This document shows, in pieces, positions 1 through 64,000 of a stretch of DNA of 64,000 nucleotides. The stretch lies in the IMG/VR virus record IMGVR_UViG_3300006204_000007, positions 1 through 64,000 of that record; one strand, written 5' to 3'. A program made the translations under genes and the position numbers. The DNA comes from a virus (Duplodnaviria; Caudoviricetes). The notes under the pieces are model-generated. The model ran no database searches. It saw only the letters and a list, made by a program, of their open reading frames with translations, and was not told the origin of the DNA. Every line of letters starts with the position of its first letter. Within the stretch, counting starts at the first letter, position 1.

Positions 1-2345
1 ACGGCATCCGCACCCATAGCCTTTATGACTTCCACAAAATCTTTTCCAGCAAAACCATAGTTCTGCTTTAGTGTGTCGGCGGTCTGTTGTGGATCTTCGT
101 ACACCTTTTCCCCACACTCAATCTCTAAAATACGGTTTATGGCGCCGCCCTGGTTGACGTAGGAAGTCAAAGGACGTTCCCCGTTCGTCAGTATGCAGTT
201 GTTCCAGTGGCTTTCTGTGTTGATTCCTATATCTCTGTTGGAACGCGTTTTCCCCTTTCCAGAGCATAAGTCATACACCACGCCCTCAAAATTTTCCTCA
301 ATGCGCCGGTTCTTCTTGCTCGTATCATCCAGAATCATAGGAAGATGATTCAGCATATTTGCTTTTGCTTCCAGCGCAACATCCGTTGTCTTAAAGTCGC
401 CGATATAGGCGCTCTCTGCCGGATTCGCCCAAACGGATGCTGCAAGCATCAGCGTAACGGTATTATGTGTGACAATATAATCATCACAGAGATAGGTATG
501 TTCTTTACTGTCAACCATAATACATTGGCATTCTTCATATCCGACTTTTTTCACATCGACAATAGACATTTCTTTTTTTGTCAATACTCTATTTCTCTCG
601 GACTTATGCAAGTTTGCTCTTTCTTTGTGCTTATCAGACTTAAATATTTCTTCATCAGTCAGAATCGTTATGTAATACTCATATCCTTTTCTTTTATAAA
701 TTCTGCATGTTGTCCGATACCCTAAACTTCTACAAAGGGATTGAATATCTTCGGATAATTGATTGCTTTTTGTGCAGTAAACATACTTTCCAAATTTTTC
801 AACATGTCCATCTGTATCAAATAATCCTGCTAAAAATTCTTTTCTATCAGATGCACTTGCTATTTTGTAACAATCTGGAATGAAACGTTCTGCACTCTTT
901 TCCTTTAATCCTAAAGACTTCAAATCTTTTTCCAACTGAATTTTCCCTTTTCCGCTTATTACATATTGACATTGTGTATACTTATTTCTTTTTAATTCAC
1001 AATCTTTTTCCAAAAGCTTCAAATTCAAACGTTCCACAATATCGGATTCCATATTTGAGAAATATAGGTAAGTTCCACGTCTTTTATTTTCCTTCATTGT
1101 TAGACATCCATCGCCAATAAGGGCACCTAAAACATATGGGTCAATAGGTAATTTTTGATTGCTTTCAAACTCAACTGGATTGCATACTGGTATTCTAAAA
1201 TTATATGCTTTCCCTTTTTTAATGCCAGATTTTATAATATCTTCAAGAGACATTACGATTGTTCCCCTGTTATGGTTTCTTCTGGTGATTGTGCTAACTG
1301 TCCACAAATGCTCTTTACAGCATCTTGTTTTTGTTCCATCAGAAAAACTTACCTCATATACATCTTTCTTTCCTTGTGGGTACACTCCGGTAACTTTATG
1401 AGCCTTACCATCAGAACCGATTACAAAATCCCCTACTTTCATATCCCCCATTCTTTTAATTCCGTTTGGAGTTATGATATTTGTGTCTAATGGTTGTGCT
1501 TTTCCTCCCTCTGTTTCTCCCCAAAGGTCAACGAAGAACGGTAACGCACCTATTTGATGGATAAGCACACTTGCAAAGGATGCCGCCAGCATCAGCTTGA
1601 TTTCCATTCTGCCAGACTGCCGCAGGCTCTTAACATGCTCATACCACTTATCCCGGTTTCCATGCTCCCCGATGTTCTCGAACAACTGCCGGAACCTGCT
1701 GTCTCCATCAAAAGTAATCTCCGTATCATAGGGCAGAAATTCTTTTTTAATCCACCCCAGCTTAGAACTGGAATACTGCACCGCTATTTGGCTCGTATTT
1801 CGGTTTTCTACATCGGACAAGTATCTTACTAACAGCTTCGCATTTTCGCTCGTTACGGCCACTCCACGCCCCGACAGAGCCACTATTTTACTGGCGGAAG
1901 TTATCATGGTCTTTGGTATGATAATTTCCTCCCACCGCCCATTACGTTTAAATGCCAGCTTGATCTGCTCTTCTCCTGTTTCAAGGTTCTTTAGGCGCTC
2001 AATGGGCAATATCGGGTGATAACAGGCTATCTGCTCCACCGTTGCCATGTTCTGGGCGTATATGCCCGTTTCTCCGGCAATCCATGAACCGCAGTACATA
2101 TTTTCGTATGGCCCTTCAAAATCCGTGTAATTGTTCATGCCGGCGACCTGCTGCTGTTTCTTACGCTGCTTCGTTTCCCGGTCAACTTTTTTATAGGCAT
2201 TAAGCATTGTTTCAAACTTCTTTTTTACGCCAAGTTCTGCCGCCCGGTCTTCAAGTGATAAAATCAATCTTGAACGGTGTATCTCATTTTCCTCGTTGAA
2301 AATTTCCTCGAATATGTTATCCGCAAGAATTGTTTGTTTGTCCAA
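1..2345 (-). CDS. DUF927-type primase-associated helicase/ATPase with intein; 3' end runs off the window
   Basis: Hand-translated from TTG at 2345 (LDKQTILADNIFEE...). Walker A GETEGGK/T is split by the intein; downstream LPMILDD and LCSGKGKTRS segments. Absent from the ORF track, presumably because there is no stop in the window. Confidence 0.85.
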   Translation of the reverse strand, partial: MDKQTILADNIFEEIFNEENEIHRSRLILSLEDRAAELGVKKKFETMLNAYKKVDRETKQRKKQQQVAGMNNYTDFEGPYENMYCGSWIAGETGIYAQNMATVEQIACYHPILPIERLKNLETGEEQIKLAFKRNGRWEEIIIPKTMITSASKIVALSGRGVAVTSENAKLLVRYLSDVENRNTSQIAVQYSSSKLGWIKKEFLPYDTEITFDGDSRFRQLFENIGEHGNRDKWYEHVKSLRQSGRMEIKLMLAASFASVLIHQIGALPFFVDLWGETEGGKAQPLDTNIITPNGIKRMGDMKVGDFVIGSDGKAHKVTGVYPQGKKDVYEVSFSDGTKTRCCKEHLWTVSTITRRNHNRGTIVMSLEDIIKSGIKKGKAYNFRIPVCNPVEFESNQKLPIDPYVLGALIGDGCLTMKENKRRGTYLYFSNMESDIVERLNLKLLEKDCELKRNKYTQCQYVISGKGKIQLEKDLKSLGLKEKSAERFIPDCYKIASASDRKEFLAGLFDTDGHVEKFGKYVYCTKSNQLSEDIQSLCRSLGYRTTCRIYKRKGYEYYITILTDEEIFKSDKHKERANLHKSERNRVLTKKEMSIVDVKKVGYEECQCIMVDSKEHTYLCDDYIVTHNTVTLMLAASVWANPAESAYIGDFKTTDVALEAKANMLNHLPMILDDTSKKNRRIEENFEGVVYDLCSGKGKTRSNRDIGINTESHWNNCILTNGERPLTSYVNQGGAINRILEIECGEKVYEDPQQTADTLKQNYGFAGKDFVEVIKAMGADA
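462..1499 (-). mobile_element. Class 3 intein (346 aa) with LAGLIDADG homing endonuclease
   Basis: Starts AQPLDT right after GGK and ends IVTHN before Thr; WCT signature (KEHLW, QCIMVD, VTHN); LGALIGDG and LAGLFDTDG motifs. Confidence 0.92.
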
Positions 2346-2346
2346 T

Positions 2347-2904
2347 TTATTTAATAATTCCATAACATTCCTCCGGATCATTTAATATTTCCCATAGATA
2401 TTCTTGATACTGCAATGCGTTGTATGTATCCGCCCAAGCATCAGAAAGCGGTTCCAGTCGGTCAAGCCATTTGCGGTAAACTTCCATCAGGAGATAGTTT
2501 AATTCTCTTTTCTGCTTTAGCTTTTCCTCAATCTTCCGCTGCATTTCTCGTTTCTTTTGAGCCTGATAAATCTTAAGTCTGGTGGAGAAACTGTTGTCAG
2601 TCTCCCCACCAAGTTCCTTAAATGCCTCTTTGAAAGACAAACCATCCATCAGCATAACAAAGGTAAATATGTCTCCTGATTGACCGCATCCGAAGCAATG
2701 AAAGTCTTTCTTATATATCTTCATGCTCGCCGTCTTTTCCTTGTGAAACGGGCAGCATATAAACCCTGCCCTGTTCGGCTTTGGAAGTCCGTACCGTTCC
2801 AGAATATCTTTCATGGAGTAGAGGTCTTTTATTTCTTCCTTAGTCACTGTTACCAACTCCACCTGAACACACAATATCAAGAATTTCATGTTCAAGTTCC
2901 ACAT
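2347..2904 (-). CDS. CHC2 zinc-finger primase subunit (true start probably downstream of 2904)
   Basis: CCPFHKEKTASM...HCFGCGQSGDIFTFV motif. Confidence 0.88.
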   Translation of the reverse strand: MWNLNMKFLILCVQVELVTVTKEEIKDLYSMKDILERYGLPKPNRAGFICCPFHKEKTASMKIYKKDFHCFGCGQSGDIFTFVMLMDGLSFKEAFKELGGETDNSFSTRLKIYQAQKKREMQRKIEEKLKQKRELNYLLMEVYRKWLDRLEPLSDAWADTYNALQYQEYLWEILNDPEECYGIIK

Positions 2905-3085
2905 TTAATATTGCTCCATGCGGAATATCCTTTATTCTCCTTACAACTTTATCCATGTCATAGGCTGTACGCTGTTCAGAAATAAACTTTTTCAGGTCAT
3001 CAAAGGAAATATGTTCTGCTCCTGCTTCTTCCAGTGCTGTCATAAATCCCAAAAAAGAATCAGCATCTATCAATCTCACTGACAC
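2840..3085 (-). CDS. Phage hypothetical protein (MRLIDAD-type N-terminus)
   Basis: RLIDAD start and TAYDMDKVV motif, common in phage replication regions. Confidence 0.6.
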   Translation of the reverse strand: MSVRLIDADSFLGFMTALEEAGAEHISFDDLKKFISEQRTAYDMDKVVRRIKDIPHGAILNVELEHEILDIVCSGGVGNSD

Positions 3086-3594
3086 ACACCTCCATTCCCC
3101 AAAATTTCTATAATTTTCTTCCCTGTTTCTTCCTTTTGGCAGAAAACGAAATCAACATTATATCTGTCACGAATCGTACACAGCGACTTGTAAAGCTGAT
3201 TCCCGTCCACTGCCTTGGCTGATATTACGTCCTTTACACGCTTGCCGTTGACCGTTTTCCACCGTATCTGATACTTGCGGGGGTTGCTCCAGAAGTACAC
3301 ATCTTCAAGGCTCTTAATATCCGCCCCATGCTCGCAGAGGATAACCAATTTTATCCCCTGCTCCTTCGCACGAAGCAACTCAGCCTTAAAGCGTTCATGC
3401 TGTTTACTGCTCACATTCCCGCATATCTCCTGCAAGTCCTTTTTGCGGTCAATTACCAGTCTCGGATTGTCCAAAGACTGATAATCTCCCACATACATTT
3501 TTGAGCGGAAATACTGCACTCCAAGCGTGTCAAACTGCCCTTTTATGCGCTCCCATTCTTTGGCATGTTCGCGTGTGTCCACTTGTATCTGCAT
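3076..3594 (-). CDS. ERCC4-domain nuclease
   Basis: QVDTRE...GDY...IDRK...ERFKAEL motifs. Confidence 0.88.
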   Translation of the reverse strand: MQIQVDTREHAKEWERIKGQFDTLGVQYFRSKMYVGDYQSLDNPRLVIDRKKDLQEICGNVSSKQHERFKAELLRAKEQGIKLVILCEHGADIKSLEDVYFWSNPRKYQIRWKTVNGKRVKDVISAKAVDGNQLYKSLCTIRDRYNVDFVFCQKEETGKKIIEILGNGGVCQ

Positions 3595-3603
3595 AAAATC
3601 ACC

Positions 3604-3786
3604 TTAATCTTTTTCCACAAATTCTTCGCAACTATCTCTGTATTCTGTTGGAAGTGAGTAGTTTTCGCTTTCTTTGCATTTGCAGATAAATTCTCTTTCC
3701 GACCTGTCATATTTGCTAAATTCGCAATTTCCGCAACATTTACTCATAAAATTTTCCCTCCTAGTTAAACGGCAATTCTTCGTCAA
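3604..3786 (-). CDS. Small Cys-rich phage protein (likely start MSKCCGNC)
   Basis: CxxC...C...C pattern; in operon. Confidence 0.55.
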   Translation of the reverse strand: MTKNCRLTRRENFMSKCCGNCEFSKYDRSEREFICKCKESENYSLPTEYRDSCEEFVEKD

Positions 3787-4375
3787 TACCGTCCGGAATA
3801 TTCATAAACCCATCATCTCCCGGCGCCCCATAGTTCGGCATACCGCCGCCCTGCTTATACTCCTTATATGCTTTTGTTTCGTTCATATCAGGAATGGAAG
3901 CATCCGCAACCTTGTCAAGCGACACAAACCACCGCAGGACACGCTTTTTCTTTTCCTCGCCGTTGTAGTAGTCCATCTGCTCCCCGAACACGCCACCGAT
4001 TTTTTTTCCCTTGAAGCACTGACAGAACTTATCTCCCCACTGTACCTGAAAGCCGGCATTTGAGTGTTCTACGCACGTTGTAAAGGTCTTAAAATTCCTT
4101 GTGCATTTCCCGTCTGCGTCCTCTGTCAGTACGTACTGCGTTGCCTGATTAGGCCATTTCTTATCAGGGCGAATATCGTTCGCAAATTGTTCCGAAAAAT
4201 ACCCTGGCTGTTTGTCATCATCTGCAAAATCGAACAAAACAACAATCATGGGCTTTCCTGTGCTTGACTGCTTCTCGCTGATCTGTTTGATAATCAGTTT
4301 ATGCCCCCCTAATTCCGGCGGCTGATACTCTCCTGTAGGCGTATTTTCATAGTTGTTAGGCCTGTTTACTGCCAT
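3761..4375 (-). CDS. Phage ssDNA-binding protein (DUF669-like)
   Basis: Follows the Sak4-like ATPase; acidic C-terminus DGFMNIPDGIDEELPFN; start refined to MAVNRP. Confidence 0.7.
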   Translation of the reverse strand: MAVNRPNNYENTPTGEYQPPELGGHKLIIKQISEKQSSTGKPMIVVLFDFADDDKQPGYFSEQFANDIRPDKKWPNQATQYVLTEDADGKCTRNFKTFTTCVEHSNAGFQVQWGDKFCQCFKGKKIGGVFGEQMDYYNGEEKKKRVLRWFVSLDKVADASIPDMNETKAYKEYKQGGGMPNYGAPGDDGFMNIPDGIDEELPFN

Positions 4376-4379
4376 ATCC

Positions 4380-5009
4380 TTAATCCTCCTTGTAATAATC
4401 CCTGATTGCCTTTTCCACCAAAAGCAAATCATTGTCGATTGTCAGCGTTTCAAACATTCCAATGGGGGACTTGCTCACAGCCCCGTCTGATGCCTGTGTC
4501 ACAAATAAATGCTTGCCGGATTCCTCAATGCACCGCAGGACAATTGTAAACATGCCCTCAAGACACACCTTTTCGTCAATCAGCTTGCCGATGGTCTTAG
4601 GCTTCACGTCCCCAAAGTCGTTCTTGTCCTCGTGCATCATCACATAGACAATCTTATCTGCCGGAAGCTGATTTGTGATACAGTTAATGAGATTCCAAAA
4701 GCTATCCCCGATTTTGTTATAAAGGGTAAATACTCCATTGCCATTCCCGGCGTTTGAGTGTCCACGCATAAACATATTCGTAATAAGATACCCGGCATCA
4801 TCAATGACAATATTGTGCGCCTTGGAACCACCCAAACACTTCAATACCGTTTCGTAATCATCTGTTTTCCAGCCGTCCACCTTACCCTTGAACGGCAATG
4901 GCTTATTGATAACCCTGATAAGGTTCCAGTCAGGATTTCCCGAACAGTTTCGCAGGCTTGTGCTTTTGCCAGAACCCGATTTACCCATAATTAATACTGG
5001 AAGTCCCAT
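4380..5009 (-). CDS. Sak4-like AAA ATPase / recombinase
   Basis: GKSGSGKS Walker A, IVIDD Walker B, size and position between Gp157 and SSB. Confidence 0.8.
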   Translation of the reverse strand: MGLPVLIMGKSGSGKSTSLRNCSGNPDWNLIRVINKPLPFKGKVDGWKTDDYETVLKCLGGSKAHNIVIDDAGYLITNMFMRGHSNAGNGNGVFTLYNKIGDSFWNLINCITNQLPADKIVYVMMHEDKNDFGDVKPKTIGKLIDEKVCLEGMFTIVLRCIEESGKHLFVTQASDGAVSKSPIGMFETLTIDNDLLLVEKAIRDYYKED

Positions 5010-5037
5010 ATCTCCCTAATCCTCCAATCTCCTAAGA

Positions 5038-5202
5038 TTAATCCTCTTCTTTAACCACTTCAAACCCTAAGAACCGTCCGCAGTCCTCCCGGTCAATGCT
5101 GTACTTTGACTGATTTACATAGTCGGCAAATACCGAGACTCTGACAGACATCTCCAACAGCTTTTTATATTCCTCCACAGAAATAGTAATTTTTTCTTCC
5201 AT
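5038..5202 (-). CDS. Small hypothetical protein (54 aa)
   Basis: Hand-translated MEEKITISVEEYKKLL...; RBS GAGG upstream. Confidence 0.6.
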   Translation of the reverse strand: MEEKITISVEEYKKLLEMSVRVSVFADYVNQSKYSIDREDCGRFLGFEVVKEED

Positions 5203-5265
5203 GTCCCTATCCTCCTATAATTCCTCTCCAACCGTCACAAACGGCAGTTCGTATATCCATTCAGT

Positions 5266-5757
5266 TCACCGAATAGACAAATGCTCTCCCCGCTCTTTCA
5301 GCACAGCAAAAGGCAGTTCTACGCCGTTTTTGAGCGCTTCACGGATTTTCGTGTTGTCCGGTTCTTTCCGGCAGTATTCGTCAGGTATTTCCATGTCCGG
5401 CACAATCTCCATAGGCTGTAACCCGCCGTTCTTCTGGATGCCGAAACTGAACAAATCCGTCTTAAATTTTGTCTTGCCAGTGGCTTTCATGCTTTCATAC
5501 AAGTGCTGTTTGAGCCGCTTCTCATTGTTCGCAAGCGTCTCCATCCTTTTCTGCATCCGTCCGACTTCTGCCGCATACTTCTCTGATTCTGCCCGAAGTT
5601 CTTTGATGATTCTGGCATAGTTATCAGCCTTGATTTCAAACTCTCCCTCAATCCCCTCCAAGGTATCCTTGAATGCCTGCAGGTCAAGGTTATCCTCTTC
5701 CTCCAACATTTCCAACAAGCGGAGGTAATCTCCTGTGATTTCATACAATGTACTCAT
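5266..5757 (-). CDS. Siphovirus Gp157 family protein
   Basis: MSTLYEITG start, coiled coil, KFKTDLFSFGIQKN, HLSIR end. Confidence 0.9.
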   Translation of the reverse strand: MSTLYEITGDYLRLLEMLEEEDNLDLQAFKDTLEGIEGEFEIKADNYARIIKELRAESEKYAAEVGRMQKRMETLANNEKRLKQHLYESMKATGKTKFKTDLFSFGIQKNGGLQPMEIVPDMEIPDEYCRKEPDNTKIREALKNGVELPFAVLKERGEHLSIR

Positions 5758-6019
5758 TTTCCCTATCCTCTCTTTCTGCCTCCTCGTAGGCTTGTCTTTC
5801 TCTTTTCAGCCGGTGCCTATTTGGAATGCCATACTCTATTTCATCCCATACCCAATCAACGACCATTCTATTTTCAATTTGTTCCATTTTTTCCAATTCC
5901 CCATAAATAAGACAAGGAACAAACACAGCAGATAGCTGGTATAAATATGCTTTTACTGTCCATTGATGCAACAGAGATCATAAAAATCCAGAATGCCATA
6001 TTGTCCCTCACTTTCATTC

Positions 6020-6502
6020 TCACTTCCCGTTTTCCCTTTCCAATTCTGCCGATATGGACAGAATTTCATCTGCATAAGCAGAAACGTCTGCAGATCCGTT
6101 CAAAACATCCTCTGCAGAGCTGTCGCCGTTGTAAATCATAAGAGCGACACTGACATCTTCATACTCCAAGATCAGATCCGACAGATAATCTGTTCCGACC
6201 AGCATGTTTTGCATCGGTTCAAATAAATCTGAAACACCAAGTTTGTCCATACGGTCTTTGTGCCACTTAGTCGATACCTGCATGATTCCAATATGACCAT
6301 CTGACTCTGCATCCGACTGCAAACCGCTTTCTTTAAAACAGATCGCCTGTATCAGTTCCGGGCAGATATCGTACCGATCCCCAAGCTCTTCCGATATCTC
6401 CACAACATCCTGCGGCACGTCAATGGTCTTAGCATGTGCTGTCACTTCACTTCCCGCTATTGTTATAAGAACCAGTATGGACAGGATCATCTTTCTCCGC
6501 AT
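6020..6502 (-). CDS. Lytic transglycosylase (SLT domain) with signal peptide
   Basis: AICFKES, GIMQV, NMLVGTDYL, ALMIYNG motifs; hydrophobic N-terminus; start refined to MRRKMIL. Confidence 0.85.
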   Translation of the reverse strand: MRRKMILSILVLITIAGSEVTAHAKTIDVPQDVVEISEELGDRYDICPELIQAICFKESGLQSDAESDGHIGIMQVSTKWHKDRMDKLGVSDLFEPMQNMLVGTDYLSDLILEYEDVSVALMIYNGDSSAEDVLNGSADVSAYADEILSISAELERENGK

Positions 6503-6633
6503 CGGTCTCTCCTCCTTTCTTCTTGTCATGTACCGCCAAATAAAACGCAAGCACAATAACAATGATAAATTCTGTCGCAAGTGTAAAAAATATGCCACAT
6601 GCAAATGATAATGCGTCCAAGTTCTCACCTCCT

Positions 6634-6894
6634 TCACATTTTCATAAACTTCAAAATCTCTTCATCTGTCGCTTCAAACTCTTTAAAGATGATCGCCAGA
6701 TCGTTATGTTTAAGAGTGTCCCTTCCCGCTTTTAAACCAGATAGGCGGGCGGATGCTGCCTGCTGTGTTATGCCAAGCATTTCCCCAAGCCTTGTCTGGT
6801 TCACATCTTCGAGAAGCATCTTTCCATTGATCCAGACGTACAAATCCCGAAGCATGTACTTTTTTTTACTGATCGCCACCCTCGGCATGACCAT
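6634..6894 (-). CDS. HTH (Cro/C1-type) DNA-binding protein
   Basis: QTRLGEMLGITQQAASARL helix-turn-helix. Confidence 0.75.
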   Translation of the reverse strand: MVMPRVAISKKKYMLRDLYVWINGKMLLEDVNQTRLGEMLGITQQAASARLSGLKAGRDTLKHNDLAIIFKEFEATDEEILKFMKM

Positions 6895-6900
6895 TCCCTC

Positions 6901-7080
6901 CTAATAATCATCTTCCCGCGATACTTCTGATAAAACTCGATGCATTCCCGGAAATCCTTTCCCTAAATGGACGTAAAGCCCGCCAATCTCAAGAGGAATA
7001 AAACAGGTAATCGTCTTACCTCTTTTTCCCCGGCTCCCATCCGGGTACTCTCTGACGACTTTGTATGTATACACCGCCAT
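6901..7080 (-). CDS. Small hypothetical protein (59 aa)
   Basis: Hand-translated MAVYTYKVVREYPDG...; RBS GGAGG. Confidence 0.55.
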   Translation of the reverse strand: MAVYTYKVVREYPDGSRGKRGKTITCFIPLEIGGLYVHLGKGFPGMHRVLSEVSREDDY

Positions 7081-7084
7081 TCCA

Positions 7085-7246
7085 TCACCTCCCCGCTGTA
7101 CCCATGAAGTAGATAATCATGTACAACGCGATAAATCCTAATATCATCGCCACCATGCTAGCGGCAAAGTAGCAAATGAATTTAAACCGCTCGAAGCTCA
7201 TAGGATCCCGGTGGTTCCTGCCGCTCCTTAAAATAATCTCGTCCAT
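7085..7246 (-). CDS. Small single-TM protein (53 aa), homolog of 62015-62167
   Basis: MDEIILRSG...MSFERFKFICYFAASMVAMILGFIALYMIIYF closely matches the prophage B copy. Confidence 0.8.
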   Translation of the reverse strand: MDEIILRSGRNHRDPMSFERFKFICYFAASMVAMILGFIALYMIIYFMGTAGR

Positions 7247-7263
7247 GTTTTCCTCCTGTTCTC

Positions 7264-7365
7264 TTGCCGGTACAGGAAGAATATGTTACAATCTACCTGT
7301 AGCCAGTAAGTGTGGTTTATTGGTTACTGCCCTGTTCGGTATGTCGGTACTGAATGGGGCGTTTT
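7264..7365 (+). ncRNA. Candidate antisense sRNA: sigmaA promoter, 11-bp hairpin, intrinsic terminator
   Basis: TTGCCG-17-TACAAT (7264-7292); stem GTAGCCAGTAA/TTATTGGTTAC with loop GTGTGGT; 13-bp terminator plus T-run; structural homolog at 62183-62290. Confidence 0.6.
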
Positions 7366-7367
7366 AA

Positions 7368-7502
7368 TTAGACATACTCGCGCCAGTGCTCCGCAAAGTA
7401 GCTTGTCACACCATACTTAGTGTGAATGTCCTTCTTGAAAGGCTTATGGATTCCTGCCTTTCTCATGTTGGTCTTTGCGACCATTCTTTTAAGCTTTCTC
7501 AT
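7368..7502 (-). CDS. Small basic protein (44 aa)
   Basis: AGGAGG RBS before MRKLKRMVAK... Confidence 0.6.
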   Translation of the reverse strand: MRKLKRMVAKTNMRKAGIHKPFKKDIHTKYGVTSYFAEHWREYV

Positions 7503-7521
7503 GATGCTTGTCCTCCTTATA

Positions 7522-7550
7522 TTGAATTTGTTTTCCTTATCTCCTATACT
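7522..7550 (+). promoter_or_regulatory. sigmaA-type promoter antisense to the early operon, conserved in both prophages
   Basis: TTGAAT-17-TATACT followed by GTAAGTACCAGACT; same block at 62446-62488. Confidence 0.7.
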
Positions 7551-7586
7551 GTAAGTACCAGACTCCACCAAGAAGAGTACATAGGG

Positions 7587-7988
7587 CTAACGCCCCTTTC
7601 TGTAAAAATGATGTAGAAGAAAATCCGCCTTGTGCTCTTTTGCGCTTACAGAATTTAATATGATTGAGCAAAACTCCTTTTCCCTATCACTGCATCCTTG
7701 ATAAAAATTATCAATCTGCTTCTGCAAATCCATTTTTCTTCTAAGCCATTCCGGGAAGTATGCGTACAAAGAAACGACTATAGGATTCGTAAAATCACGC
7801 TTACATGCTTTCTGCCAAAAATGATTTTTTTCTAACGGAAGTTTATCGAATCCTTTCGGCTTCTCCCCTAATAGTGCATTCCATTCTCCTCGCAATGCAC
7901 TCCAATAGATTTCGTGAAGTTCTTCAACGGTAAAATTTTTTAGAACAACTAAATTGTTTTGAGATACATTTACTTCTATTTCCCTCAC
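7587..7988 (-). CDS. Hypothetical early protein
   Basis: 133-aa ORF in the early operon. Confidence 0.55.
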   Translation of the reverse strand: MREIEVNVSQNNLVVLKNFTVEELHEIYWSALRGEWNALLGEKPKGFDKLPLEKNHFWQKACKRDFTNPIVVSLYAYFPEWLRRKMDLQKQIDNFYQGCSDREKEFCSIILNSVSAKEHKADFLLHHFYRKGR

Positions 7989-8021
7989 CTCCTTGTTTGA
8001 CTAAACTTTTCTTTCAAAATC

Positions 8022-8406
8022 TTGTAGAAAACTACATAATGTGTTACAATTTTTACATGCCATTAGGCAATGAAAGGAGCGTGGTCTAATTGACCAAACT
8101 TTTGAGCTTGCCTGCTCTCTTCTTATAAGGTCGCAATACTGGAACCAAAGCAGTATAAACTGGTCAAATGCAGCAACTGATACGGCGATGCGTATGCGCG
8201 GTCGGCAACCTATAATGTCCCACCGTATCAAGTACTCCTTGTAAAGCGTCAGCAATTAGGCATGTTGCGGAACCAAAACCGCGAAAGTGACAAAGTACTT
8301 CACAGAATCATCTGGGGCTATCAGATGAGGTGAAAACCTGCAGAGTACATAGAGTAAACAATTTTGGTAAAGAACTGTTGGAAATAGTCCTTTCAGCAGT
8401 TTCTTT
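8022..8406 (+). ncRNA. Candidate ~350-nt non-coding transcription unit
   Basis: TTGTAG-17-TACAAT promoter (8022-8050), terminator hairpin about 8369-8406, only a 12-codon ORF (TTG 8090) behind an AAAGGAG RBS. Confidence 0.45.
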
Positions 8407-8418
8407 ATACTGCATAAG

Positions 8419-8643
8419 TTAAATATTTTGAACTTTCATAGAAAAAAAATATTCCTGTATATCATTTCCAGAAAGCCCAAGCAGTTCAATCGCAGAGCAA
8501 ATGTCTGTCTGTTTCCAAGGAATTTTCCCATTCATTTTACAGGAAAGAGTACGGTCAGACCAACTCATAGCCTTTGCAAACTCTGTCTGGCTACCATATT
8601 TTTCCACTATTTTTCCCCTTAGCTTACTAAAATCAAAAGCCAT
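8419..8643 (-). CDS. Cro-like repressor (DUF739-like)
   Basis: MAFDFSKLRGKIVEKYGSQTEFAKAM...; divergent from CI. Confidence 0.88.
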   Translation of the reverse strand: MAFDFSKLRGKIVEKYGSQTEFAKAMSWSDRTLSCKMNGKIPWKQTDICSAIELLGLSGNDIQEYFFSMKVQNI

Positions 8644-8659
8644 GTATGAAACCTCCTTT

Positions 8660-8790
8660 CTAGTTAAAACTTTTGAACTACTTAAACTATATCACTATAA
8701 GCACGTATTGTCAATAATATAATTCAAACTTTTTAACTTTTCTTGTTTTGAGTATTGAACTTTTGTTCAAAATGTGATAATGTATGCTTT
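8660..8790. promoter_or_regulatory. Cro/CI divergent promoter-operator region of prophage A
   Basis: Repeated AACTTTT motifs, e.g. TTGAACTTTTGTTCAA, between divergent HTH genes. Confidence 0.6.
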
Positions 8791-8807
8791 GAAAGGAGGT
8801 CAATCAA

Positions 8808-9185
8808 ATGGAAAGAGTAAGCACGGCGGAAAGGCTTAGACAGATTATGGAAGAAAGAAACTTGAGACAGATTGATATATTAAATCTTGTGCTTCCGATA
8901 TGCGCCAAGTATGATGTCAAAATGAATAAGTCTGATATAAGCCAATATGTTTCTGGAAAAAACGAACCAAGCCAAGAAAAATTAGTTGTTCTCGGAATGG
9001 CTCTGAATGTTACAGAGTCTTGGCTTATGGGTTTTGATGTTGCAAAGGAAAGAAAGGAAACACCTGCACAGGCAGAAAAAGATTTTGACATTCTGTATAA
9101 ATTTTCTATGCTAAGTGATCGTGATAAAAAAATCGTGTCTGATATGATTGATTCTATGCTTTCAATGAAGGGGAATGGGGTTTAA
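8808..9185 (+). CDS. CI-like repressor (HTH, no peptidase domain)
   Basis: AERLRQIMEERNLRQIDIL...KSDISQYVSGKNEP. Confidence 0.85.
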   Translation: MERVSTAERLRQIMEERNLRQIDILNLVLPICAKYDVKMNKSDISQYVSGKNEPSQEKLVVLGMALNVTESWLMGFDVAKERKETPAQAEKDFDILYKFSMLSDRDKKIVSDMIDSMLSMKGNGV

Positions 9186-9434
9186 TCAACCCCATTTTTC
9201 TAAGAATAATTCTAAAAACCTATGTAAATATTGCAAGGTTCCTAAGTTATCAATACTTTCGACCATCTCAACAATCTTTTCCCTATACCATTTTACCCCC
9301 CCCCCTATTTTTTCATTTACATTTGTTTCTGTTTGGTTTTTCATGCAAATTACCTCCGTTATTATAATTTTATTCATAAAAATAATATTTTATTACAAAA
9401 AGTAATAGTGTGTTACTGAAAAATATAGTATAAT

Positions 9435-10271
9435 GTGATAAAAATAATTGTTAGAGGGGAATTTAATATGACGATGATAAAATGTCCGGATTGTGGTAGT
9501 TCTGTATCTGATAGGATGTCAAGCTGTCCGACATGCGGCGCGCCTATTGCAAAGAAAAGCGACCGATATTCGCAATTTTATCAAAAGCCGCAGACGTTTC
9601 TGTCAGAGCCGCGGTATGAGGAACACGCAGAACAACCAAGACAGAAAAAATCTTCAAAAAGCACGGCATTGAGTATATTGGCGATTCTCATATCTTTTAT
9701 GGCTTTCCTCACATCGTTTATTGCTATTGCTATAGCGTCAAGTAAGCAGAAAGAGGTTGTTGCGGATAGGGAAGTACCAGTATATTTAGAATCAGATCAA
9801 TCACAGACAATTCCGGATGTTGAAGAGAAAGAAGTAATTCCTAAAAATATTTATTCAGAGGAAAAACCAGTAGAAAAACAAAACCAATATCAAGGCAAAG
9901 AAAAGAACAATGTGGTATACGAAGAAGAATTGTATAAAGACGAAAATATTGTTATTTCGTATAACAAAATAACTGAAAATTCATATGGTGGTTATGATAT
10001 AGATTTTGTTATAGAAAATTATTCTTCAAGAACTTTGGAAGTTCAAGCAAGAGAAACATCTATTAACGGATATATGGTTGATCCTATATGCTCTATTGAA
10101 ATAGCACCAAATAAAAAAGCTGTGGATGGAATGAGCATAGGGGGAGTTGACGCTGAAAGAGTTCCTTTAAAAGAAATAAGTGATATAGAAACAAAATTCC
10201 ACATTATTGATTGGAATGATGATGCTTTTAATTATGATACAGGTAATATTACAATAAAAAGAAATGATTAA
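9435..10271 (+). CDS. Zinc-ribbon, single-TM, extracellular-domain protein (possible superinfection exclusion)
   Basis: CPDCG..CPTCG N-terminus, one TM segment, lysogeny-module position. Confidence 0.65.
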   Translation: MIKIIVRGEFNMTMIKCPDCGSSVSDRMSSCPTCGAPIAKKSDRYSQFYQKPQTFLSEPRYEEHAEQPRQKKSSKSTALSILAILISFMAFLTSFIAIAIASSKQKEVVADREVPVYLESDQSQTIPDVEEKEVIPKNIYSEEKPVEKQNQYQGKEKNNVVYEEELYKDENIVISYNKITENSYGGYDIDFVIENYSSRTLEVQARETSINGYMVDPICSIEIAPNKKAVDGMSIGGVDAERVPLKEISDIETKFHIIDWNDDAFNYDTGNITIKRND

Positions 10272-10274
10272 AAA

Positions 10275-10475
10275 GTGGAGGTATCAAATATGGCAAGGAT
10301 AAAATGTCCAAAAATGTTATGTGGTAGTAAAGATGTTACAATGATTGGCGCAAGAAGTCGTACAAGCATAAATTTAAACCCACTACATCCATTCACGGTT
10401 TTTAATAATAAAGCCGCGGGAAAACAGAAATTTAGATGCAATAAATGTGGAAAGGTATTTAAGGCAAAGATATGA
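10275..10475 (+). CDS. Small zinc-ribbon protein
   Basis: CPKMLCGS...CNKCG. Confidence 0.65.
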   Translation: MEVSNMARIKCPKMLCGSKDVTMIGARSRTSINLNPLHPFTVFNNKAAGKQKFRCNKCGKVFKAKI

Positions 10476-10722
10476 GTACGGATTACATAGACGAACAAAC
10501 CTTCTTCTCCCTCCCTCCCGCAGAACAGGACAGGATCATGCGGGAGTGGCTGGGGGAGTTTTCCAGAAATGAACTTCTGGCAATAAAACATTTGATGGAA
10601 CAAATAAACCGCCCTGCCGAAACAGAGCGGTAAGACAACAGCCCACACTGGTACCGCTGTGCGTTCGCAACTGCAGCATGTAATCCGGGTGGGTAATTTT
10701 CAACCATAAAGGAGGATATTCT

Positions 10723-11739
10723 ATGAAGATCGAAAAACTCCCGTCCGGCTCTTACCGGGTAAGGAAGATGTACAAGGGGAAGATGTATGCTGTTACGTTT
10801 GAGTATAAGCCTACACAGAAAGAAGCACTTGAGGCGATGGCTAAGCGTCTCAGCATCATGCAAGGAAAAAACGAGGGGCTTACCTTCCGAGCGGCGGCAG
10901 AGGAATATATTGAGTCAAAACGGAACATCCTGTCTCCCAGCACCATCCGCGGGTATAAGAACATCGTAAAAGGGCTGTCCTCCTCTTTCTTAAGCATAAA
11001 TGTCCACGACGTGACAGAGTACGACGTACAGCGGCAGATAAACTCTTTGTCGAAAAATAGGAGCCCGAAGTCTGTACGCAATTACCATGGCTTCATATCG
11101 GCTGTTTTAGGCATGTTTTGTCCGAACCTTAAGCTGAATACCACAATGCCGCAAAAGGTCAAAAATGAGCCTTATATCCCCTCTGACGATGATGTGAGGC
11201 GGCTACTCGATGTAGCGGCGGGTACCCGTTACGAAATCCCTATTGTGCTCGCCTGTTACGGTATGCGCAGATCGGAGATCGCCGCGCTAACCCCGAAAGA
11301 CATAGACGGGGATGTGGTGCGTATTAATAAAGCTCTTGTGCAGAACGAAAACGAGGAGTGGGTAAAGAAAAAGACGAAGACAACCGCCAGTACGCGGGAA
11401 ATCGTGATACCTACACCCATAGCGGAGAAGATACGAGCGCAGGGGTATGTTTATAATGGGAGTCTTAACGGCATTACATACTTCTTACAGCGGACGCAGG
11501 ACGCGCTGGGTATACCGCGGTTCTCAATTCACAAACTTAGACATTACTTTGCATCAAAAATGAGCGCACTAAACATTCCCGAGGCGGATATTCTTAAAAT
11601 GGGTGGCTGGTCGTCGGATTATGTAATGAAATCCGTGTACAGGCACTCTATGATGGACAAAGAAGAGCAGGCAAAGCGGGAGGCGGCAGAACGTCTAAGA
11701 GGCGTTCTTTTTTCGGAAGATTCCATGACAAATTCATGA
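10723..11739 (+). CDS. int: Tyrosine integrase
   Basis: GMRRSEI, HKLRHYFAS, GGWS...VYRH catalytic motifs. Confidence 0.95.
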   Translation: MKIEKLPSGSYRVRKMYKGKMYAVTFEYKPTQKEALEAMAKRLSIMQGKNEGLTFRAAAEEYIESKRNILSPSTIRGYKNIVKGLSSSFLSINVHDVTEYDVQRQINSLSKNRSPKSVRNYHGFISAVLGMFCPNLKLNTTMPQKVKNEPYIPSDDDVRRLLDVAAGTRYEIPIVLACYGMRRSEIAALTPKDIDGDVVRINKALVQNENEEWVKKKTKTTASTREIVIPTPIAEKIRAQGYVYNGSLNGITYFLQRTQDALGIPRFSIHKLRHYFASKMSALNIPEADILKMGGWSSDYVMKSVYRHSMMDKEEQAKREAAERLRGVLFSEDSMTNS

Positions 11740-11859
11740 CAAAAAATGAAACAAAAGTTATTTTTACATAACAATTTTAATTTGTAAATCCGAACATGAA
11801 AACAGCGGAAATCCTAAGTTTTTTCAAGGACTTCCGCTGTTTTCGTTGATTTTACATTA

Positions 11860-11883
11860 GTGAACCACGGGGGATTCGAACCC
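11860..11883 (-). other. att core: 3' end of a host tRNA (T-loop plus acceptor strand), flanked by integrase arm-type repeats
   Basis: Reverse complement GGGTTCGAATCCCCCGTGGTTCAC; paired CATGACAAA-like repeats near 11724-11740 and 11934-11955. Confidence 0.8.
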
Positions 11884-11955
11884 GCGGTATAAAGTGCCAA
11901 AATCATTGATTTTACTGGTTATATTCAATTTTCATGACAAATTCTGTGACAAATT

Positions 11956-12717
11956 TTATCCGAGTACCGCCCAAGTATTTGCCCCGACAATGCCATCTGC
12001 AGCAAGCCCTTTGTCGATCTGGAATGCCTTTACTGCCTCCAAGGTCTTAATCCCGAAGATACCGTCAATCTTGCCGACACTGTATCCCATAGCAGTAAGA
12101 CGGATCTGCAAATGTACTACATCTGCACCGCGGTCACCATACTTTAATACCGTCCTTTTCCCAAGGGCAATCTCTCCATCCGCAACTACATCATCATACT
12201 TTGTCAGCCCGTATTTGTCAATCTTCGCAAGGCAGTTGTTTATGTATGTACTGCTTGTACAATAGCCCGCCGCCTTGATCGCATTCATGTACCTCTCTGG
12301 CGTATCAGCATCCCTTACCTTTGCATACCGCTTCATATCCAGAAAGTCGTAGTAGCCGATTAATCCGGTTTCCATGTCTGGATAAACGCGGAAATAATCC
12401 GTGATCCGAGTTATCACGCCTATCTTGTACTCTTCGCCGGTTTTGAGCGACACGGAAGGTCTTCCCTGTTTCAGCCAATATTGTCCGCACTTCATGCCGT
12501 GGTAGTTATGATATTTTTCTGCGAGTTGGCTGATTCCGCTTTTGCTCTTAGCGGAAAGAGATTCCTGCAATGCCTGTGCGATTGCCGTAGAAACCACCTT
12601 GTACCCGCGCCGCTTCGCTTCTTTCTGCAAAGTCGGAGCGATCTGTTCAATAAAGCCGTTTATCTGTTCTTTTGTCGACATACTAATCCTCCGAGTGCAA
12701 AAAATCATCCGCCGCAA
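11956..12717 (-). CDS. Endolysin: glucosaminidase (GH73-like) plus peptidoglycan-binding domain
   Basis: AQALQES, NYHGMK, GYCTSSTY; C-terminal LKYGDRGADV...DGIVGANTW. Confidence 0.88.
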   Translation of the reverse strand: MRRMIFCTRRISMSTKEQINGFIEQIAPTLQKEAKRRGYKVVSTAIAQALQESLSAKSKSGISQLAEKYHNYHGMKCGQYWLKQGRPSVSLKTGEEYKIGVITRITDYFRVYPDMETGLIGYYDFLDMKRYAKVRDADTPERYMNAIKAAGYCTSSTYINNCLAKIDKYGLTKYDDVVADGEIALGKRTVLKYGDRGADVVHLQIRLTAMGYSVGKIDGIFGIKTLEAVKAFQIDKGLAADGIVGANTWAVLG

Positions 12718-12919
12718 GCGCCGACTGCGTAAAGCTGTTGTTTTTCCACCACGCCCACAGGGATGCCGCCGCTGTCAGAACCATAGATACAGCCTGCCCA
12801 AATTCTTCGTCCGAAAACGGGAGAGGGTTGCAGCCGCTGATCGTCAAAATCTGATTCAAAAGTGCGAAGCCGAGCACCGCAGTCCGTACAATCGTCATTT
12901 TTTCCACTTTTCTTTTCAT
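12683..12919 (-). CDS. Holin (SPP1-like)
   Basis: TIVRTAVLGFALLNQIL...WAWWKNNSFT. Confidence 0.9.
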   Translation of the reverse strand: MKRKVEKMTIVRTAVLGFALLNQILTISGCNPLPFSDEEFGQAVSMVLTAAASLWAWWKNNSFTQSALAADDFLHSED

Positions 12920-13221
12920 GATTTTATACCTTCTTTCTTCTCTAAATTATCAATACGGTGGTTAGCCGTTCTGATTCGTTCCTCCATCACATCAGCCCTT
13001 GCTTCAAGCTTGTCTACCCGGCCGTCCATGACAGAGCAGTTTTCGCACTGCTTCCTCATTTTTTCCTCAAGCTGGGTTACCCGATAGGTAAGTACCTTTG
13101 CACTTCCAAGCACACCTACAACGGAGCCAAACAGACTTGCAAGAGCTGGTATGATGATATTGAGTAATTCGTTTGACATATAAACACCTCGCAAACATTT
13201 CTTATGTATATGATACTTCAT
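12916..13221 (-). CDS. Holin-associated membrane/coiled-coil protein (likely start MSNELL)
   Basis: N-terminal TM plus coiled coil, adjacent to the holin. Confidence 0.65.
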   Translation of the reverse strand: MKYHIHKKCLRGVYMSNELLNIIIPALASLFGSVVGVLGSAKVLTYRVTQLEEKMRKQCENCSVMDGRVDKLEARADVMEERIRTANHRIDNLEKKEGIKS

Positions 13222-13317
13222 TTATTTTGTAAAATTGTACCATTTTAATGAAAAAATTTAGATTTTTATTTAACTAATTTCCATAATCTTCCATCAGCAT
13301 TTTCCTCCTTTTAACCA

Positions 13318-13470
13318 TTATTTCACTATTTTGCTAATGCGGTCGATTATATCTGCGTACTCATCCGCGGTAATTCTTCCGGCAGCATAATAGACATCGG
13401 CCATAATTGCTATCTGATCACCAGTCTTGATTCCGTTCTGGATGAAATTTCTCAAAATTCTGTATGGCAA
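13318..13470 (-). CDS. XkdX-like small tail-associated protein (50 aa)
   Basis: Hand-translated from TTG: PYRILRNFI...GRITADEYADII. Confidence 0.6.
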   Translation of the reverse strand: MPYRILRNFIQNGIKTGDQIAIMADVYYAAGRITADEYADIIDRISKIVK

Positions 13471-13893
13471 TTAAATCACCCCCTCTGCATTTGATAGACC
13501 AATCTGCGATAAACTGCTTTCGTAAAGAAGGCCGCCGACCATTTCCGTAAGTTCTTCATTTGACAGGGGATCAACAGGAATATTTTCTGCATCAATATCC
13601 ATTTCCTCCTGTGTCATGTATGGGACAGTCTGTCTCAACTCTGGATTGTTTGTATACGAAACGGTGTATGGCTGTGTTGGATTCTCCGCATTTAATACAT
13701 CATAGCGGTAGATAAATTCTGATCCATCCACAATCATCATGCCATCTCCGCTGTATAACTCAAATCCATCATTCGAAACCATAGGAAAGGATTCTTTTTG
13801 GAAATAAATTGTTATGACGCTATCTGAAACAGAATATCCCGTTACATTCTGCACTTCCCCGTTTTTATATTTTATATAATTATTTTTTTTCAC
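13471..13893 (-). CDS. Tail fibre assembly/chaperone-like protein
   Basis: Position after the fibre gene and before the XkdX-like gene. Confidence 0.5.
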   Translation of the reverse strand: MKKNNYIKYKNGEVQNVTGYSVSDSVITIYFQKESFPMVSNDGFELYSGDGMMIVDGSEFIYRYDVLNAENPTQPYTVSYTNNPELRQTVPYMTQEEMDIDAENIPVDPLSNEELTEMVGGLLYESSLSQIGLSNAEGVI

Positions 13894-13904
13894 TTGACTA
13901 TCTC

Positions 13905-15815
13905 CTATCTAGCATTTATTTCTACTCTTTCAGCATGAGGACCGAATGCGAAAAAATAAAATTCACCAACTGATCCTTTTGGAACAGATACTTTAATAAT
14001 GTGAGAACTATATATTTCACTACTAACCGAAGCAATTGCGCCTCTTGAGGTCGACCCTCTACTTCCTAAAGATACGATTCTAACAGGAGGACTAGTAGTA
14101 GATGTGCTAGTGCCGGAAAACCATCCTGGAAAAATCGCCCATATAACTTGCCTGTCATCCGCGCCTGTATTGGATAAAGTTGACGATGCCCCATTGTGAT
14201 TTACTAAAATAAAGCTATTACTACCAAAACTTGGTATCGCATATTCAGCTATATATGCAGCTTCCCATGCATCAAAACGTATGCTTCTAATATATTTTAC
14301 AGGAACATTTAATAAATTGGAAAAATATCCATTAAACGCAACGGTTTTTAAATCAGAAAGATATTTATTTATTCTACCAAAATTTACATCAATCGTTGAT
14401 CCTGCAGATGGCAGTATTCTGGAATTTGACAAAAAAATGCCGGACAATGTCTTGGAAATATCCCCGCCACTTTTTTTTACATAATTTTCCAAAAGAAATT
14501 CTTCTGTAATTTCACCAGATTTTGCCGTTGCCACGCCGTTTTCGTCAACGGTTATTGTTGTGCCGTCCGGCTTTATCCCTCCAATACTTGACTCCGTTGC
14601 AATAGGAAGATTTCCGTTTTTGATATATGTTGTATTGATTACATTTCCCTCGGCATCCTGCGTTGCCTTTATAGCACTTGGGTAGGTAATAACTTTATGG
14701 CCTTTTACAAGCTCGTATCCTTCAGCAAACGATTCTCTGTCTGCAAACAGAACCCATTCGTTTTCCATCGCATCATAGTTCAAAAACGTGCCAACAAGCG
14801 TGATAGTGCGACCTGATCCAGAAATTTTCATGGCAAGATGGTATGTATCGTCACTTTCTCTATGAACAAGCATGGGGCAATATTGAGTAGGGTAATTGGT
14901 AAAAAGAGGATTAGCCTCCGCTAATTTCTTATCATAATTTGCGCAAATGGTTATGTCCGCAGTTCCATACCGACTTGTATAGTCGGAATTTCTGATGCAT
15001 ATGATCATGCCTGAAAATCCTTTTGGATTTTCGATATGCTCAGAACCTTGTGTGTTATACCAGTCCGTCACATCCCACATCAGCAGAAGTTTTTGCCTGC
15101 CACCATTATCGGGAACGTTATAATTTTTCATTCTGATGTTCCCAACTATCGGTTCGTTTCCCTGAATGACAGCTTCTCCGGGTATAATAGTTTTACTATT
15201 ATTTCCAAAAATAAGCCAACGGCCGAGTTTATTCGAGTGAACTCCGTGGTTTATACCGCCGCTTCCTATTCCGAGCCATACTTTTTCTTCGTTATCTTTG
15301 TTTTTTACGTGAAATCCTCCACCGCCAGATGGGGTAATTACATTGAGTTTCCCCGTCATGGTATCTCCAGATTTTTGCACAAAAGTCCCTTCCGCATCCG
15401 CAGCTTTCATATATCCTAAAAGTTCTGAGCTTAGCTGATCCTCCGTAACGTATCCCGAAAGATCAACTTCTGCCTGCAGCTCTCCAATCTTTTCATACCC
15501 GAAATCAGGAATGTAAATGTATTCGTCATATCTGTTATCCATAGAAGCTTCTTGGTTTGGCACAAGATAAAACACGCCAATCTTTCCTACAGCCGGAAGA
15601 GAAGCGACTGATTCCGCAAAGCTATAGGAAAAACCAAACTCATATCCCTTTGCGATCATCTGCCAGTATTCACTGTTCGTTGGAAGGTTACCCGTCGTAT
15701 TTTTTAATGCAACATATGAAGAAAAATCATAGTACACAACATCCAGTTTTTCATATATTTCTGAACTGTTATATTCCCCTTTTATCGCAAATCCGATCCT
15801 TCCTGCGTCTCTCAT
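13905..15815 (-). CDS. Tail fibre / receptor-binding protein 2
   Basis: N-terminal GRIGF.KGEY...LDVVYY anchor shared with 15826-17856. Confidence 0.7.
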   Translation of the reverse strand: MRDAGRIGFAIKGEYNSSEIYEKLDVVYYDFSSYVALKNTTGNLPTNSEYWQMIAKGYEFGFSYSFAESVASLPAVGKIGVFYLVPNQEASMDNRYDEYIYIPDFGYEKIGELQAEVDLSGYVTEDQLSSELLGYMKAADAEGTFVQKSGDTMTGKLNVITPSGGGGFHVKNKDNEEKVWLGIGSGGINHGVHSNKLGRWLIFGNNSKTIIPGEAVIQGNEPIVGNIRMKNYNVPDNGGRQKLLLMWDVTDWYNTQGSEHIENPKGFSGMIICIRNSDYTSRYGTADITICANYDKKLAEANPLFTNYPTQYCPMLVHRESDDTYHLAMKISGSGRTITLVGTFLNYDAMENEWVLFADRESFAEGYELVKGHKVITYPSAIKATQDAEGNVINTTYIKNGNLPIATESSIGGIKPDGTTITVDENGVATAKSGEITEEFLLENYVKKSGGDISKTLSGIFLSNSRILPSAGSTIDVNFGRINKYLSDLKTVAFNGYFSNLLNVPVKYIRSIRFDAWEAAYIAEYAIPSFGSNSFILVNHNGASSTLSNTGADDRQVIWAIFPGWFSGTSTSTTSPPVRIVSLGSRGSTSRGAIASVSSEIYSSHIIKVSVPKGSVGEFYFFAFGPHAERVEINAR

Positions 15816-15825
15816 AATCCTGCCC

Positions 15826-17856
15826 TCACTTTAACACGATACTGACAATATTATCTGTTACCCGTTCTATCACCATATAGGTATCAAATCCGCGCTCTTC
15901 TGCGAGTGTAGCAATACCTCCGTCTGCACAGCGGCAATATCTTCCGACTTCGCACGTACCGTCGTCGCGGACGGGAAGAACCCCAACCATTCCGACTGCG
16001 TCCCACTCGGGGCGATCAAGGCGGAAGGTATACGGAGCGTCGGAATCGTAGTCAGGATTGACTCTGTAAAACTCCACGTCCACCTCACGTTCGACCTCTG
16101 TCACATTTCCGCCTTCGTCAATGGATGGCTCATTGACCGTTTCTTTGTGGGTTTCTTTGATAAACGTCCCAAATTCGTCCCGCATGAACTGGCCGTGCCA
16201 CTCCATATCGGCGTTACCGATCACCGACGGGTTGCCGGATATAATTCCAACTACGTAATCACCCGCAGATGCCTTCTTTATCCGTTTCCCGTACATTGTC
16301 ACAAAGTAGCCGCGCCGATCTTCATTATCGGGATTGCCGTCTGCCCATTCGAAAAGCTCTGCGTAGTCTGCTCCTGTGGAAGAGTATGCCTGCTTGCACC
16401 AAAGTTTTCCGTTGTAATCTATTCTTACTGCATTGCTTTTTCCAGAATCAGCTCCGTTTCCAATTACAAACGCTGAGCCGGTTCCTGTGCCAGAATATTT
16501 TCCTCCTGTAGCTAATTCTGTATTATTGTAATGACCAATAGCGAGTTGGTCATATAATGCTTCTGTTTTATATCCCATAGCGTGAGACCTGCTCCCACTT
16601 GCTATGGTTTCATTTCCTTCTGCAAAAGACTGTGAACCGCTTGCTAGCGTATTTGATCCTCCCGCGTGAGAATGATCACCTGTAGCTTTTGCTTTATATC
16701 CTTCTGAGTGAGAACATTCCCCTCTTGCTTCTGTCATATACCCTTCAGAGTGTGCATAGTTATTTGCGGAAATGCTTATTCTTCCTTCCGAATGGCACCC
16801 CGGATAATTTCCTTCAGATTTTACAATCGTAGCAAAAATAACAAAATAATTTGACGTTGGAATATCTTCATTTACAATAATTGATTTCCCATCGCTTCCT
16901 TTTTCGGAAACCGTGTATATAGAAGCGATATCTATATAGTGCGTATTTTGCACAAAAAGTTTTGACCCTACTTCTAAAGTCGAAAAAGCGTCGGAGAATC
17001 CATAGTATGTATTGTCAAATGTAAATTTTTTAGCCGTCGAGTCATAGCTTGCAATTTTAAAAACATATTTTGTTCCTGCTATATTCTGGCAATTTTCCGC
17101 GTGGGATCCTGATCCAAATGCTATATTGCCGCAGCCTTCTGAAAAACAATAGATATCTACAGAAGCTAAATGGCTTCCTAAAGCCATAGAACTATAACCC
17201 ATAGTATTGCATTCTTTTCCGAAGGAAATAGAATTATCGCCGCTTGCTTTGTTGTTGTATCCGCCTGAAAAAGAATTAATTCCGGCTACTATATTTGTGT
17301 CACCGATAGCCATTGACTTTTGTCCAGTTACATCAAGGTTATTCCCAAACGCAAAACTTTTTTTACCAACAACCGTCTCATCTTTCCTGCCAAGGCTGAC
17401 TGCATCATCACCATAAATCGCCTTGGACGCAAAATCTCCATCCGCGCTTCCACCAGCCAAATGCATCGTTCCATCTTCATCCACCGTAATTGTCGTACCA
17501 TCTGGCTTACCAATACCCGCTCTAAAAGTCGTCATTGTTTTAATGCCGATATCTGCAAGCGTTTTATTCCCTTCTAAAACAACATTGTTAATTTTTGGCT
17601 TGTTATCCAGATCGTCATAATCAGTCGTTCCACCGGAAGAGCCTCCCGCACTAGCGGATGCCAATATCTGCCAAAACTCATTGTCATTTACAGGAACATT
17701 TCCGGTTGTATCCTTTTTCGCTACATAAGAAGACCCGTTATAATAAACAACATCAAGAAAACCATATGTTTCTTCTTCCCGATATTCTCCTTTTACCAGA
17801 AACCCAATTCTTCCTGCATCTCCGTTTATTACTTCGCTCATAACGATAACCCCCAT
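15826..17856 (-). CDS. Tail fibre 1 with YadA/Hep-Hag-like repeats and a C-terminal Peptidase_G2-like chaperone
   Basis: SHAEG/SFA.G repeats; GADYAELFEWADGNP...GYFV motif. Confidence 0.8.
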   Translation of the reverse strand: MGVIVMSEVINGDAGRIGFLVKGEYREEETYGFLDVVYYNGSSYVAKKDTTGNVPVNDNEFWQILASASAGGSSGGTTDYDDLDNKPKINNVVLEGNKTLADIGIKTMTTFRAGIGKPDGTTITVDEDGTMHLAGGSADGDFASKAIYGDDAVSLGRKDETVVGKKSFAFGNNLDVTGQKSMAIGDTNIVAGINSFSGGYNNKASGDNSISFGKECNTMGYSSMALGSHLASVDIYCFSEGCGNIAFGSGSHAENCQNIAGTKYVFKIASYDSTAKKFTFDNTYYGFSDAFSTLEVGSKLFVQNTHYIDIASIYTVSEKGSDGKSIIVNEDIPTSNYFVIFATIVKSEGNYPGCHSEGRISISANNYAHSEGYMTEARGECSHSEGYKAKATGDHSHAGGSNTLASGSQSFAEGNETIASGSRSHAMGYKTEALYDQLAIGHYNNTELATGGKYSGTGTGSAFVIGNGADSGKSNAVRIDYNGKLWCKQAYSSTGADYAELFEWADGNPDNEDRRGYFVTMYGKRIKKASAGDYVVGIISGNPSVIGNADMEWHGQFMRDEFGTFIKETHKETVNEPSIDEGGNVTEVEREVDVEFYRVNPDYDSDAPYTFRLDRPEWDAVGMVGVLPVRDDGTCEVGRYCRCADGGIATLAEERGFDTYMVIERVTDNIVSIVLK

Positions 17857-18374
17857 AACAAATGCCCGTTGTTATCAACTTCAAAATCAAACTTCCCGCC
17901 AGAATACAGAAGGTGCCCCGTTCCAAAATCAATAGTAAAAGCCGGCTTTGAAAGATCAATCGCATTCTCCGCGACTTCGCTCCATTTTTTGGACTGCTCG
18001 CTGTAGTATTTGCTGTTGTCAGTATCTTCTCCCACGCGCGTACCAGTTCCGCCTACGGCCCATGACCTGGATTCTTTGGAGTATGTTCCTGCGTGGTTTT
18101 CATGTTGTTCAGCAAGAATCACAAACGCTTCCACCGCGGCCTGAATATCTTGGCATTCTTTCAGAATCTCTCGTATAAGCTCCATATCTTTCTCAAACGC
18201 CTCATATGTAGCCATTCGTAAAACGAACCCGGGCCGGAAGCACATCCAAACCTTTTTTGAGTCTGTTGATACCGCCCATTCCCCCGCGGTCATCTGGTCG
18301 GGATCAAAAAGTTCTTCGGCGCCGCGGCGCATTTGAATTGTTGCTAAAGTTGTGGTTGCTGATCTGAGTGCCAT
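17838..18374 (-). CDS. Tail/baseplate minor protein
   Basis: IQMRRG...GEWAV; SRSWAVGGTGTRVGEDTDNSKYYSEQ motif typical of phage tail proteins. Confidence 0.65.
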   Translation of the reverse strand: MALRSATTTLATIQMRRGAEELFDPDQMTAGEWAVSTDSKKVWMCFRPGFVLRMATYEAFEKDMELIREILKECQDIQAAVEAFVILAEQHENHAGTYSKESRSWAVGGTGTRVGEDTDNSKYYSEQSKKWSEVAENAIDLSKPAFTIDFGTGHLLYSGGKFDFEVDNNGHLLWGLSL

Positions 18375-18568
18375 AGGCTACCCCTCCACGATTCCCTGCG
18401 CGAAATCTTCCAATTCTGAAATGATTCCAAGCGCGTTACCGTCTACTACTACACGGTTCGCCCTCTCATTTTCCTTGATGATATTTCCGCTATCATCAAT
18501 TTCGGAAAAAGTGAGGGAAAGCCGCTTGCCCTCTGCCGTTGTAAGGATTGTCATGCTCGTTACTTTTT

Positions 18569-20995
18569 TCATACCTTCATTACCTCCGCATAATAATTGT
18601 TTATGTAATCCTGCGCTTCTTTCTCGTAATCTACCCCGCCGTATGTCCTGTCCAGAGTAAATTTTTCCAGACGCTCTGACTCAAAACCGCACTGCCGCGC
18701 CTTTAATTCCCACCCAAACCTAAGATTCGGCGTTCCTTTGACAAGGAGGTAAGCCGGATGCCTTTCTTCTACCCAAGCATCCCCTGCCCCATACTTTTGC
18801 AGAAATACTTGGTACTGGCAGTTCGTATTGACAGTCTCAAGGAAAATATCATCCACGAATATGTAGCATGTCCCGTTTTCATCCAGCGTGGCTTCTCCAA
18901 TATCTCCAAAATATGGTTTTGGGGTTTCGTAACAGTAAAGAAGCCGGTCTGAGTAGTCTTCTGTTTTTACTACTCTGTTTTTCTGACCTCCACTCGCAAA
19001 ACCTCCGCTTGTGTAAAGCAATTCTTTTGTTGCTTCAAAAAACATTTCTTCGGATGCTCCAGAATCGTATGACATTGCTATCTTGTTCGCTCTGTAGTAC
19101 GATGTATAATTGCTTTTTGATAGTTTTAAATAATTCGGAGCAAGGTATGAAGCGTCACTGCCATACTTAATATCAATTGAGCTTGTTTCGCTAGAGGATG
19201 TGCTTACTTTAAAAGAACCGCCTGTTATCTCCGCGCTGGCAGACTTTATCTCTCCTTCGAAATATCCATTTGTTGCTCTTAAACCATTTTTATCAAATCT
19301 ACCTACCTCTAACCCATTACCATCATATACAACCAACGAACCGTTTTTGTTATTCAATCCACCAAGGTACAAATCAGTTCCACGGATGCTCCCTTTGTAA
19401 ACCGTAAGACCTGTGTTGTCCATCCTCGTCAAAAGGTCGCCAGACGCGTTTACAAGGTTCAACACACCGTCTTCGTTGTTTATCCCACCAAGCGTCAGCG
19501 TGCCACTCCTTATCCAGTCTGCTACAATCCCTATTGCGTACAGGACATTCACTACCACGTTTCCATTTTTATCAAACCCTGCCGTGTAACTTTGTCCGCC
19601 GTCCGTTGAGATAAAAAAGCCGTCTATCGTCTGCTTATAGATGGTTTTGGAATCCTCCAGCGCGGGTTTATCGTGCAAATACACAATTCGGCTCCCGTCC
19701 GCCATATCCTCTACGGTGGTATGAAAACCCATGGCGTTCATTGCAAGCTGGTTCATTTGCTGCACGGCCTTATCATAAGTAGAAATTTGCTTTTCAGCGT
19801 TCTTTCTTGCTTCCGCCACTGCCGCCTGCACCGTGGGGGATATGTACTCGCTCCCGTTCCGCACTGGGTCTTCTGCCTGACATGATACTGCAGTATAGGC
19901 TCCGATCTTATACGATATCGAATTAACAATTGAATTATATACATTTCCATTTCTGTCGGACACCATGACAACCTCAAACGGCTCATACAAGGGATTGCCA
20001 AGTATCTGAGCGGAGAACGGCCGGAATGTAATTCCAACCATACGTCCGCCAAGATACGCTGCGACTTCTGACTCCTTCCCGTCCACGAATGGATTGCCTT
20101 TTACAACAATCGCATACCCCTCTTCTCCAAACAGGGCCGTCACGCCGTCCTTGCCGATCACCTTTACCCCTGTGATTACCACGTCGTCCGTATGAACATT
20201 AAGGGATTTAATGCGGAAAATGTGTTCCGGTCGCGGGTCGGTGAACTCGCCGCCAGACACGTGCTCTCCCTGTCCGTAATTGGTAAAGTCCCCTCCGTCA
20301 AGTATGGTATCGTGAGGGTAGGTCTTAAAGCTCCCACCATTGTAATTGTACCAATTAAGAAGAGACGTGTTGTACCAAATTAACTGCATATAGCCGTCAT
20401 TGTCGATTCTGGCATTGTGCCCGGACACTTGACAGGCATATGACAATACTTGTCTGTAAGTCAGATTTTCCGGCTTTTCTTTTACAGTGTAGGTATAGTT
20501 GTCAAACTGCTGGAAACCCGCTGGTATGCCGCAGTCAAGACATATATCAGATATAATACTCTGTAAGGTGGCCGGATAAACCGTAGTCGCGGCGTAAGGC
20601 CGGTCAAGACGGTACATAGCGTCCACTGCGGATATCTCTATAATGCCCCCCTGAGTCTGCGGCACTGTGGCGTAGTACTTTCCTTTACGGATTTTCTCGA
20701 TTGTACCATCATCCAAAAGCATGGCAACATAGATTACGATAGTAGACATGTAAAAATCATAAGAAGAAAACCGCTCGTCATCGTTTTCCAGACGGATATT
20801 CAAAGTCTTTCCAATACAGAACCCGACACCAAACTTTCCGTCAGAAGTCTTGTCCTCAATTTGACAGCCGCCGATCATAAAATCTCTTGGTTCAAGATGC
20901 AGTACGGTACCGTCTGACAGAGTCACGTCTGCATAATTTACGACCGCCGCGCCGTTTTTTAGTTTTTCCTTAAATTCCTTACTTGCATTTATCAT
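18569..20995 (-). CDS. Tail tip/host-specificity protein with C-terminal chaperone-like domain
   Basis: 808 aa downstream of the distal tail gene; GFFISTDGG..Y motif. Confidence 0.75.
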   Translation of the reverse strand: MINASKEFKEKLKNGAAVVNYADVTLSDGTVLHLEPRDFMIGGCQIEDKTSDGKFGVGFCIGKTLNIRLENDDERFSSYDFYMSTIVIYVAMLLDDGTIEKIRKGKYYATVPQTQGGIIEISAVDAMYRLDRPYAATTVYPATLQSIISDICLDCGIPAGFQQFDNYTYTVKEKPENLTYRQVLSYACQVSGHNARIDNDGYMQLIWYNTSLLNWYNYNGGSFKTYPHDTILDGGDFTNYGQGEHVSGGEFTDPRPEHIFRIKSLNVHTDDVVITGVKVIGKDGVTALFGEEGYAIVVKGNPFVDGKESEVAAYLGGRMVGITFRPFSAQILGNPLYEPFEVVMVSDRNGNVYNSIVNSISYKIGAYTAVSCQAEDPVRNGSEYISPTVQAAVAEARKNAEKQISTYDKAVQQMNQLAMNAMGFHTTVEDMADGSRIVYLHDKPALEDSKTIYKQTIDGFFISTDGGQSYTAGFDKNGNVVVNVLYAIGIVADWIRSGTLTLGGINNEDGVLNLVNASGDLLTRMDNTGLTVYKGSIRGTDLYLGGLNNKNGSLVVYDGNGLEVGRFDKNGLRATNGYFEGEIKSASAEITGGSFKVSTSSSETSSIDIKYGSDASYLAPNYLKLSKSNYTSYYRANKIAMSYDSGASEEMFFEATKELLYTSGGFASGGQKNRVVKTEDYSDRLLYCYETPKPYFGDIGEATLDENGTCYIFVDDIFLETVNTNCQYQVFLQKYGAGDAWVEERHPAYLLVKGTPNLRFGWELKARQCGFESERLEKFTLDRTYGGVDYEKEAQDYINNYYAEVMKV

Positions 20996-21363
20996 ACTGG
21001 ATTAATCACCACCGCATTAAATGATAGGCTTTCCCATGTATCACGCCCGTTTACATGTTTCAAACTTCCAAAAGGATAATTTGATGTATAAAACTGTCCA
21101 ACCGTCCATTGACCTGTAAGAGGATTAAGATACCGCAGACTGTATTCGCTTTTGTTCATAACCTGTGCCAAGATAAGCGCAGCTTCTTCCGGCTCTATGT
21201 ACTTCCACTCAAAGGAATAGCTCGAGATCGTTCCTATCGGCGTATTGTGCATCACCAAATCTTGTGTTCTGTCCGAATCTTCCGTGGAAGTCGTGGCGAA
21301 ATTTGGCTTGAACGTATCTGGCGTTTTGACTGGTATTCCGTTAAATTCAAATGGTCTGTCCAT
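20992..21363 (-). CDS. Distal tail-like protein
   Basis: Directly after the tape measure gene. Confidence 0.65.
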   Translation of the reverse strand: MDRPFEFNGIPVKTPDTFKPNFATTSTEDSDRTQDLVMHNTPIGTISSYSFEWKYIEPEEAALILAQVMNKSEYSLRYLNPLTGQWTVGQFYTSNYPFGSLKHVNGRDTWESLSFNAVVINPV

Positions 21364-21372
21364 AACACCCTC

Positions 21373-24300
21373 CTACGTCGTTCCAAGGTCAAACGGATTT
21401 CTTCCACTAGCCATCATCCGTGTCTTACCTTCTTCTATAATCATGTCAAATATCACCCCGCCGTTTGCTATTGCCTTTACACTGTATGTATTTCCACCGT
21501 TGCTACCGCCGTTTCCTACTGCGCCTACCTTTGCCATAGCATTTATAACAGCCTGTTCAATCGTAGATAACGGAGACACAACCTCTGTTTCACGCGGATT
21601 ATCTCCCAACCATGCCAGATGTCGTTTCATGCTTGTAGGAATGACCTGTCCCGTTGCGTATCCCGGTATCTCGATGTTTGCCAGCTTTGCAATCGCGGGG
21701 TGGACGGATGGAGCCGACATGGAGCGCATGGAGTAGGATCGGGCGGAGTAAGTCTGGCCAGAGTCGCCTCCACCGCCACTAAAGAAGTCTCCTACTTTTT
21801 CCTTCATATTCCTGAATCTATCAATAATCTTATCTATCTGGTCAGTTATCCAGCCAACCGCCCTTTCTATCGTTCCTGTTATTCCGTCAAATACCGTCTC
21901 TACAATGTTCTTTGCGTGTTCCCACGCGCCAGACCAATCACCTCTAAGAAGGTCAGCAACAAGCCCCACTGTGTCCTTTATAACATCAAATAAACCACCG
22001 ATTACATCTATTACCCATCCTACTAAATCAATAGTTGTGTTGAAAACTTCATCTATTATAGGGAGAAGCACAGGGAGAATTGTGTCAACAATCCATCCCG
22101 CTATCGGAATAAGAACATCTTCCCACAAGGCTTTCAAAAGCTCCATCAACTTATCGATGCACGGCTTAAGGTGTTCCTCCCAAAGCTCCTTAAATTTCTG
22201 TCCCCATTCTTCAAGCATTGGCTTAAGATTTTCCTGCCAAAACTCTATAAATTTCTCCTTAAGTTCCTCCACTTTCTGCCGAAATTCTTCTGAGGTCTGG
22301 TATCCGTAAACAAATCCCGCCGCCAACGCAGCTACAGCCGCAACTACAAGACCAATCGGTGATAATAAAAACGATATCACACCACCAAGACCAGATATTG
22401 CGCCAGAAAGAATTGTAATAACGGGGTGTAGTAGGGAAAGCGCACCCTTTAACATGTTTGCTACGCCAGAAAGCGCAGAAAATCCTGTTGATATAAACGT
22501 AAGTGCCGCCCCTGCACCCTTAAGCGCAATTATAGCAATAGCAATCTTTTCAAAGCCATCCGCGACTTCCTGCGGACTGACATTGTCCATCCAGTCTTCT
22601 ATCATTGCGAGAAAATCTTTAAGAGCCTGACTGTTTAGGAATCCGGCCAAAACCTCTGACAATCTTCCTATAAATATTATGAGTCCTTCGCCCACCGTCT
22701 CCGCAAATGGTTCCAAATGTTCCCAGAGTTCCGCAAAATTTGCCCTAAGAGATTCCCAGTCAACCATTTCATTAAAATCAATAAACACTTGCAGTAAATC
22801 CGGCAATCCTTTTTCTAAAACCCATTGACCAATCGGAAGAAGTACTTTCTCGTAAAAATCCGTCATTATTCCGCTCAGAGTATCAATGACTGGTACAAGT
22901 GAAGCTGTCCACTCTTCAAATTTTGTAAGAAGTGGGGAAAAATCTATTTTTGAAGACCATTCTACGGTTGCATCTGCGGCATGTCGTATATTTTCAACAA
23001 TCGCGCCGATTATGTCCCGTATATTTTCAAGAATATGTAACCCCGTGTCGTTCTCGTTCCACGCTTCCCTGAACTTTCCCGCAAGATTACCAACCACAAG
23101 CCCGATATCGCCAATGATATGCAATATATTCTCGAATATCCTTATAGTACCCTCTTGCTGCCATACTGTAAGGAAATCACGCCCTATGTCTTTAATCAGT
23201 TTCCATACTTCATCAAGGGCGTATTTCCATGAATCCATGACAAATTTTCCTTCTCTGCTCCAAGCCTCCTTAAGAGGATTAAACAGACTTGTCAAGATTC
23301 CTTTTACTTTCTCGGCCATCTGCCTAAATTTATCTGATAAGCCTGATTCATCTATATTTGGCTTAACATTGACTTCCATATCCAAATTACCGAGGTTCCA
23401 AAAGTCAATATTTTCCAAATCAGACAATAACTCATCGTCTTTTCCTGCTGAATATTTGTTTATTTCATCAAGAGGGGACAAATATCCTTCCAGTGACTTC
23501 TCTGCATCCTGCGCCGCGTCAGATACATCTTCAAGTGAGCCAGTTATTCCCTCGGCGGTATCAACATATTTATTTCCCGCTCCAGAACCGCCAGAAGAAC
23601 TTTTCCCGAAAAACGATTCCGTAAATGACTTAAAAGCATTCGCTACTACCTTTAACTTCTCCAATAAGGTATTAAGCATTTTCAAAAGAGGATTAAGTAC
23701 ATTTATAAGTCCCTGGCCGATGGTTGCCTTAAGGCTTTCGATCTGCAATTTCAGAATCCTTGTCTGGTTCGCCCAGCTATCCTGCGTGCGGATAAAGTCG
23801 CCGGAAGCGCCGGACAGTTTTTCGGTAACAAACTGATACCGCAATGCGACTTTTTCTAGCTCAGTCATTTTGCTTACGGTTTTTCCTATACCCTTTGCCA
23901 TTGCATAGGAATTAAGAGCGTTTTCCGTCATGACAACGCCAAGGTCTTTTAGAGTCTCCGTTTCTCCTGTAAAAACGGATTTCAGCTTTGTGTAGGCCTC
24001 GTCCTGGGATATGTTATAGAAGGATGCAACATCACCAGCCAGCTGCGTAAGCGTAGTTGACATTCCAAAAGCTGCATCTTCCGCAAACCCAAATGATTTC
24101 GCCATTGCCCCGAATGTTCCAGCGTAACGCTTCGCCATTGTTTCGGACAAACCCGCAGATTTCGCGGCGTTTATGGCAAATTCATTTATCTTGTCCGACA
24201 TGGTGGTAAATGTAACATCAACTACGTTCTGCACTTCTTCCAGATCGGAACCCAATTCTGTCATTGATGAAGCAAAACCAGCGATTTTTCGTACAGCAAA

Positions 24301-24600
24301 AACAGAAGCTATAGTTGCGCCGAGGTTCCTGAAAGAGTCAGATACGCCGTTTACGCTCCCTTTTATCTTTGATGCTTCTTTTCTAATTCCGGCCCCGACA
24401 CTTCTAAATTTGCTCCCAACACTTGAAATTTTGCTGTTAAGTCCAGACAACGCGCCTTGTACGCCGGATTTAAGCTGTCCAAAACCACCTTTCATTTCGG
24501 ACACTCCTTTTTTTATTCCTTCTGTATTAATTTTTGTATTTATCCGAATTGACCCGTCATACTGTGCCATAAAACCACCCGTAAAATAAAAAAGTGCCAC
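21373..24600 (-). CDS. Tape measure protein (likely start MAQYDG near 24570)
   Basis: About 1070 aa, helical with periodic W/F repeats; SDLEEVQNVVDVTF motif. Confidence 0.92.
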   Translation of the reverse strand: MALFYFTGGFMAQYDGSIRINTKINTEGIKKGVSEMKGGFGQLKSGVQGALSGLNSKISSVGSKFRSVGAGIRKEASKIKGSVNGVSDSFRNLGATIASVFAVRKIAGFASSMTELGSDLEEVQNVVDVTFTTMSDKINEFAINAAKSAGLSETMAKRYAGTFGAMAKSFGFAEDAAFGMSTTLTQLAGDVASFYNISQDEAYTKLKSVFTGETETLKDLGVVMTENALNSYAMAKGIGKTVSKMTELEKVALRYQFVTEKLSGASGDFIRTQDSWANQTRILKLQIESLKATIGQGLINVLNPLLKMLNTLLEKLKVVANAFKSFTESFFGKSSSGGSGAGNKYVDTAEGITGSLEDVSDAAQDAEKSLEGYLSPLDEINKYSAGKDDELLSDLENIDFWNLGNLDMEVNVKPNIDESGLSDKFRQMAEKVKGILTSLFNPLKEAWSREGKFVMDSWKYALDEVWKLIKDIGRDFLTVWQQEGTIRIFENILHIIGDIGLVVGNLAGKFREAWNENDTGLHILENIRDIIGAIVENIRHAADATVEWSSKIDFSPLLTKFEEWTASLVPVIDTLSGIMTDFYEKVLLPIGQWVLEKGLPDLLQVFIDFNEMVDWESLRANFAELWEHLEPFAETVGEGLIIFIGRLSEVLAGFLNSQALKDFLAMIEDWMDNVSPQEVADGFEKIAIAIIALKGAGAALTFISTGFSALSGVANMLKGALSLLHPVITILSGAISGLGGVISFLLSPIGLVVAAVAALAAGFVYGYQTSEEFRQKVEELKEKFIEFWQENLKPMLEEWGQKFKELWEEHLKPCIDKLMELLKALWEDVLIPIAGWIVDTILPVLLPIIDEVFNTTIDLVGWVIDVIGGLFDVIKDTVGLVADLLRGDWSGAWEHAKNIVETVFDGITGTIERAVGWITDQIDKIIDRFRNMKEKVGDFFSGGGGDSGQTYSARSYSMRSMSAPSVHPAIAKLANIEIPGYATGQVIPTSMKRHLAWLGDNPRETEVVSPLSTIEQAVINAMAKVGAVGNGGSNGGNTYSVKAIANGGVIFDMIIEEGKTRMMASGRNPFDLGTT

Positions 24601-24759
24601 AGACGCGCATTACACGCATCCATGACACCTATTAGTCCTTACCCTATGCCAATTCATAGGTCGCTTTGATTTAGTTATGATTATTGTACCATTATTTGAG
24701 AATGAATTTGTACCAAATTACAAATAAAGAATATCTTCCTCGTTTTTTTATTTTATCTG

Positions 24760-25749
24760 TCAACCATTACGTTTTCTTGCAGGAGTTTCAAACGCTTTTT
24801 CGACTCCCCACCCCAAGACCTTGATCCGCTGTCTGATGCAGTCGTAATCCATGCCCAGTTCCGCACACCATTCTATCAGTGTCTTATTCTGCCCATTGTA
24901 TTCTAAAACCCATTCCCTATTCTTCCTGTTTCGTTTTCTAATTTCCCTTATTCTTTTCAAATCCTCTTTTTCACTTGTTTCTGCTTTATCGCTTATTTTT
25001 TTATACAATAACGGGAACTCTTCTGAGAACCATTTCCAAAAATCTTTATGCGTGTGTTCTTCTGCAATTTTGCGAACTTCCGCCGCATCCTCAATGTAAT
25101 AGTAATCGCCAAGATAATAACGTTTCCCTTTGAATATAATTTCTGACGTCCACGTTCCCCTGTCGTTTCTTTTCTTAACGCCCTTAAATCCAGATGTATT
25201 ATTTTTCGGTATTTTAGACGTTATAACAAACGCATTCGTCCCGTCTTTTGAGTATTCATCATATACTCTCTTCGCTATTTTTATATTATTTTTCCGTGAT
25301 TCTTCTTGCAAATGCCCACATGATTTTCTGATTTTAAAATCGTTTGTTGCAACGTCAAATTGCTTCCCACATGTGCAAAGACAGCGCCAGACATAACATG
25401 TACCATCCTTTTCCCCTGTATTATAAAGAGCTTTTACTCCGTATTTGTTCGTTTTTCCAGTTAAATCTGATTGATAAAATAGATTTTTTTCGTTAACATG
25501 CCCGCAACTTGTTGTTTTCTCAGATTTTATGCTATCATATCTAATTTCACACTTTTTACCACACGAGCATACACATTCTGCATATTGTTTGTCTTTGTAA
25601 CGATATACAGAGTTAATTTTTAACTCTCCATATTCTTCGTTTTCGTGTCCTTGCATGTATATTTTACCGTTTTTACAATCATAGCAATACTTTGATCCGT
25701 TACTTTTTGCATTAAATTCATTTCCGCAATTTAGACATATTTTAATCAT
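24760..25749 (-). CDS. AP2-domain protein with Cys-rich repeats (homing-endonuclease derived)
   Basis: Two CxCxCG..SCG modules; NNTSGFKGV...KRYYLG AP2 motif. Confidence 0.7.
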   Translation of the reverse strand: MIKICLNCGNEFNAKSNGSKYCYDCKNGKIYMQGHENEEYGELKINSVYRYKDKQYAECVCSCGKKCEIRYDSIKSEKTTSCGHVNEKNLFYQSDLTGKTNKYGVKALYNTGEKDGTCYVWRCLCTCGKQFDVATNDFKIRKSCGHLQEESRKNNIKIAKRVYDEYSKDGTNAFVITSKIPKNNTSGFKGVKKRNDRGTWTSEIIFKGKRYYLGDYYYIEDAAEVRKIAEEHTHKDFWKWFSEEFPLLYKKISDKAETSEKEDLKRIREIRKRNRKNREWVLEYNGQNKTLIEWCAELGMDYDCIRQRIKVLGWGVEKAFETPARKRNG

Positions 25750-25782
25750 AATATTATTATCTCCTGTAAAAAAAGAAAACCC

Positions 25783-26052
25783 TTATCTAAAAGGGTTTTC
25801 AATCTGGTTCATGTCTTTGTCGTAAAATCTTATGTCCTGTGAGGAATCCGCAACCGGCATCTGCTCACCTTCTCCGCTCTTTTCGTAATGCCCGTAGATT
25901 TCTGCGTATCCGTTTTCTGTTTCAATGCGGAAATCTCCGCATCCGTCTTCCTGTTCGTAAAAATCTGCGTTCTCTGCAAAAATGCTTGCCTGATCCTCAT
26001 TCTCAACTCTTCCACCCTTTAAAATCATTTCCAATGTTGTCATAATCTCCAC
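25783..26052 (-). CDS. Hypothetical acidic protein
   Basis: 89-aa ORF in a moron-like insert. Confidence 0.55.
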   Translation of the reverse strand: MEIMTTLEMILKGGRVENEDQASIFAENADFYEQEDGCGDFRIETENGYAEIYGHYEKSGEGEQMPVADSSQDIRFYDKDMNQIENPFR

Positions 26053-26180
26053 CTTCCAGCCTTATGGCTGCCTTTCGTTTTTTATTTTCTTTTTCGGGTT
26101 ATTGTCATTTGGTTTCCCTCTTGACAATTATATAATATCACATTATTATAACTTTGTAAAGAGATATTTTCAAAATAATT

Positions 26181-26414
26181 TCAAACGTTATATTTCTTTT
26201 TTTCTTCCTCATTCTCCACATATTCTATAAGGTCTTTCGGCTGCATATCTAAAATCATGCAAATTCTGTTGATGCTCTCCAATGATATATTTGTATCTTC
26301 GTGCTTTATTTTTTTTAGCGTGTCTTGGCTTAACAGTTTGCTCGTCTTTGCTCTGTACGTGTTAAAGCCTTTTCTCTCTAATGCGTCCGCTATATTTATT
26401 TTATATTTCAGCAT
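26181..26414 (-). CDS. HTH (Xre/Cro-like) regulator
   Basis: ALERKGFNTY...ISLESINRICMILDMQPKDLIEY. Confidence 0.85.
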   Translation of the reverse strand: MLKYKINIADALERKGFNTYRAKTSKLLSQDTLKKIKHEDTNISLESINRICMILDMQPKDLIEYVENEEEKKKYNV

Positions 26415-26501
26415 TTCAAATCCTCCTTTCTATTTTCTACTATATATTATCATGCCGAAAAAGTCAACAAAAAATATTTCTTAAAAAAGTTATAAAAAGG
26501 C

Positions 26502-26530
26502 TTGACTATTTCTTTTAAAAGTGATATAGT
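26502..26530 (+). promoter_or_regulatory. sigmaA promoter of the moron gene
   Basis: TTGACT-17-TATAGT upstream of an AGGAGG RBS. Confidence 0.7.
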
Positions 26531-26572
26531 ATAACCACAGCAATCAACAAACCAAACAGGAGGAAATACAAA

Positions 26573-26956
26573 ATGTTTAAAGGTTCTGAAAAACAGATTA
26601 AATGGGCAAATGATATTGTTGATAATACGAGAAAGGCTTTTGAAAATAAGGTCAGGGAAGCGGAGTCTGACAGTTATACAAATCCAAAGGTTCTTAAAAA
26701 TTATAAAAACTTATACGAAATAGCAGAAAACATTCTTTCTAATCTTTCTTTGGCATGGTCTGCTGGTGATGTTATAGAAAATAGAAACGGATTGGAGAGC
26801 GGAGATTTAGAAATACTGGGAATAAAAGTTTTTGGTGGCTGCGCAAGAATTAAGGTTGACGGAAGATCTTATAAAGATTCTGATCTTAAAAACAGCGAAA
26901 CGAAAAAAGAAATAGAAAACAGAGCGATTGATTATCTTAAAAATAAAAAGTCATAA
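26573..26956 (+). CDS. Moron protein (KGSEKQIKWA-type N-terminus)
   Basis: Own promoter and RBS; opposite strand to the late operon. Confidence 0.7.
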   Translation: MFKGSEKQIKWANDIVDNTRKAFENKVREAESDSYTNPKVLKNYKNLYEIAENILSNLSLAWSAGDVIENRNGLESGDLEILGIKVFGGCARIKVDGRSYKDSDLKNSETKKEIENRAIDYLKNKKS

Positions 26957-27022
26957 AAAGTGGATTAATCACATAAACGGTTCACGAATAAATCTGTGAC
27001 GTTTATGGGATTATTATAAATT

Positions 27023-27412
27023 TTAACTCTGTTTCTTTTTATAATTTGTATATTTTTTTGGTATATATTTCCGCAGCCTCTTAACGGTTTCTTCTTCTCT
27101 TGCGTATATTCTTCCTGTATTTACATCAATGTAAGCTGTTTCCTTGAGTATGTTATTGGCAACATTATTGTTTACTTCAACTCCATCAATTTTTACATCA
27201 GCGATCCTTCCAGACTTGTTTCTATATCCAACTTCCATGTTATAAAGCTTTTCAAGATTGATATACAGTCTGTCTTGATCCCCTTTTTGCCATCTCTTAA
27301 AGATTCCGTCCCCTTTTTCTTTTGAGTAATTGTATAACGCATCCATAGCCTTTTTGGGCGTATCATAAGATTTATTAGACAACCCGCTACTTCCACCACG
27401 TCCTCCCATCAC
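27023..27412 (-). CDS. Hypothetical protein (MGGRG start), DUF4417 partner
   Basis: MGGRGGSSG start; coupled to the upstream gene. Confidence 0.65.
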   Translation of the reverse strand: MMGGRGGSSGLSNKSYDTPKKAMDALYNYSKEKGDGIFKRWQKGDQDRLYINLEKLYNMEVGYRNKSGRIADVKIDGVEVNNNVANNILKETAYIDVNTGRIYAREEETVKRLRKYIPKKYTNYKKKQS

Positions 27413-28029
27413 ATCACCCTTTTAAACCTTTCCTGAAATGCCTTAATTTGCACAATGTTCCCTGTGCATTCTTCCAGCACCTTACCCATAAATAATACCA
27501 CTTCCGGCCGCAATCTTACAAGCATTTCATTATACCCTGCCATAAACAACTCTTTCTTCGCCTTGCTATTTGACGCACCTACACTAGATATCGCCACAAC
27601 GCCGCCCACCGGCTCCCCATCAAAGCACCAGTCAAAACTGTCCGGCGTACTCCATGAGATTGTCGGTATCACATTTACTCCATTCTCTTGCAGATATGCG
27701 CCCACCCAATGCTTCCGGTAATGATTGTATATCTGAATCGCTTTCGGAAAGTCAGTGTATGTAGAAAAGTCCGGGGACATGACGTGGGTAAACTGCCGGA
27801 ACATGTCAAGGTACTTGTCCGGGGACTGCCAGACAGAATTAAATTGGTAATCGTCCAGAAAGAAATGCACACCCTTACCGTCTCTGTTCTTTTCGCTTCT
27901 GGCGTAGTTGAATCCTATCCAGTCACACTCTTTGTACTGTGTTGGCTGTATCTGCGGTATGCCGTATTCTCCCATGCCGTCAAATATGCGCTTTTGGAGG
28001 TTTTCATAGTTTTTGGTTTGTCGATACAT
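27409..28029 (-). CDS. DUF4417 family protein
   Basis: VHFFLDDYQF, SPDFSTYTD, VIPTISW motifs. Confidence 0.88.
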   Translation of the reverse strand: MYRQTKNYENLQKRIFDGMGEYGIPQIQPTQYKECDWIGFNYARSEKNRDGKGVHFFLDDYQFNSVWQSPDKYLDMFRQFTHVMSPDFSTYTDFPKAIQIYNHYRKHWVGAYLQENGVNVIPTISWSTPDSFDWCFDGEPVGGVVAISSVGASNSKAKKELFMAGYNEMLVRLRPEVVLFMGKVLEECTGNIVQIKAFQERFKRVM

Positions 28030-28152
28030 TATCTTTCCTCACAATCTCACACTTTTGCTTAAGAATCAAATATCCGTCCTTATTCTTTTTTACGATTGCA
28101 GTATACCCTTTATCCGCAATCTCCCTGGCAACCTTGCCTATTTCTTTGTCTG

Positions 28153-28746
28153 TCATCCCAACACCTCATTAAGCAATGTCTTATATGCGTCCTCCTGCTC
28201 CTGCTCTTCCTTTGTCAGTGGCTTTTTCATCAACACCAGTTCTTTGTTGTGGGATAAGAACTCTTTCTCATGCTTTTCAAGCTTCTTACCCTTATTCAGC
28301 TTATTCCGTATCCCTACAATAAAAGAGAATGTGCCTTCTCCCACTTCATTGAAATATCCAAGAAACGTCCACCAGTGCAGGTAATCCAGTTCTCTCGTTT
28401 CTTTCCCGGCAACCTTATTGACCGCGGAAAAAATCATCTGTTCATCCTGCGTCCAGTTATATGTCGGCTGTTCAAGTACCTGTTTTTCTGGTTGTCCAGC
28501 GGAGATGAACCATGATATTTGTTTTATTGCTTCTTCCAAGTCAAAGCCATTTTGCGCCGCCTGCAGCACATCATCAGCGCAAGAAAAGTCCTCAAATAGA
28601 AGATAGATAGCAACAATCCACTTTTCCTCCTGGGCCAGTTCTGGGTCTTGGAACGCTTCAAATACTTGGAGGACATTGCGGTAGTCGGTTCTGATAGGAT
28701 ATTCTTCACCGCCCACCGTCAACGTCTCCGACAATGCGCCTATCAT
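28153..28746 (-). CDS. Gp15-like tail assembly protein (A118 type)
   Basis: YPIRTDYR, YNWTQD, YLHWWTF motifs. Confidence 0.85.
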   Translation of the reverse strand: MIGALSETLTVGGEEYPIRTDYRNVLQVFEAFQDPELAQEEKWIVAIYLLFEDFSCADDVLQAAQNGFDLEEAIKQISWFISAGQPEKQVLEQPTYNWTQDEQMIFSAVNKVAGKETRELDYLHWWTFLGYFNEVGEGTFSFIVGIRNKLNKGKKLEKHEKEFLSHNKELVLMKKPLTKEEQEQEDAYKTLLNEVLG

Positions 28747-29255
28747 TTTTTGCCTTTCCTTTTATGATCCTGTGGCTGGTACTTTGCCATGCGCTGTTTG
28801 CTTGCCAGTTTTTCTAACTTAATCTTGTGTTCAGATAATCTCTCAATGACCGGGATTAACTTATCCCAAAAGTCAAGGAAACACTCTAAATCCGGCTGGA
28901 AGTTGGGAATCACTGCATACACATCACCAAAGAATTTCCGAGTTGTTCCCTCGCCGAAAACTCCATCCATAATAGCAGTTGCCTTTTCAGAGAAATACTT
29001 CCTTTCCTCAATTTCTTTTTTATAGTCCATATCGCCGGATTCAGACTCTTTCTTTTCCATTTCCTCTGCTAATGCTGTCAGTTCATCACCAGCCGCCCGG
29101 AATCTGTCAAAGATAGAAATATCATTGCCGGAAATCACGATGTAATCATCACCGCCGCCGACGTATACTTTTGTAAGCGTCAACCGGTTGTCAATCCTGA
29201 TTTCTTCTGTTTTGGTATTTTCATTTTCAATTTTCATTTCTTCAATTTCTGCCAT
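28743..29255 (-). CDS. Tail assembly chaperone
   Basis: Between the major tail gene and the Gp15-like gene. Confidence 0.7.
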   Translation of the reverse strand: MAEIEEMKIENENTKTEEIRIDNRLTLTKVYVGGGDDYIVISGNDISIFDRFRAAGDELTALAEEMEKKESESGDMDYKKEIEERKYFSEKATAIMDGVFGEGTTRKFFGDVYAVIPNFQPDLECFLDFWDKLIPVIERLSEHKIKLEKLASKQRMAKYQPQDHKRKGKK

Positions 29256-29310
29256 ATTATTGTCCTTTCAGAAATGGAGCATATCCCAAACGAATACACC
29301 CCATTATTTT

Positions 29311-29871
29311 TTAACTAAGATTGCTCTTGCTGCTTGTCTTGGCAAGTTTCTGTTCGCTTAATGCTGCCGGAGTTTCCCCACCAGTCGCAGGAGTGAATGT
29401 CGGTACTCTTTCTGTTACAGATACAGTTCCCTCTACCCTGCCGCCGTTTGGACTTACATTAAATGGCAAGCCAAATCCAGCAAGTTCTCCGCCGGTGCTC
29501 TGGGGAACAACGACAACATTCTCCATCCAGCCTTTTCCGGTCAGCGTCTTTGTGTCAGAATCCCTTACCTCCTCGTCCAGAACCGCTTCTAACAGATAAG
29601 CCGCAGTCGAATCCTCATCAAATTTCCTGTTCATTGCCATGCCGAGGATTTTCTCATAAATGGCATCTTCCGTCCGGGCATAGTATGTATCTACTGCCAG
29701 TTCTGGCTGGTAGCCGCTGTGGTTTACAATGGTTTCCCCCAGTACGTTTTTGGTTGTCTCCACGTCCGGGTTCAACTCGTACGTTAAGGAATCCGTGTCT
29801 TTTCCAATCAGCGTCCATTCTTTCTTGTCAAATGAAAGCCATATGGCGTATGCCGCTCTTGGTAATTTCAT
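29311..29871 (-). CDS. Major tail (tube) protein
   Basis: LIGKDTDSLTYELNPDVETTKNVLG motif and position. Confidence 0.8.
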   Translation of the reverse strand: MKLPRAAYAIWLSFDKKEWTLIGKDTDSLTYELNPDVETTKNVLGETIVNHSGYQPELAVDTYYARTEDAIYEKILGMAMNRKFDEDSTAAYLLEAVLDEEVRDSDTKTLTGKGWMENVVVVPQSTGGELAGFGLPFNVSPNGGRVEGTVSVTERVPTFTPATGGETPAALSEQKLAKTSSKSNLS

Positions 29872-29885
29872 TGTGTTTCTCCTTT

Positions 29886-30335
29886 CTACTCTACTTCATA
29901 TTCCATCACCGCATCGGCGGCATAGACAGTTGACTTATCGCCCTCAACCTCTATTACATCTGAAAAACTGCCGCTTGTGGTGATTTTTGTTATTGTTCTG
30001 TTACCTGTCATACTGGGAAGATTCTGAATATCCTCCAGCCATCCGGAAATGTCGTCTACAACCGCCTGCGCGTTAATCATCTGTGCGTTTGTTTTCGGAA
30101 AACTTTGATACATAATCCGTATCACCAGTTCTGCCGTAAATCCACCAAGCACATTTCTCTTCTTGATGTTTCCTCCGGCGGTCGATATGCTTACGCACTT
30201 TCCAACCTCCAATGCGTTGTACTTAATCTTTGCGTCCTTTGGAATATACGGACACTCCGCAATCAGTTCCAGCAGCATTTCCCCGACTTTATCGTATTCC
30301 GTTTTTGACAGGCGTTCTTTGATTTCTTCGGGCAT
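29886..30335 (-). CDS. Tail terminator / minor capsid-like protein
   Basis: Position upstream of the tail tube gene. Confidence 0.65.
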   Translation of the reverse strand: MPEEIKERLSKTEYDKVGEMLLELIAECPYIPKDAKIKYNALEVGKCVSISTAGGNIKKRNVLGGFTAELVIRIMYQSFPKTNAQMINAQAVVDDISGWLEDIQNLPSMTGNRTITKITTSGSFSDVIEVEGDKSTVYAADAVMEYEVE

Positions 30336-30574
30336 AGGCTAACCTCCGTTCCATATAAAAGCATTGGTATTCAGCACAATACCGTTGCCCGTTTCCGTAA
30401 AAATTGGCTCTGTGCCATTGTATATTTGGAAATCCACATCTTTTCTGCAAATCCCCTTTTCTCCGTCCGCAAGAGGTATGCAGGCGATAATCTCTTTTGT
30501 TTTCTTGTCAAATACAACAATCGTCTGCATTATCTTCCTCCAATCTCAAACCTCGGTATCAGCGTATAAACGGC

Positions 30575-30853
30575 TTACTCTGCCGCCTCATAGGTCTTTT
30601 CAAAGATGTCCGGCTTGCATGGGTAAAACTCCCCGTTTACGCCCTTGATAATGAAATCTCCCTTAGTACACTCATGGTCTCCCTCTAAGGTATGGATTTT
30701 CATATTTACAATGGGCGCACCTTTGCCAACTTCCCAAGCGGCATCGTGAATATCGTATTTCAGAGATTCCCCGACAAACGCTTTTACTTCTTCAAGATTT
30801 AACCCCGTCCACTGGATAGCTTCGATTACAACGGGTTTCTTTCTATACTTCAT
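30575..30853 (-). CDS. Conserved phage protein ([12 protein letters not shown] family)
   Basis: [11 protein letters not shown]...[24 protein letters not shown]. Confidence 0.85.
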
Positions 30854-30857
30854 ACTT

Positions 30858-31304
30858 TTATCTTCCTCCTATTTCAAATCTTGGTATTAAGGTGTAAACG
30901 TCCACCGTATCAACGCTGAACGCATAGCCGTACTTGGTCTTGATATACTCAAAAAATCCGCCAGGGTACTTGCTTTCGTCTTGGTCTATCAGTCCGACAG
31001 GCACATCAATGTCAATGCCTAACTCTGCTTTCTTCACAATTACGAAGAAATTCTTCCCCTCTGTGTCAAGTGTGAAATTCTCAAGCATTTCATCAGTGGT
31101 TAAGTCGTTCCACACTTCCGGGGCTTTGTACGGTTTTGGCAGATTGGCATTCGGGATTTTCACCACGCACACGCTGGCGTTTTCCATGCCGCTTGCTTTC
31201 TGGTTTGCCCCCTGCGTCAGTTCCACCCGCACATTGTCAAACCGTGTGCCGAAATATGTTTCTGTTTCCATCAGTCCGTTTATGTACCGATTGTAGATAA
31301 CCAT
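30858..31304 (-). CDS. Head closure (head-tail) protein
   Basis: Position and size in the A118-like head-tail block. Confidence 0.6.
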
Positions 31305-31318
31305 GCTGTCAACATAGC

Positions 31319-32248
31319 CTATCCCAAATTAACCGCCCCCTCTATCCGCTGTTTTGCAATCTCAAAATATTGCTCCGATAGTTCCATGCCAATAAAGTTT
31401 CTTCCAGTGTTGACGCAAGCAAGGCCAGTCGAACCGCTACCCATGCAGTTATCAAGCACTGTATCACCCTCGTTGGTATATATCTTTATGAGATATTCAA
31501 GAAGAGAAACGGGTTTCTGCGTTGGATGAAATCTTTTAGATTCTTTTTTGAAATCCAAAATATTTCCAACAAACTTTTTTCCGCTTGGGATATTAAACAC
31601 TCTCGCAAAATCTTCATTGAATTTATTGTTCAATAATTTACATTCAGAAAATGTTTTAAACCCTTGCATTTTGTCAATCCCGAAAGAATTTATCAATTCT
31701 ATGTATGTTTGTTCTGTACATAAAGAAAATTGGCTTGTATTGACATAAAAACAATGCTCCGCTTTTCTATGACCAAGTATTTTGTTAATTTCTTTTCCGC
31801 TTGCAACTCCAATATAATCAAGTATTTTTTGAAAATACTCCCTTAAAGGATTTAATAATTGGCTGTCGTGTCGTTTGTGAAATACGCTTAAATCCTCAAA
31901 ATATGAAACTGGCGCATTATGTGATACCAATGGATTAGCGAAATGGTCTTTTTTCCATATCAATGGATAACAAAATTCTAAATTTGTTTTTGGCTCATAC
32001 CTCAATTTAGATGTGTATGGTTCCTGTGAAAACAAAATAGCGATTCCATTTTTGCGAAGCACTCTTTCGTATTGGCGAAACAAATCTTCATCATTTAAAC
32101 GGTTGTCCCACTCTGTAGATTTTTCGTCCCAGCCATCCAAATCAGCGCCTCTCATTGTTCCATACGGTAAATCGCATAAAACCATATCAATACAACCGTC
32201 TGGAACATCCTTCATCAATTCAAGGCAATCACCGTTAAGAAGTTTCAT
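31319..32248 (-). CDS. DNA N6-adenine/N4-cytosine methyltransferase (beta class)
   Basis: DLPYG motif IV, HPTQKP, LDNCMGSGST motif I. Confidence 0.92.
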   Translation of the reverse strand: MKLLNGDCLELMKDVPDGCIDMVLCDLPYGTMRGADLDGWDEKSTEWDNRLNDEDLFRQYERVLRKNGIAILFSQEPYTSKLRYEPKTNLEFCYPLIWKKDHFANPLVSHNAPVSYFEDLSVFHKRHDSQLLNPLREYFQKILDYIGVASGKEINKILGHRKAEHCFYVNTSQFSLCTEQTYIELINSFGIDKMQGFKTFSECKLLNNKFNEDFARVFNIPSGKKFVGNILDFKKESKRFHPTQKPVSLLEYLIKIYTNEGDTVLDNCMGSGSTGLACVNTGRNFIGMELSEQYFEIAKQRIEGAVNLG

Positions 32249-32795
32249 TTTCGCTTTCCTCCTGCTTCTCCACTGGCTTATCCTCCGGCGGTCTGCTTAT
32301 CGGGGCATTGCGGCGTGGGTAGGGTATTCCGGCATACAGAAGATTTACGCCGTTGGAATCCGGCACAAGTGAGAGATATTCCCTCACAGTATCACGGTAT
32401 AGCCGTTCCTGCGCCGCCTTGTCCGACAAAACAGTGTCAATCAGTGTGCTGCCGGATTCTGCCTTTGCCGTGTATGATATGGATTCACTGCCAGAGGAAA
32501 CGGAAGATACCACTTTCCCCCGGAGTGCGCCGGATTCGTCCGTTATGTACCCCTGCCCCTCTGCCACACGCTTGTTTGCCGCTTCAATCTGCCCGGCAAT
32601 CTTAATCAGCTTGCAGACGCACCGCCGGACGGCTTCTGCATCGTCCTCATTGGTCGGGAATGCGAATTTCAGCTTATTCAGCGTGAGAGTGTCCACTTTC
32701 CGGCAAGCCTCCCATGACAGCCGGTTAAAGTCGGTTTCCGGCATGGATTCCTCGCCGTATATGCTTTTGTAGTAGTCGTAGGTTACATATCCCAT
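32235..32795 (-). CDS. Head-tail connector protein
   Basis: YVTYDYY..., VSSVSSGSESISY, LLYAG. Confidence 0.8.
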   Translation of the reverse strand: MGYVTYDYYKSIYGEESMPETDFNRLSWEACRKVDTLTLNKLKFAFPTNEDDAEAVRRCVCKLIKIAGQIEAANKRVAEGQGYITDESGALRGKVVSSVSSGSESISYTAKAESGSTLIDTVLSDKAAQERLYRDTVREYLSLVPDSNGVNLLYAGIPYPRRNAPISRPPEDKPVEKQEESENETS

Positions 32796-32798
32796 GGG

Positions 32799-33056
32799 CT
32801 ACTCCACGATTTCCCAATCTTCTGCCAACATATCAGCCTGGGAAGCAAGCCAGCCGCACTGGTAGCCGCTTGTGCCGACAAACATCAGGAATTTGCTTCC
32901 AATGTTTTCATGCTCCGGGTCAATAACTACCTCTCCAGATTTAGTGGCGCATGTTTTCATGTATGCCAAAACAACATACTGTTCTTTTCCGTTCCAGCCC
33001 TTGCGCTTTGCCTTCTTTCCGTTTTTGATTGCTTCTAACGCTTCTCCAAAATTCAT
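32799..33056 (-). CDS. DUF2829 / Tad2-like nucleotide-sponge anti-defence protein
   Basis: MNFGEAL..K.GKKAKRKGWNGK...WLASQADMLAEDW signature. Confidence 0.85.
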   Translation of the reverse strand: MNFGEALEAIKNGKKAKRKGWNGKEQYVVLAYMKTCATKSGEVVIDPEHENIGSKFLMFVGTSGYQCGWLASQADMLAEDWEIVE

Positions 33057-33123
33057 AGTCTTATTTTCCTCCTATTTGATTTCCAGCATGAAATACTTTA
33101 CATATCCCATGCCGGTTTGCTTT

Positions 33124-34107
33124 TTATGACAGCTTCGTACTCTTTGCCCTTGTCGTGCCGCCAGATTCCTCGCCGGTTTCGCTTGCACTGGATGCACCCG
33201 GTTTCTTGCTGTAGAAAATCAGGTCAGGCATAACAACCTTACAGCCGTAGTGGAAGAACATGCCGATTGCATACGCATTGGAAAGCTCAATCTGCTTTGC
33301 TTGGTATTCGTCTGCCATAACCGGCTCCGCAATCGCCCCGGTACACATAGCGATAATCTCAACTCCCTCCGGCTGATGAACATTGGAGTAAATCCATGCA
33401 CCGTGATACCGCCCGAACTCCGCAACGTCCGTCTGAACATTTGCGTTGCCTTTTGTGTCGATGTAGTCCCGCATTTCCTCGTAGGCTTCCGGGGACAGGA
33501 CAACGTGAATATCCTCTTTCTCGATGCCGTCCACAAACTCATTTTTTGCAGTGTGCAGCTTCATCACTACCGCCGTTACACGGTCTTTAATGGTATCGCC
33601 GGACACCGTAACCTCTGTACCGCCGTCAACCGTCCCAACAGTGCCGTCACTCTCTTTGCGCTTGCCGACAGCCACAAGGAAAAAGTTTTCATCCAGTTCC
33701 CGAACCATGGCACGGGTAATAGCTGTTTTTCTTTCAGATAACAGCCCAGGAATGCCGCCCAGCCGGATATCCTTTTCCTCGTATTCCTCCATGATTTCCT
33801 TGTCGATGTCGATGTCTACGGCAACCTCAAATCCCCTGCCGGGCTTTCCTTTTCTTGCCGCCCTTGCCGTGCCGTATTCTTCTGATTTTGCAGAAGCAAA
33901 TCTTTTCGCCACAAGCGTTCCTGCCTGCGGGTCGCCGGATAATCTCTGATTTTTGAAAAGGCTTGAAATCGTCCGCCTGCCGACATTCTCAATAATGCCC
34001 TTATATTCCTCTGCAAGTTTCAGTTTTCCGTCTTCGGTTCCTGCCAAATCGGAAAGTTTTACAAGATTTAATGAATCAATAGCCATAATAAAATCCTTTC
34101 TACCCAT
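33124..34107 (-). CDS. Major capsid protein
   Basis: Directly after the scaffold gene; about 320 aa. Confidence 0.8.
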   Translation of the reverse strand: MGRKDFIMAIDSLNLVKLSDLAGTEDGKLKLAEEYKGIIENVGRRTISSLFKNQRLSGDPQAGTLVAKRFASAKSEEYGTARAARKGKPGRGFEVAVDIDIDKEIMEEYEEKDIRLGGIPGLLSERKTAITRAMVRELDENFFLVAVGKRKESDGTVGTVDGGTEVTVSGDTIKDRVTAVVMKLHTAKNEFVDGIEKEDIHVVLSPEAYEEMRDYIDTKGNANVQTDVAEFGRYHGAWIYSNVHQPEGVEIIAMCTGAIAEPVMADEYQAKQIELSNAYAIGMFFHYGCKVVMPDLIFYSKKPGASSASETGEESGGTTRAKSTKLS

Positions 34108-34163
34108 AATTTTTAAAAGGTGTGTGGGTCAGCGACTTACTCAAACGTAAGCCGGTACTCGAT

Positions 34164-34772
34164 TTAGAAAATCACAGGAGCCGGACTGGTATCTTTTGCC
34201 GGGGTCTGCTTCGGCTCGGACTTGTCCGTAAACTTCGGCGCACTTCCGGCGGCTTTCTCTTTGGCTTCGGCCTCTGCCTTTTCAGCTTCGGTCTGGTAGA
34301 AATGGTCTTTTTCATTCTCCTTTGCCAGATAGTCCGACAGCCCCATAAATGCGCCGTCCTTCCACTTCAAGCCGTCATCGCCCATGATTTCACGCATGAG
34401 AGAATCCCTGACACGTCCTGACTCGATTTTCAGCTTGTCAAACTCGCCTTTCAGATAATCCCGCTGGTCACGCTCCAAAATCTGCTTCGTAGCCATGTCC
34501 TGCGCTTCTTTTGCAGCCTGTTTATACTTCTGGATTTCCTCCTCCTGTTTCTCCGGGTCGATGTCCTTAAACTTCTCCAGGGTTTCATTTGCCGTGTCAA
34601 GCTGCCCTTTGTAAGTGTCCCGGTCTGCTTCTGCCGCTTCCAGCTTCTTGACCTGCTTGTTGTAATCAGCAATAGGCTTATAGTTCTCGGCTACGGCATC
34701 ATTGACAGCCTTTTTCTGCTCCTCCGTTACTTCCAGTCCTGCGTCTTTCAAAATCTGCTCAATACTTTTCAT
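34164..34772 (-). CDS. Capsid scaffolding protein
   Basis: Charged coiled coil, DNYKPIADY, LKWKDG; upstream of the capsid gene. Confidence 0.85.
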   Translation of the reverse strand: MKSIEQILKDAGLEVTEEQKKAVNDAVAENYKPIADYNKQVKKLEAAEADRDTYKGQLDTANETLEKFKDIDPEKQEEEIQKYKQAAKEAQDMATKQILERDQRDYLKGEFDKLKIESGRVRDSLMREIMGDDGLKWKDGAFMGLSDYLAKENEKDHFYQTEAEKAEAEAKEKAAGSAPKFTDKSEPKQTPAKDTSPAPVIF

Positions 34773-34848
34773 GCTCCATGTCCTCCATACATTTGTTTAT
34801 ACCGGGCTGTCCCCGGTCTGTGAGTAAGCGTGTATACTGCGCCCAGTA

Positions 34849-34895
34849 AAGCCGTTCCGGGGATTGAACCCGGAAGCTGCCTATACAGAACGGCT
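34849..34895 (-). ncRNA. Mini tRNA-like element (acceptor stem plus T-arm, no D or anticodon arm)
   Basis: AGCCGTT/AACGGCT 7-bp stem; CCGGG-TTCAATC-CCCGG T-arm; only 15 nt between. Confidence 0.6.
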
Positions 34896-35137
34896 AATTC
34901 CTTTGATTGCCTGTTGTCAATTCTTCTCTCAACTTCTGCATTTTCTTTTCATGCTCTGCCTTAGTGATGTAATTTTCGTGAATCTTTTTGTACAGCTCTC
35001 TGTGTCTTTCTGGCGGCACAACCAGGCCAAATTCCTTGCAAATTTCAATAATGTTTTTCATGATATGTCCTCCTTAACGTATTTTTTAACAGCGTGTCCG
35101 CTGTATGGATTTAGGCAGATGAACCTCTGCCGGGGTA

Positions 35138-35245
35138 GCGCCCAAGCAAGGAGTCGAACCTTGCCGTCCATGGGTCTCATACAGTTTGCAAAGCTGAATC
35201 TCCCATAGCCAACACAGCCGTTGCTACTTTCCCTCTGTATGCGCA
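35138..35245 (-). other. Degenerate tRNA-like element
   Basis: Perfect T-arm CAAGG-TTCGACT-CCTTG; remainder is not a canonical cloverleaf. Confidence 0.4.
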
Positions 35246-35279
35246 CTTCTTTGGGATTTCACAAGTGTTGCAGGCGTAA

Positions 35280-35353
35280 TCGGAATTGGTGGACTCGAAC
35301 CACCGACACACGGCTTATAAGGCCGCCGCTCTAACCGACTGAGCTAAATTCCG
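35280..35353 (-). tRNA. tRNA-Ile (anticodon UAU), no encoded CCA
   Basis: CGGAATT/AATTCCG acceptor, AGCTCAGTCGGTTAGAGC D-arm, GCGGC-CTTATAA-GCCGT anticodon arm, GGTGGTTCGAGTCCACC T-arm. Confidence 0.92.
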
Positions 35354-35730
35354 AGGGAGTGCGCCCACCCACAAGGGGCAGACGCTAGGGAATGCCGCCT
35401 ATAACGGTCAGCACTTCTAAAAGTAACTGGGTTGAGTTCCACAGAGGATATAGGAAAATCAAATAATTGATAATGTCAAAATAAAAATGCCAGCAAACAC
35501 GATTTCTCGTATCTACTGGCACTGAAGCTTTGTTACTGGCACTAAACGCTATTCATTTAAAAGTTTAAAGAATAAAATTACTGGATTTTTATATCCATCA
35601 CTTTTTAAAAACTCTGTAAGCCTTACCATGTTATCAAACGAATCTATTTTGTAATCCAGTTTAAGGCAAATTCCTGTGTGCATTTGTCCTTCTTCGTGGT
35701 CGCTCAATATTGCAAAATAGTATTCAAACA

Positions 35731-35934
35731 TTACTTCCCCACCGCCTTACTCTCCATATCCTTAATATCCATAACCGTCTCCCTTTTGCACTTCGGGCAG
35801 AACACAATGAGGTTTTTCGCTTCCGTGTCCGGCCTGATTTTCGTGCGGGTTTTTCCTCCACAGATGGGGCAGAGTACCCATTTTTCAATCACATTCTTTT
35901 TCATAACAAGAAATTTTTCTCCATGCGATAACAT
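35731..35934 (-). CDS. Cysteine-rich KTR-domain protein
   Basis: WVLCPICGGKTRTKIR...FCPKCKRE. Confidence 0.85.
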   Translation of the reverse strand: MLSHGEKFLVMKKNVIEKWVLCPICGGKTRTKIRPDTEAKNLIVFCPKCKRETVMDIKDMESKAVGK

Positions 35935-36054
35935 CTATTATTATTTCTATTTTACACTTATGGCAACTTATACTAAAGTTTCTTGGGCACATTTCGAGAT
36001 ATATTTTTGATTTTGTTTTTCCTCCGCAAAATGGGCAGCGTACCCGTTTTTCTG

Positions 36055-36522
36055 TCATGGCTGATACCTCTCATAATCAATCGTTTCAAATTCATCAAAC
36101 ACATTTGGATAGAATATGCCAATCCAAAAATCGCGCTGAATATTCTGATTGTACGCAACATCTTGATTCCAATCCTGAACCTCGTCGATGATTTTTTTGC
36201 TTAGAAGTCCAAATTCATCACGGCAAGAACCACTTTCCAATTTGTACGTAAGTGCGGTATATGTTTCTCTCCACATGTGAACTTTTGCGTTAATTCCGCA
36301 ACTGTTCAAAATAATTACAATCAACATAATTAAAGCGACTAATCCGCTAATCACCGCAACTGTACTGCCGCCAAATAGAAGTTCGTCATCATGACGATAC
36401 ACAAATTCAATATACTTGTTGTTATCGTCTTCTCCCCGACAAAACTTCTCGCCTATTTTTACAGTTGCCACCATAAAAGCAATTCCTAAAGCCGTTAAAA
36501 TTAAAGCAATCCAAAATACCAT
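36055..36522 (-). CDS. Two-TM membrane protein
   Basis: Two hydrophobic segments; own promoter and RBS. Confidence 0.65.
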   Translation of the reverse strand: MVFWIALILTALGIAFMVATVKIGEKFCRGEDDNNKYIEFVYRHDDELLFGGSTVAVISGLVALIMLIVIILNSCGINAKVHMWRETYTALTYKLESGSCRDEFGLLSKKIIDEVQDWNQDVAYNQNIQRDFWIGIFYPNVFDEFETIDYERYQP

Positions 36523-36835
36523 TTCTCTATCCCTCCCGATTTCCTATATTGTACCGCAGTTTTTCTGGGTAGTTGTACCAAGTTAAAGGCTATTTCTTTT
36601 TGGAACCTCCAAAAATAGCACCGAAAATCAGAGCAAGCATTATACCGATATTCCAAATTAAAACAACCGTTCCGCTGAACACCCAAAAGCTGCTAAATAT
36701 GTACTTCAAAACATCCAACATTCCCATATCCTCCCTTTTACGGTTTCCGACAGGGAAAAACTCCCCTATCGGAATATTTTGTTTTCGACAGGGCAGTGAC
36801 CGCTTGCTCCTGTCTAGCGTAGAGCGACTACGCAG

Positions 36836-36908
36836 CATAGAGGAACAAGGAATCGAACCTTGCCAGCGAAGCCATGCCATCACATTTCAAGCCTGCACAC
36901 TCTACTCT
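36836..36908 (-). other. Degenerate tRNA-like element
   Basis: T-arm CAAGG-TTCGATT-CCTTG; imperfect AGAGTAG/TTCCTCT acceptor; tRNA-like length. Confidence 0.4.
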
Positions 36909-37134
36909 GCGAAGAGCTATCTGTTCCCAGTAATACCTCTACTATCCATACAAACCACGCACCACCGACTATTTGCAGTTCATCAAGCAATACTCAGTTC
37001 AAAGATATTGTCCATTTTCTGTCTGCAAGGACTGTACAGGGGAATTTCTTCAACCATTTACATCATACCATGATTCAATAAATTATTTGTACCAGGTTAT
37101 GCGCAAAAGAAAATAGATGTAAAAAGAAATGACT

Positions 37135-37410
37135 TAGTAGCATTGGTAGTCTTGGTAGCTTTTTTGACATTCCATCAAACCCTTGATTTTACTGACATTT
37201 TTAACACAAAGCTACTAAAGCTACTAAGGCTACTAATATATATTGTTTTCTTATGATAAAAAATATATATATAATAATATATAGTAAATATATATAATAA
37301 AGATTGTTGAAAAATTTGGTAGTTTTGGTAGCTATGGTTACAAACCCTTTAAAATCAAGGCTTTCAACGGCTACCATCTGACTACCAACTAGGCTACCAA
37401 CTAGCTACCA
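37135..37410. repeat. Origin-like array: four blocks of (T/G)GTAGC/GCTAC repeats around an AT-rich core
   Basis: Blocks at 37135-37159, 37211-37236, 37316-37332 and 37369-37410 in alternating orientation; (TA)n-rich core about 37237-37300. Confidence 0.75.
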
Positions 37411-37439
37411 TAGTTGCTTTTTATAGAAAAAGAGCGGCA

Positions 37440-38030
37440 TCACTGCCGCCCCTTGTCGTGGGAGATTTTTTCTTCGATTGCTTGAACAATATATGCGTTT
37501 AGGCTCATATTGGAGTTATCGGCGTATTGTTGTATTTCTGCATAAAGAGAAGCGTCAATATGTATATTTCTTATGATTTTTTCTTTATATATCGGTTTCT
37601 CTCGTTTTTGGATAATTTCTGAAATATATTTTGCCATCACGCTATCTTTTTTGCATTCTCTAAGCATAGACAATAATTCATTTTTACTTGAACATGTTGT
37701 TTTTGCTTTGTTATATCCCACATTTAAACTATCATATTTTTGGATAAAGAATGATTCTTTCTCAAACAAATCAAATTGATTGCACCCATACGGCAACATT
37801 TCTAAAATTTCTACAGAAAATGTATCTCCATTCTGAATATCGTTCTTCATGGTTAAAATAGGTGATAGGCTATGCTGTTTTATTCTCTTTTTCACATTTT
37901 GAGAAGAACCAATATACATCTTTTGGCTTCGATTGTTTATAATGGCGTATACTCCTATCCCCTCATAATCTGGTATATCAATTACAAATTCAGTATTGTT
38001 TACAATTTTCTCCATAAAATATCCTTTCAA
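37440..38030 (-). CDS. GIY-YIG nuclease with C-terminal ribbon-helix-helix-like domain
   Basis: GVYAI...YIGSSQNVKKRIKQH; NIHIDASLYAEI...SLNAYIVQAI. Confidence 0.8.
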   Translation of the reverse strand: MKGYFMEKIVNNTEFVIDIPDYEGIGVYAIINNRSQKMYIGSSQNVKKRIKQHSLSPILTMKNDIQNGDTFSVEILEMLPYGCNQFDLFEKESFFIQKYDSLNVGYNKAKTTCSSKNELLSMLRECKKDSVMAKYISEIIQKREKPIYKEKIIRNIHIDASLYAEIQQYADNSNMSLNAYIVQAIEEKISHDKGRQ

Positions 38031-38033
38031 AAA

Positions 38034-38258
38034 TCAATCTGTCACCCTGTCCCCGTCCGGCAAAACAAACGAACTTTCAAACTTGCACCCGGCGGCTTCT
38101 GCTACTTTTTTCAATTCTGCCGGAGTAAAGGTTTCCCTTTTCATTTTCTGGATAAATGCTTGCGGACTTGTGCCGCATAACCTTGCCAATTCTGAAACAC
38201 TGATGTTAAGCTTCACACATAATATTTTTATCTGTTCTGATACTGCCAATATATCCAC
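38034..38258 (-). CDS. HTH (Xre) regulator
   Basis: ISVSELARLCGTSPQAF. Confidence 0.85.
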   Translation of the reverse strand: MDILAVSEQIKILCVKLNISVSELARLCGTSPQAFIQKMKRETFTPAELKKVAEAAGCKFESSFVLPDGDRVTD

Positions 38259-38346
38259 CTCTCTTTCTATACCTTATTATAAACGAAAACATTTAAAATA
38301 GCAATATCTTTACTCAAAAAATAAATAAAAATATTTAATATAAGTG

Positions 38347-38375
38347 TTGACATTTTAAACAGAACCGTTTATAAT
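38347..38375 (+). promoter_or_regulatory. Consensus sigmaA promoter of the moron operon
   Basis: TTGACA-17-TATAAT. Confidence 0.85.
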
Positions 38376-38407
38376 TAGACTTATCAAAGGAACGGAGGAT
38401 ATGGGAT

Positions 38408-38680
38408 ATGAGAAAAGAAATAAAAGATTTGCACGCTTTGATAATGTCGGATTGCAAAAACATCAGGAGCAAAACCGATTGGATGGACGCAACTAATTGG
38501 AGAGCAGCGACATTAAATGCAATCATAGATGCTTACGAAAACGGTGATATTTCCAGAGCAGTATACCGATTTTTGAAAAGAAAGGTACGTGCTTCTATGG
38601 TTGAGGGCAGATTTAATGATTCTAAAAATGCAAGAGCTTTCAGCAAAAAGCCTTCAAAAAGATATGTGCAATTATTTTGA
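38408..38680 (+). CDS. Moron hypothetical protein
   Basis: Behind the consensus promoter, GGAGG RBS. Confidence 0.65.
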   Translation: MRKEIKDLHALIMSDCKNIRSKTDWMDATNWRAATLNAIIDAYENGDISRAVYRFLKRKVRASMVEGRFNDSKNARAFSKKPSKRYVQLF

Positions 38681-38731
38681 TTAACCACACCACCCACCCG
38701 GCGGGGTTGCGCCAGGAGAAAGAAGGAAGAT

Positions 38732-38932
38732 ATGAAAATAGACGGTATAAAAATTAAAGGGCATGTTGGTAATTGGTATGTAATTGATGAGACTGTGTGG
38801 AATGGCGAAAAAGTGTATCTTTTAGAGCATGAGACGTATGGAGATGAAGCCGCTTGTCTAATCGTAAATGGAGATTTATCAGTCGTTTTGGATGACGTAT
38901 GGAATGGTTTCGAAGACCTTGAAGACTTATGA
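38732..38932 (+). CDS. Small acidic moron protein
   Basis: GHVGNWYVID...LLEHETYGDEAACLIV. Confidence 0.65.
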   Translation: MKIDGIKIKGHVGNWYVIDETVWNGEKVYLLEHETYGDEAACLIVNGDLSVVLDDVWNGFEDLEDL

Positions 38933-39177
38933 TTTTATCCCGTCCCTGCCGGGTAATGCAGGGAGAAAGTGAGAAGAATATGACGAACTCCGATTTTGAC
39001 AGAATGAAATCTTTTATTTATAGTCATAGATTCAAAGGTTTGTATAGGCTTTCGGACGGTTCCGAAATACGCTCCCATAAGATGTCGTGCGGCACAGAAT
39101 ACGCTCTGTATACCGCTGACAACAACTGCGTTACCGTAGAATACGACATTGAACGATTTAGATTTCTTCTTGTATAA
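38929..39177 (+). CDS. Moron hypothetical protein
   Basis: Coupled ORF; true start probably the internal MTNSD. Confidence 0.5.
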   Translation: MILSRPCRVMQGESEKNMTNSDFDRMKSFIYSHRFKGLYRLSDGSEIRSHKMSCGTEYALYTADNNCVTVEYDIERFRFLLV

Positions 39178-39200
39178 AGAAAAGGTGGCAGGATAACACC

Positions 39201-40879
39201 CAATGTCATTTAGATAAGGACGATGCAAAGAACAGTGTATGTAGAAATATGTACCCTGTTCTTTTTTTGTATAATTTCATAAATCACTTGACAGGATAAA
39301 CCAAATGTGTGGCCGCTCTGACTATCTAAAAAGAAAGATAGTCAGAGCGGCCCTTGTAATTAAGAACGATCTTGATTGCAAGGAGGATTACACAATGAAT
39401 CATTCTACAGAGGTGAAGCAAAAACTATTATCCATTATTACAGAGATGGATTCTTACCGTTGGTTGTTTACAAAGAATCCGGAAACGGATTTTTCACGTA
39501 AAAAGAAATGGTCATTTGAAGAGATAATGAAGTTTATGCTTACTATGGAAGGCAAAACATTAAGAGATGAACTTTTGGAATATTTTGATTTTGACAGTTC
39601 CGCGCCATCGAATTCAGCATTTAACCAGCGAAGGGCACAGATATTGCCAGAAGCATTTGAATTCTTATTTCAAGAATTCACTAAATCTTTTCATGATAAT
39701 GCTGCATATAAAGGGTTTAGATTAATTGCCTGTGATGGTTCGGATTTATGCATTGCCAACAATCCCAAAGATGAAACGACCTATTTTCAACCGCTTCCTG
39801 ACAGCAAAGGCTTTAACCAACTACATTTAAACGCTTTTTATGATTTATGCAGCAGAAGATACACAGATGCAATTATCCAACCTGCCCGATTGAAAAATGA
39901 AAATAGTGCTATGTGTGAATTGATTGACAGATACAGTGGTCAAACTGCTATTTTTATTGCAGACAGAGGTTATGAGAACTATAATATATTTGCTCATGCG
40001 GAACACAAAGGAATGTATTACCTAATACGCGTCAAAGATGTAACAAGTAATGGAATCGCTTCTGGGCTGACAATGCTGCCGGAGAGTGATGAATTTGACG
40101 AATGGGTTAATCTTACTCTCACAAAAAAGCAGACAAATGAAGTAAAAGCAAATCCCCAAAAATACAGAATTATTATGAAAAAAACACCTTTTGATTATCT
40201 TGACCTGCATTTTAATAAGTTTTACGAAATGAAAATGAGGGTGGTGCGTTTTCCAATCTCACAAGACTCTTATGAATGTATTATTACAAATCTACCACAA
40301 GAAAAATTTAGTTCTGATGAAATCAAACAGTTATATGCGAAACGCTGGGGAATAGAAACCTCTTTTCGCGAGTTAAAATATGCATTAGGATTAACGCGGT
40401 TTCATGCAAAGAAAACAGAATATATTATGCAGGAAATATGGTCAAGAATGACTCTGTATAATTTCTGTGAGATTATAGCGGGTAATGTTGTTGTCAAACA
40501 GAAAGCCAGCTGCAAACATATATATCAGCTGAATTATACCCGTGCGATGCGGATTTGCTGTCATTTTCTATCAATAAAAGAAGAAAAAGCTCCACCCGAT
40601 GTAGAGTATCTAATCGGACATGAGCTTCTTCCTGTACGTTCTGGGAGAACAGACCCTCGCAAAGTCAAACCCCAGTCCGCGATAAGCTTTCTATATAGAG
40701 CAGCCTAATCAAATATTAGTATATACCATTTTTAAGACAGATGAAAGCATCTGTCTGTTTGTCGTACAAATTTATTACGTTGAATGCTTTTAAATATAGA
40801 AAAACAGCGAATAAACAAAATGTTTACTCGCTGTAAAAAGAATCCTAACTGCAATGTTGTCCTTATCTAAATGACATTG
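39201..40879. mobile_element. IS4-family insertion sequence
   Basis: 21-bp perfect terminal inverted repeats CAATGTCATTTAGATAAGGAC; 10-bp target duplication GGATAACACC at 39191-39200 and 40880-40889. Confidence 0.95.
39305..40708 (+). CDS. IS4-family DDE transposase
   Basis: IACDGS, IADRGY, YAKRWGIETSFRELK motifs. Confidence 0.95.
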   Translation: MCGRSDYLKRKIVRAALVIKNDLDCKEDYTMNHSTEVKQKLLSIITEMDSYRWLFTKNPETDFSRKKKWSFEEIMKFMLTMEGKTLRDELLEYFDFDSSAPSNSAFNQRRAQILPEAFEFLFQEFTKSFHDNAAYKGFRLIACDGSDLCIANNPKDETTYFQPLPDSKGFNQLHLNAFYDLCSRRYTDAIIQPARLKNENSAMCELIDRYSGQTAIFIADRGYENYNIFAHAEHKGMYYLIRVKDVTSNGIASGLTMLPESDEFDEWVNLTLTKKQTNEVKANPQKYRIIMKKTPFDYLDLHFNKFYEMKMRVVRFPISQDSYECIITNLPQEKFSSDEIKQLYAKRWGIETSFRELKYALGLTRFHAKKTEYIMQEIWSRMTLYNFCEIIAGNVVVKQKASCKHIYQLNYTRAMRICCHFLSIKEEKAPPDVEYLIGHELLPVRSGRTDPRKVKPQSAISFLYRAA

Positions 40880-40935
40880 GGATAACACCCGCCGCCTTTT
40901 TTCTTACATCTCTGCAATTTTCCTTGCCCATATTT

Positions 40936-41484
40936 TTAATACATATCTGCCATTTGCCGGATGTGGCGCATGACAATTTCCCTTTCTTCCTTACAATCAG
41001 CATCGCGTGTGAGTTGCTTAATCATTCCATGTACCCCAGACATAAAGTCCTCTAATGCGTTTAACATCCGTTCTTTACTTCCATCGTCCCGGTTGTTGGA
41101 GTATTCCATCTTCCGGCTCCTGTATTCATCCATGTCGGTATCGTCCCCGGACAGACGGGAATAGTTCGGGCGGTGTACATATCTGCCAGTGGTTGCGCTT
41201 CTGCCCCGTCGATAGGAATTGCCATTATCATAATCGTTGGAGTAGTTCCCCTCCCGGCTGTAATCGCCGTTACGGGAATACCCGCCACGCTCCCGGCTGT
41301 AATCCTCCATATCCCGGCTATATCCGTCCATGGAATAACCGCCGCCGTCCTGCATCATCTCGATTTTGTCCACGCCCTTCATGATTTCCACCAGTTTATA
41401 GGCGTTGTCCAGATTGGAAGAAGTCAAGCCTTTTTCCTCAATCGCTTTCAGCTCTTTTTCTGCGTTTTCTCTCAATTTATGCAT
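40936..41484 (-). CDS. Protein with a YSR/RGG-rich low-complexity core
   Basis: Repeated (D/G/N)YSR units between helical termini. Confidence 0.8.
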   Translation of the reverse strand: MHKLRENAEKELKAIEEKGLTSSNLDNAYKLVEIMKGVDKIEMMQDGGGYSMDGYSRDMEDYSRERGGYSRNGDYSREGNYSNDYDNGNSYRRGRSATTGRYVHRPNYSRLSGDDTDMDEYRSRKMEYSNNRDDGSKERMLNALEDFMSGVHGMIKQLTRDADCKEEREIVMRHIRQMADMY

Positions 41485-41487
41485 AAC

Positions 41488-41913
41488 TTAACCCTCCCTG
41501 TTAATCGTGATGTTTGCGTTCTGCATATCAATCGCCTGTGTGGAGGTGTTTTTGATTGATACCTGTATGCAGCAGCCCTTCGGAATCCATACATCTGTAG
41601 CCATAGCCACATTGAAGTAATCGCCAACTGCTGCCGGAGTTACGATTGCATTTGTGGATAAGTCTGCCTCTCCGTTGATTGCGATTGCAACGGATATCGG
41701 GCCAGCCGTTCCGCCAGTCGCAACAGCGATATTGCCAGAAAAGATTACCCTGTATTTCGCCCTGCAATTCTGCGTACAGCCACGCACTGTAAACTGTCCG
41801 CTGCCTGTTCTATGTAAGACAAGACCTTTATTGCAGCATGATGTTTCCCCAGAAAACAAAGCGTTCTGATTTTCCTGTATTGTCTGCACAGGAACATTTA
41901 CAAATTCTGCCAT
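41488..41913 (-). CDS. Cys-containing beta-sandwich protein (BclA-CTD/C1q-like by impression)
   Basis: Alternating beta-strand pattern; start refined to MAEF. Confidence 0.6.
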   Translation of the reverse strand: MAEFVNVPVQTIQENQNALFSGETSCCNKGLVLHRTGSGQFTVRGCTQNCRAKYRVIFSGNIAVATGGTAGPISVAIAINGEADLSTNAIVTPAAVGDYFNVAMATDVWIPKGCCIQVSIKNTSTQAIDMQNANITINREG

Positions 41914-41970
41914 GTTATTTTCCTCCAAATAAAAAACTACCAACTGTTTATAGCTGATAGTTTCTGGATT

Positions 41971-42429
41971 TCAAGCAGATAATGCTTTATTTTTCCACGA
42001 CTTTCTATATTTGTAAATTCTTTCAGAAGTAATTGGATTGTAAGATACCAAACATTTACAATCACCTGTCAAGTAACATTCAATAGGCTCTTTTTCCACG
42101 CCATAAACATTCACTTTTCCATTGTCTGTAATGCTTGAATATTCGGTATCAAGTTGGAATTTTATGTGCTTACATTCAAACTCCAATACATTCTGGTCTG
42201 CGTCATAACCATATGTTTTTCGTAGAGTGATGGTCTTTATACATCGGTATGATTTCCCAAATGCGTGAATCATGCTTATGTTTGAATACTCTGTTTCTTC
42301 ATCGTCTGGAACTTTGGGAGGTTCAGGGTCTATATAACTCATTATCTTCATTCCTGCCACATAAAGAACTCCGAACAAAAACATTCCTATCAAATGCCCA
42401 AATATCATCATATCGCCCTCCAAACTCAA
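41971..42429 (-). CDS. AT-rich inserted membrane-anchored protein
   Basis: N-terminal TM; own TGGTACA promoter. Confidence 0.6.
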   Translation of the reverse strand: MSLEGDMMIFGHLIGMFLFGVLYVAGMKIMSYIDPEPPKVPDDEETEYSNISMIHAFGKSYRCIKTITLRKTYGYDADQNVLEFECKHIKFQLDTEYSSITDNGKVNVYGVEKEPIECYLTGDCKCLVSYNPITSERIYKYRKSWKNKALSA

Positions 42430-42638
42430 TAATTTATTTGTATAAATTATATCATAATCAAACGAAAGATATGTACCATTATATGAATGAAACCCACAAA
42501 CTATCAGCCATATTCAGTTGTCAATGTCCAGTTAATCGCAAAAGGACAGAATCAATGTTCTGCCCTCCCACGTTGTAATAACGGCTCATGCCGAACATTT
42601 CCGATGTTTCACGGAAAAGATACATTCTTTTTCAGTTT

Positions 42639-43436
42639 TTAGCAGTTGCCGCACTGACCGCAGTTACCGCCCCAACCGCCGCCATTGAACTGCCCACAGC
42701 AATTTGTCGGGAAAGTTACCTGCGCCGGTGGCTGTACGACATATGCCGGAATCGGACAGTCGTTGCCGGTTCTGCGGATAATCTGCGCCGTGTTAGCGTC
42801 CATAGCTGCCATAAGGGTAGCGTTCTGATTCGCCTGGGATGCTGCAAGTTTAAGCGTCTGATTCTCTGCCTGTAAGTCAGAAATCTTCTCCTGGCACAGA
42901 TAGTCAAGGATTGCCCTTGTTCCTGCGTTCTGACTGTCGATAATGTCACGTGTGTTTACATTCATGGTATTCTGCAAATCGCATGTATTCTTTGCCATGT
43001 TGTAATTTACACCGTCAATCGCACGCTGCGTCTGGCAGCAGCAGTCGGAAAGCTGGCTGGAAAGATTGCAGAACCCACGTTCAACACCATTGAATCCCTG
43101 CATCATTCCCATCTGCGTGCTGTTGAATCCACTGTTTACTGCGTTTGTGAGGGCGTAAGTGCTGTCGCAAATGCCCTGCTGAATGGCAGTAATACCGCTC
43201 TGCAAGTTGTTGAGGGCGAATCCCTCGTTGATGTCTGCACGAGTCAAAGCTCCCTGAAGTCCTGCTGCATTGCCGCTAAAACCGCCACCAAAGCCGCCAA
43301 AACCTCCCCAACCGAACATGCCAAAGATTAAGAAAAGGATAATCCATGCTCCCCAATCTCCGCCAAATCCGTTGTTTCCATTGTTATATCCGGCAGGCTC
43401 TACCGGCATAGTCATAGGTACTCCTGATTCCATCAT
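42639..43436 (-). CDS. Gly/Asn/Gln/Cys-rich protein with a hydrophobic segment
   Basis: GFGG repeats, WIILFLIFGMF, DCCC, CGQCGNC C-terminus. Confidence 0.85.
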   Translation of the reverse strand: MMESGVPMTMPVEPAGYNNGNNGFGGDWGAWIILFLIFGMFGWGGFGGFGGGFSGNAAGLQGALTRADINEGFALNNLQSGITAIQQGICDSTYALTNAVNSGFNSTQMGMMQGFNGVERGFCNLSSQLSDCCCQTQRAIDGVNYNMAKNTCDLQNTMNVNTRDIIDSQNAGTRAILDYLCQEKISDLQAENQTLKLAASQANQNATLMAAMDANTAQIIRRTGNDCPIPAYVVQPPAQVTFPTNCCGQFNGGGWGGNCGQCGNC

Positions 43437-43485
43437 GTTTTTACTCCTTGAAATTTATTTACAAACTTTGCGCAAAGTTATGTAT

Positions 43486-43698
43486 CTACTTAAAAAATCC
43501 TTTAAACATCCCCTGCATTTGCTGGGCTTGCTGCTGCACTTGGTTAAGCTGCTGCTGGCTTACCTTCCCGGATTGAAGCAGCTTATTTATTTCCTCCTGC
43601 GGGTTTTTGCCTTTCATTTCCTGCATAAAGCGTTGGAACTGCTGAAACATGTTTCCGCTACCCTGACCGCCCATAGCACTGAAAACCGGACTATTCAT
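43486..43698 (-). CDS. Small Gln/Met-rich protein
   Basis: MNSPVF...QQQLNQVQQQAQQMQ; start overlaps the upstream stop. Confidence 0.75.
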   Translation of the reverse strand: MNSPVFSAMGGQGSGNMFQQFQRFMQEMKGKNPQEEINKLLQSGKVSQQQLNQVQQQAQQMQGMFKGFFK

Positions 43699-44239
43699 TA
43701 GCATTTCCTCCCTTATTTCTTGGCTTGCTTGTTCCTGCCTCTGTTCTCTTGGTATCATCAGAAGTTGAAACACTGGCAGGAAAGTTATTCAGCTTGTCTA
43801 AAATCTCCATGTATTTACCCTGTAAATCGTCGTATTCCGCTCTTGTGACATATTTACCGTCTAAATTTATTTGAGCCGGATTTGGGGCTTGTGGCACGTT
43901 CTGCGGTGTGTTTTGTGTGCGCTCTGTATAATCAAATACCCTAAGTGGCAACGGAATCCCAGAAGCGTCTGCCGATTTGATGTAAAAAACGGGTGATTCG
44001 CTATCCATTAGCAAAACCGATTGCCCGTTTGCAATCATCCAACTTTTTGCTGCCGCCTCTCCTTGTACATAAGCCCAGGACTGTGTAGACTGCGGTTGCT
44101 GATTGATCTGTGGTGCCTGAGGCGGATATTGCTGTGATTGGTACTGCTGCGCCTGTAACTGCGCCAGCCTGTCCATAGGCGGCTGCACCTGCTGTTGGTA
44201 TGGATTAAAATAATTTGGATTCATAAAAGGTTGTGCCAT
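43691..44239 (-). CDS. Protein with a Q/P/Y/N-rich N-terminus and a folded central domain
   Basis: MAQPFMNPNYFNPYQQQ...; WAYVQGEAAAKSW...LLMDSE..FYIKSAD. Confidence 0.8.
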   Translation of the reverse strand: MAQPFMNPNYFNPYQQQVQPPMDRLAQLQAQQYQSQQYPPQAPQINQQPQSTQSWAYVQGEAAAKSWMIANGQSVLLMDSESPVFYIKSADASGIPLPLRVFDYTERTQNTPQNVPQAPNPAQINLDGKYVTRAEYDDLQGKYMEILDKLNNFPASVSTSDDTKRTEAGTSKPRNKGGNANE

Positions 44240-44340
44240 CTGAACGCCCTCCGATTTCTTTCTATGGGTAAATTTTCGCATAAAAATAGAGGATTTCCCA
44301 TACTCGGAAAACCCTCGTTTTTGTTGCGTTTTTTATTCAA

Positions 44341-44613
44341 TTATTCTCCGTATTTATCGCGGTATTTCTTGAAAAATGCTTCTTTAAGTGGCAATACCTT
44401 TATAATCTTTTCGGTGACGGATTCAGAAAGCTTGTTGATTTTAGTCATGCAATATCCCATTTTCCCGGCGATTTCTTCAAAGCTCATTCCGTCGCCTTCA
44501 TTCCTTAAATCAAAGAACATGGATTCGTCAGGTGTGAAATTACACTCATTTCTAAAAAGTTCTAATTCCCATTTAACAAATCCTTCGACTTCTTTTTCTT
44601 TCTTCTTCCTCAT
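44341..44613 (-). CDS. Sigma-region-4/LuxR-like HTH protein
   Basis: CNFTPDE..FFDLR..GMSFEEIAGKMG. Confidence 0.7.
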   Translation of the reverse strand: MRKKKEKEVEGFVKWELELFRNECNFTPDESMFFDLRNEGDGMSFEEIAGKMGYCMTKINKLSESVTEKIIKVLPLKEAFFKKYRDKYGE

Positions 44614-44636
44614 GCCACCGCTACTTTCTTTTCTTC

Positions 44637-44930
44637 TTAGTTCCCCTGGTTCTGCCCTTCTTCTTGCTTCTTATCTTCTGTCCCATTATGCACATCACCT
44701 TCAATCTCTTTGTTGTAGTAATTATATCCCTCGCCGTCCTGTGATACATAGTCATAGGACTGGAACACATACAACCAAGCCATATTTGTTCCAACAAGCA
44801 GTACGATAAGCAGAATAATCACAATCCACATTGTTTTAAGTTGCTTAACCAGTGCGCCTAATACATCTGTTGCACTGTTTTCTTTTTCCTTCACATTATC
44901 CCTATTTTCCAACTTCTTCCCCTCCTGCAT
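44637..44930 (-). CDS. Single-TM protein
   Basis: WIVIILLIVLLVGTNMAWL. Confidence 0.7.
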   Translation of the reverse strand: MQEGKKLENRDNVKEKENSATDVLGALVKQLKTMWIVIILLIVLLVGTNMAWLYVFQSYDYVSQDGEGYNYYNKEIEGDVHNGTEDKKQEEGQNQGN

Positions 44931-45332
44931 TTTCCCTTGAAATAATCAGATTTTTGTCTATCAAAAGCGCAAACGGACACACAATCCCGATTAGTACAGT
45001 TCCAAACAAATCAATCAATTCTTTGTTTTCCATTCCCAAACCTCCAATATGTATTAGCGGACTCATCCCTTATGCAACTACTATATCCGCTATGTGGTCG
45101 CCCTCATTATTGCTCGACCCTCTCCCGCTCTGTATTTCCCTCATTATAGCAATTTTATGGAGGGGTTGCAATCAGTCTTTCTGATTTTTAAGCACATCTA
45201 TCGCCATATCTATATATTCTATAGTTTCCTGCTCATTTTCTTTCCTTACATTAATTTGTCCTGTTTTTCTTATTGCGCATTTAAACGCACCTAATACAAC
45301 GATAGCTGTATCTATGCTTTTATCTCCTATCA

Positions 45333-45740
45333 TCATACTCTTTTCCTCTCCCAAAAATAAATAACACTCTTGCCGCCGCTGTCCCATGTGTCCCAGTATT
45401 TTCCGTCTACCACCGTCACCACATGACCGTCAAGTCCAAGGACGTATGTACCATGTGGAAAGTTGCAGCAGAATTTGTAAACGTCCATAGGGTAATCCGG
45501 CTCATAGCGCACATAGCCATTGTCTGCCAGATATTCACCCCATACCTTATTGGCAGACAGAACATCCTTTTGACGGTATGCAATTTGTACAAGGTCGTCA
45601 AAGACTTCGTTCCATGTGCGCCCCGTAGCCTTGCAGCACGCACGAATGGCGCAATCGCCGACTCGCTTACCGGGTATGGGGTTGGGATTATATTTAATCC
45701 ATGCGTTCATCATCATACCCCCATATATATCCATCTCCAA
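45333..45740 (-). CDS. Papain-like (Cys-His-Asp) peptidase-fold protein
   Basis: GDCAIRA, GHVVTVVDG, DTWDSG motifs. Confidence 0.65.
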   Translation of the reverse strand: MEMDIYGGMMMNAWIKYNPNPIPGKRVGDCAIRACCKATGRTWNEVFDDLVQIAYRQKDVLSANKVWGEYLADNGYVRYEPDYPMDVYKFCCNFPHGTYVLGLDGHVVTVVDGKYWDTWDSGGKSVIYFWERKRV

Positions 45741-46230
45741 TTCCCGCTCTGCACCATAACGGAATTATGTGTTTTGGATATTTTAATAAATCCGATGCAA
45801 TACTTGCAGAACGGTATTTTGCAATCAGAACACCATCTAATGTTTTCTGATAAATTGGTTTTGATTTGGTATCAATAGCTCTCTTTTTTGCTGTACCGTA
45901 ATTGTTATTATACTGATATGTACACCATTCAAGATTGGAAACAATGTTATTAAGTTTGTTTTCATCTTTATGATTTACGCATGGTAAGTTTTCGGGATTA
46001 GGAATAAAGGTTTCAGCAACAAGCCTATGAACTTGAAACTTTCTTCTGGTTCTGTCCTTTAAGTATAATGTCACAGTATGATATCCAGAATTTATCATAG
46101 TAGGCTTTAAATAAAACTCTTTCGGATTACCAAATTTTGAGCTTTCCCGAAAACTCTTTACCCTTCCAAGATTGCTGACCTGATACAATCCCTCATATCC
46201 TTTTACATCTTTCCAAATTTCCTCGCTCAT
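45694..46230 (-). CDS. NUMOD4-HNH homing endonuclease
   Basis: EIWKDVKGYEGLYQVSNLGRV; VHRLVA; VNHKDENKLNN...NLEW. Confidence 0.92.
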   Translation of the reverse strand: MSEEIWKDVKGYEGLYQVSNLGRVKSFRESSKFGNPKEFYLKPTMINSGYHTVTLYLKDRTRRKFQVHRLVAETFIPNPENLPCVNHKDENKLNNIVSNLEWCTYQYNNNYGTAKKRAIDTKSKPIYQKTLDGVLIAKYRSASIASDLLKYPKHIIPLWCRAGIGDGYIWGYDDERMD

Positions 46231-46451
46231 CTTCCCTACCTCCTACCACAATTTTACAACAGATTCGGGCGGGGGTTGTACCATTTTAAGCATACTCTCC
46301 ATCGTTCCGCTTATTCCATGCCCTACGTGCCCCGTTCTTGGTGGTATGCCAGTTTCCCATTTTTCCGTATGGATTTTCCCAACAGCACATATATTTATGC
46401 TCGTCTCCTACTGTGTGCATATGGGGATAATTCCCACAATAGCGACATTTT

Positions 46452-47711
46452 TCAAGCCTTACTTTCACTTTTATATCTCCTTGCGCCCTGATTCGCTTGC
46501 TTTGTCTGCTCCCTGTCAAAATCAGCCACCTTTATGCGGTCATACTGCGGCTGTAAATCGTTCTGTTTGCAGAAATCGTTGTATGCCTTGTTTTTCTGTG
46601 TCAGTTGGTAGGCCATGCGGTCATAATCCCTCTGCAATATCTCCTTAACGTCCGTTTCTGCCACGCCTGCGATTTCCTGCTCTTTGACAATCAGCTTTCT
46701 TTTCCATGCCCGCAGGCTCCGCTCCATAGCACGCTGTTTCTGTTGGAGTTCATACCGCTTTTTGTTTTCCTCGCTGTCTATTTTCAGATTGCCTTTTTCG
46801 TCCACATAGGGATTGCGTAAGTGTGGATCCCAAGGCTTGTGTGAATGCCTGCAATTATATCCATGAAGCGACAGCGGATTTGTGACAGTTCCTTGTCCTG
46901 TTTTCGGGTCTATCCTATATCCAGTAGATTCAAGCATATTAGGATATCCTGGTTCACTTCCAGTAATCTTATATGCTTTACCCTGCCACGATGAATGGTC
47001 TGCTATTGGCGGCTGTCCTTTTTGCGCCACTCTTGCCCCTAAATGCGCCGATACAAGGACATATTCAATTCCACCCTCAACTATGTATTGATTTGTCACT
47101 TGCGCCGCCGTCTGATTCATTGATGTGACAACGCACAATCTAACCGCCGCTTCCAATGTGCGCCTTGTGCCGCTCGGATAGTCCACATAGATTCCCCGTC
47201 CGGCGTATCTATCCAAAATATCACACACCGCCGCAGAATAGCTTTGTACGCCTGCCGCCACTCGCAGATCAGCTTCATCAAGCATATTGATAAGGTCAAT
47301 CTGCGACTGCTTCATGGTTGTGCGTGTGAGGTTTGTCAGTTCTTCCAAACTCTTTTTAAATTCAGCGTCCATAACACGGATTACAGCGGCATTTTCAAGC
47401 GGATGGGATAATTCTATGCTTAACTGCCCTAAAGTCGTTCTATCGTCCTCCCATGAGGTCAGAACAGCGTCTTGCAGGAGTGAACGCAACTCTTTCTGTG
47501 TCAGTCCCGTTAAGGTCTGCAATTTCTGTTCAATCGCCGCTTGACTCTCGCCCATCTGCTTTAACTTCCAGATAAGGCGGTCGGCGGTTGCGGTCATTTC
47601 CCCGGCGGAGAGTAGGCGGCGGGTGATGTCTTTGAGGATAAAGTCTTCTAATTGGCGGTATAATTCAAGAAGACGGTCTTCTTTGTTGGTGAAGTAGTCT
47701 GGTGTGAGCAT
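46452..47711 (-). CDS. Minor capsid protein (A118 gp4-like)
   Basis: VSAHLGAR, GYNCRH, QKQRAMER motifs. Confidence 0.88.
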   Translation of the reverse strand: MLTPDYFTNKEDRLLELYRQLEDFILKDITRRLLSAGEMTATADRLIWKLKQMGESQAAIEQKLQTLTGLTQKELRSLLQDAVLTSWEDDRTTLGQLSIELSHPLENAAVIRVMDAEFKKSLEELTNLTRTTMKQSQIDLINMLDEADLRVAAGVQSYSAAVCDILDRYAGRGIYVDYPSGTRRTLEAAVRLCVVTSMNQTAAQVTNQYIVEGGIEYVLVSAHLGARVAQKGQPPIADHSSWQGKAYKITGSEPGYPNMLESTGYRIDPKTGQGTVTNPLSLHGYNCRHSHKPWDPHLRNPYVDEKGNLKIDSEENKKRYELQQKQRAMERSLRAWKRKLIVKEQEIAGVAETDVKEILQRDYDRMAYQLTQKNKAYNDFCKQNDLQPQYDRIKVADFDREQTKQANQGARRYKSESKA

Positions 47712-48037
47712 TACTTTATTTCCTCATATCCGCAACTATCGCATTTTCCTTTAAATGTATATGCGTTATTCACATGACCGCAATTCGGACACAAAAAACC
47801 GCCTTGCTCGGCAGTTCCAACGCTTTCAAATCTCATGTGCTTGCAGTTTTCTTTCCACCAAACAGATTGTCTTAAAAAGTCAACCTCTGCCTTTCTTTTT
47901 TCAGAATCCAATTTGCTAGAACACATTTCGCAAACATCAAGGTCTTTACTTCTTCCACCACTATAAGCTAACAAAAGTGTCCTCTTTTTCAAATTCCCTG
48001 TTTCTGCTCCGCATATATCGCAAAATGTTCTTGTCAT
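47711..48037 (-). CDS. Zinc-finger hypothetical protein
   Basis: Multiple CxxC. Confidence 0.6.
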   Translation of the reverse strand: MTRTFCDICGAETGNLKKRTLLLAYSGGRSKDLDVCEMCSSKLDSEKRKAEVDFLRQSVWWKENCKHMRFESVGTAEQGGFLCPNCGHVNNAYTFKGKCDSCGYEEIK

Positions 48038-48081
48038 TCCCCTACTCCTTTCCTGCTGTCCTCTTGACTAAATCTATCCAT

Positions 48082-48534
48082 TCATTTCATAAACACAAGC
48101 CAACGGGTTTTTGACCGCTTATCTCCAAACAACGGCTTAAAATCAATGTTGGCCAATATTTCAGAAGTCTTTATTTGTTCCTCATTCCACTTAAAAATCA
48201 ATACTCCATCTGTTTTTAGCACCCTCATGCACTCCTTAAATCCTGCCCTTATGTATGGTTTCCAATCAGCAGGAAGAACGCCATACTTTTTGGCCAACCA
48301 CGAATTTTCCCCAGCGTGGAGTAAATGCGGAGGGTCAAAGACAACCATTTTGAAAGATTCATCGTCAAACGGCATATTTCTAAAGTCCATTTTCACATCC
48401 GGCTTGATAACCAATTTCCGGCCATCACACAAGGTTGTTTCTAATTCTCTGTTATCTGCAAATACAACGTCCGTATTTTCTTTATCAAACCAAAACATTC
48501 TTGAACCGCAACAAGCATCTAAAATTCTTTCCAT
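48082..48534 (-). CDS. Class I SAM-dependent (probable DNA) methyltransferase
   Basis: ILDACCGSRMFW, VVFDPPH. Confidence 0.85.
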   Translation of the reverse strand: MERILDACCGSRMFWFDKENTDVVFADNRELETTLCDGRKLVIKPDVKMDFRNMPFDDESFKMVVFDPPHLLHAGENSWLAKKYGVLPADWKPYIRAGFKECMRVLKTDGVLIFKWNEEQIKTSEILANIDFKPLFGDKRSKTRWLVFMK

Positions 48535-48666
48535 ATTGCACTTCCTTTCTGCAATGCTCCTAAATAGTTAAAGCGTGAGGAAACGGTTAGGAATTACCGC
48601 TTTCTCCCCGTCGGGATATCCTCACACTTTAATTTTAATATAAATTGCAGATTCAGTTGTACCATT

Positions 48667-49104
48667 TTAACCTCTGCCGGCGGTCTGTTTAACAAGCCGT
48701 ACCCATTCAGAGCCATGTATGCGCTTTGCTTCCTCGAAAAAGTGGTCTGTCGTTCCGGGAGTATGGAATTGCATTTTTCTATCCGTCTTTTGCTTTTTCT
48801 TTCCCGGCGGTGAAAACCAACCAGTAATATTTCCTGCGCTATCCTTAATCGGTATATTGGGAGTGAATACGAATCCTTCGTAAACTGCGTGTGCATAAGG
48901 TGTGTTATACTCAATCTCGCCGCCGTATATCCCCTGCGGATAGTTCACGCTATTCCGCAATGCTCCCTGTTGGAATGGTATCAGAGGGTCGCAGTCGGCT
49001 ACTACCTGCATATTTAATAGCTTCTGTGCTTCTTTCAGATTGCGTTGCAACCTTGCATCAGTTATATCAATATCGACATTCCCTATATGCTGTCTAATCC
49101 TCAT
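48667..49104 (-). CDS. Minor capsid / tail-completion protein (A118 gp10-like)
   Basis: DPLIPFQQGALRNS...YNTPYAH. Confidence 0.8.
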   Translation of the reverse strand: MRIRQHIGNVDIDITDARLQRNLKEAQKLLNMQVVADCDPLIPFQQGALRNSVNYPQGIYGGEIEYNTPYAHAVYEGFVFTPNIPIKDSAGNITGWFSPPGKKKQKTDRKMQFHTPGTTDHFFEEAKRIHGSEWVRLVKQTAGRG

Positions 49105-49297
49105 AAAATCACGCTTTCTGTTCCATATAAATTCCGTTCACGCAACCACTACAAAACTCAAGTTCTCCGCACCATTCTAAACAACACCAAAGATGTGGCA
49201 TTTTATATTCTTCTGCACATTTTTTACAAACGCCCATATCTGGATTTTTTGCATATCTGCAAACCTCATTTGGGTTATTATCGAATTCACTCATTCC

Positions 49298-50764
49298 TTA
49301 TTCCTCCCCAAACAATCCATCTTTCGGCTCATTCTCGCTCTTTGCTTCTGCCACAATATCCCGCGCCGCTTCTTCCGTGAACCCTTCATTATGCACCAGA
49401 TAATACCACTTAGGATAAAAGCCCTTATCTGTCAGCAACAACGCCCTTGACCTATCTTCCTCCGCATTTCTCGTGAGGTCTGCAAAGTCCGCATATATTT
49501 CATAGTTCCCAAACTCACTAGGAGCCGATTCCCCGTTGATAACAGACATAGCGTCCATTATATAGGCTATGTCATGAATCGCCCCTATGCGCCCATCTCC
49601 GTTGCTGTCAGGGCATGATAGAATGTCCCGGTAATCTCCCACGGTGTTAATTGTACGCCGCTCCGTTGCTTCTACCTGGGTAGCAGTAGCAACGGAAATA
49701 GTCTGACCGTTAAAGACGAAATATCCAGGGTCAAACCCGGTCTTGTAAGAAATGATAGAAAGCAGGAAATTTATTCCGTCCGTCCGGCTTGCAACTTGCA
49801 GAGTTGGCTGCCACTGCTCAAATGACTTATCAGTCATATCGTCCAGTCCGGTCTTGAGTACCATTCTCGGAAGTTCAATCCCGTTTGCTTCTGCATACTG
49901 TATCGCAGATTGACCGATTATCATTTTCGGCTCGGAATCCTCTGTTTCAACTCCCAGCGTGGACATTGCAATATCCAGCCAGCGCAGTTCCTCTATGCAC
50001 TCCGAAAAGCACGATACCCCCAATGGGCTGTCCGGGTCTATGGTGTTGCTGTATGGGTTCTTTATGTACACGAATAAAGGTTTTTCAAGGTTCTCCGCTG
50101 TAAACTCCGGCACAATATCCGCCCACTTTGTATTTTTTAGGTCTGTCGGCCGGCCGATTTCGTCCTGGTTATCAGAAACAAACGCTTTATTGGAAACTCT
50201 GTACACTTTGACAGACACACTCTCCCCGGCTTCGTCCCGGCGTTCTCCGTCCTCGAACCTGTGCCATTCTGCCCGTGTGTAGAATTTCTTTTCTTTCTGG
50301 TAGTATGAGAAAAATATCGCCCCGGTCACTTCCCCATTACTGTCAAATTCAGTCACAAGAAATCTGTCTGGCGGTATGTAGTCCATACCTTTCCCGTTCC
50401 ACTTCGCCATAGATCCACCCAACATAACCACATCTTGCATAATCCGCTGGGCATTCTTCAGGAAATAATCATCAATGCATTTCTGGATTCTTTTTGCGGT
50501 TTCCCCAGTTCCATACTTTGACTGCACCTTGATATCAATATTCTGTGTAATCAGCTTAGCCAGTTCCCGTGCTACGGTGTTGGAAAAGCGTATTGTTCGG
50601 GTATCGCCCTTTACCCACGGTGGATTTCCGCTCTCCAACTGCCCCCACAGCTTGATAGCAGCGTCCATTTCTGGCGACAGGTACGTTTCCACACCGAAAG
50701 CCTTTTCAGCGTCCGTTTTAAATAACATTCTTATCTTCTCCTTAAACCATGCGATTAAACCCAT
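49298..50764 (-). CDS. Portal protein (SPP1/A118-like)
   Basis: 488 aa after the terminase; SPLGVSCF, TATQV motifs. Confidence 0.9.
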   Translation of the reverse strand: MGLIAWFKEKIRMLFKTDAEKAFGVETYLSPEMDAAIKLWGQLESGNPPWVKGDTRTIRFSNTVARELAKLITQNIDIKVQSKYGTGETAKRIQKCIDDYFLKNAQRIMQDVVMLGGSMAKWNGKGMDYIPPDRFLVTEFDSNGEVTGAIFFSYYQKEKKFYTRAEWHRFEDGERRDEAGESVSVKVYRVSNKAFVSDNQDEIGRPTDLKNTKWADIVPEFTAENLEKPLFVYIKNPYSNTIDPDSPLGVSCFSECIEELRWLDIAMSTLGVETEDSEPKMIIGQSAIQYAEANGIELPRMVLKTGLDDMTDKSFEQWQPTLQVASRTDGINFLLSIISYKTGFDPGYFVFNGQTISVATATQVEATERRTINTVGDYRDILSCPDSNGDGRIGAIHDIAYIMDAMSVINGESAPSEFGNYEIYADFADLTRNAEEDRSRALLLTDKGFYPKWYYLVHNEGFTEEAARDIVAEAKSENEPKDGLFGEE

Positions 50765-51147
50765 TATTCATCACCTATACAGTCAAGTATAAATTTATGC
50801 TTATATACATTCTCCAATTTGGAAATAGCTTTCATATGCCACAATAAAATATCTCCAAAGCAATCAGGATTAGTTTTGATAAGGCAAATTGTTTGCGTGT
50901 CAATTTCTTCAACTTTCCGCTTATTTCTTTCGTACAGACGTAAAATAGGCTCACTTTGAAGTCTGATTTTATGAATAGGTTTTCCGTCCTTTTCATATCT
51001 GATTGAATCACATGTCAACAAACTTTCATTCTTAGTAATTTCAATATCATCATGAGAAAGAGTTCTTTTTACATCTGTCATGCGCATTTTCCAAATAGAA
51101 TCATCTATCATTTGCAACTGTTCTGAAAACTTCCCAAATCTCCCCAT
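50764..51147 (-). CDS. Hypothetical protein
   Basis: 127-aa ORF in operon. Confidence 0.5.
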   Translation of the reverse strand: MGRFGKFSEQLQMIDDSIWKMRMTDVKRTLSHDDIEITKNESLLTCDSIRYEKDGKPIHKIRLQSEPILRLYERNKRKVEEIDTQTICLIKTNPDCFGDILLWHMKAISKLENVYKHKFILDCIGDE

Positions 51148-51358
51148 AGCATTATAAATCTGCTCTGTTGTTATTTATCCTTTTTGGCTGTCGTATAATT
51201 CACAAATAGCATTATATACAGATTCATCAAATTCAGAGAGATTCTTTCTATGCTTCTTTTTTATCTTTATTCCTTTTGGTGGATTATTAAAATCTATGCG
51301 TATATCCATTTCCCCATCTCCTAATCAAAATATTCTTTCAACTCCTGCCGCAATCCTT

Positions 51359-51856
51359 TCAAGGCTCATGGTATGGCTCTGGGAGGGGCATCCAAGCGAT
51401 AGACACTTCATCTATTTGTGTTCCGTTGCAATTAAACCATACAAAATGGTTAATATCATAATCAAATATTCCTTGATGCACTCTGTTTCCGTCACTGACA
51501 ATAAATCTGCAATCGCTTTTTATACATTCCTCTTTTGTTGGCAATCTATCCTTGCATGGAATCCACCCGCCGCAATCCTCCGCTGACCGCTCCATATCTG
51601 CCAGCTTTGCAGATAAGGCTTCTATGGTGTCGGCGGCTTGATAAAGAATATTAGCGGTTCCATATATCGCATCTCCACTTGCTTCATGTGCATAGGCGCA
51701 CGCTTTAATCTCCTTTATCTGTTCACTAATGCTCATTCTGTCCATCCTCCAATCACAGTTTTTTCTCACATTTAATTGAACAATATTCGCACCTTGCTTT
51801 TGGACATGGAGCATTTGTATGTTTGCATGTAAACGCAACGACATTCTTTGGGACAT
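51359..51856 (-). CDS. DUF551-like protein (true start probably MSISEQ)
   Basis: GWIPCKDRLP...IAWMPLPEPY. Confidence 0.7.
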   Translation of the reverse strand: MSQRMSLRLHANIQMLHVQKQGANIVQLNVRKNCDWRMDRMSISEQIKEIKACAYAHEASGDAIYGTANILYQAADTIEALSAKLADMERSAEDCGGWIPCKDRLPTKEECIKSDCRFIVSDGNRVHQGIFDYDINHFVWFNCNGTQIDEVSIAWMPLPEPYHEP

Positions 51857-51951
51857 GGCACTCCCTATTCTTTCTGTTTACACATAGAAATTTGTCACAT
51901 ATTTCCATTTCCCTATCCTCTCCTTACCACATTGGCAGATGCTTCAAATGC

Positions 51952-52221
51952 CTAACCCCTTATAACTGACATCATATATCCCAATTCTTTGTGAACATTC
52001 CTCACAACGCCCATTCTCTTTTTCTCGTGATTTTGAATCGCTCTCGCCCTTATGTTCCAATGTTCAACGGCTTCTTTTTCTGTGTCATACCACTTCTGCA
52101 CATCATCAGCCGTCATACTCCCTTGCAGAACGTGGTATTCACCATCTTTTTCTGCCAAATAAGGCATTCCGTCAAATAAATGACAACGCTCTATCTTCAA
52201 TATTCTTCCCCTTTCTACCAC
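51952..52221 (-). CDS. Hypothetical protein (Lar-like C-terminus)
   Basis: TEKEAVEHWNIR. Confidence 0.5.
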   Translation of the reverse strand: MVERGRILKIERCHLFDGMPYLAEKDGEYHVLQGSMTADDVQKWYDTEKEAVEHWNIRARAIQNHEKKRMGVVRNVHKELGYMMSVIRG

Positions 52222-52230
52222 ATAGCCATT

Positions 52231-53556
52231 TTAATATTTCCACCTCAACCGCCGCCGCAGGAATGTATAACATAAATAGCGTATCTGGTCGCATTGGTGG
52301 TCATTCTCCTTTATAACAGCATCTTCTGGACTTTCCATGTCCCAGGAATACAATCCCATTTCACTCATTACTGATTCGCAATCTTCGTAAAAGCTGATAA
52401 TTCCTTTGTTTAGCATAGTTGTAACAACTCGTATGCCGTCCAGTACGTCATTTTCCGCGCCCTTTGCAATGTATTTCCCATGCTTCTTGATTGTTTCAAT
52501 AAACGAAGCTGCGGAAGGGTCAACGATTATAAAAGACACTTTCTTGTCGCCTATCAGTTTACACAATTCCTGATAATGCGTTTCATCATCACGCCTTACC
52601 CCAGTTTCGCGGCTGTCATAGTAATATTCGTACTCCATCTGCGCCCGTTTTCCATCAAACGCCCACAATCCGGCAGCAAACGGGTTGACTGTTCCATAGT
52701 CCACAGACACGACCCATTCTTTTTCCCCGGTCATGTGTTTGTATTTGACGTGCTTGTCCTCGTCAAACATGGAGTAGACAAGCCCCTCTGCCACGCACCA
52801 CAGCCCCAGGATATACCGCTTGAAGAACACTCCCACATACATTCCCCGGTATCGTGTCTTTATCCGCTCTGACAGCGATAAATTATCGTCCATAGTGAAA
52901 TGCAGATATAGGATCCGCTTTTCCTCTGCCTTATCAATCCAGTTGACCTTGAACCAGTGCCGGGGGCTGTCCGGGTTACAGTTAAACCACATCTTAGAGC
53001 CATCAACAGATAATCGCCCCGTTGCCTGATTGACAAAAGATTCCGGCATAAGCGCCACTTCATCAAAGAAAAAACCGGAACCCGTAAATCCTTGAACCAA
53101 ATCCTGCGAACCCTCGTGATTTCCTCCAAAGATATAAAATGTATTAGTTATATCTCCTTTGCTTATGGTTAAATAATGGCTGTCTCCTCTATGGTCTTTG
53201 ATTTTATATCCTCTACTTATCAACATCAATTTTAGGGTATTTACAACATTTCTCCTAAAAGAAGCAATCGTCTTTCCAGCCATTCCAAAATCGCTATTAT
53301 TAAAGTTTTCCATCGCCCACAGCACATAGGACAGCGACATTGAGAGAGTCTTTCCGCTCCTGATTGCCCCATCTGCTATGATTCCGTCCATATCCTTTAC
53401 CGGGCTTTCAGGACACCACCAGGTAAGGACTTTCTTTTGTTTGTCAGAGAATGGCTTGAACTGGAATCCCTGCTTCTGCACCTTTGCTTTCATAGCGGAG
53501 GCACGTTTTGCTATGCCTTTGCGGATATTTTCTATTCGGGTGTCAATATCGCCCAT
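52231..53556 (-). CDS. terL: Terminase large subunit (PBSX type)
   Basis: GAIRSGKT, FFFDEV, NCNPDSPRHW, DYGTVNP, DHQCDQIRY. Confidence 0.95.
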   Translation of the reverse strand: MGDIDTRIENIRKGIAKRASAMKAKVQKQGFQFKPFSDKQKKVLTWWCPESPVKDMDGIIADGAIRSGKTLSMSLSYVLWAMENFNNSDFGMAGKTIASFRRNVVNTLKLMLISRGYKIKDHRGDSHYLTISKGDITNTFYIFGGNHEGSQDLVQGFTGSGFFFDEVALMPESFVNQATGRLSVDGSKMWFNCNPDSPRHWFKVNWIDKAEEKRILYLHFTMDDNLSLSERIKTRYRGMYVGVFFKRYILGLWCVAEGLVYSMFDEDKHVKYKHMTGEKEWVVSVDYGTVNPFAAGLWAFDGKRAQMEYEYYYDSRETGVRRDDETHYQELCKLIGDKKVSFIIVDPSAASFIETIKKHGKYIAKGAENDVLDGIRVVTTMLNKGIISFYEDCESVMSEMGLYSWDMESPEDAVIKENDHQCDQIRYLCYTFLRRRLRWKY

Positions 53557-53819
53557 TATTTACTCCAATCCAATTTCTGACCGCACCGATTACAGTAATT
53601 ATTTAATCCTCTATAATCGTGATGCACTAGGCAATCATGAAACATTTCTTTTGGTTCGTCACTCTCACTGCCGGAAATGTCATCGTCATCAAATTCTATG
53701 ATACGCAACCCACAAGATGGACAAATACAAGCATAAATATTAACGTTTCCGTGATAGCTATATCCCACATCCTCATATCTTATCTTTTGTGGAATCTGCT
53801 TTTTCTCCCATTTATTCAT
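53556..53819 (-). CDS. Zinc-ribbon protein
   Basis: CPSCG...YCNRCGQKLDW. Confidence 0.7.
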   Translation of the reverse strand: MNKWEKKQIPQKIRYEDVGYSYHGNVNIYACICPSCGLRIIEFDDDDISGSESDEPKEMFHDCLVHHDYRGLNNYCNRCGQKLDWSK

Positions 53820-54315
53820 CCTCTACCTCGCTTTCTTCCCACACTTCCGCCGCCGTTCCATTCAGAGCGTCCAGGAAGTTGTCCTCTGCTTCTTCCTCCG
53901 TATGGCTGTCCTTGACCTGGCTTTCCAGTTTCAGGAGTTCGATTTCAAGTTTCTGCTTATCCAACTGGTGCTTCATCGGGTTGTTGATGAACTTGTCTAT
54001 CACAATCCCCATTGCAGTAGCAATCTCTGACAGCTTCGCAGCCTGTATTTTCTCTGGCTTTTTCAGAGCTTCTATGTAAGCGTCTAAAACATCTTTCGCC
54101 TTATCTTTTCTGGATTCCATATAGTCCAGAATGTCAGCGGTATTCTGCTCTCTTTTTTCTGCGCACTTCTGCGCAATCTGCGCATTTTCATTGCAAATCT
54201 TTTTTACAGTGTTATCCGACACCCCAAATTTCTTTGCTGTTGCTCTATAGCTGCCAGACTCCACATAATCAGCAATTATTTCTTTTTTCTGTTTATCTGT
54301 CAGCCTGGCAGCCAC
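53812..54315 (-). CDS. terS: Terminase small subunit (HTH)
   Basis: N-terminal HTH; C-terminal DNFLDALNGTA; upstream of terL. Confidence 0.8.
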   Translation of the reverse strand: MAARLTDKQKKEIIADYVESGSYRATAKKFGVSDNTVKKICNENAQIAQKCAEKREQNTADILDYMESRKDKAKDVLDAYIEALKKPEKIQAAKLSEIATAMGIVIDKFINNPMKHQLDKQKLEIELLKLESQVKDSHTEEEAEDNFLDALNGTAAEVWEESEVEDE

Positions 54316-54351
54316 TTTCTATCACCTCAATCTGCAAATTCTTTCTGCCTG

Positions 54352-54603
54352 TCATTCCGTAATCAAATCAAGGAAAACAATATCATCTGCGACAGGCATA
54401 ACGATTCTTCCGTCTGGTAACTCTACAATCGCAACAGAATAATTTCCAGGTCCGCTATCACAAAATTCCTCATAGTTCATTCCCCATTCATGGAAATAAC
54501 CCAATTCAAAATCCATGCTATGCCATTTCCCATTTTCATATATGTTACATTTCCCTTTACATCTTCTCAATTTATTCATTTCCCTATCCTTTTCCTTTCT
54601 CAT
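54352..54603 (-). CDS. Conserved phage hypothetical protein
   Basis: FHEWG...VAIVELPDGRI. Confidence 0.65.
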   Translation of the reverse strand: MRKEKDREMNKLRRCKGKCNIYENGKWHSMDFELGYFHEWGMNYEEFCDSGPGNYSVAIVELPDGRIVMPVADDIVFLDLITE

Positions 54604-54809
54604 TATCCAAATGGTTCTATTACCTCAAAACATTCCTCATAGGTTAATCCGGTCACTTTCAGGATTTTATCAATATTCTTTTTCCGAATATCTGTATTGC
54701 CATTCAGGAACCGGCTCATGGTAGAGGGAGCAATTCCGCACTTATCCGCAAATTCTCTGATACTCATCCCCTCAATACCTATATATTTTTCGATTCGCCA
54801 ATACTTCAT
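54603..54809 (-). CDS. HTH (Xre) protein
   Basis: SIREFADKCGIAPSTMSRFLNG. Confidence 0.8.
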   Translation of the reverse strand: MKYWRIEKYIGIEGMSIREFADKCGIAPSTMSRFLNGNTDIRKKNIDKILKVTGLTYEECFEVIEPFG

Positions 54810-55036
54810 ATCCTTACCTTTGCTTTCTGCTTTGGAGTCAGCTTATCCATTCAACCACCGCCTATATGCTCACCGATTTTATTCTTCAATATCCCACCAC
54901 GAAGCGTCTAACTTTCCCTCATACCAATCATGGAAAATTTCAGATATTTCCTCATCCGTTGTATCATCATCAAATTCCATTACTTCTTCATGTGCGCTAC
55001 ATGCAAATCCCGTTCCAAGATAAAATTTAACCTTTC

Positions 55037-55588
55037 TCATTCTCCCTTACCCCTCTCCAATTCTTTCAATGCGGCTTCGGCTTCTTCTCTGGTGAGGAAA
55101 TCGGTCTTGCCGATTTCTCTTACTGCAAAAGTTCCCGTAATACTTCCGTTTGAATTTGTATAGTAAACAACAACTTGGTCTAAAATCCTTTCTTCTTCCC
55201 AGTCATCATCATTCATACTTCCGAAAGAAAATCCCGCAACCTCATAACTGTATGGTCTGCCAAAATCAATATCCCAAATTATATCCCCCGCCGCACAAGG
55301 AAGTTTCAACAGTTTCCCTTGTTTCTCTGCCTCTTTCCATTCCACGAACTTTTCTGCATCTTCTTTTTCAATGAACAACGCCAAATGATTAAGAGATTCC
55401 TTTATCTGACCTTTTTCATTCCAAATTCCCGCCCAGCTCATAGGTCTTACTGCATATCTGCCTCTATCTGTTTCGCAAATTATTGGTTTATCCATATTTC
55501 CCTTTCCCTCCACAATCCCCCTAAATCCCCTAATTCTATTGTACAGGAGATTCATAGGGGAGTTGTACCAAGTTAATCTGCTATCCAT
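55037..55588 (-). CDS. Conserved phage protein (true start probably MDKPII)
   Basis: GKLLKLPC..GD; FLTREEAEAAL. Confidence 0.7.
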   Translation of the reverse strand: MDSRLTWYNSPMNLLYNRIRGFRGIVEGKGNMDKPIICETDRGRYAVRPMSWAGIWNEKGQIKESLNHLALFIEKEDAEKFVEWKEAEKQGKLLKLPCAAGDIIWDIDFGRPYSYEVAGFSFGSMNDDDWEEERILDQVVVYYTNSNGSITGTFAVREIGKTDFLTREEAEAALKELERGKGE

Positions 55589-56153
55589 TCGTGCTTACAT
55601 ATTCTGCATCCGCATACAATCCATGATTTGACCAATACAATCTTCTCATAGGCTTTTCTTCATTCAAGATGTTTACTGCGCAATATGTATCATCTAAAAT
55701 TTCTTTTTTGTGCTTCTCATACTCTTTCATCAACTTCTTTTCGCTGTCAAATGGCACACAGAATTGATATGTCATATCTTCTTTCCAGAAAAGCATATTT
55801 TCAAATATTCCTATCTGCGCCCACAAAACAACATCGTCACATTCCCTTGGCTCATATTCAACAGTAATCCGTTCTGATAGGTTGAAGGGTACTATGGTCT
55901 TATACTTCTTTCGTTCTTCATCCGCTATCCGAATTAACTCGTTTATATCCTGTAATCCCTCGTCATAAGAATAGCACCCTCCGCTGTCAGTTCTGTAAAA
56001 CGGATAATATGGCAATCCCTCAACTTTGGTTATGGTTGCAATCCTAGCTTCTCCCAAAACAATTCTGCCGATTTTATCCCCAACAGAAAGTGTTTGTTTT
56101 ATTTCTTTTTCAGATTGCAAATATGAAAATATATCCAACTGCTCATACTCCAT
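55581..56153 (-). CDS. Hypothetical protein
   Basis: YEQLDIFSYL start. Confidence 0.6.
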   Translation of the reverse strand: MEYEQLDIFSYLQSEKEIKQTLSVGDKIGRIVLGEARIATITKVEGLPYYPFYRTDSGGCYSYDEGLQDINELIRIADEERKKYKTIVPFNLSERITVEYEPRECDDVVLWAQIGIFENMLFWKEDMTYQFCVPFDSEKKLMKEYEKHKKEILDDTYCAVNILNEEKPMRRLYWSNHGLYADAEYVSTNG

Positions 56154-56205
56154 CTATTTCCCTATCCTCCTTAACTCCTTATCAAACAAACTGTAAAAAT
56201 ATCTC

Positions 56206-56460
56206 CTAATCCTCTTCCACCACTTTCAAAAGGCTCTTCCTTGCTGCATAATAATGTGTAATCTGCCCATATTTCCCAGCTTTTACCGCCACAAGCATTC
56301 TGTCAATGGTGCTTTTATCCTTATCAATCTTTGAATGGCTTCTCTTTGCGCTGGCCGGAATATGTTTTCTTACGCTCGTTCCAGCCGGAATATCCGCAAT
56401 GATAACACCACGTTTTTCCGTCCATGAACTTATCCAAACAACCTTATCTCCTATTTTCAT
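56206..56460 (-). CDS. Hypothetical protein
   Basis: MKIGDKV start. Confidence 0.55.
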   Translation of the reverse strand: MKIGDKVVWISSWTEKRGVIIADIPAGTSVRKHIPASAKRSHSKIDKDKSTIDRMLVAVKAGKYGQITHYYAARKSLLKVVEED

Positions 56461-57626
56461 TTCCCTATCTCCTTCATTTTCTCGTTAAAAATACTAAAGA
56501 AATATCTCCTAATCCCATAAAAATCTGTCCGGCAGTATGGAATCCGCTCCATTTCTTTCAGCTCCCATTTCACCCTTAAGGCGTCATAGGACTTGTTTTG
56601 AGTGACAGACAGTAAAATGTACTCTGCAATCGTTTCATTGGCTCTATGAGCCGCCTGTGAAGCTAGAGAGGCATATCTGCCGGACTGTATGTACTCTGTA
56701 AGTTGCCTGTACCGCTCTTTGCTGATTCCATAATACTGCCAAGAATGCCGGGGAACTGAATGGTACTGCGGTTGTGGCAGTTCGTCTGCTTTCCCCCATT
56801 GTTCAGCCATAGCTTTTGCAATACTAGGGAATGTCTTGCTTCGTATTTTTGCTGTTTCTGGGTCGTTGTATCTCATGATTTTTCCGAAATCATCTTTTGT
56901 CATAAACCCAAGTAGTTTCCCGTCCGGACTTACCTGTTGATTCTCTTTCCTTTTTCTTTCGTCCCAGATAATATCCGTAGGGTGTAACTTTTGAAGTCCT
57001 TTAAGCCAAAGGCAAGTACCTTTTGACGCATTGTGTCCAAACATCCAGGGTTGAATGATTTGGTCTGGCTTTCTATATTCTGTTGACATTATCCCCACTG
57101 GGTTCTCAATTGCTATCCTTTCACAATCGGCATTTACGAACTGCATAAAGAATTGTTTGCCTTTTTCTCTGTTCTCTGCCCTTTCAATCGCTTTATCTCC
57201 GTATTTCTCAACATCAAACCAGCGATTTCCAGCTACCGTCAGATATGTACAAGGCGGAAAAGCTATAATCATATCCCATTTCCCATAAATCCTATGTTCT
57301 ATGCCGTCCACTGTCCGAAAACTACAATCGCCATTCAGCAAGGGGAGTACATCGGCTTGTATATGCCATTCTGGGTGTCCTCCGCTGCAAGGTTCTATGT
57401 CGCAGGAATAGGATTCATGTCCTAATCGCCGGAACTCCATGCAGACACGCTGGCTCTCTTCACACGCTACTAAAACTTTCATATGCTGTTTTATTTCCTG
57501 TTCAAAGATACTAAGCTGCCTAAATCCACTGTACCTCTCACATGATTCTTTCTTCCCTGTACATCCCTCACATTTGCATACATTCAAGCATGTCCGGCAT
57601 AGGCAGGTGTGGCATTTTCTGCGCAT
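56457..57626 (-). CDS. Fusion: Cys-rich N-terminus, C5-like DNA methyltransferase domain, putative late-activator (ArpU/RinA-like) C-terminus
   Basis: MKVLVACEES...FPPCT...IENP...MAEQWG domain at about 56793-57482, flanked in frame by unrelated segments. Confidence 0.7.
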   Translation of the reverse strand: MRRKCHTCLCRTCLNVCKCEGCTGKKESCERYSGFRQLSIFEQEIKQHMKVLVACEESQRVCMEFRRLGHESYSCDIEPCSGGHPEWHIQADVLPLLNGDCSFRTVDGIEHRIYGKWDMIIAFPPCTYLTVAGNRWFDVEKYGDKAIERAENREKGKQFFMQFVNADCERIAIENPVGIMSTEYRKPDQIIQPWMFGHNASKGTCLWLKGLQKLHPTDIIWDERKRKENQQVSPDGKLLGFMTKDDFGKIMRYNDPETAKIRSKTFPSIAKAMAEQWGKADELPQPQYHSVPRHSWQYYGISKERYRQLTEYIQSGRYASLASQAAHRANETIAEYILLSVTQNKSYDALRVKWELKEMERIPYCRTDFYGIRRYFFSIFNEKMKEIGK

Positions 57627-57630
57627 GGTA

Positions 57631-57876
57631 TCACCGCCTAACTCTTCTTCTCAATTCCGCTTCCAGCACCTTTAACTTGGTCTTTACTCCGCTCTTTCCA
57701 TCAAGATTAGAAATTGTCGCTTGAATTTCTTCGTTTGTTGCCCTTTTTAATGCACTTTTAAAATTACAATCACCAGATGGCGTTGTCATAAGCCAGCTAA
57801 TATTATTGCTCATCATTTCCCCTATCTCCTTTCCTTTTCCTGCACCACTGCGGGCAGTTTGATACTTTCTGTTCAA
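57631..57876 (-). CDS. Small hypothetical protein (true start probably MSNNIS)
   Basis: Basic C-terminus. Confidence 0.5.
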   Translation of the reverse strand: MNRKYQTARSGAGKGKEIGEMMSNNISWLMTTPSGDCNFKSALKRATNEEIQATISNLDGKSGVKTKLKVLEAELRRRVRR

Positions 57877-58147
57877 TCAGGCGCATTTTGTCAACACACA
57901 ATCTTCTATATCCGTCCTGCTTCTCCTTTTCCACTAATATACAGTTTTCGCATTCATCACAGTGCGGTAGGTTTGCTTTTACTCTCACTCTGTAATCTCT
58001 CTGTTTCTGCTGATACATTTCTGGATTTATTGCCCATCGCCTACGCTTAAGCATGGCGGCAATATCTTTGTTTTCCTTGTTGCAATCTTCTCTTGTACAA
58101 GATACACAATTCGGATATTGGCAATCATCAGAAATCAATTTGATCAC
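57803..58147 (-). CDS. Cys-rich hypothetical protein
   Basis: CQYPNC..C; CDECENC. Confidence 0.6.
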   Translation of the reverse strand: MIKLISDDCQYPNCVSCTREDCNKENKDIAAMLKRRRWAINPEMYQQKQRDYRVRVKANLPHCDECENCILVEKEKQDGYRRLCVDKMRLIEQKVSNCPQWCRKRKGDRGNDEQ

Positions 58148-59043
58148 CTCCCAGAATTGTTTGAAAGTAACTGTTTTTCCAATTCCGTAAAGTCATACTC
58201 TCTTTGCGGAAAATCGCTAAAGCTGTTCTTTGGCCTTTTGGACACAGGATTTGTGTTAGTATAATTCTCATCCAGATAATCTACATAACCGCCATTAAAG
58301 AATGTGCCGCCGTTTTGGTACTGCAAATAATCAACGCTATCAACATATTTCTTATAGCGCTCTATTGCCCTTGACATTTCATCGTAGCCAATCTTGAGCA
58401 GCTGCATCTTCTTTGCATCAGATACCTGTCCTTTTCCTTTCTTAACTGGGTATAATTTCCATAGTTTTTCAAAAAGTGCCAAAGCGTCAGCTTTGCACAT
58501 ATTATTTTTATTATTTCCTTTACTTTCCTTTACTTTACTTTCCTTTATGTCATTTCCGCAGGATTTACTCTCATTTCCGCAGGATTTACTCTCATTTCCG
58601 CAGGATTTACTTGAATTTACGGTAACTTTAATATGGGAAGCAGTTTCTTTTGTGTTTAAAAGCCAGATTTCAGAATCAACATTCACATCCCGTTTCCGGC
58701 TTTTCACAGCTTCCTGGTACCGTTTCTGTATTCCCGGTGAAGTAATGGTAGCGCCCTCTGTATTCAGTGTTCTCTTTATGAGTAGTGACCTGGTACACAA
58801 GTATGCCAAAACTTGCTCTATAAACCCTTCCTTGAGACGAAGGTCTGTTGCGGCATCTTCTGCCGATTCCTCATCCCAACTTATGTAATATCCGTTACGG
58901 TAGATTTCTGTCAGCAGATAGATGTAAAATATTATTCCGTCATTTCCAAATTTAGCATGAAACCTCTTAATCCGCTTATCTGCGTAAAAAAAATCCGTGT
59001 CAAAAGGAAAGTAGAGTAATCCGTTTTGTTTCGGACGTGCCAT
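58144..59043 (-). CDS. Replication initiator (DUF4373/Lin1244-like N-terminus)
   Basis: MARP..GLLYFPFDTDFF; ITSPGIQKRY; FEKLWKLYPVKKGK; TFFNG. Confidence 0.85.
   Translation of the reverse strand: MARPKQNGLLYFPFDTDFFYADKRIKRFHAKFGNDGIIFYIYLLTEIYRNGYYISWDEESAEDAATDLRLKEGFIEQVLAYLCTRSLLIKRTLNTEGATITSPGIQKRYQEAVKSRKRDVNVDSEIWLLNTKETASHIKVTVNSSKSCGNESKSCGNESKSCGNDIKESKVKESKGNNKNNMCKADALALFEKLWKLYPVKKGKGQVSDAKKMQLLKIGYDEMSRAIERYKKYVDSVDYLQYQNGGTFFNGGYVDYLDENYTNTNPVSKRPKNSFSDFPQREYDFTELEKQLLSNNSGR
58551..58611. repeat. Three 21-bp direct repeats (probable iterons of the prophage B origin)
   Basis: CATTTCCGCAGGATTTACTCT x2 plus a 19-bp third copy, inside the initiator gene. Confidence 0.8.
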
Positions 59044-59484
59044 CTACTTTATCTCCTTAATCAAAACCTCAATCCGTGGATTTTCCCTGTCCACTTCAAA
59101 CCTGTCGGAAAATCCGACAACATGCTTCCAGCCATCATCTTTTAATACCCCGGTACTCACAAGTGCATCCTGGATCACTTTCCTACCAAATGACGAAATA
59201 TTATCCTTATCGCGCCGCTTACTCGGTTCCACCCAAAGATATTCCATGAATACCGGTTTCTCAATCCTCACGCCCCTAAAACACTGCCTGATTGCCGCCG
59301 CAACGATTTTTCCGCTGTCCGCTTTCATTTTAGCCCCTTTGTGGCGGTTCGTGCGTTCTGCAGCTATGTAGTCATTCAGGTTTGGCAGTGTGCCGGGTAT
59401 TGTCAGCTTGTACTCCACATAAGTCCTCCTTTCCGGCGGCAGAGACCAACCCGCCGCCGATTCCGTGATATATCGCATGAACAA
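59044..59484 (-). CDS. RusA-like Holliday junction resolvase
   Basis: RRDKDN...IQDAL...LKDD. Confidence 0.88.
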   Translation of the reverse strand: MFMRYITESAAGWSLPPERRTYVEYKLTIPGTLPNLNDYIAAERTNRHKGAKMKADSGKIVAAAIRQCFRGVRIEKPVFMEYLWVEPSKRRDKDNISSFGRKVIQDALVSTGVLKDDGWKHVVGFSDRFEVDRENPRIEVLIKEIK

Positions 59485-59504
59485 ATACTACGGTTGATAG
59501 TTAC

Positions 59505-60419
59505 CTACAATCTCTGTATATGCAACCTGTATTCTGTCCGTTCTGGCACCGTATAGGATTTCTTCTGTATGCACTTTCTCTGCACCAGATAATCTCCAGT
59601 AATAACCTTCTCGCGCTCTCCGACCTTGCTTTTTATAGCCTTGTCAACCTCACTGTGTTCTTCAACATACTTTTTCAAATCGTATTTTCGCGAAATCAAG
59701 TCGTTCAGTTCACCATCCAATTCCACATCCGGCTCAACACCCTTGTGTATGCCGCAGATATGTGCTAACTTACAGCCTTCACACATCGCCATGTCTTCCA
59801 CTGCATCCGGCTCTTTCTTATCCTCTATAGCCTTGTAAATCCGTTCTGCCTTTTTCAAAAGTCCGTCTGCCATATCCCAGTCAAAGTCCATGCGTATCAT
59901 TTTGGTTTCTCCTGTCAATTTGTTTGTAAGAGCGAAAAATCCGTACATCTTACCAAAGTGATACATATAAATCTGAAGCTGCGCTGGATACTGCCGGATG
60001 TAATACCGTTTTGAGTGCAAGAAATCCTCTACCGTGTTCAGCTTGTCAAACTCAAACGGGGATATACCCTTGACCTCGACAGGGATCAGTTCCCCGTTCT
60101 CATCCTTAATGCGCAAATCTTCCCTACCAGTAATCAGCGGGTTTTCTATCTGAAAACTCCACTGTGTCGGTGTTATGACTTCATAACCGGCCTCTTTCAG
60201 GTTGTTGATCGTATGCGTCTCCAACGTGTTCCCCAAGTCAAACACATTCTGCAAGCCCACATCGTGCGGCTGCTGTTCCTCCCACCGCGTAATCAGCAAA
60301 TACAAATGCCTTTCACATGGATGCCCTATATTTGACGCCCTCAAATTCCGGCATGGATATACCTTTATCTTCGCCTCTTTCGCCGCCGAAAGCCTTTCAT
60401 TAATTTCCTGTGCTGTCAT
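59505..60419 (-). CDS. Cas4/AddB-like PD-(D/E)XK exonuclease
   Basis: GHPCER, GRED, VEVK, QLQIY, CEGC...C. Confidence 0.8.
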   Translation of the reverse strand: MTAQEINERLSAAKEAKIKVYPCRNLRASNIGHPCERHLYLLITRWEEQQPHDVGLQNVFDLGNTLETHTINNLKEAGYEVITPTQWSFQIENPLITGREDLRIKDENGELIPVEVKGISPFEFDKLNTVEDFLHSKRYYIRQYPAQLQIYMYHFGKMYGFFALTNKLTGETKMIRMDFDWDMADGLLKKAERIYKAIEDKKEPDAVEDMAMCEGCKLAHICGIHKGVEPDVELDGELNDLISRKYDLKKYVEEHSEVDKAIKSKVGEREKVITGDYLVQRKCIQKKSYTVPERTEYRLHIQRL

Positions 60420-61161
60420 TCGTACCGCCTCCCGCAGACGCTACTTTTTGGCAATCCATACAGTACATGTGACCGTCATAACGGCTCTGTGAGTAAGATG
60501 CTACTTTCTGACTGATAGACGCGCCACATTTCTCACATTTTAAGCCGGAATCTGCCGCTTTGCTTGCGCCGCCTTTTCCTCCGTCCTTAAAGGTATAACC
60601 CTTAATCTTTCCCGTATCAATTCCAGCTTCCTCAAGCGTCCTAGCATCAATACCACGAAGACCGGGGATGATACGCTTGATACCGTTATTAATGCAGTTT
60701 GTGTACGCTGCCTGGCGTACGTTTCTTTCAGAGATTTCATCCACGGGCTTTCTTGCGTCCGGCTTGCCGCCAAAGAAATCATCCTTCATGCTGCGGCTTC
60801 CTTCGCACTCAATAAACTGACCGCGCATCTCGAACCGCCCTTTATATGTAAAAGTCTTGTAACCCTCTGTGTCGCACTCAATCTTAGGCTCTCCAATTTT
60901 CCAGCTTATGCCAAACAGCCGCGCTACCTTTGTTGCGCCAGACTCTTGCAAATATGGCTTGCCGCCGATCAGCGTCCAGTCATGCTCTGATGTAATCTTA
61001 AGCGCTGCTGACATGATCTTGTTCATGGCGGTAATCATCTTGTCCGCCTTTTCTGCAAGATACATAATATTATCTGTAGATGTATCCAGAATCCCCGTGC
61101 TGCGGTCCCCTGCGTCCATAGCCTGCATAGGCTCCATAATTTCAATACTTGTGTTATCCAT
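60400..61161 (-). CDS. Putative ssDNA-annealing protein
   Basis: Adjacent to the exonuclease; C-terminal CEKCG..CMDC zinc ribbon. Confidence 0.6.
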   Translation of the reverse strand: MDNTSIEIMEPMQAMDAGDRSTGILDTSTDNIMYLAEKADKMITAMNKIMSAALKITSEHDWTLIGGKPYLQESGATKVARLFGISWKIGEPKIECDTEGYKTFTYKGRFEMRGQFIECEGSRSMKDDFFGGKPDARKPVDEISERNVRQAAYTNCINNGIKRIIPGLRGIDARTLEEAGIDTGKIKGYTFKDGGKGGASKAADSGLKCEKCGASISQKVASYSQSRYDGHMYCMDCQKVASAGGGTNDSTGN

Positions 61162-61326
61162 TCCCTAATCCTCCTGCCTTTCATAAATTATAAAACTGCT
61201 CCCCTTGCCATCCACAACCTTGCCTTTTTTGATACTGACTGTATATCCGGCCTTCACCAAAAGCCGTGCAATATCAAGCTGTTCCTCCTTTGTAATAGCA
61301 GATGCTGTAAATTTTAATTTGACCCA

Positions 61327-61752
61327 TCATTCCTCCTTAACCCAATTCCCAGAATAGAACCACTCCATAAATATTACTTTAAACTCTTGTTTTAAATCCT
61401 CATCCAGAGAAATCCTTTCCATAGCATATTCATATGCATCCTCCTCTGGGACAAAGATCCCAGTTCCCAACTCCGTATATCCTGCACCTCTTAATTTTTC
61501 GCTAACTTCTAAAGGAGTATTCTGTTCCCATTCTCCATCTACCACCATGCGGTTTTCTAATTGATATACCATTGCACTTTCCTTTTTTTCTGCATATTCA
61601 TCCATAGCAATACCAAGAAAAAAACTCCCAAATCCTAAAAAAGCCATGGATGCTTCCATCCCGATTCCAAACTCGATTGCTCCTGCTATTCCTCCAAGGC
61701 CTATTAAAGCGCACCAAAAACCAATGCCGCCTATAATCTCATGCCATTTCAT
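61327..61752 (-). CDS. Membrane protein with an ENRMVVD segment
   Basis: N-terminal TMs; ENRMVVD also seen in the prophage A ORF near 5741-5890. Confidence 0.55.
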   Translation of the reverse strand: MKWHEIIGGIGFWCALIGLGGIAGAIEFGIGMEASMAFLGFGSFFLGIAMDEYAEKKESAMVYQLENRMVVDGEWEQNTPLEVSEKLRGAGYTELGTGIFVPEEDAYEYAMERISLDEDLKQEFKVIFMEWFYSGNWVKEE

Positions 61753-62009
61753 TTCGCCGCCCCCTTGTCCAGATAAAGAGCGTCCAATATGTCTTCTTTG
61801 GGAATTTCCAAAGTTTTTATGTATGCCCGAAGCTCCCCCAGCGTAATCTTGTCCGGGTCGCGCAAGTGCTTGTAAAATGTCGGCATACTAATACGGGCTT
61901 TTGCAACCAGCTTTTCCCGGTTAGTTCCCGTCCTCTCCATGCATGACCTGATTGACCGGGAAAGACTTATATTTTTATCCGTCCATATCCCGAGCGATAC
62001 TTTTCCCAT
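61749..62009 (-). CDS. HTH protein
   Basis: REKLVAKARISMPTFYKHL. Confidence 0.7.
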   Translation of the reverse strand: MGKVSLGIWTDKNISLSRSIRSCMERTGTNREKLVAKARISMPTFYKHLRDPDKITLGELRAYIKTLEIPKEDILDALYLDKGAAK

Positions 62010-62014
62010 TTCCT

Positions 62015-62167
62015 TTACCTCCCCGCAAAATAAATAATCATATAAAGGGCGATAAACCCCATCACCATTGCCACCATGCCCGCGGCAAAGTAGCAGATAA
62101 ATTTCAGCCGCTCAAAACTCATCGGCTCCCGGCCTTTCTTGCCGCTCCTTAAAATGATTTCTTCCAT
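62015..62167 (-). CDS. Small single-TM protein (50 aa), homolog of 7085-7246
   Basis: MEEIILRSG...MSFERLKFICYFAAGMVAM... Confidence 0.8.
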   Translation of the reverse strand: MEEIILRSGKKGREPMSFERLKFICYFAAGMVAMVMGFIALYMIIYFAGR

Positions 62168-62182
62168 ACTTTCCTCCTTATC

Positions 62183-62290
62183 TTGCGATTTCCAGAGGAA
62201 AATGATATAATTCTCTCTGTAATCGCATTAGTCTGGTTAATGTGGTTACAGTCCCGGTTGGTGTTGCCGCACCGCCGGGGCGTTTTTGTT
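62183..62290 (+). ncRNA. Candidate antisense sRNA (promoter, hairpin, terminator)
   Basis: TTGCGA-17-TATAAT; 13-bp stem TGTAATCGCATTA/TAATGTGGTTACA with loop GTCTGGT; GC-rich terminator plus T-run. Confidence 0.62.
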
Positions 62291-62429
62291 AGATAAACCT
62301 AAATTCTCCATCGCTGCGCATGTTTAGCGCGTCCACTATTTCTCTTGCCCACCCTTCCGTGTCGGCCTGTGCAATCATGTACCATATATCCGGGTCTAAT
62401 GTGCTTCTTTTTTGGATTTCATATTTCAT
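62289..62429 (-). CDS. Small protein (46 aa)
   Basis: Hand-translated MKYEIQKRSTLDPDIW... Confidence 0.55.
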   Translation of the reverse strand: MKYEIQKRSTLDPDIWYMIAQADTEGWAREIVDALNMRSDGEFRFI

Positions 62430-62525
62430 TTACATACCCCCTATATTGAATTTGATCCCCTTATCTCCTATACTGTAAGTACCAGACTGTCATCTGGAAT
62501 ACGAAAGAAAGGAGATAAAACACAT

Positions 62526-62717
62526 ATGACAAAATTTTGTCCATTCATGAGCAAAGACCCATCCATTCCAGATAAGTCAAGCACAGACAAAAATATGATT
62601 CCTTGTATGGATACCTGTTCTTTGTACTGGAAGGGATTCTGTTCAATTAACATCCTCGCCCAAAAAGCGATACATGACGGCGAAAAAGAAAAGAAGGACA
62701 AATCAGTCTCTGAATAA
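62526..62717 (+). CDS. Small Cys-containing protein transcribed against the early operon
   Basis: TTGAAT-17-TATACT promoter (62446-62474), AAAGGAG RBS, MTKFCPFM...C..C. Confidence 0.7.
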   Translation: MTKFCPFMSKDPSIPDKSSTDKNMIPCMDTCSLYWKGFCSINILAQKAIHDGEKEKKDKSVSE

Positions 62718-62904
62718 TTCTTTTCCGTCAAGGCGGCAAGCGATATGTTGCGAAGGGTAATCGACTCTACTTGCACTTTCTTTCTCTACCAAAGAATGCG
62801 CACCGATTCCCTTCGCTGTATCTGCCGATTTGCAAAGTTCATAAAAAGTCAGTCCTTCCTCTGCCGCAAGATTGATAATCTTCTTGGCGAACTCCTCTGT
62901 CTTT

Positions 62905-63201
62905 TCATAAAATTCTTTTCCTTCCATTTCCCTCACCTCCCCTCTGCACCAGAACCTTGTCCGGCTCTTTGCCTGCATTCTCTTTGAAAAGAACACGAAT
63001 AGGTATGTCCGGAAAATATGTTCTTTGGATGTTGAATGCTTCATCCAGATTCAAGCATGAACGCCCAGATAACTTTCTCGAAAGTGTATCTCTGTTCATG
63101 CCGATTCCTTTTGCAATATCCATGATTGTCAAATCTTTTCTTGCCATTTCAGCCCTTACATTTTCGTACATCACACAACTTTTCAATGCTTCCACCTCCA
63201 A
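62905..63201 (-). CDS. Cro-like repressor (likely start MYENV)
   Basis: RAEMARKDLTIMDIAKGIGMNRDTLSRKL. Confidence 0.85.
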   Translation of the reverse strand: MEVEALKSCVMYENVRAEMARKDLTIMDIAKGIGMNRDTLSRKLSGRSCLNLDEAFNIQRTYFPDIPIRVLFKENAGKEPDKVLVQRGGEGNGRKRIL

Positions 63202-63295
63202 TCGCTCATTGAGTGATTACAAGTACATTAAATCACGCTATGAATGATTTGTCAACACATATTTTGAAAATAAATCTTGCAATGCGTGATTTTTT
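63200..63295. promoter_or_regulatory. Cro/CI operators of prophage B
   Basis: Imperfect palindromes AATCGCTCATTGAGTGATT and AAATCACGCTATGAATGATTT. Confidence 0.65.
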
Positions 63296-63330
63296 ATGTA
63301 TAATGTAAGATATAGGAAGGAGGGAAACAG

Positions 63331-64000
63331 ATGGATGTATACGAAGTTTTATCGGATATAATGGCTTATGAAGGACTTTCAATAGCACAAGTGGCAAAGA
63401 AATGTGGTCTTCCAGATTCTACGGTTAGAGGCATTACAACCAGAAAACAAAAAACTGTCTCACTTGATGTTGCATATAAACTTTCTGATGGATTAGGTGT
63501 TTCACTCGAACGATTGAACGGGATGAAAGACCCCAATGAAAATAAAGAAAGAAGTTATTATGAAACTCATGCCACGGATAAGGAATTTGAGGACATTATA
63601 AGAAAATATCGTATTATATCCGAATATTCCCCGGACGGAGCAGTCGTGGTTGATACGGTACTGGATAGGGAGTATGCTATTGCGGAGAAGTTGAGGGAGC
63701 AGAAAGAGCAGTTGGAAAAGGTTCAGAGGATGAATATAGAAGTATCGGAAGAACTTATACCATTAAGGCTGTGGGCTTATTACGGGAAAATCGCTTGCGC
63801 CGGAACTGGATTTATATTTGATGATATTCCATCAGATACCGTTCAAGCCCCGGACGCAAACGCAGACTTTATAATAGGTGTAAACGGTGATTCTATGGAG
63901 CCTGACTATTCTGACGGAGAAAAACTGTATATTAAAAAGGTAGAGCGTATAAATCCGGGCGAAGTCGGCATATTCACTATCAATAATGAATGTTTCTTGA
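63331..64000 (+). CDS. CI repressor with S24 peptidase domain (runs off the window)
   Basis: Hand-translated HTH N-terminus; IACAGTG cleavage-site-like motif, VNGDSMEP catalytic motif. Confidence 0.9.
   Translation, partial: MDVYEVLSDIMAYEGLSIAQVAKKCGLPDSTVRGITTRKQKTVSLDVAYKLSDGLGVSLERLNGMKDPNENKERSYYETHATDKEFEDIIRKYRIISEYSPDGAVVVDTVLDREYAIAEKLREQKEQLEKVQRMNIEVSEELIPLRLWAYYGKIACAGTGFIFDDIPSDTVQAPDANADFIIGVNGDSMEPDYSDGEKLYIKKVERINPGEVGIFTINNECFL

Follow-up and report, generated by a model that had tools for sequence, protein, structure and literature searches.

So far, antisense RNAs within operons have been described for a few Gram-negative phage models, with sar of P22 and OOP of lambda as the examples. 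The sar RNA is a short transcript with its own promoter and terminator that controls translation of the downstream cistron. The c4 RNA of P1 and P7 and the CI RNA of P4 arise by processing of the leader of the very operon under their control, and their short, repeated target boxes covary with the RNA. In the attenuation systems of plasmids pT181, pIP501 and pAMbeta1, the antisense RNA removes one strand of an early helix, upon which a later, inhibitory helix forms, while TisB/IstR-1, ZorO/OrzO and DinQ/AgrB are type I systems with divergently encoded antitoxin RNAs. To our knowledge, RNA-level control has hardly been explored in the temperate phages of gut Clostridia. The immunity I region of P22, comprising mnt, arc, sar and ant, is summarised in PMC2629481. 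Lambda OOP, a short antisense RNA, is transcribed from a promoter of its own within the early rightward operon; RNase III cleaves the OOP:mRNA hybrid, and the OOP promoter contains a LexA site (PMC5869508).

The window, the 64-kb stretch of DNA analysed here, contains two prophages, each with one copy (A and B) of a putative small-RNA (sRNA) gene (Table 1). The sRNA gene occupies a spacer within the early lytic operon, between two of its genes, and is oriented against them, in the same direction as cI and int; every early transcript crossing this spacer contains the perfect complement of the sRNA. This geometry is closer to P22 sar and lambda OOP than to P1 c4 or P4 CI. Like sar, the sRNA has a predicted promoter and terminator of its own and is antisense within the intercistronic spacer of a phage operon, a position kept in ~45 copies. 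However, sar lies over the ant ribosome site, whereas for the next gene here, termed gene X, the sRNA starts ~50 nt away from the start codon, and it is the sRNA promoter (P1) that overlies the ribosome site. As the promoter and not the RNA covers this site, any effect would therefore have to be exerted via leader refolding or cleavage. Furthermore, sar controls an antirepressor, which gene X, encoding proteins of 53 and 50 residues without a Pfam or PHROG match, is not, and we know of no sequence relationship between the sRNA and sar. The likeness to OOP extends to a LexA-type box that, judged from sequence, abuts P1 in 13 relatives but in neither window copy. While OOP acts on the upstream gene, cII, whose 3' end it overlaps, the sRNA here is tied to the ribosome site of the downstream gene and, unlike OOP, fills a non-coding spacer, stopping short of the upstream stop codon (last U-tract position 7365 and stop codon 7368-7370 in copy A; 62286 and 62289 in copy B).

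Table 1. Features of the two copies, in window coordinates
Feature	Position	Strand	Basis
Copy A, gene X, 53-aa protein	7085-7246	-	ORF, aligned homologues
Copy A, gene X ribosome-binding region, mRNA ACAGGAGGAA, one arm of the predicted SD-closing helix (IR1)	7250-7259	-	
Copy A, P1, sRNA promoter TTGCCG-17-TACAAT, TG before	7264-7292	+	promoter scan
Copy A, segment c, under P1 -35 box/spacer	7267-7276	-	IR counts, folds
Copy A, anti-SD segment c', mRNA UUCUUCCUGU	7272-7281	-	IR counts, folds
Copy A, segment b of early mRNA, complement of sRNA 5' end	7296-7306	-	fold
Copy A, predicted sRNA, ~68 nt	7299-7366	+	fold, covariation
Copy A, hairpin 1	7299-7327, loop 7311-7315	+	MFE fold
Copy A, terminator hairpin	7328-7361, U-tract 7362-7365 (TTTT)	+	terminator scan, fold
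Copy A, variable gene, 44-aa basic protein, AAGGAGG ribosome site	7368-7502	-	
Copy A, P2, TTGAAT-17-TATACT, truncated leader	7522-7585	+	promoter scan, leader comparison
Copy A, P2 promoter boxes, then GTAAGTACCAGACT	7522-7550, then 7551-7564	+	
Copy B, gene X, 50-aa homologue of membrane protein	62015-62167	-	ORF, aligned homologues
Copy B, P1, TTGCGA-17-TATAAT, TG before	62183-62211	+	promoter scan
Copy B, predicted sRNA	62218-62286	+	fold
Copy B, hairpin 1, 14 bp	62218-62250	+	fold
Copy B, terminator, then U-tract	62251-62281	+	terminator scan, fold
Copy B, variable gene, 46-aa acidic protein	62289-62429	-	
Copy B, P2 with complete 5' UTR	62446-62525	+	-10 box 62469-62474
Copy B, P2 5'-terminal hairpin, CCAGA/UCUGG, loop CUGUCA	62482-62486/62493-62497	+	
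Copy B, P2 GAAUAC and ribosome site AAGGAG, downstream of hairpin	62509-62514 (AAGGAG)	+	
Copy B, P2 cargo gene, Cys-rich, 63 aa	62526-62717	+	opposite to early operon

The sRNA gene and its relatives

A previous reading of the letters and open reading frames, here called the sequence-only reading, had described a promoter, a hairpin, a terminator, a small gene and a second promoter, all of which were found where it had placed them, in both copies. For the hairpin it had given a stem of 11-13 bp and a 7-nt loop. Copy A matches this description with the closing G-U pair opened (11 bp, 7 nt), while its MFE fold has a 12-bp stem and a 5-nt loop, UGUGG; the stem of copy B has 14 bp. The + strand RNAs have folding energies of -34.5 (A) and -36.6 (B) kcal/mol (z = -6.5 and -6.0), the reverse strands of -14.8 and -23.6 kcal/mol. 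A coding function was considered and rejected: the sole frame, of 36 codons with a GTG start, has no ribosome site and is absent from copy B.

Searching the loci with covariance model R1, to which copy A scores 77.2 and copy B 62.5 bits, retrieved ~45 distinct relatives in prophages of Lachnospiraceae, mostly from mouse gut. The orientation relative to the early genes is identical in all of them, and nearly all have a promoter with a 17-nt spacer that ends 6-8 nt before the hairpin. Covariation was evaluated on a structure-blind MAFFT alignment of 28 distinct copies with slid-partner controls. Paired cells amounted to 79.5% compared with 40-47% after sliding, double-change cells numbered 78 compared with 17-39, and G-U exceeded A-C combinations in both hairpin 1 (65:13) and the terminator (68:9; in total 133 vs 22), although these covariation and wobble counts overstate the independent events, the copies being phylogenetically related. 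From the excess of G-U over A-C, the folded RNA is therefore that of the + strand. Hence the relatives corroborate the sequence-only reading, which had seen in the two window copies stems that differ in sequence but keep their pairing, with G-U pairs that work on the + strand only. The loops, on the other hand, vary freely (UGUGG, UCUGG, GUGC, CUUACU, CUCGCU and others), while the pyrimidine-rich, anti-SD-like 5' tail (UCCUG) is present in all copies.

A scan of both copies against Rfam 15, which the sequence-only reading had suggested searching besides Clostridia prophages, yielded no family at its gathering threshold with E up to 10. Copy A had no overlapping match even at this setting, and the best matches of copy B were sub-threshold: SymR with 22.9 bits (threshold 61; E = 0.18) and Spot 42 with 18.3 bits (threshold 80). 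Neither copy matched GenBank phages in a distant blastn search. The covariance model found a match in three of 151 sampled genomes (family of one host, Lachnospiraceae bacterium JLR.KK009), so that the element is sporadic and prophage-borne. Apart from JLR.KK009 (CP143549), the cultured lysogens with a copy include Eubacterium sp. 14-2. Transcript data for positions 6900-8000 come from two true RNA libraries (X6 and X7) and two doubtful ones, all kept as contigs; those covering the region are parts of 3.6-6.4 kb contigs of a 90-95% identical relative, from which strand, ends and level are not readable.

Taken at the level of sequence, promoter, hairpin and terminator form a conserved, stand-alone small-RNA gene on the + strand of both prophages, a well-supported and so far unannotated RNA family. 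An RNA-based layer of control over the early genes, as the sequence-only reading had proposed, is the most likely function of the sRNA. A target in trans, either host mRNAs or other phage genes reached via the loop or the UCCUG tail, appears very unlikely to us. Many prophage sRNAs do act on host targets, and an anti-SD-like tail in all copies would suit such a role, but the 64-kb window has no extended complement beyond chance: outside the locus itself, hairpin 1 finds no complementarity of 11 nt or more, and 10-mers occur at chance level. Unconserved loops and stems also fit poorly with a fixed host target.

The next early gene and its ribosome-binding site

Downstream of the sRNA module of copy A, reading with the early operon, gene X comes first and is directly followed by further early genes. 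Promoter scans found no promoter reading toward gene X between it and the sRNA; gene X is an internal cistron of the early operon. The two copies of gene X are 80% identical in protein and 79% in DNA. The proteins (50-53 aa) combine a conserved polar N-terminus (MDEIILRSG..REPM) with a C-terminal hydrophobic helix, the hydrophobic stretch measuring ~27 residues, and belong to no Pfam, PHROG or PADLOC family. In the alignment of homologues the conserved part is the polar N-terminus, not the helix.

The position of the sRNA gene with respect to the next start codon is fixed. In copy A the predicted 5' end of the sRNA is near 7299, the start codon of gene X at 7246 and its SD at 7252-7256, so located under the upstream region of P1 and outside the sRNA transcript. 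All copies with an assignable start have 16-23 nt between start codon and -35 box, or 33-42 nt where a LexA-type box (GAAC-N4-GTTC) is inserted. This box, found in one group of relatives (13 copies), stands between the sRNA and the next gene, 0-10 nt upstream of the -35 box; near P1 of both window copies it is absent. The spacing is kept before the membrane-protein gene as well as before genes of unrelated proteins (42, 153 or 173 residues). In a third sequence group, the sRNA module fronts the unrelated, soluble 153-173 aa proteins, and the membrane-protein gene follows ~1 kb further on. As far as can be judged by comparing these loci, the sRNA travels with the ribosome-binding site of whichever minus-strand gene comes next and not with a particular protein. 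This site is unusually prone to sequestration in the window copies: in complementarity of the SD to upstream sequence, gene X of copy A ranks first and that of copy B fourth among the 57 SD-bearing genes of the window (-14.8 kcal/mol for copy A; mean of the 57 genes, -7.2 kcal/mol).

A small protein with a single hydrophobic helix and fewer than the ~60 residues expected at most of a type I toxin, a sequestrable ribosome site and an antisense sRNA gene directly upstream and divergent, all in a prophage, resemble a type I toxin-antitoxin system, with TisB/IstR-1, ZorO/OrzO and DinQ/AgrB as models. The 50-53-aa membrane protein would then be a toxin, restrained by its structured leader and the sRNA. 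SOS-controlled type I systems have a comparably placed LexA box, here present between gene and sRNA in the 13 relatives, and copy B weakly resembles SymR, below threshold (E = 0.18), which points in the same direction. We nevertheless regard a toxin-antitoxin pair as decidedly improbable. No promoter was found for the membrane-protein gene, which as an internal cistron does not form a self-contained pair with the sRNA; the module of the third group fronts larger, soluble proteins unrelated to it; conservation lies in the polar N-terminus rather than in the helix; and there were no matches to toxin families.

Alternative folds of the early mRNA leader

On the mRNA strand, segment b pairs with segment c to give a hairpin of 12-16 bp that in copy A spans P1, with 16 bp and -15.9 kcal/mol on the minus strand compared with -13.0 kcal/mol on the plus strand. 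The b:c hairpin is present in all three sequence groups (-9 to -20 kcal/mol). Its transition mismatches are wobbles on the minus strand in 42 cases and on the plus strand in 7, and cognate b:c pairs are more stable than distant non-cognate ones at 34 of 35 loci (-16.1 vs -9.7 kcal/mol). A second helix of 8-10 bp joins the SD and c', an anti-SD stretch of the UUCC type that overlaps segment c. It shares 4-9 bases with b:c at 38 of 39 loci, where the two helices are therefore mutually exclusive. No strand bias is seen for c':SD (wobbles 13:16); the universality of SD sequences leaves little room for covariation here. As the register of the helix differs among the sequence groups, RNAalifold yielded no consensus structure for the mixed alignment of mRNA-strand leaders, and the evidence on the leader was taken instead from per-sequence folds, wobble counts and the energies of cognate and non-cognate pairs. 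The inverted repeats around the P1 boxes could also be protein operators on DNA; in a shared-operator test, the half-site motif of P1 occurred elsewhere in the window at chance level.

Mutually exclusive helices at 38 of 39 loci, with b as the complement of the sRNA 5' end, are reminiscent of countertranscript attenuation in plasmids. There, the inhibitory helix is a terminator and a plasmid replication gene is governed, whereas the setting here is a phage and the inhibitory helix would be that of anti-SD and SD; it holds the SD and is not followed by a U-tract on the mRNA strand. In a corresponding mechanism, b:c would form first on the nascent early mRNA and leave the ribosome site open. The sRNA would dock on the single-stranded complement of its own 3' arm and loop and then zip through b, freeing c, upon which c' could pair with the SD and close the ribosome site. 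The long sRNA:mRNA duplex may in addition be an RNase III substrate, and with its variable hairpin the RNA of each phage would be specific for its own leader. We infer in this way that the sRNA is transcribed, pairs with the early mRNA and acts negatively. When the sRNA target was blocked in equilibrium folding, SD accessibility decreased at 13 of the 39 loci, increased at 5 and was unchanged at 21, and whole-leader folding predicts the SD of copies A and B to be closed with or without the sRNA. As the effect at equilibrium is inconsistent, the case for the switch has to rest on co-transcriptional kinetics.

The same arrangement could act on DNA, with the RNA being incidental. P1, as a convergent promoter, would then impede early transcription through interference or collision, the repeats would be operators of a phage or host repressor, and hairpin and terminator would merely stop the transcript. 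P1 indeed faces the early promoter and overlies the start region of the next gene, both of its boxes are bracketed by inverted repeats, the -35 box of one group of relatives adjoins a LexA-type box, and Psar and Pant of P22 interact via convergent transcription. However, this leaves hairpin 1, a second hairpin that is not a terminator, unexplained, with its compensatory changes and its 65:13 excess of G-U on the + strand. The repeat at the -10 box tolerates bulges and has the 42:7 wobble bias toward the minus strand, which fits RNA but not a protein operator, and the repeat sequences differ widely among the phages. An action on DNA is hence improbable in our view.

Of the readings considered, we favour a leader-directed RNA. 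The sRNA probably shuts off the next gene, here that of the tiny membrane protein, via refolding of the mRNA. That it does so as a cis-antisense RNA of the sar/OOP type, closing the ribosome site of the next early gene, we hold to be an evenly balanced proposition. A bolder version, possible but doubtful, is that the DNA of the sRNA promoter doubles on its other strand as the anti-SD arm of a two-state leader. The module would then be a portable, phage-specific "translational countertranscript attenuator", placed by Lachnospiraceae phages before whichever early gene must stay silent, and would provide a private second lock on lytic genes that the co-resident phages A and B cannot work for each other, SOS-wired through the LexA box in one lineage. 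The promoter of the sRNA overlaps the proposed switch on the opposite strand. If confirmed, such a switch would add a mechanism by which gut prophages silence or time early genes, explain mosaic boundaries in these phages, and offer compact, orthogonal RNA/leader pairs for engineering.

The P2 cassette and the intervening small gene

The sequence-only reading had treated the sRNA as part of a larger cassette, in which a kissing interaction of the hairpin loop with ACCAGACU, at the P2 transcript's 5' end, controls the variable gene, as a trans-acting switch like P1 c4 or P4 CI that might allow cross-talk between the prophages. The complementarity between loop and ACCAGACT that it noted is there, complete in copy B (8/8) and interrupted by a central G-G mismatch in copy A (7/8), and sRNA and P2 are adjacent in both window copies and in eight further distinct relatives. 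In these eight, however, the longest contiguous complement of the loop is 2-4 nt, so that among the ten distinct sRNA/P2 neighbours copy B is the only one with more than 4 contiguous complementary bases, and a single loop base separates it from relative L014, whose loop is mismatched to ACCAGAC. While the loops vary, the ACCAGAC leader is near-invariant and does not covary with them, and ACCAGA already pairs with UCUGG in its own leader, the corresponding segments of a second leader type covarying as GGCUC/GAGCC.

The wider distribution of P2 also speaks against a link. P2 occurs several times per phage, often far from any sRNA, and is absent near most sRNA copies; in copy A it has no gene to regulate. 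Like the c4 and CI RNAs, the sRNA could provide a second layer of immunity, as proposed for those phages. It differs from them in its own conserved promoter 6-8 nt before the hairpin, with no upstream gene or transcript source on the + strand, and in that the candidate box ACCAGACU is invariant and shows no covariation with the loop, so that the analogy fails on both the origin of the RNA and its targets. By comparison of the loci, the kissing model is largely refuted, and we consider it scarcely credible; ACCAGACT belongs to the P2 cassette and is not supported as a target of the sRNA.

Altogether, 22 distinct P2 leaders were found before ~15 different small proteins, with leader stems that covary (CCAGA/UCUGG, GGCUC/GAGCC and GGCU/AGCC). 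In the Rfam 15 scan of the two window copies, nothing overlapped the P2 leader. Leader comparison indicates that P2, a promoter and 5' UTR in its own right with hardly any variation, serves diverse small accessory genes on the + strand, in the lysogenic direction, and that ACCAGAC is the 5' arm of the P2 transcript's own 5'-terminal hairpin. The P2 block of copy B (62439-62488) is 92% identical to that of copy A, in agreement with the near-identical second promoter reported before. The copy A leader retains the 5' arm ACCAGAC but has no UCUGG arm, ribosome site or ORF, while a relative in runs X6 and X7 with the same left flank runs on into an intact P2 leader; judged by this comparison, P2 of copy A is a truncated remnant. 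We regard the region as two independent modules, the sRNA gene and the P2 cassette.

The variable genes between the sRNA terminator and P2 are non-homologous, as had been stated, the 44-aa and 46-aa proteins having no similarity. A cassette built around a swappable small gene is nevertheless not what the relatives display: in many of them the slot is empty or occupied by another gene, and P2 is often elsewhere in the phage. The copy A gene recurs in relative L044 and in contigs of runs X1, X5, X6 and X7. Candidate families for the small and P2 cargo proteins were rejected as unusable (a sub-threshold zinc ribbon, a Cas2-like match with E = 0.011 and a SLATT-like match with E = 0.027), and the 63-aa cargo protein of copy B has no Pfam, PHROG or PADLOC family. 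As a shared expression signal of many small accessory genes, P2 provides a handle for finding cargo expressed in the lysogen; the 63-aa protein is found, identical, behind P2 in relatives L044 and L017.

The sRNA gene and its conservation

The window, from a 79-kb IMG/VR virus record, contains two early regions (copies A and B) with their parts in identical order. The early operon of copy A runs leftward, and copy B matches this layout, with other genes in the variable positions. All sequence features described in the earlier, sequence-only reading were found in both copies, and the small minus-strand genes that it regarded as non-homologous encode unrelated proteins of 44 and 46 aa.

Features of the two early regions and of related loci (window positions unless a locus is named)
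Feature	Position	Strand	Remarks
cI-like gene, copy A	8808-9185	+	
cro-like gene, copy A	8419-8643	-	
133-aa gene, copy A early operon		-	between cro-like gene and 44-aa gene
44-aa gene, copy A	7368-7502	-	followed by the flagged spacer
53-aa gene, copy A	7085-7246	-	beyond the spacer; more minus-strand genes follow
FuFi-1 (RF02986) match	8238-8405	+	between cro-like and 133-aa genes
Perfect GAAC-N4-GTTC box	8757-8768	+	within a 16-bp palindrome
TCATTTCCGCAGGATTTACTC, three tandem copies	58550-58621		prophage B early region
40-nt motif, five copies	13209, 24682, 36547, 46250, 55537		
P2 cassette	62446-62717	+	
P2 cassettes, relatives			L004, L011, L014, L015, L017, L019, L034, L040, L044, L053, L063, L066, L070
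GAAC-N4-GTTC-like box near P1			L007, L015, L016, L018, L019, L020, L035, L040, L041, L049, L066, L067, L070
sRNA gene, L033	1626-1696		third sequence group
sRNA gene, L028	1483-1543		third sequence group

The + strand RNAs predicted downstream of promoter P1 form two adjacent hairpins with energies of -34.5 (A) and -36.6 kcal/mol (B) and z-scores of -6.5 and -6.0, respectively, while their reverse complements fold far worse. Relatives were fetched with the conserved 53-aa protein as a handle, which yielded 7 viral contigs, 23 genome loci from Lachnospiraceae, many of them from mouse-gut catalogues, and 35 metagenome loci. At the corresponding position, most have a promoter whose spacer is 17 nt, then 6-8 nt, a hairpin of 9-14 bp and a G+C-rich terminator hairpin. 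For 28 distinct copies in a structure-blind MAFFT alignment, 79.5% of the cells were paired, compared to 40-47% in controls with the 3' partners slid by 1-3 columns; 78 cells were changed on both sides (17-39 in the controls) and the covariation score was 0.345 (at most 0.155). As the copies are related by descent, the changes counted are not independent of one another. The ratio of G-U pairs to A-C mismatches is 65:13 for hairpin 1 and 68:9 for the terminator, so it is the + strand RNA whose folding is under selection. Stem covariation and strand-specific G-U pairing, both proposed from the two window copies, are thus upheld.

The covariance model suggested earlier as a check was built from this alignment. 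It detected ~45 distinct copies among the relative loci, which form three sequence groups and without exception share one orientation relative to the early genes. Of 151 genomes sampled from the family of one host, only 3 contain a copy, and the element is therefore sporadic and prophage-borne. An Rfam search with the sRNA matched no family, and the GenBank phages searched gave no match to the sRNA region. Judged by its conservation, the sRNA is a real, structured, phage-specific RNA gene.

The P2 leader and the ACCAGACT element

The 50-nt block common to copies A and B corresponds to a promoter, P2, and the beginning of a 5' UTR, both of which recur in these phages. Intact cassettes consist of TATACT/TATAAT, ~7 nt, a 5'-terminal hairpin, GAAUAC, a purine-rich ribosome site and a start codon. 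The hairpin (CCAGA, loop C-Y-R-C/U-C-A, UCUGG) is located at the very 5' end of the predicted transcript. A second leader type follows the same plan with the stems GGCUC/GAGCC, GGCU/AGCC or GGCC/GGCC and then GAGUAC, so the leader hairpin covaries. Given this recurrent structure, ACCAGAC is one half of P2's own hairpin.

The sequence-only reading had instead proposed that ACCAGACT pairs with the sRNA loop. Each loop was compared with the neighbouring P2 leader, and eight further distinct neighbours were tabulated besides the window copies. Contiguous complementarity reaches 8 bases in copy B only and 4 in copy A; in the eight neighbours, with the loops UGUGG, AUG, GUGC, CUUACU, CUCGCU and UUUAAAG, the longest stretch is 2-4 nt. 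The proposed pairing is therefore not conserved but a one-off of copy B, the loop of which differs by a single base from that of relative locus L014, where the stem is identical. Hence, of the proposed RNA switch the structured phage-specific sRNA stands, while its target and the role given to ACCAGACT were wrong.

The 22 distinct P2 leaders precede ~15 different small proteins of 52-90 aa, for which a family search returned no known family and only weak zinc-ribbon signals. All P2-driven genes run against the direction of the early genes. Two or three cassettes are present in several phages (at most two per locus examined), and many of the cassettes lie hundreds of bases from the sRNA. The cassette, which is absent from Rfam, is by this distribution a common expression signal for unrelated small ORFs in the lysogenic direction; its leader could be a 5' stabiliser or a regulator binding site. 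P2 of copy A retains the 5' arm and is devoid of the 3' arm, ribosome site and ORF. A close relative, assembled from RNA-library runs X6/X7, shares the left flank of copy A and runs on into an intact leader; by this comparison, P2 of copy A is a truncated remnant.

Operon position and the leader helices

In every copy with an assignable start, the next minus-strand start codon is found near the P1 -35 box, at 16-23 nt in two groups and 33-42 nt in the group with a GAAC-N4-GTTC-like box. The next gene encodes a membrane protein of 50-53 aa in two groups and an unrelated protein of 42, 153 or 173 aa in the third, where the membrane-protein gene follows ~1 kb later. The terminator ends 1-3 nt short of the upstream stop codon, whichever gene this is. 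Therefore, the sRNA gene takes up the whole spacer between two cistrons of the early operon. As no promoter-like site toward the downstream gene was found inside the spacer, this gene must be read from a transcript crossing the sRNA gene in antisense. In the third group, the sRNA gene directly follows replication genes in L033 (DnaC-like loader) and L028 (primase/VirE-like). The L033 copy overlaps the final codons of the loader, so that an antisense RNA would there cover the upstream coding end too, as lambda OOP does.

The first bases of the sRNA recur as an inverted repeat in the spacer and -35 box of P1. In the minus-strand RNA this gives a hairpin of 12-16 bp, b:c, with the -10 box complement in its loop; in each of the three groups its predicted energy lies between -9 and -20 kcal/mol. 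Of 25 representatives, 20 have a weaker hairpin on the + strand, and transition mismatches in the repeat comprise 42 minus-strand versus 7 plus-strand wobbles. The arms tolerate bulges, and cognate arms beat those of distant copies in 34 of 35 loci (-16.1 vs -9.7 kcal/mol). Wobble bias, bulges and cognate preference speak for a helix of the early RNA and against a protein operator.

A conserved UUCC-type stretch, c', which overlaps the 3' arm c, is able to pair over 8-10 bp with the ribosome site (SD) of the next gene; b:c and c':SD share bases in 38 of 39 loci. Among the 57 SD-bearing window genes, the membrane-protein genes of copies A and B rank first and fourth in SD-to-upstream complementarity. 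A strand bias is absent for c':SD. A type I toxin-antitoxin pair, the membrane protein being the toxin and the sRNA its antitoxin, would agree with a small hydrophobic protein whose ribosome site is closed, but is contradicted by the lack of a toxin promoter and by the sRNA copies in front of unrelated proteins.

We infer that the sRNA most likely closes the next gene's ribosome site by refolding its leader. In the nascent transcript, b:c would form first and the ribosome site would be open. The sRNA, perfectly complementary to the mRNA from the terminator complement through b, would strip b off c, and the freed c' would close the ribosome site; in addition, RNase III may cut the 70-bp duplex. 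Since the G-U pairs of the sRNA turn into A-C mismatches, the mirror hairpin of the mRNA is weak (-6.8 vs -12.4 kcal/mol in copy A), so that the stretch complementary to the sRNA 3' arm and loop should stay unpaired and available for docking. In equilibrium folding, blocking the sRNA target had an inconsistent effect on the ribosome site, predicted closed in both states for copies A and B; hence the switch needs a kinetic argument. The module is directly testable. Owing to the variable hairpin, the RNA of each phage would be specific to the leader of that phage, and cross-talk between the two prophages seems unlikely, as most of the 5' arm is different in copies A and B.

Comparison with known systems and accompanying elements

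In its geometry, the module comes nearest to the sar RNA of P22, which lies backwards between two cistrons and regulates the downstream cistron (PMC2629481). In contrast to sar, the sRNA does not cover the ribosome site and the gene that it would control is no antirepressor. It likewise resembles lambda OOP, for which an SOS tie was proposed (PMC5869508), but does not overlap the upstream coding sequence. The logic is like that of countertranscript-driven attenuation in pT181/pIP501, with an SD-closing helix in place of their terminator. For the analogy to P1 c4 or P4 CI RNA drawn earlier, neither of the two defining features tested was found. By these comparisons, and with no Rfam model matching, the sRNA is of none of the sar, OOP or pT181/pIP501 types; it is an undescribed RNA family with a linked mRNA-strand switch, of a general kind already known.

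As P1 has the direction of cI and int, the sRNA could provide the lysogen with a second lock on the early gene. One sequence group has a conserved GAAC-N4-GTTC-like box inserted 0-10 nt upstream of P1, in the interval that separates the -35 box from the start codon of the membrane protein; it is perfect in 7 of 13 copies. Next to P1 it is absent in both window copies. GAAC-N4-GTTC is the LexA (Cheo) box consensus of Gram-positive bacteria, and the position of the box suggests that the sRNA or read-through is under SOS control in this lineage, where the sRNA may be tied to the SOS response instead.

The window contains only two GAAC-N4-GTTC boxes, which is about chance level. The perfect one in prophage A overlaps the -35 region of a promoter-like site before the cI-like gene, the product of which, a repressor of 125 aa, has no peptidase domain. 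The FuFi-1 match of this prophage is full length (130.8 bits, threshold 59.6) and backwards relative to the early operon. The 21-nt units TCATTTCCGCAGGATTTACTC look like iterons of a replication origin, and the copies of the motif with TTGTACC...TTGTACCA are ~10 kb apart and spread over both prophages.
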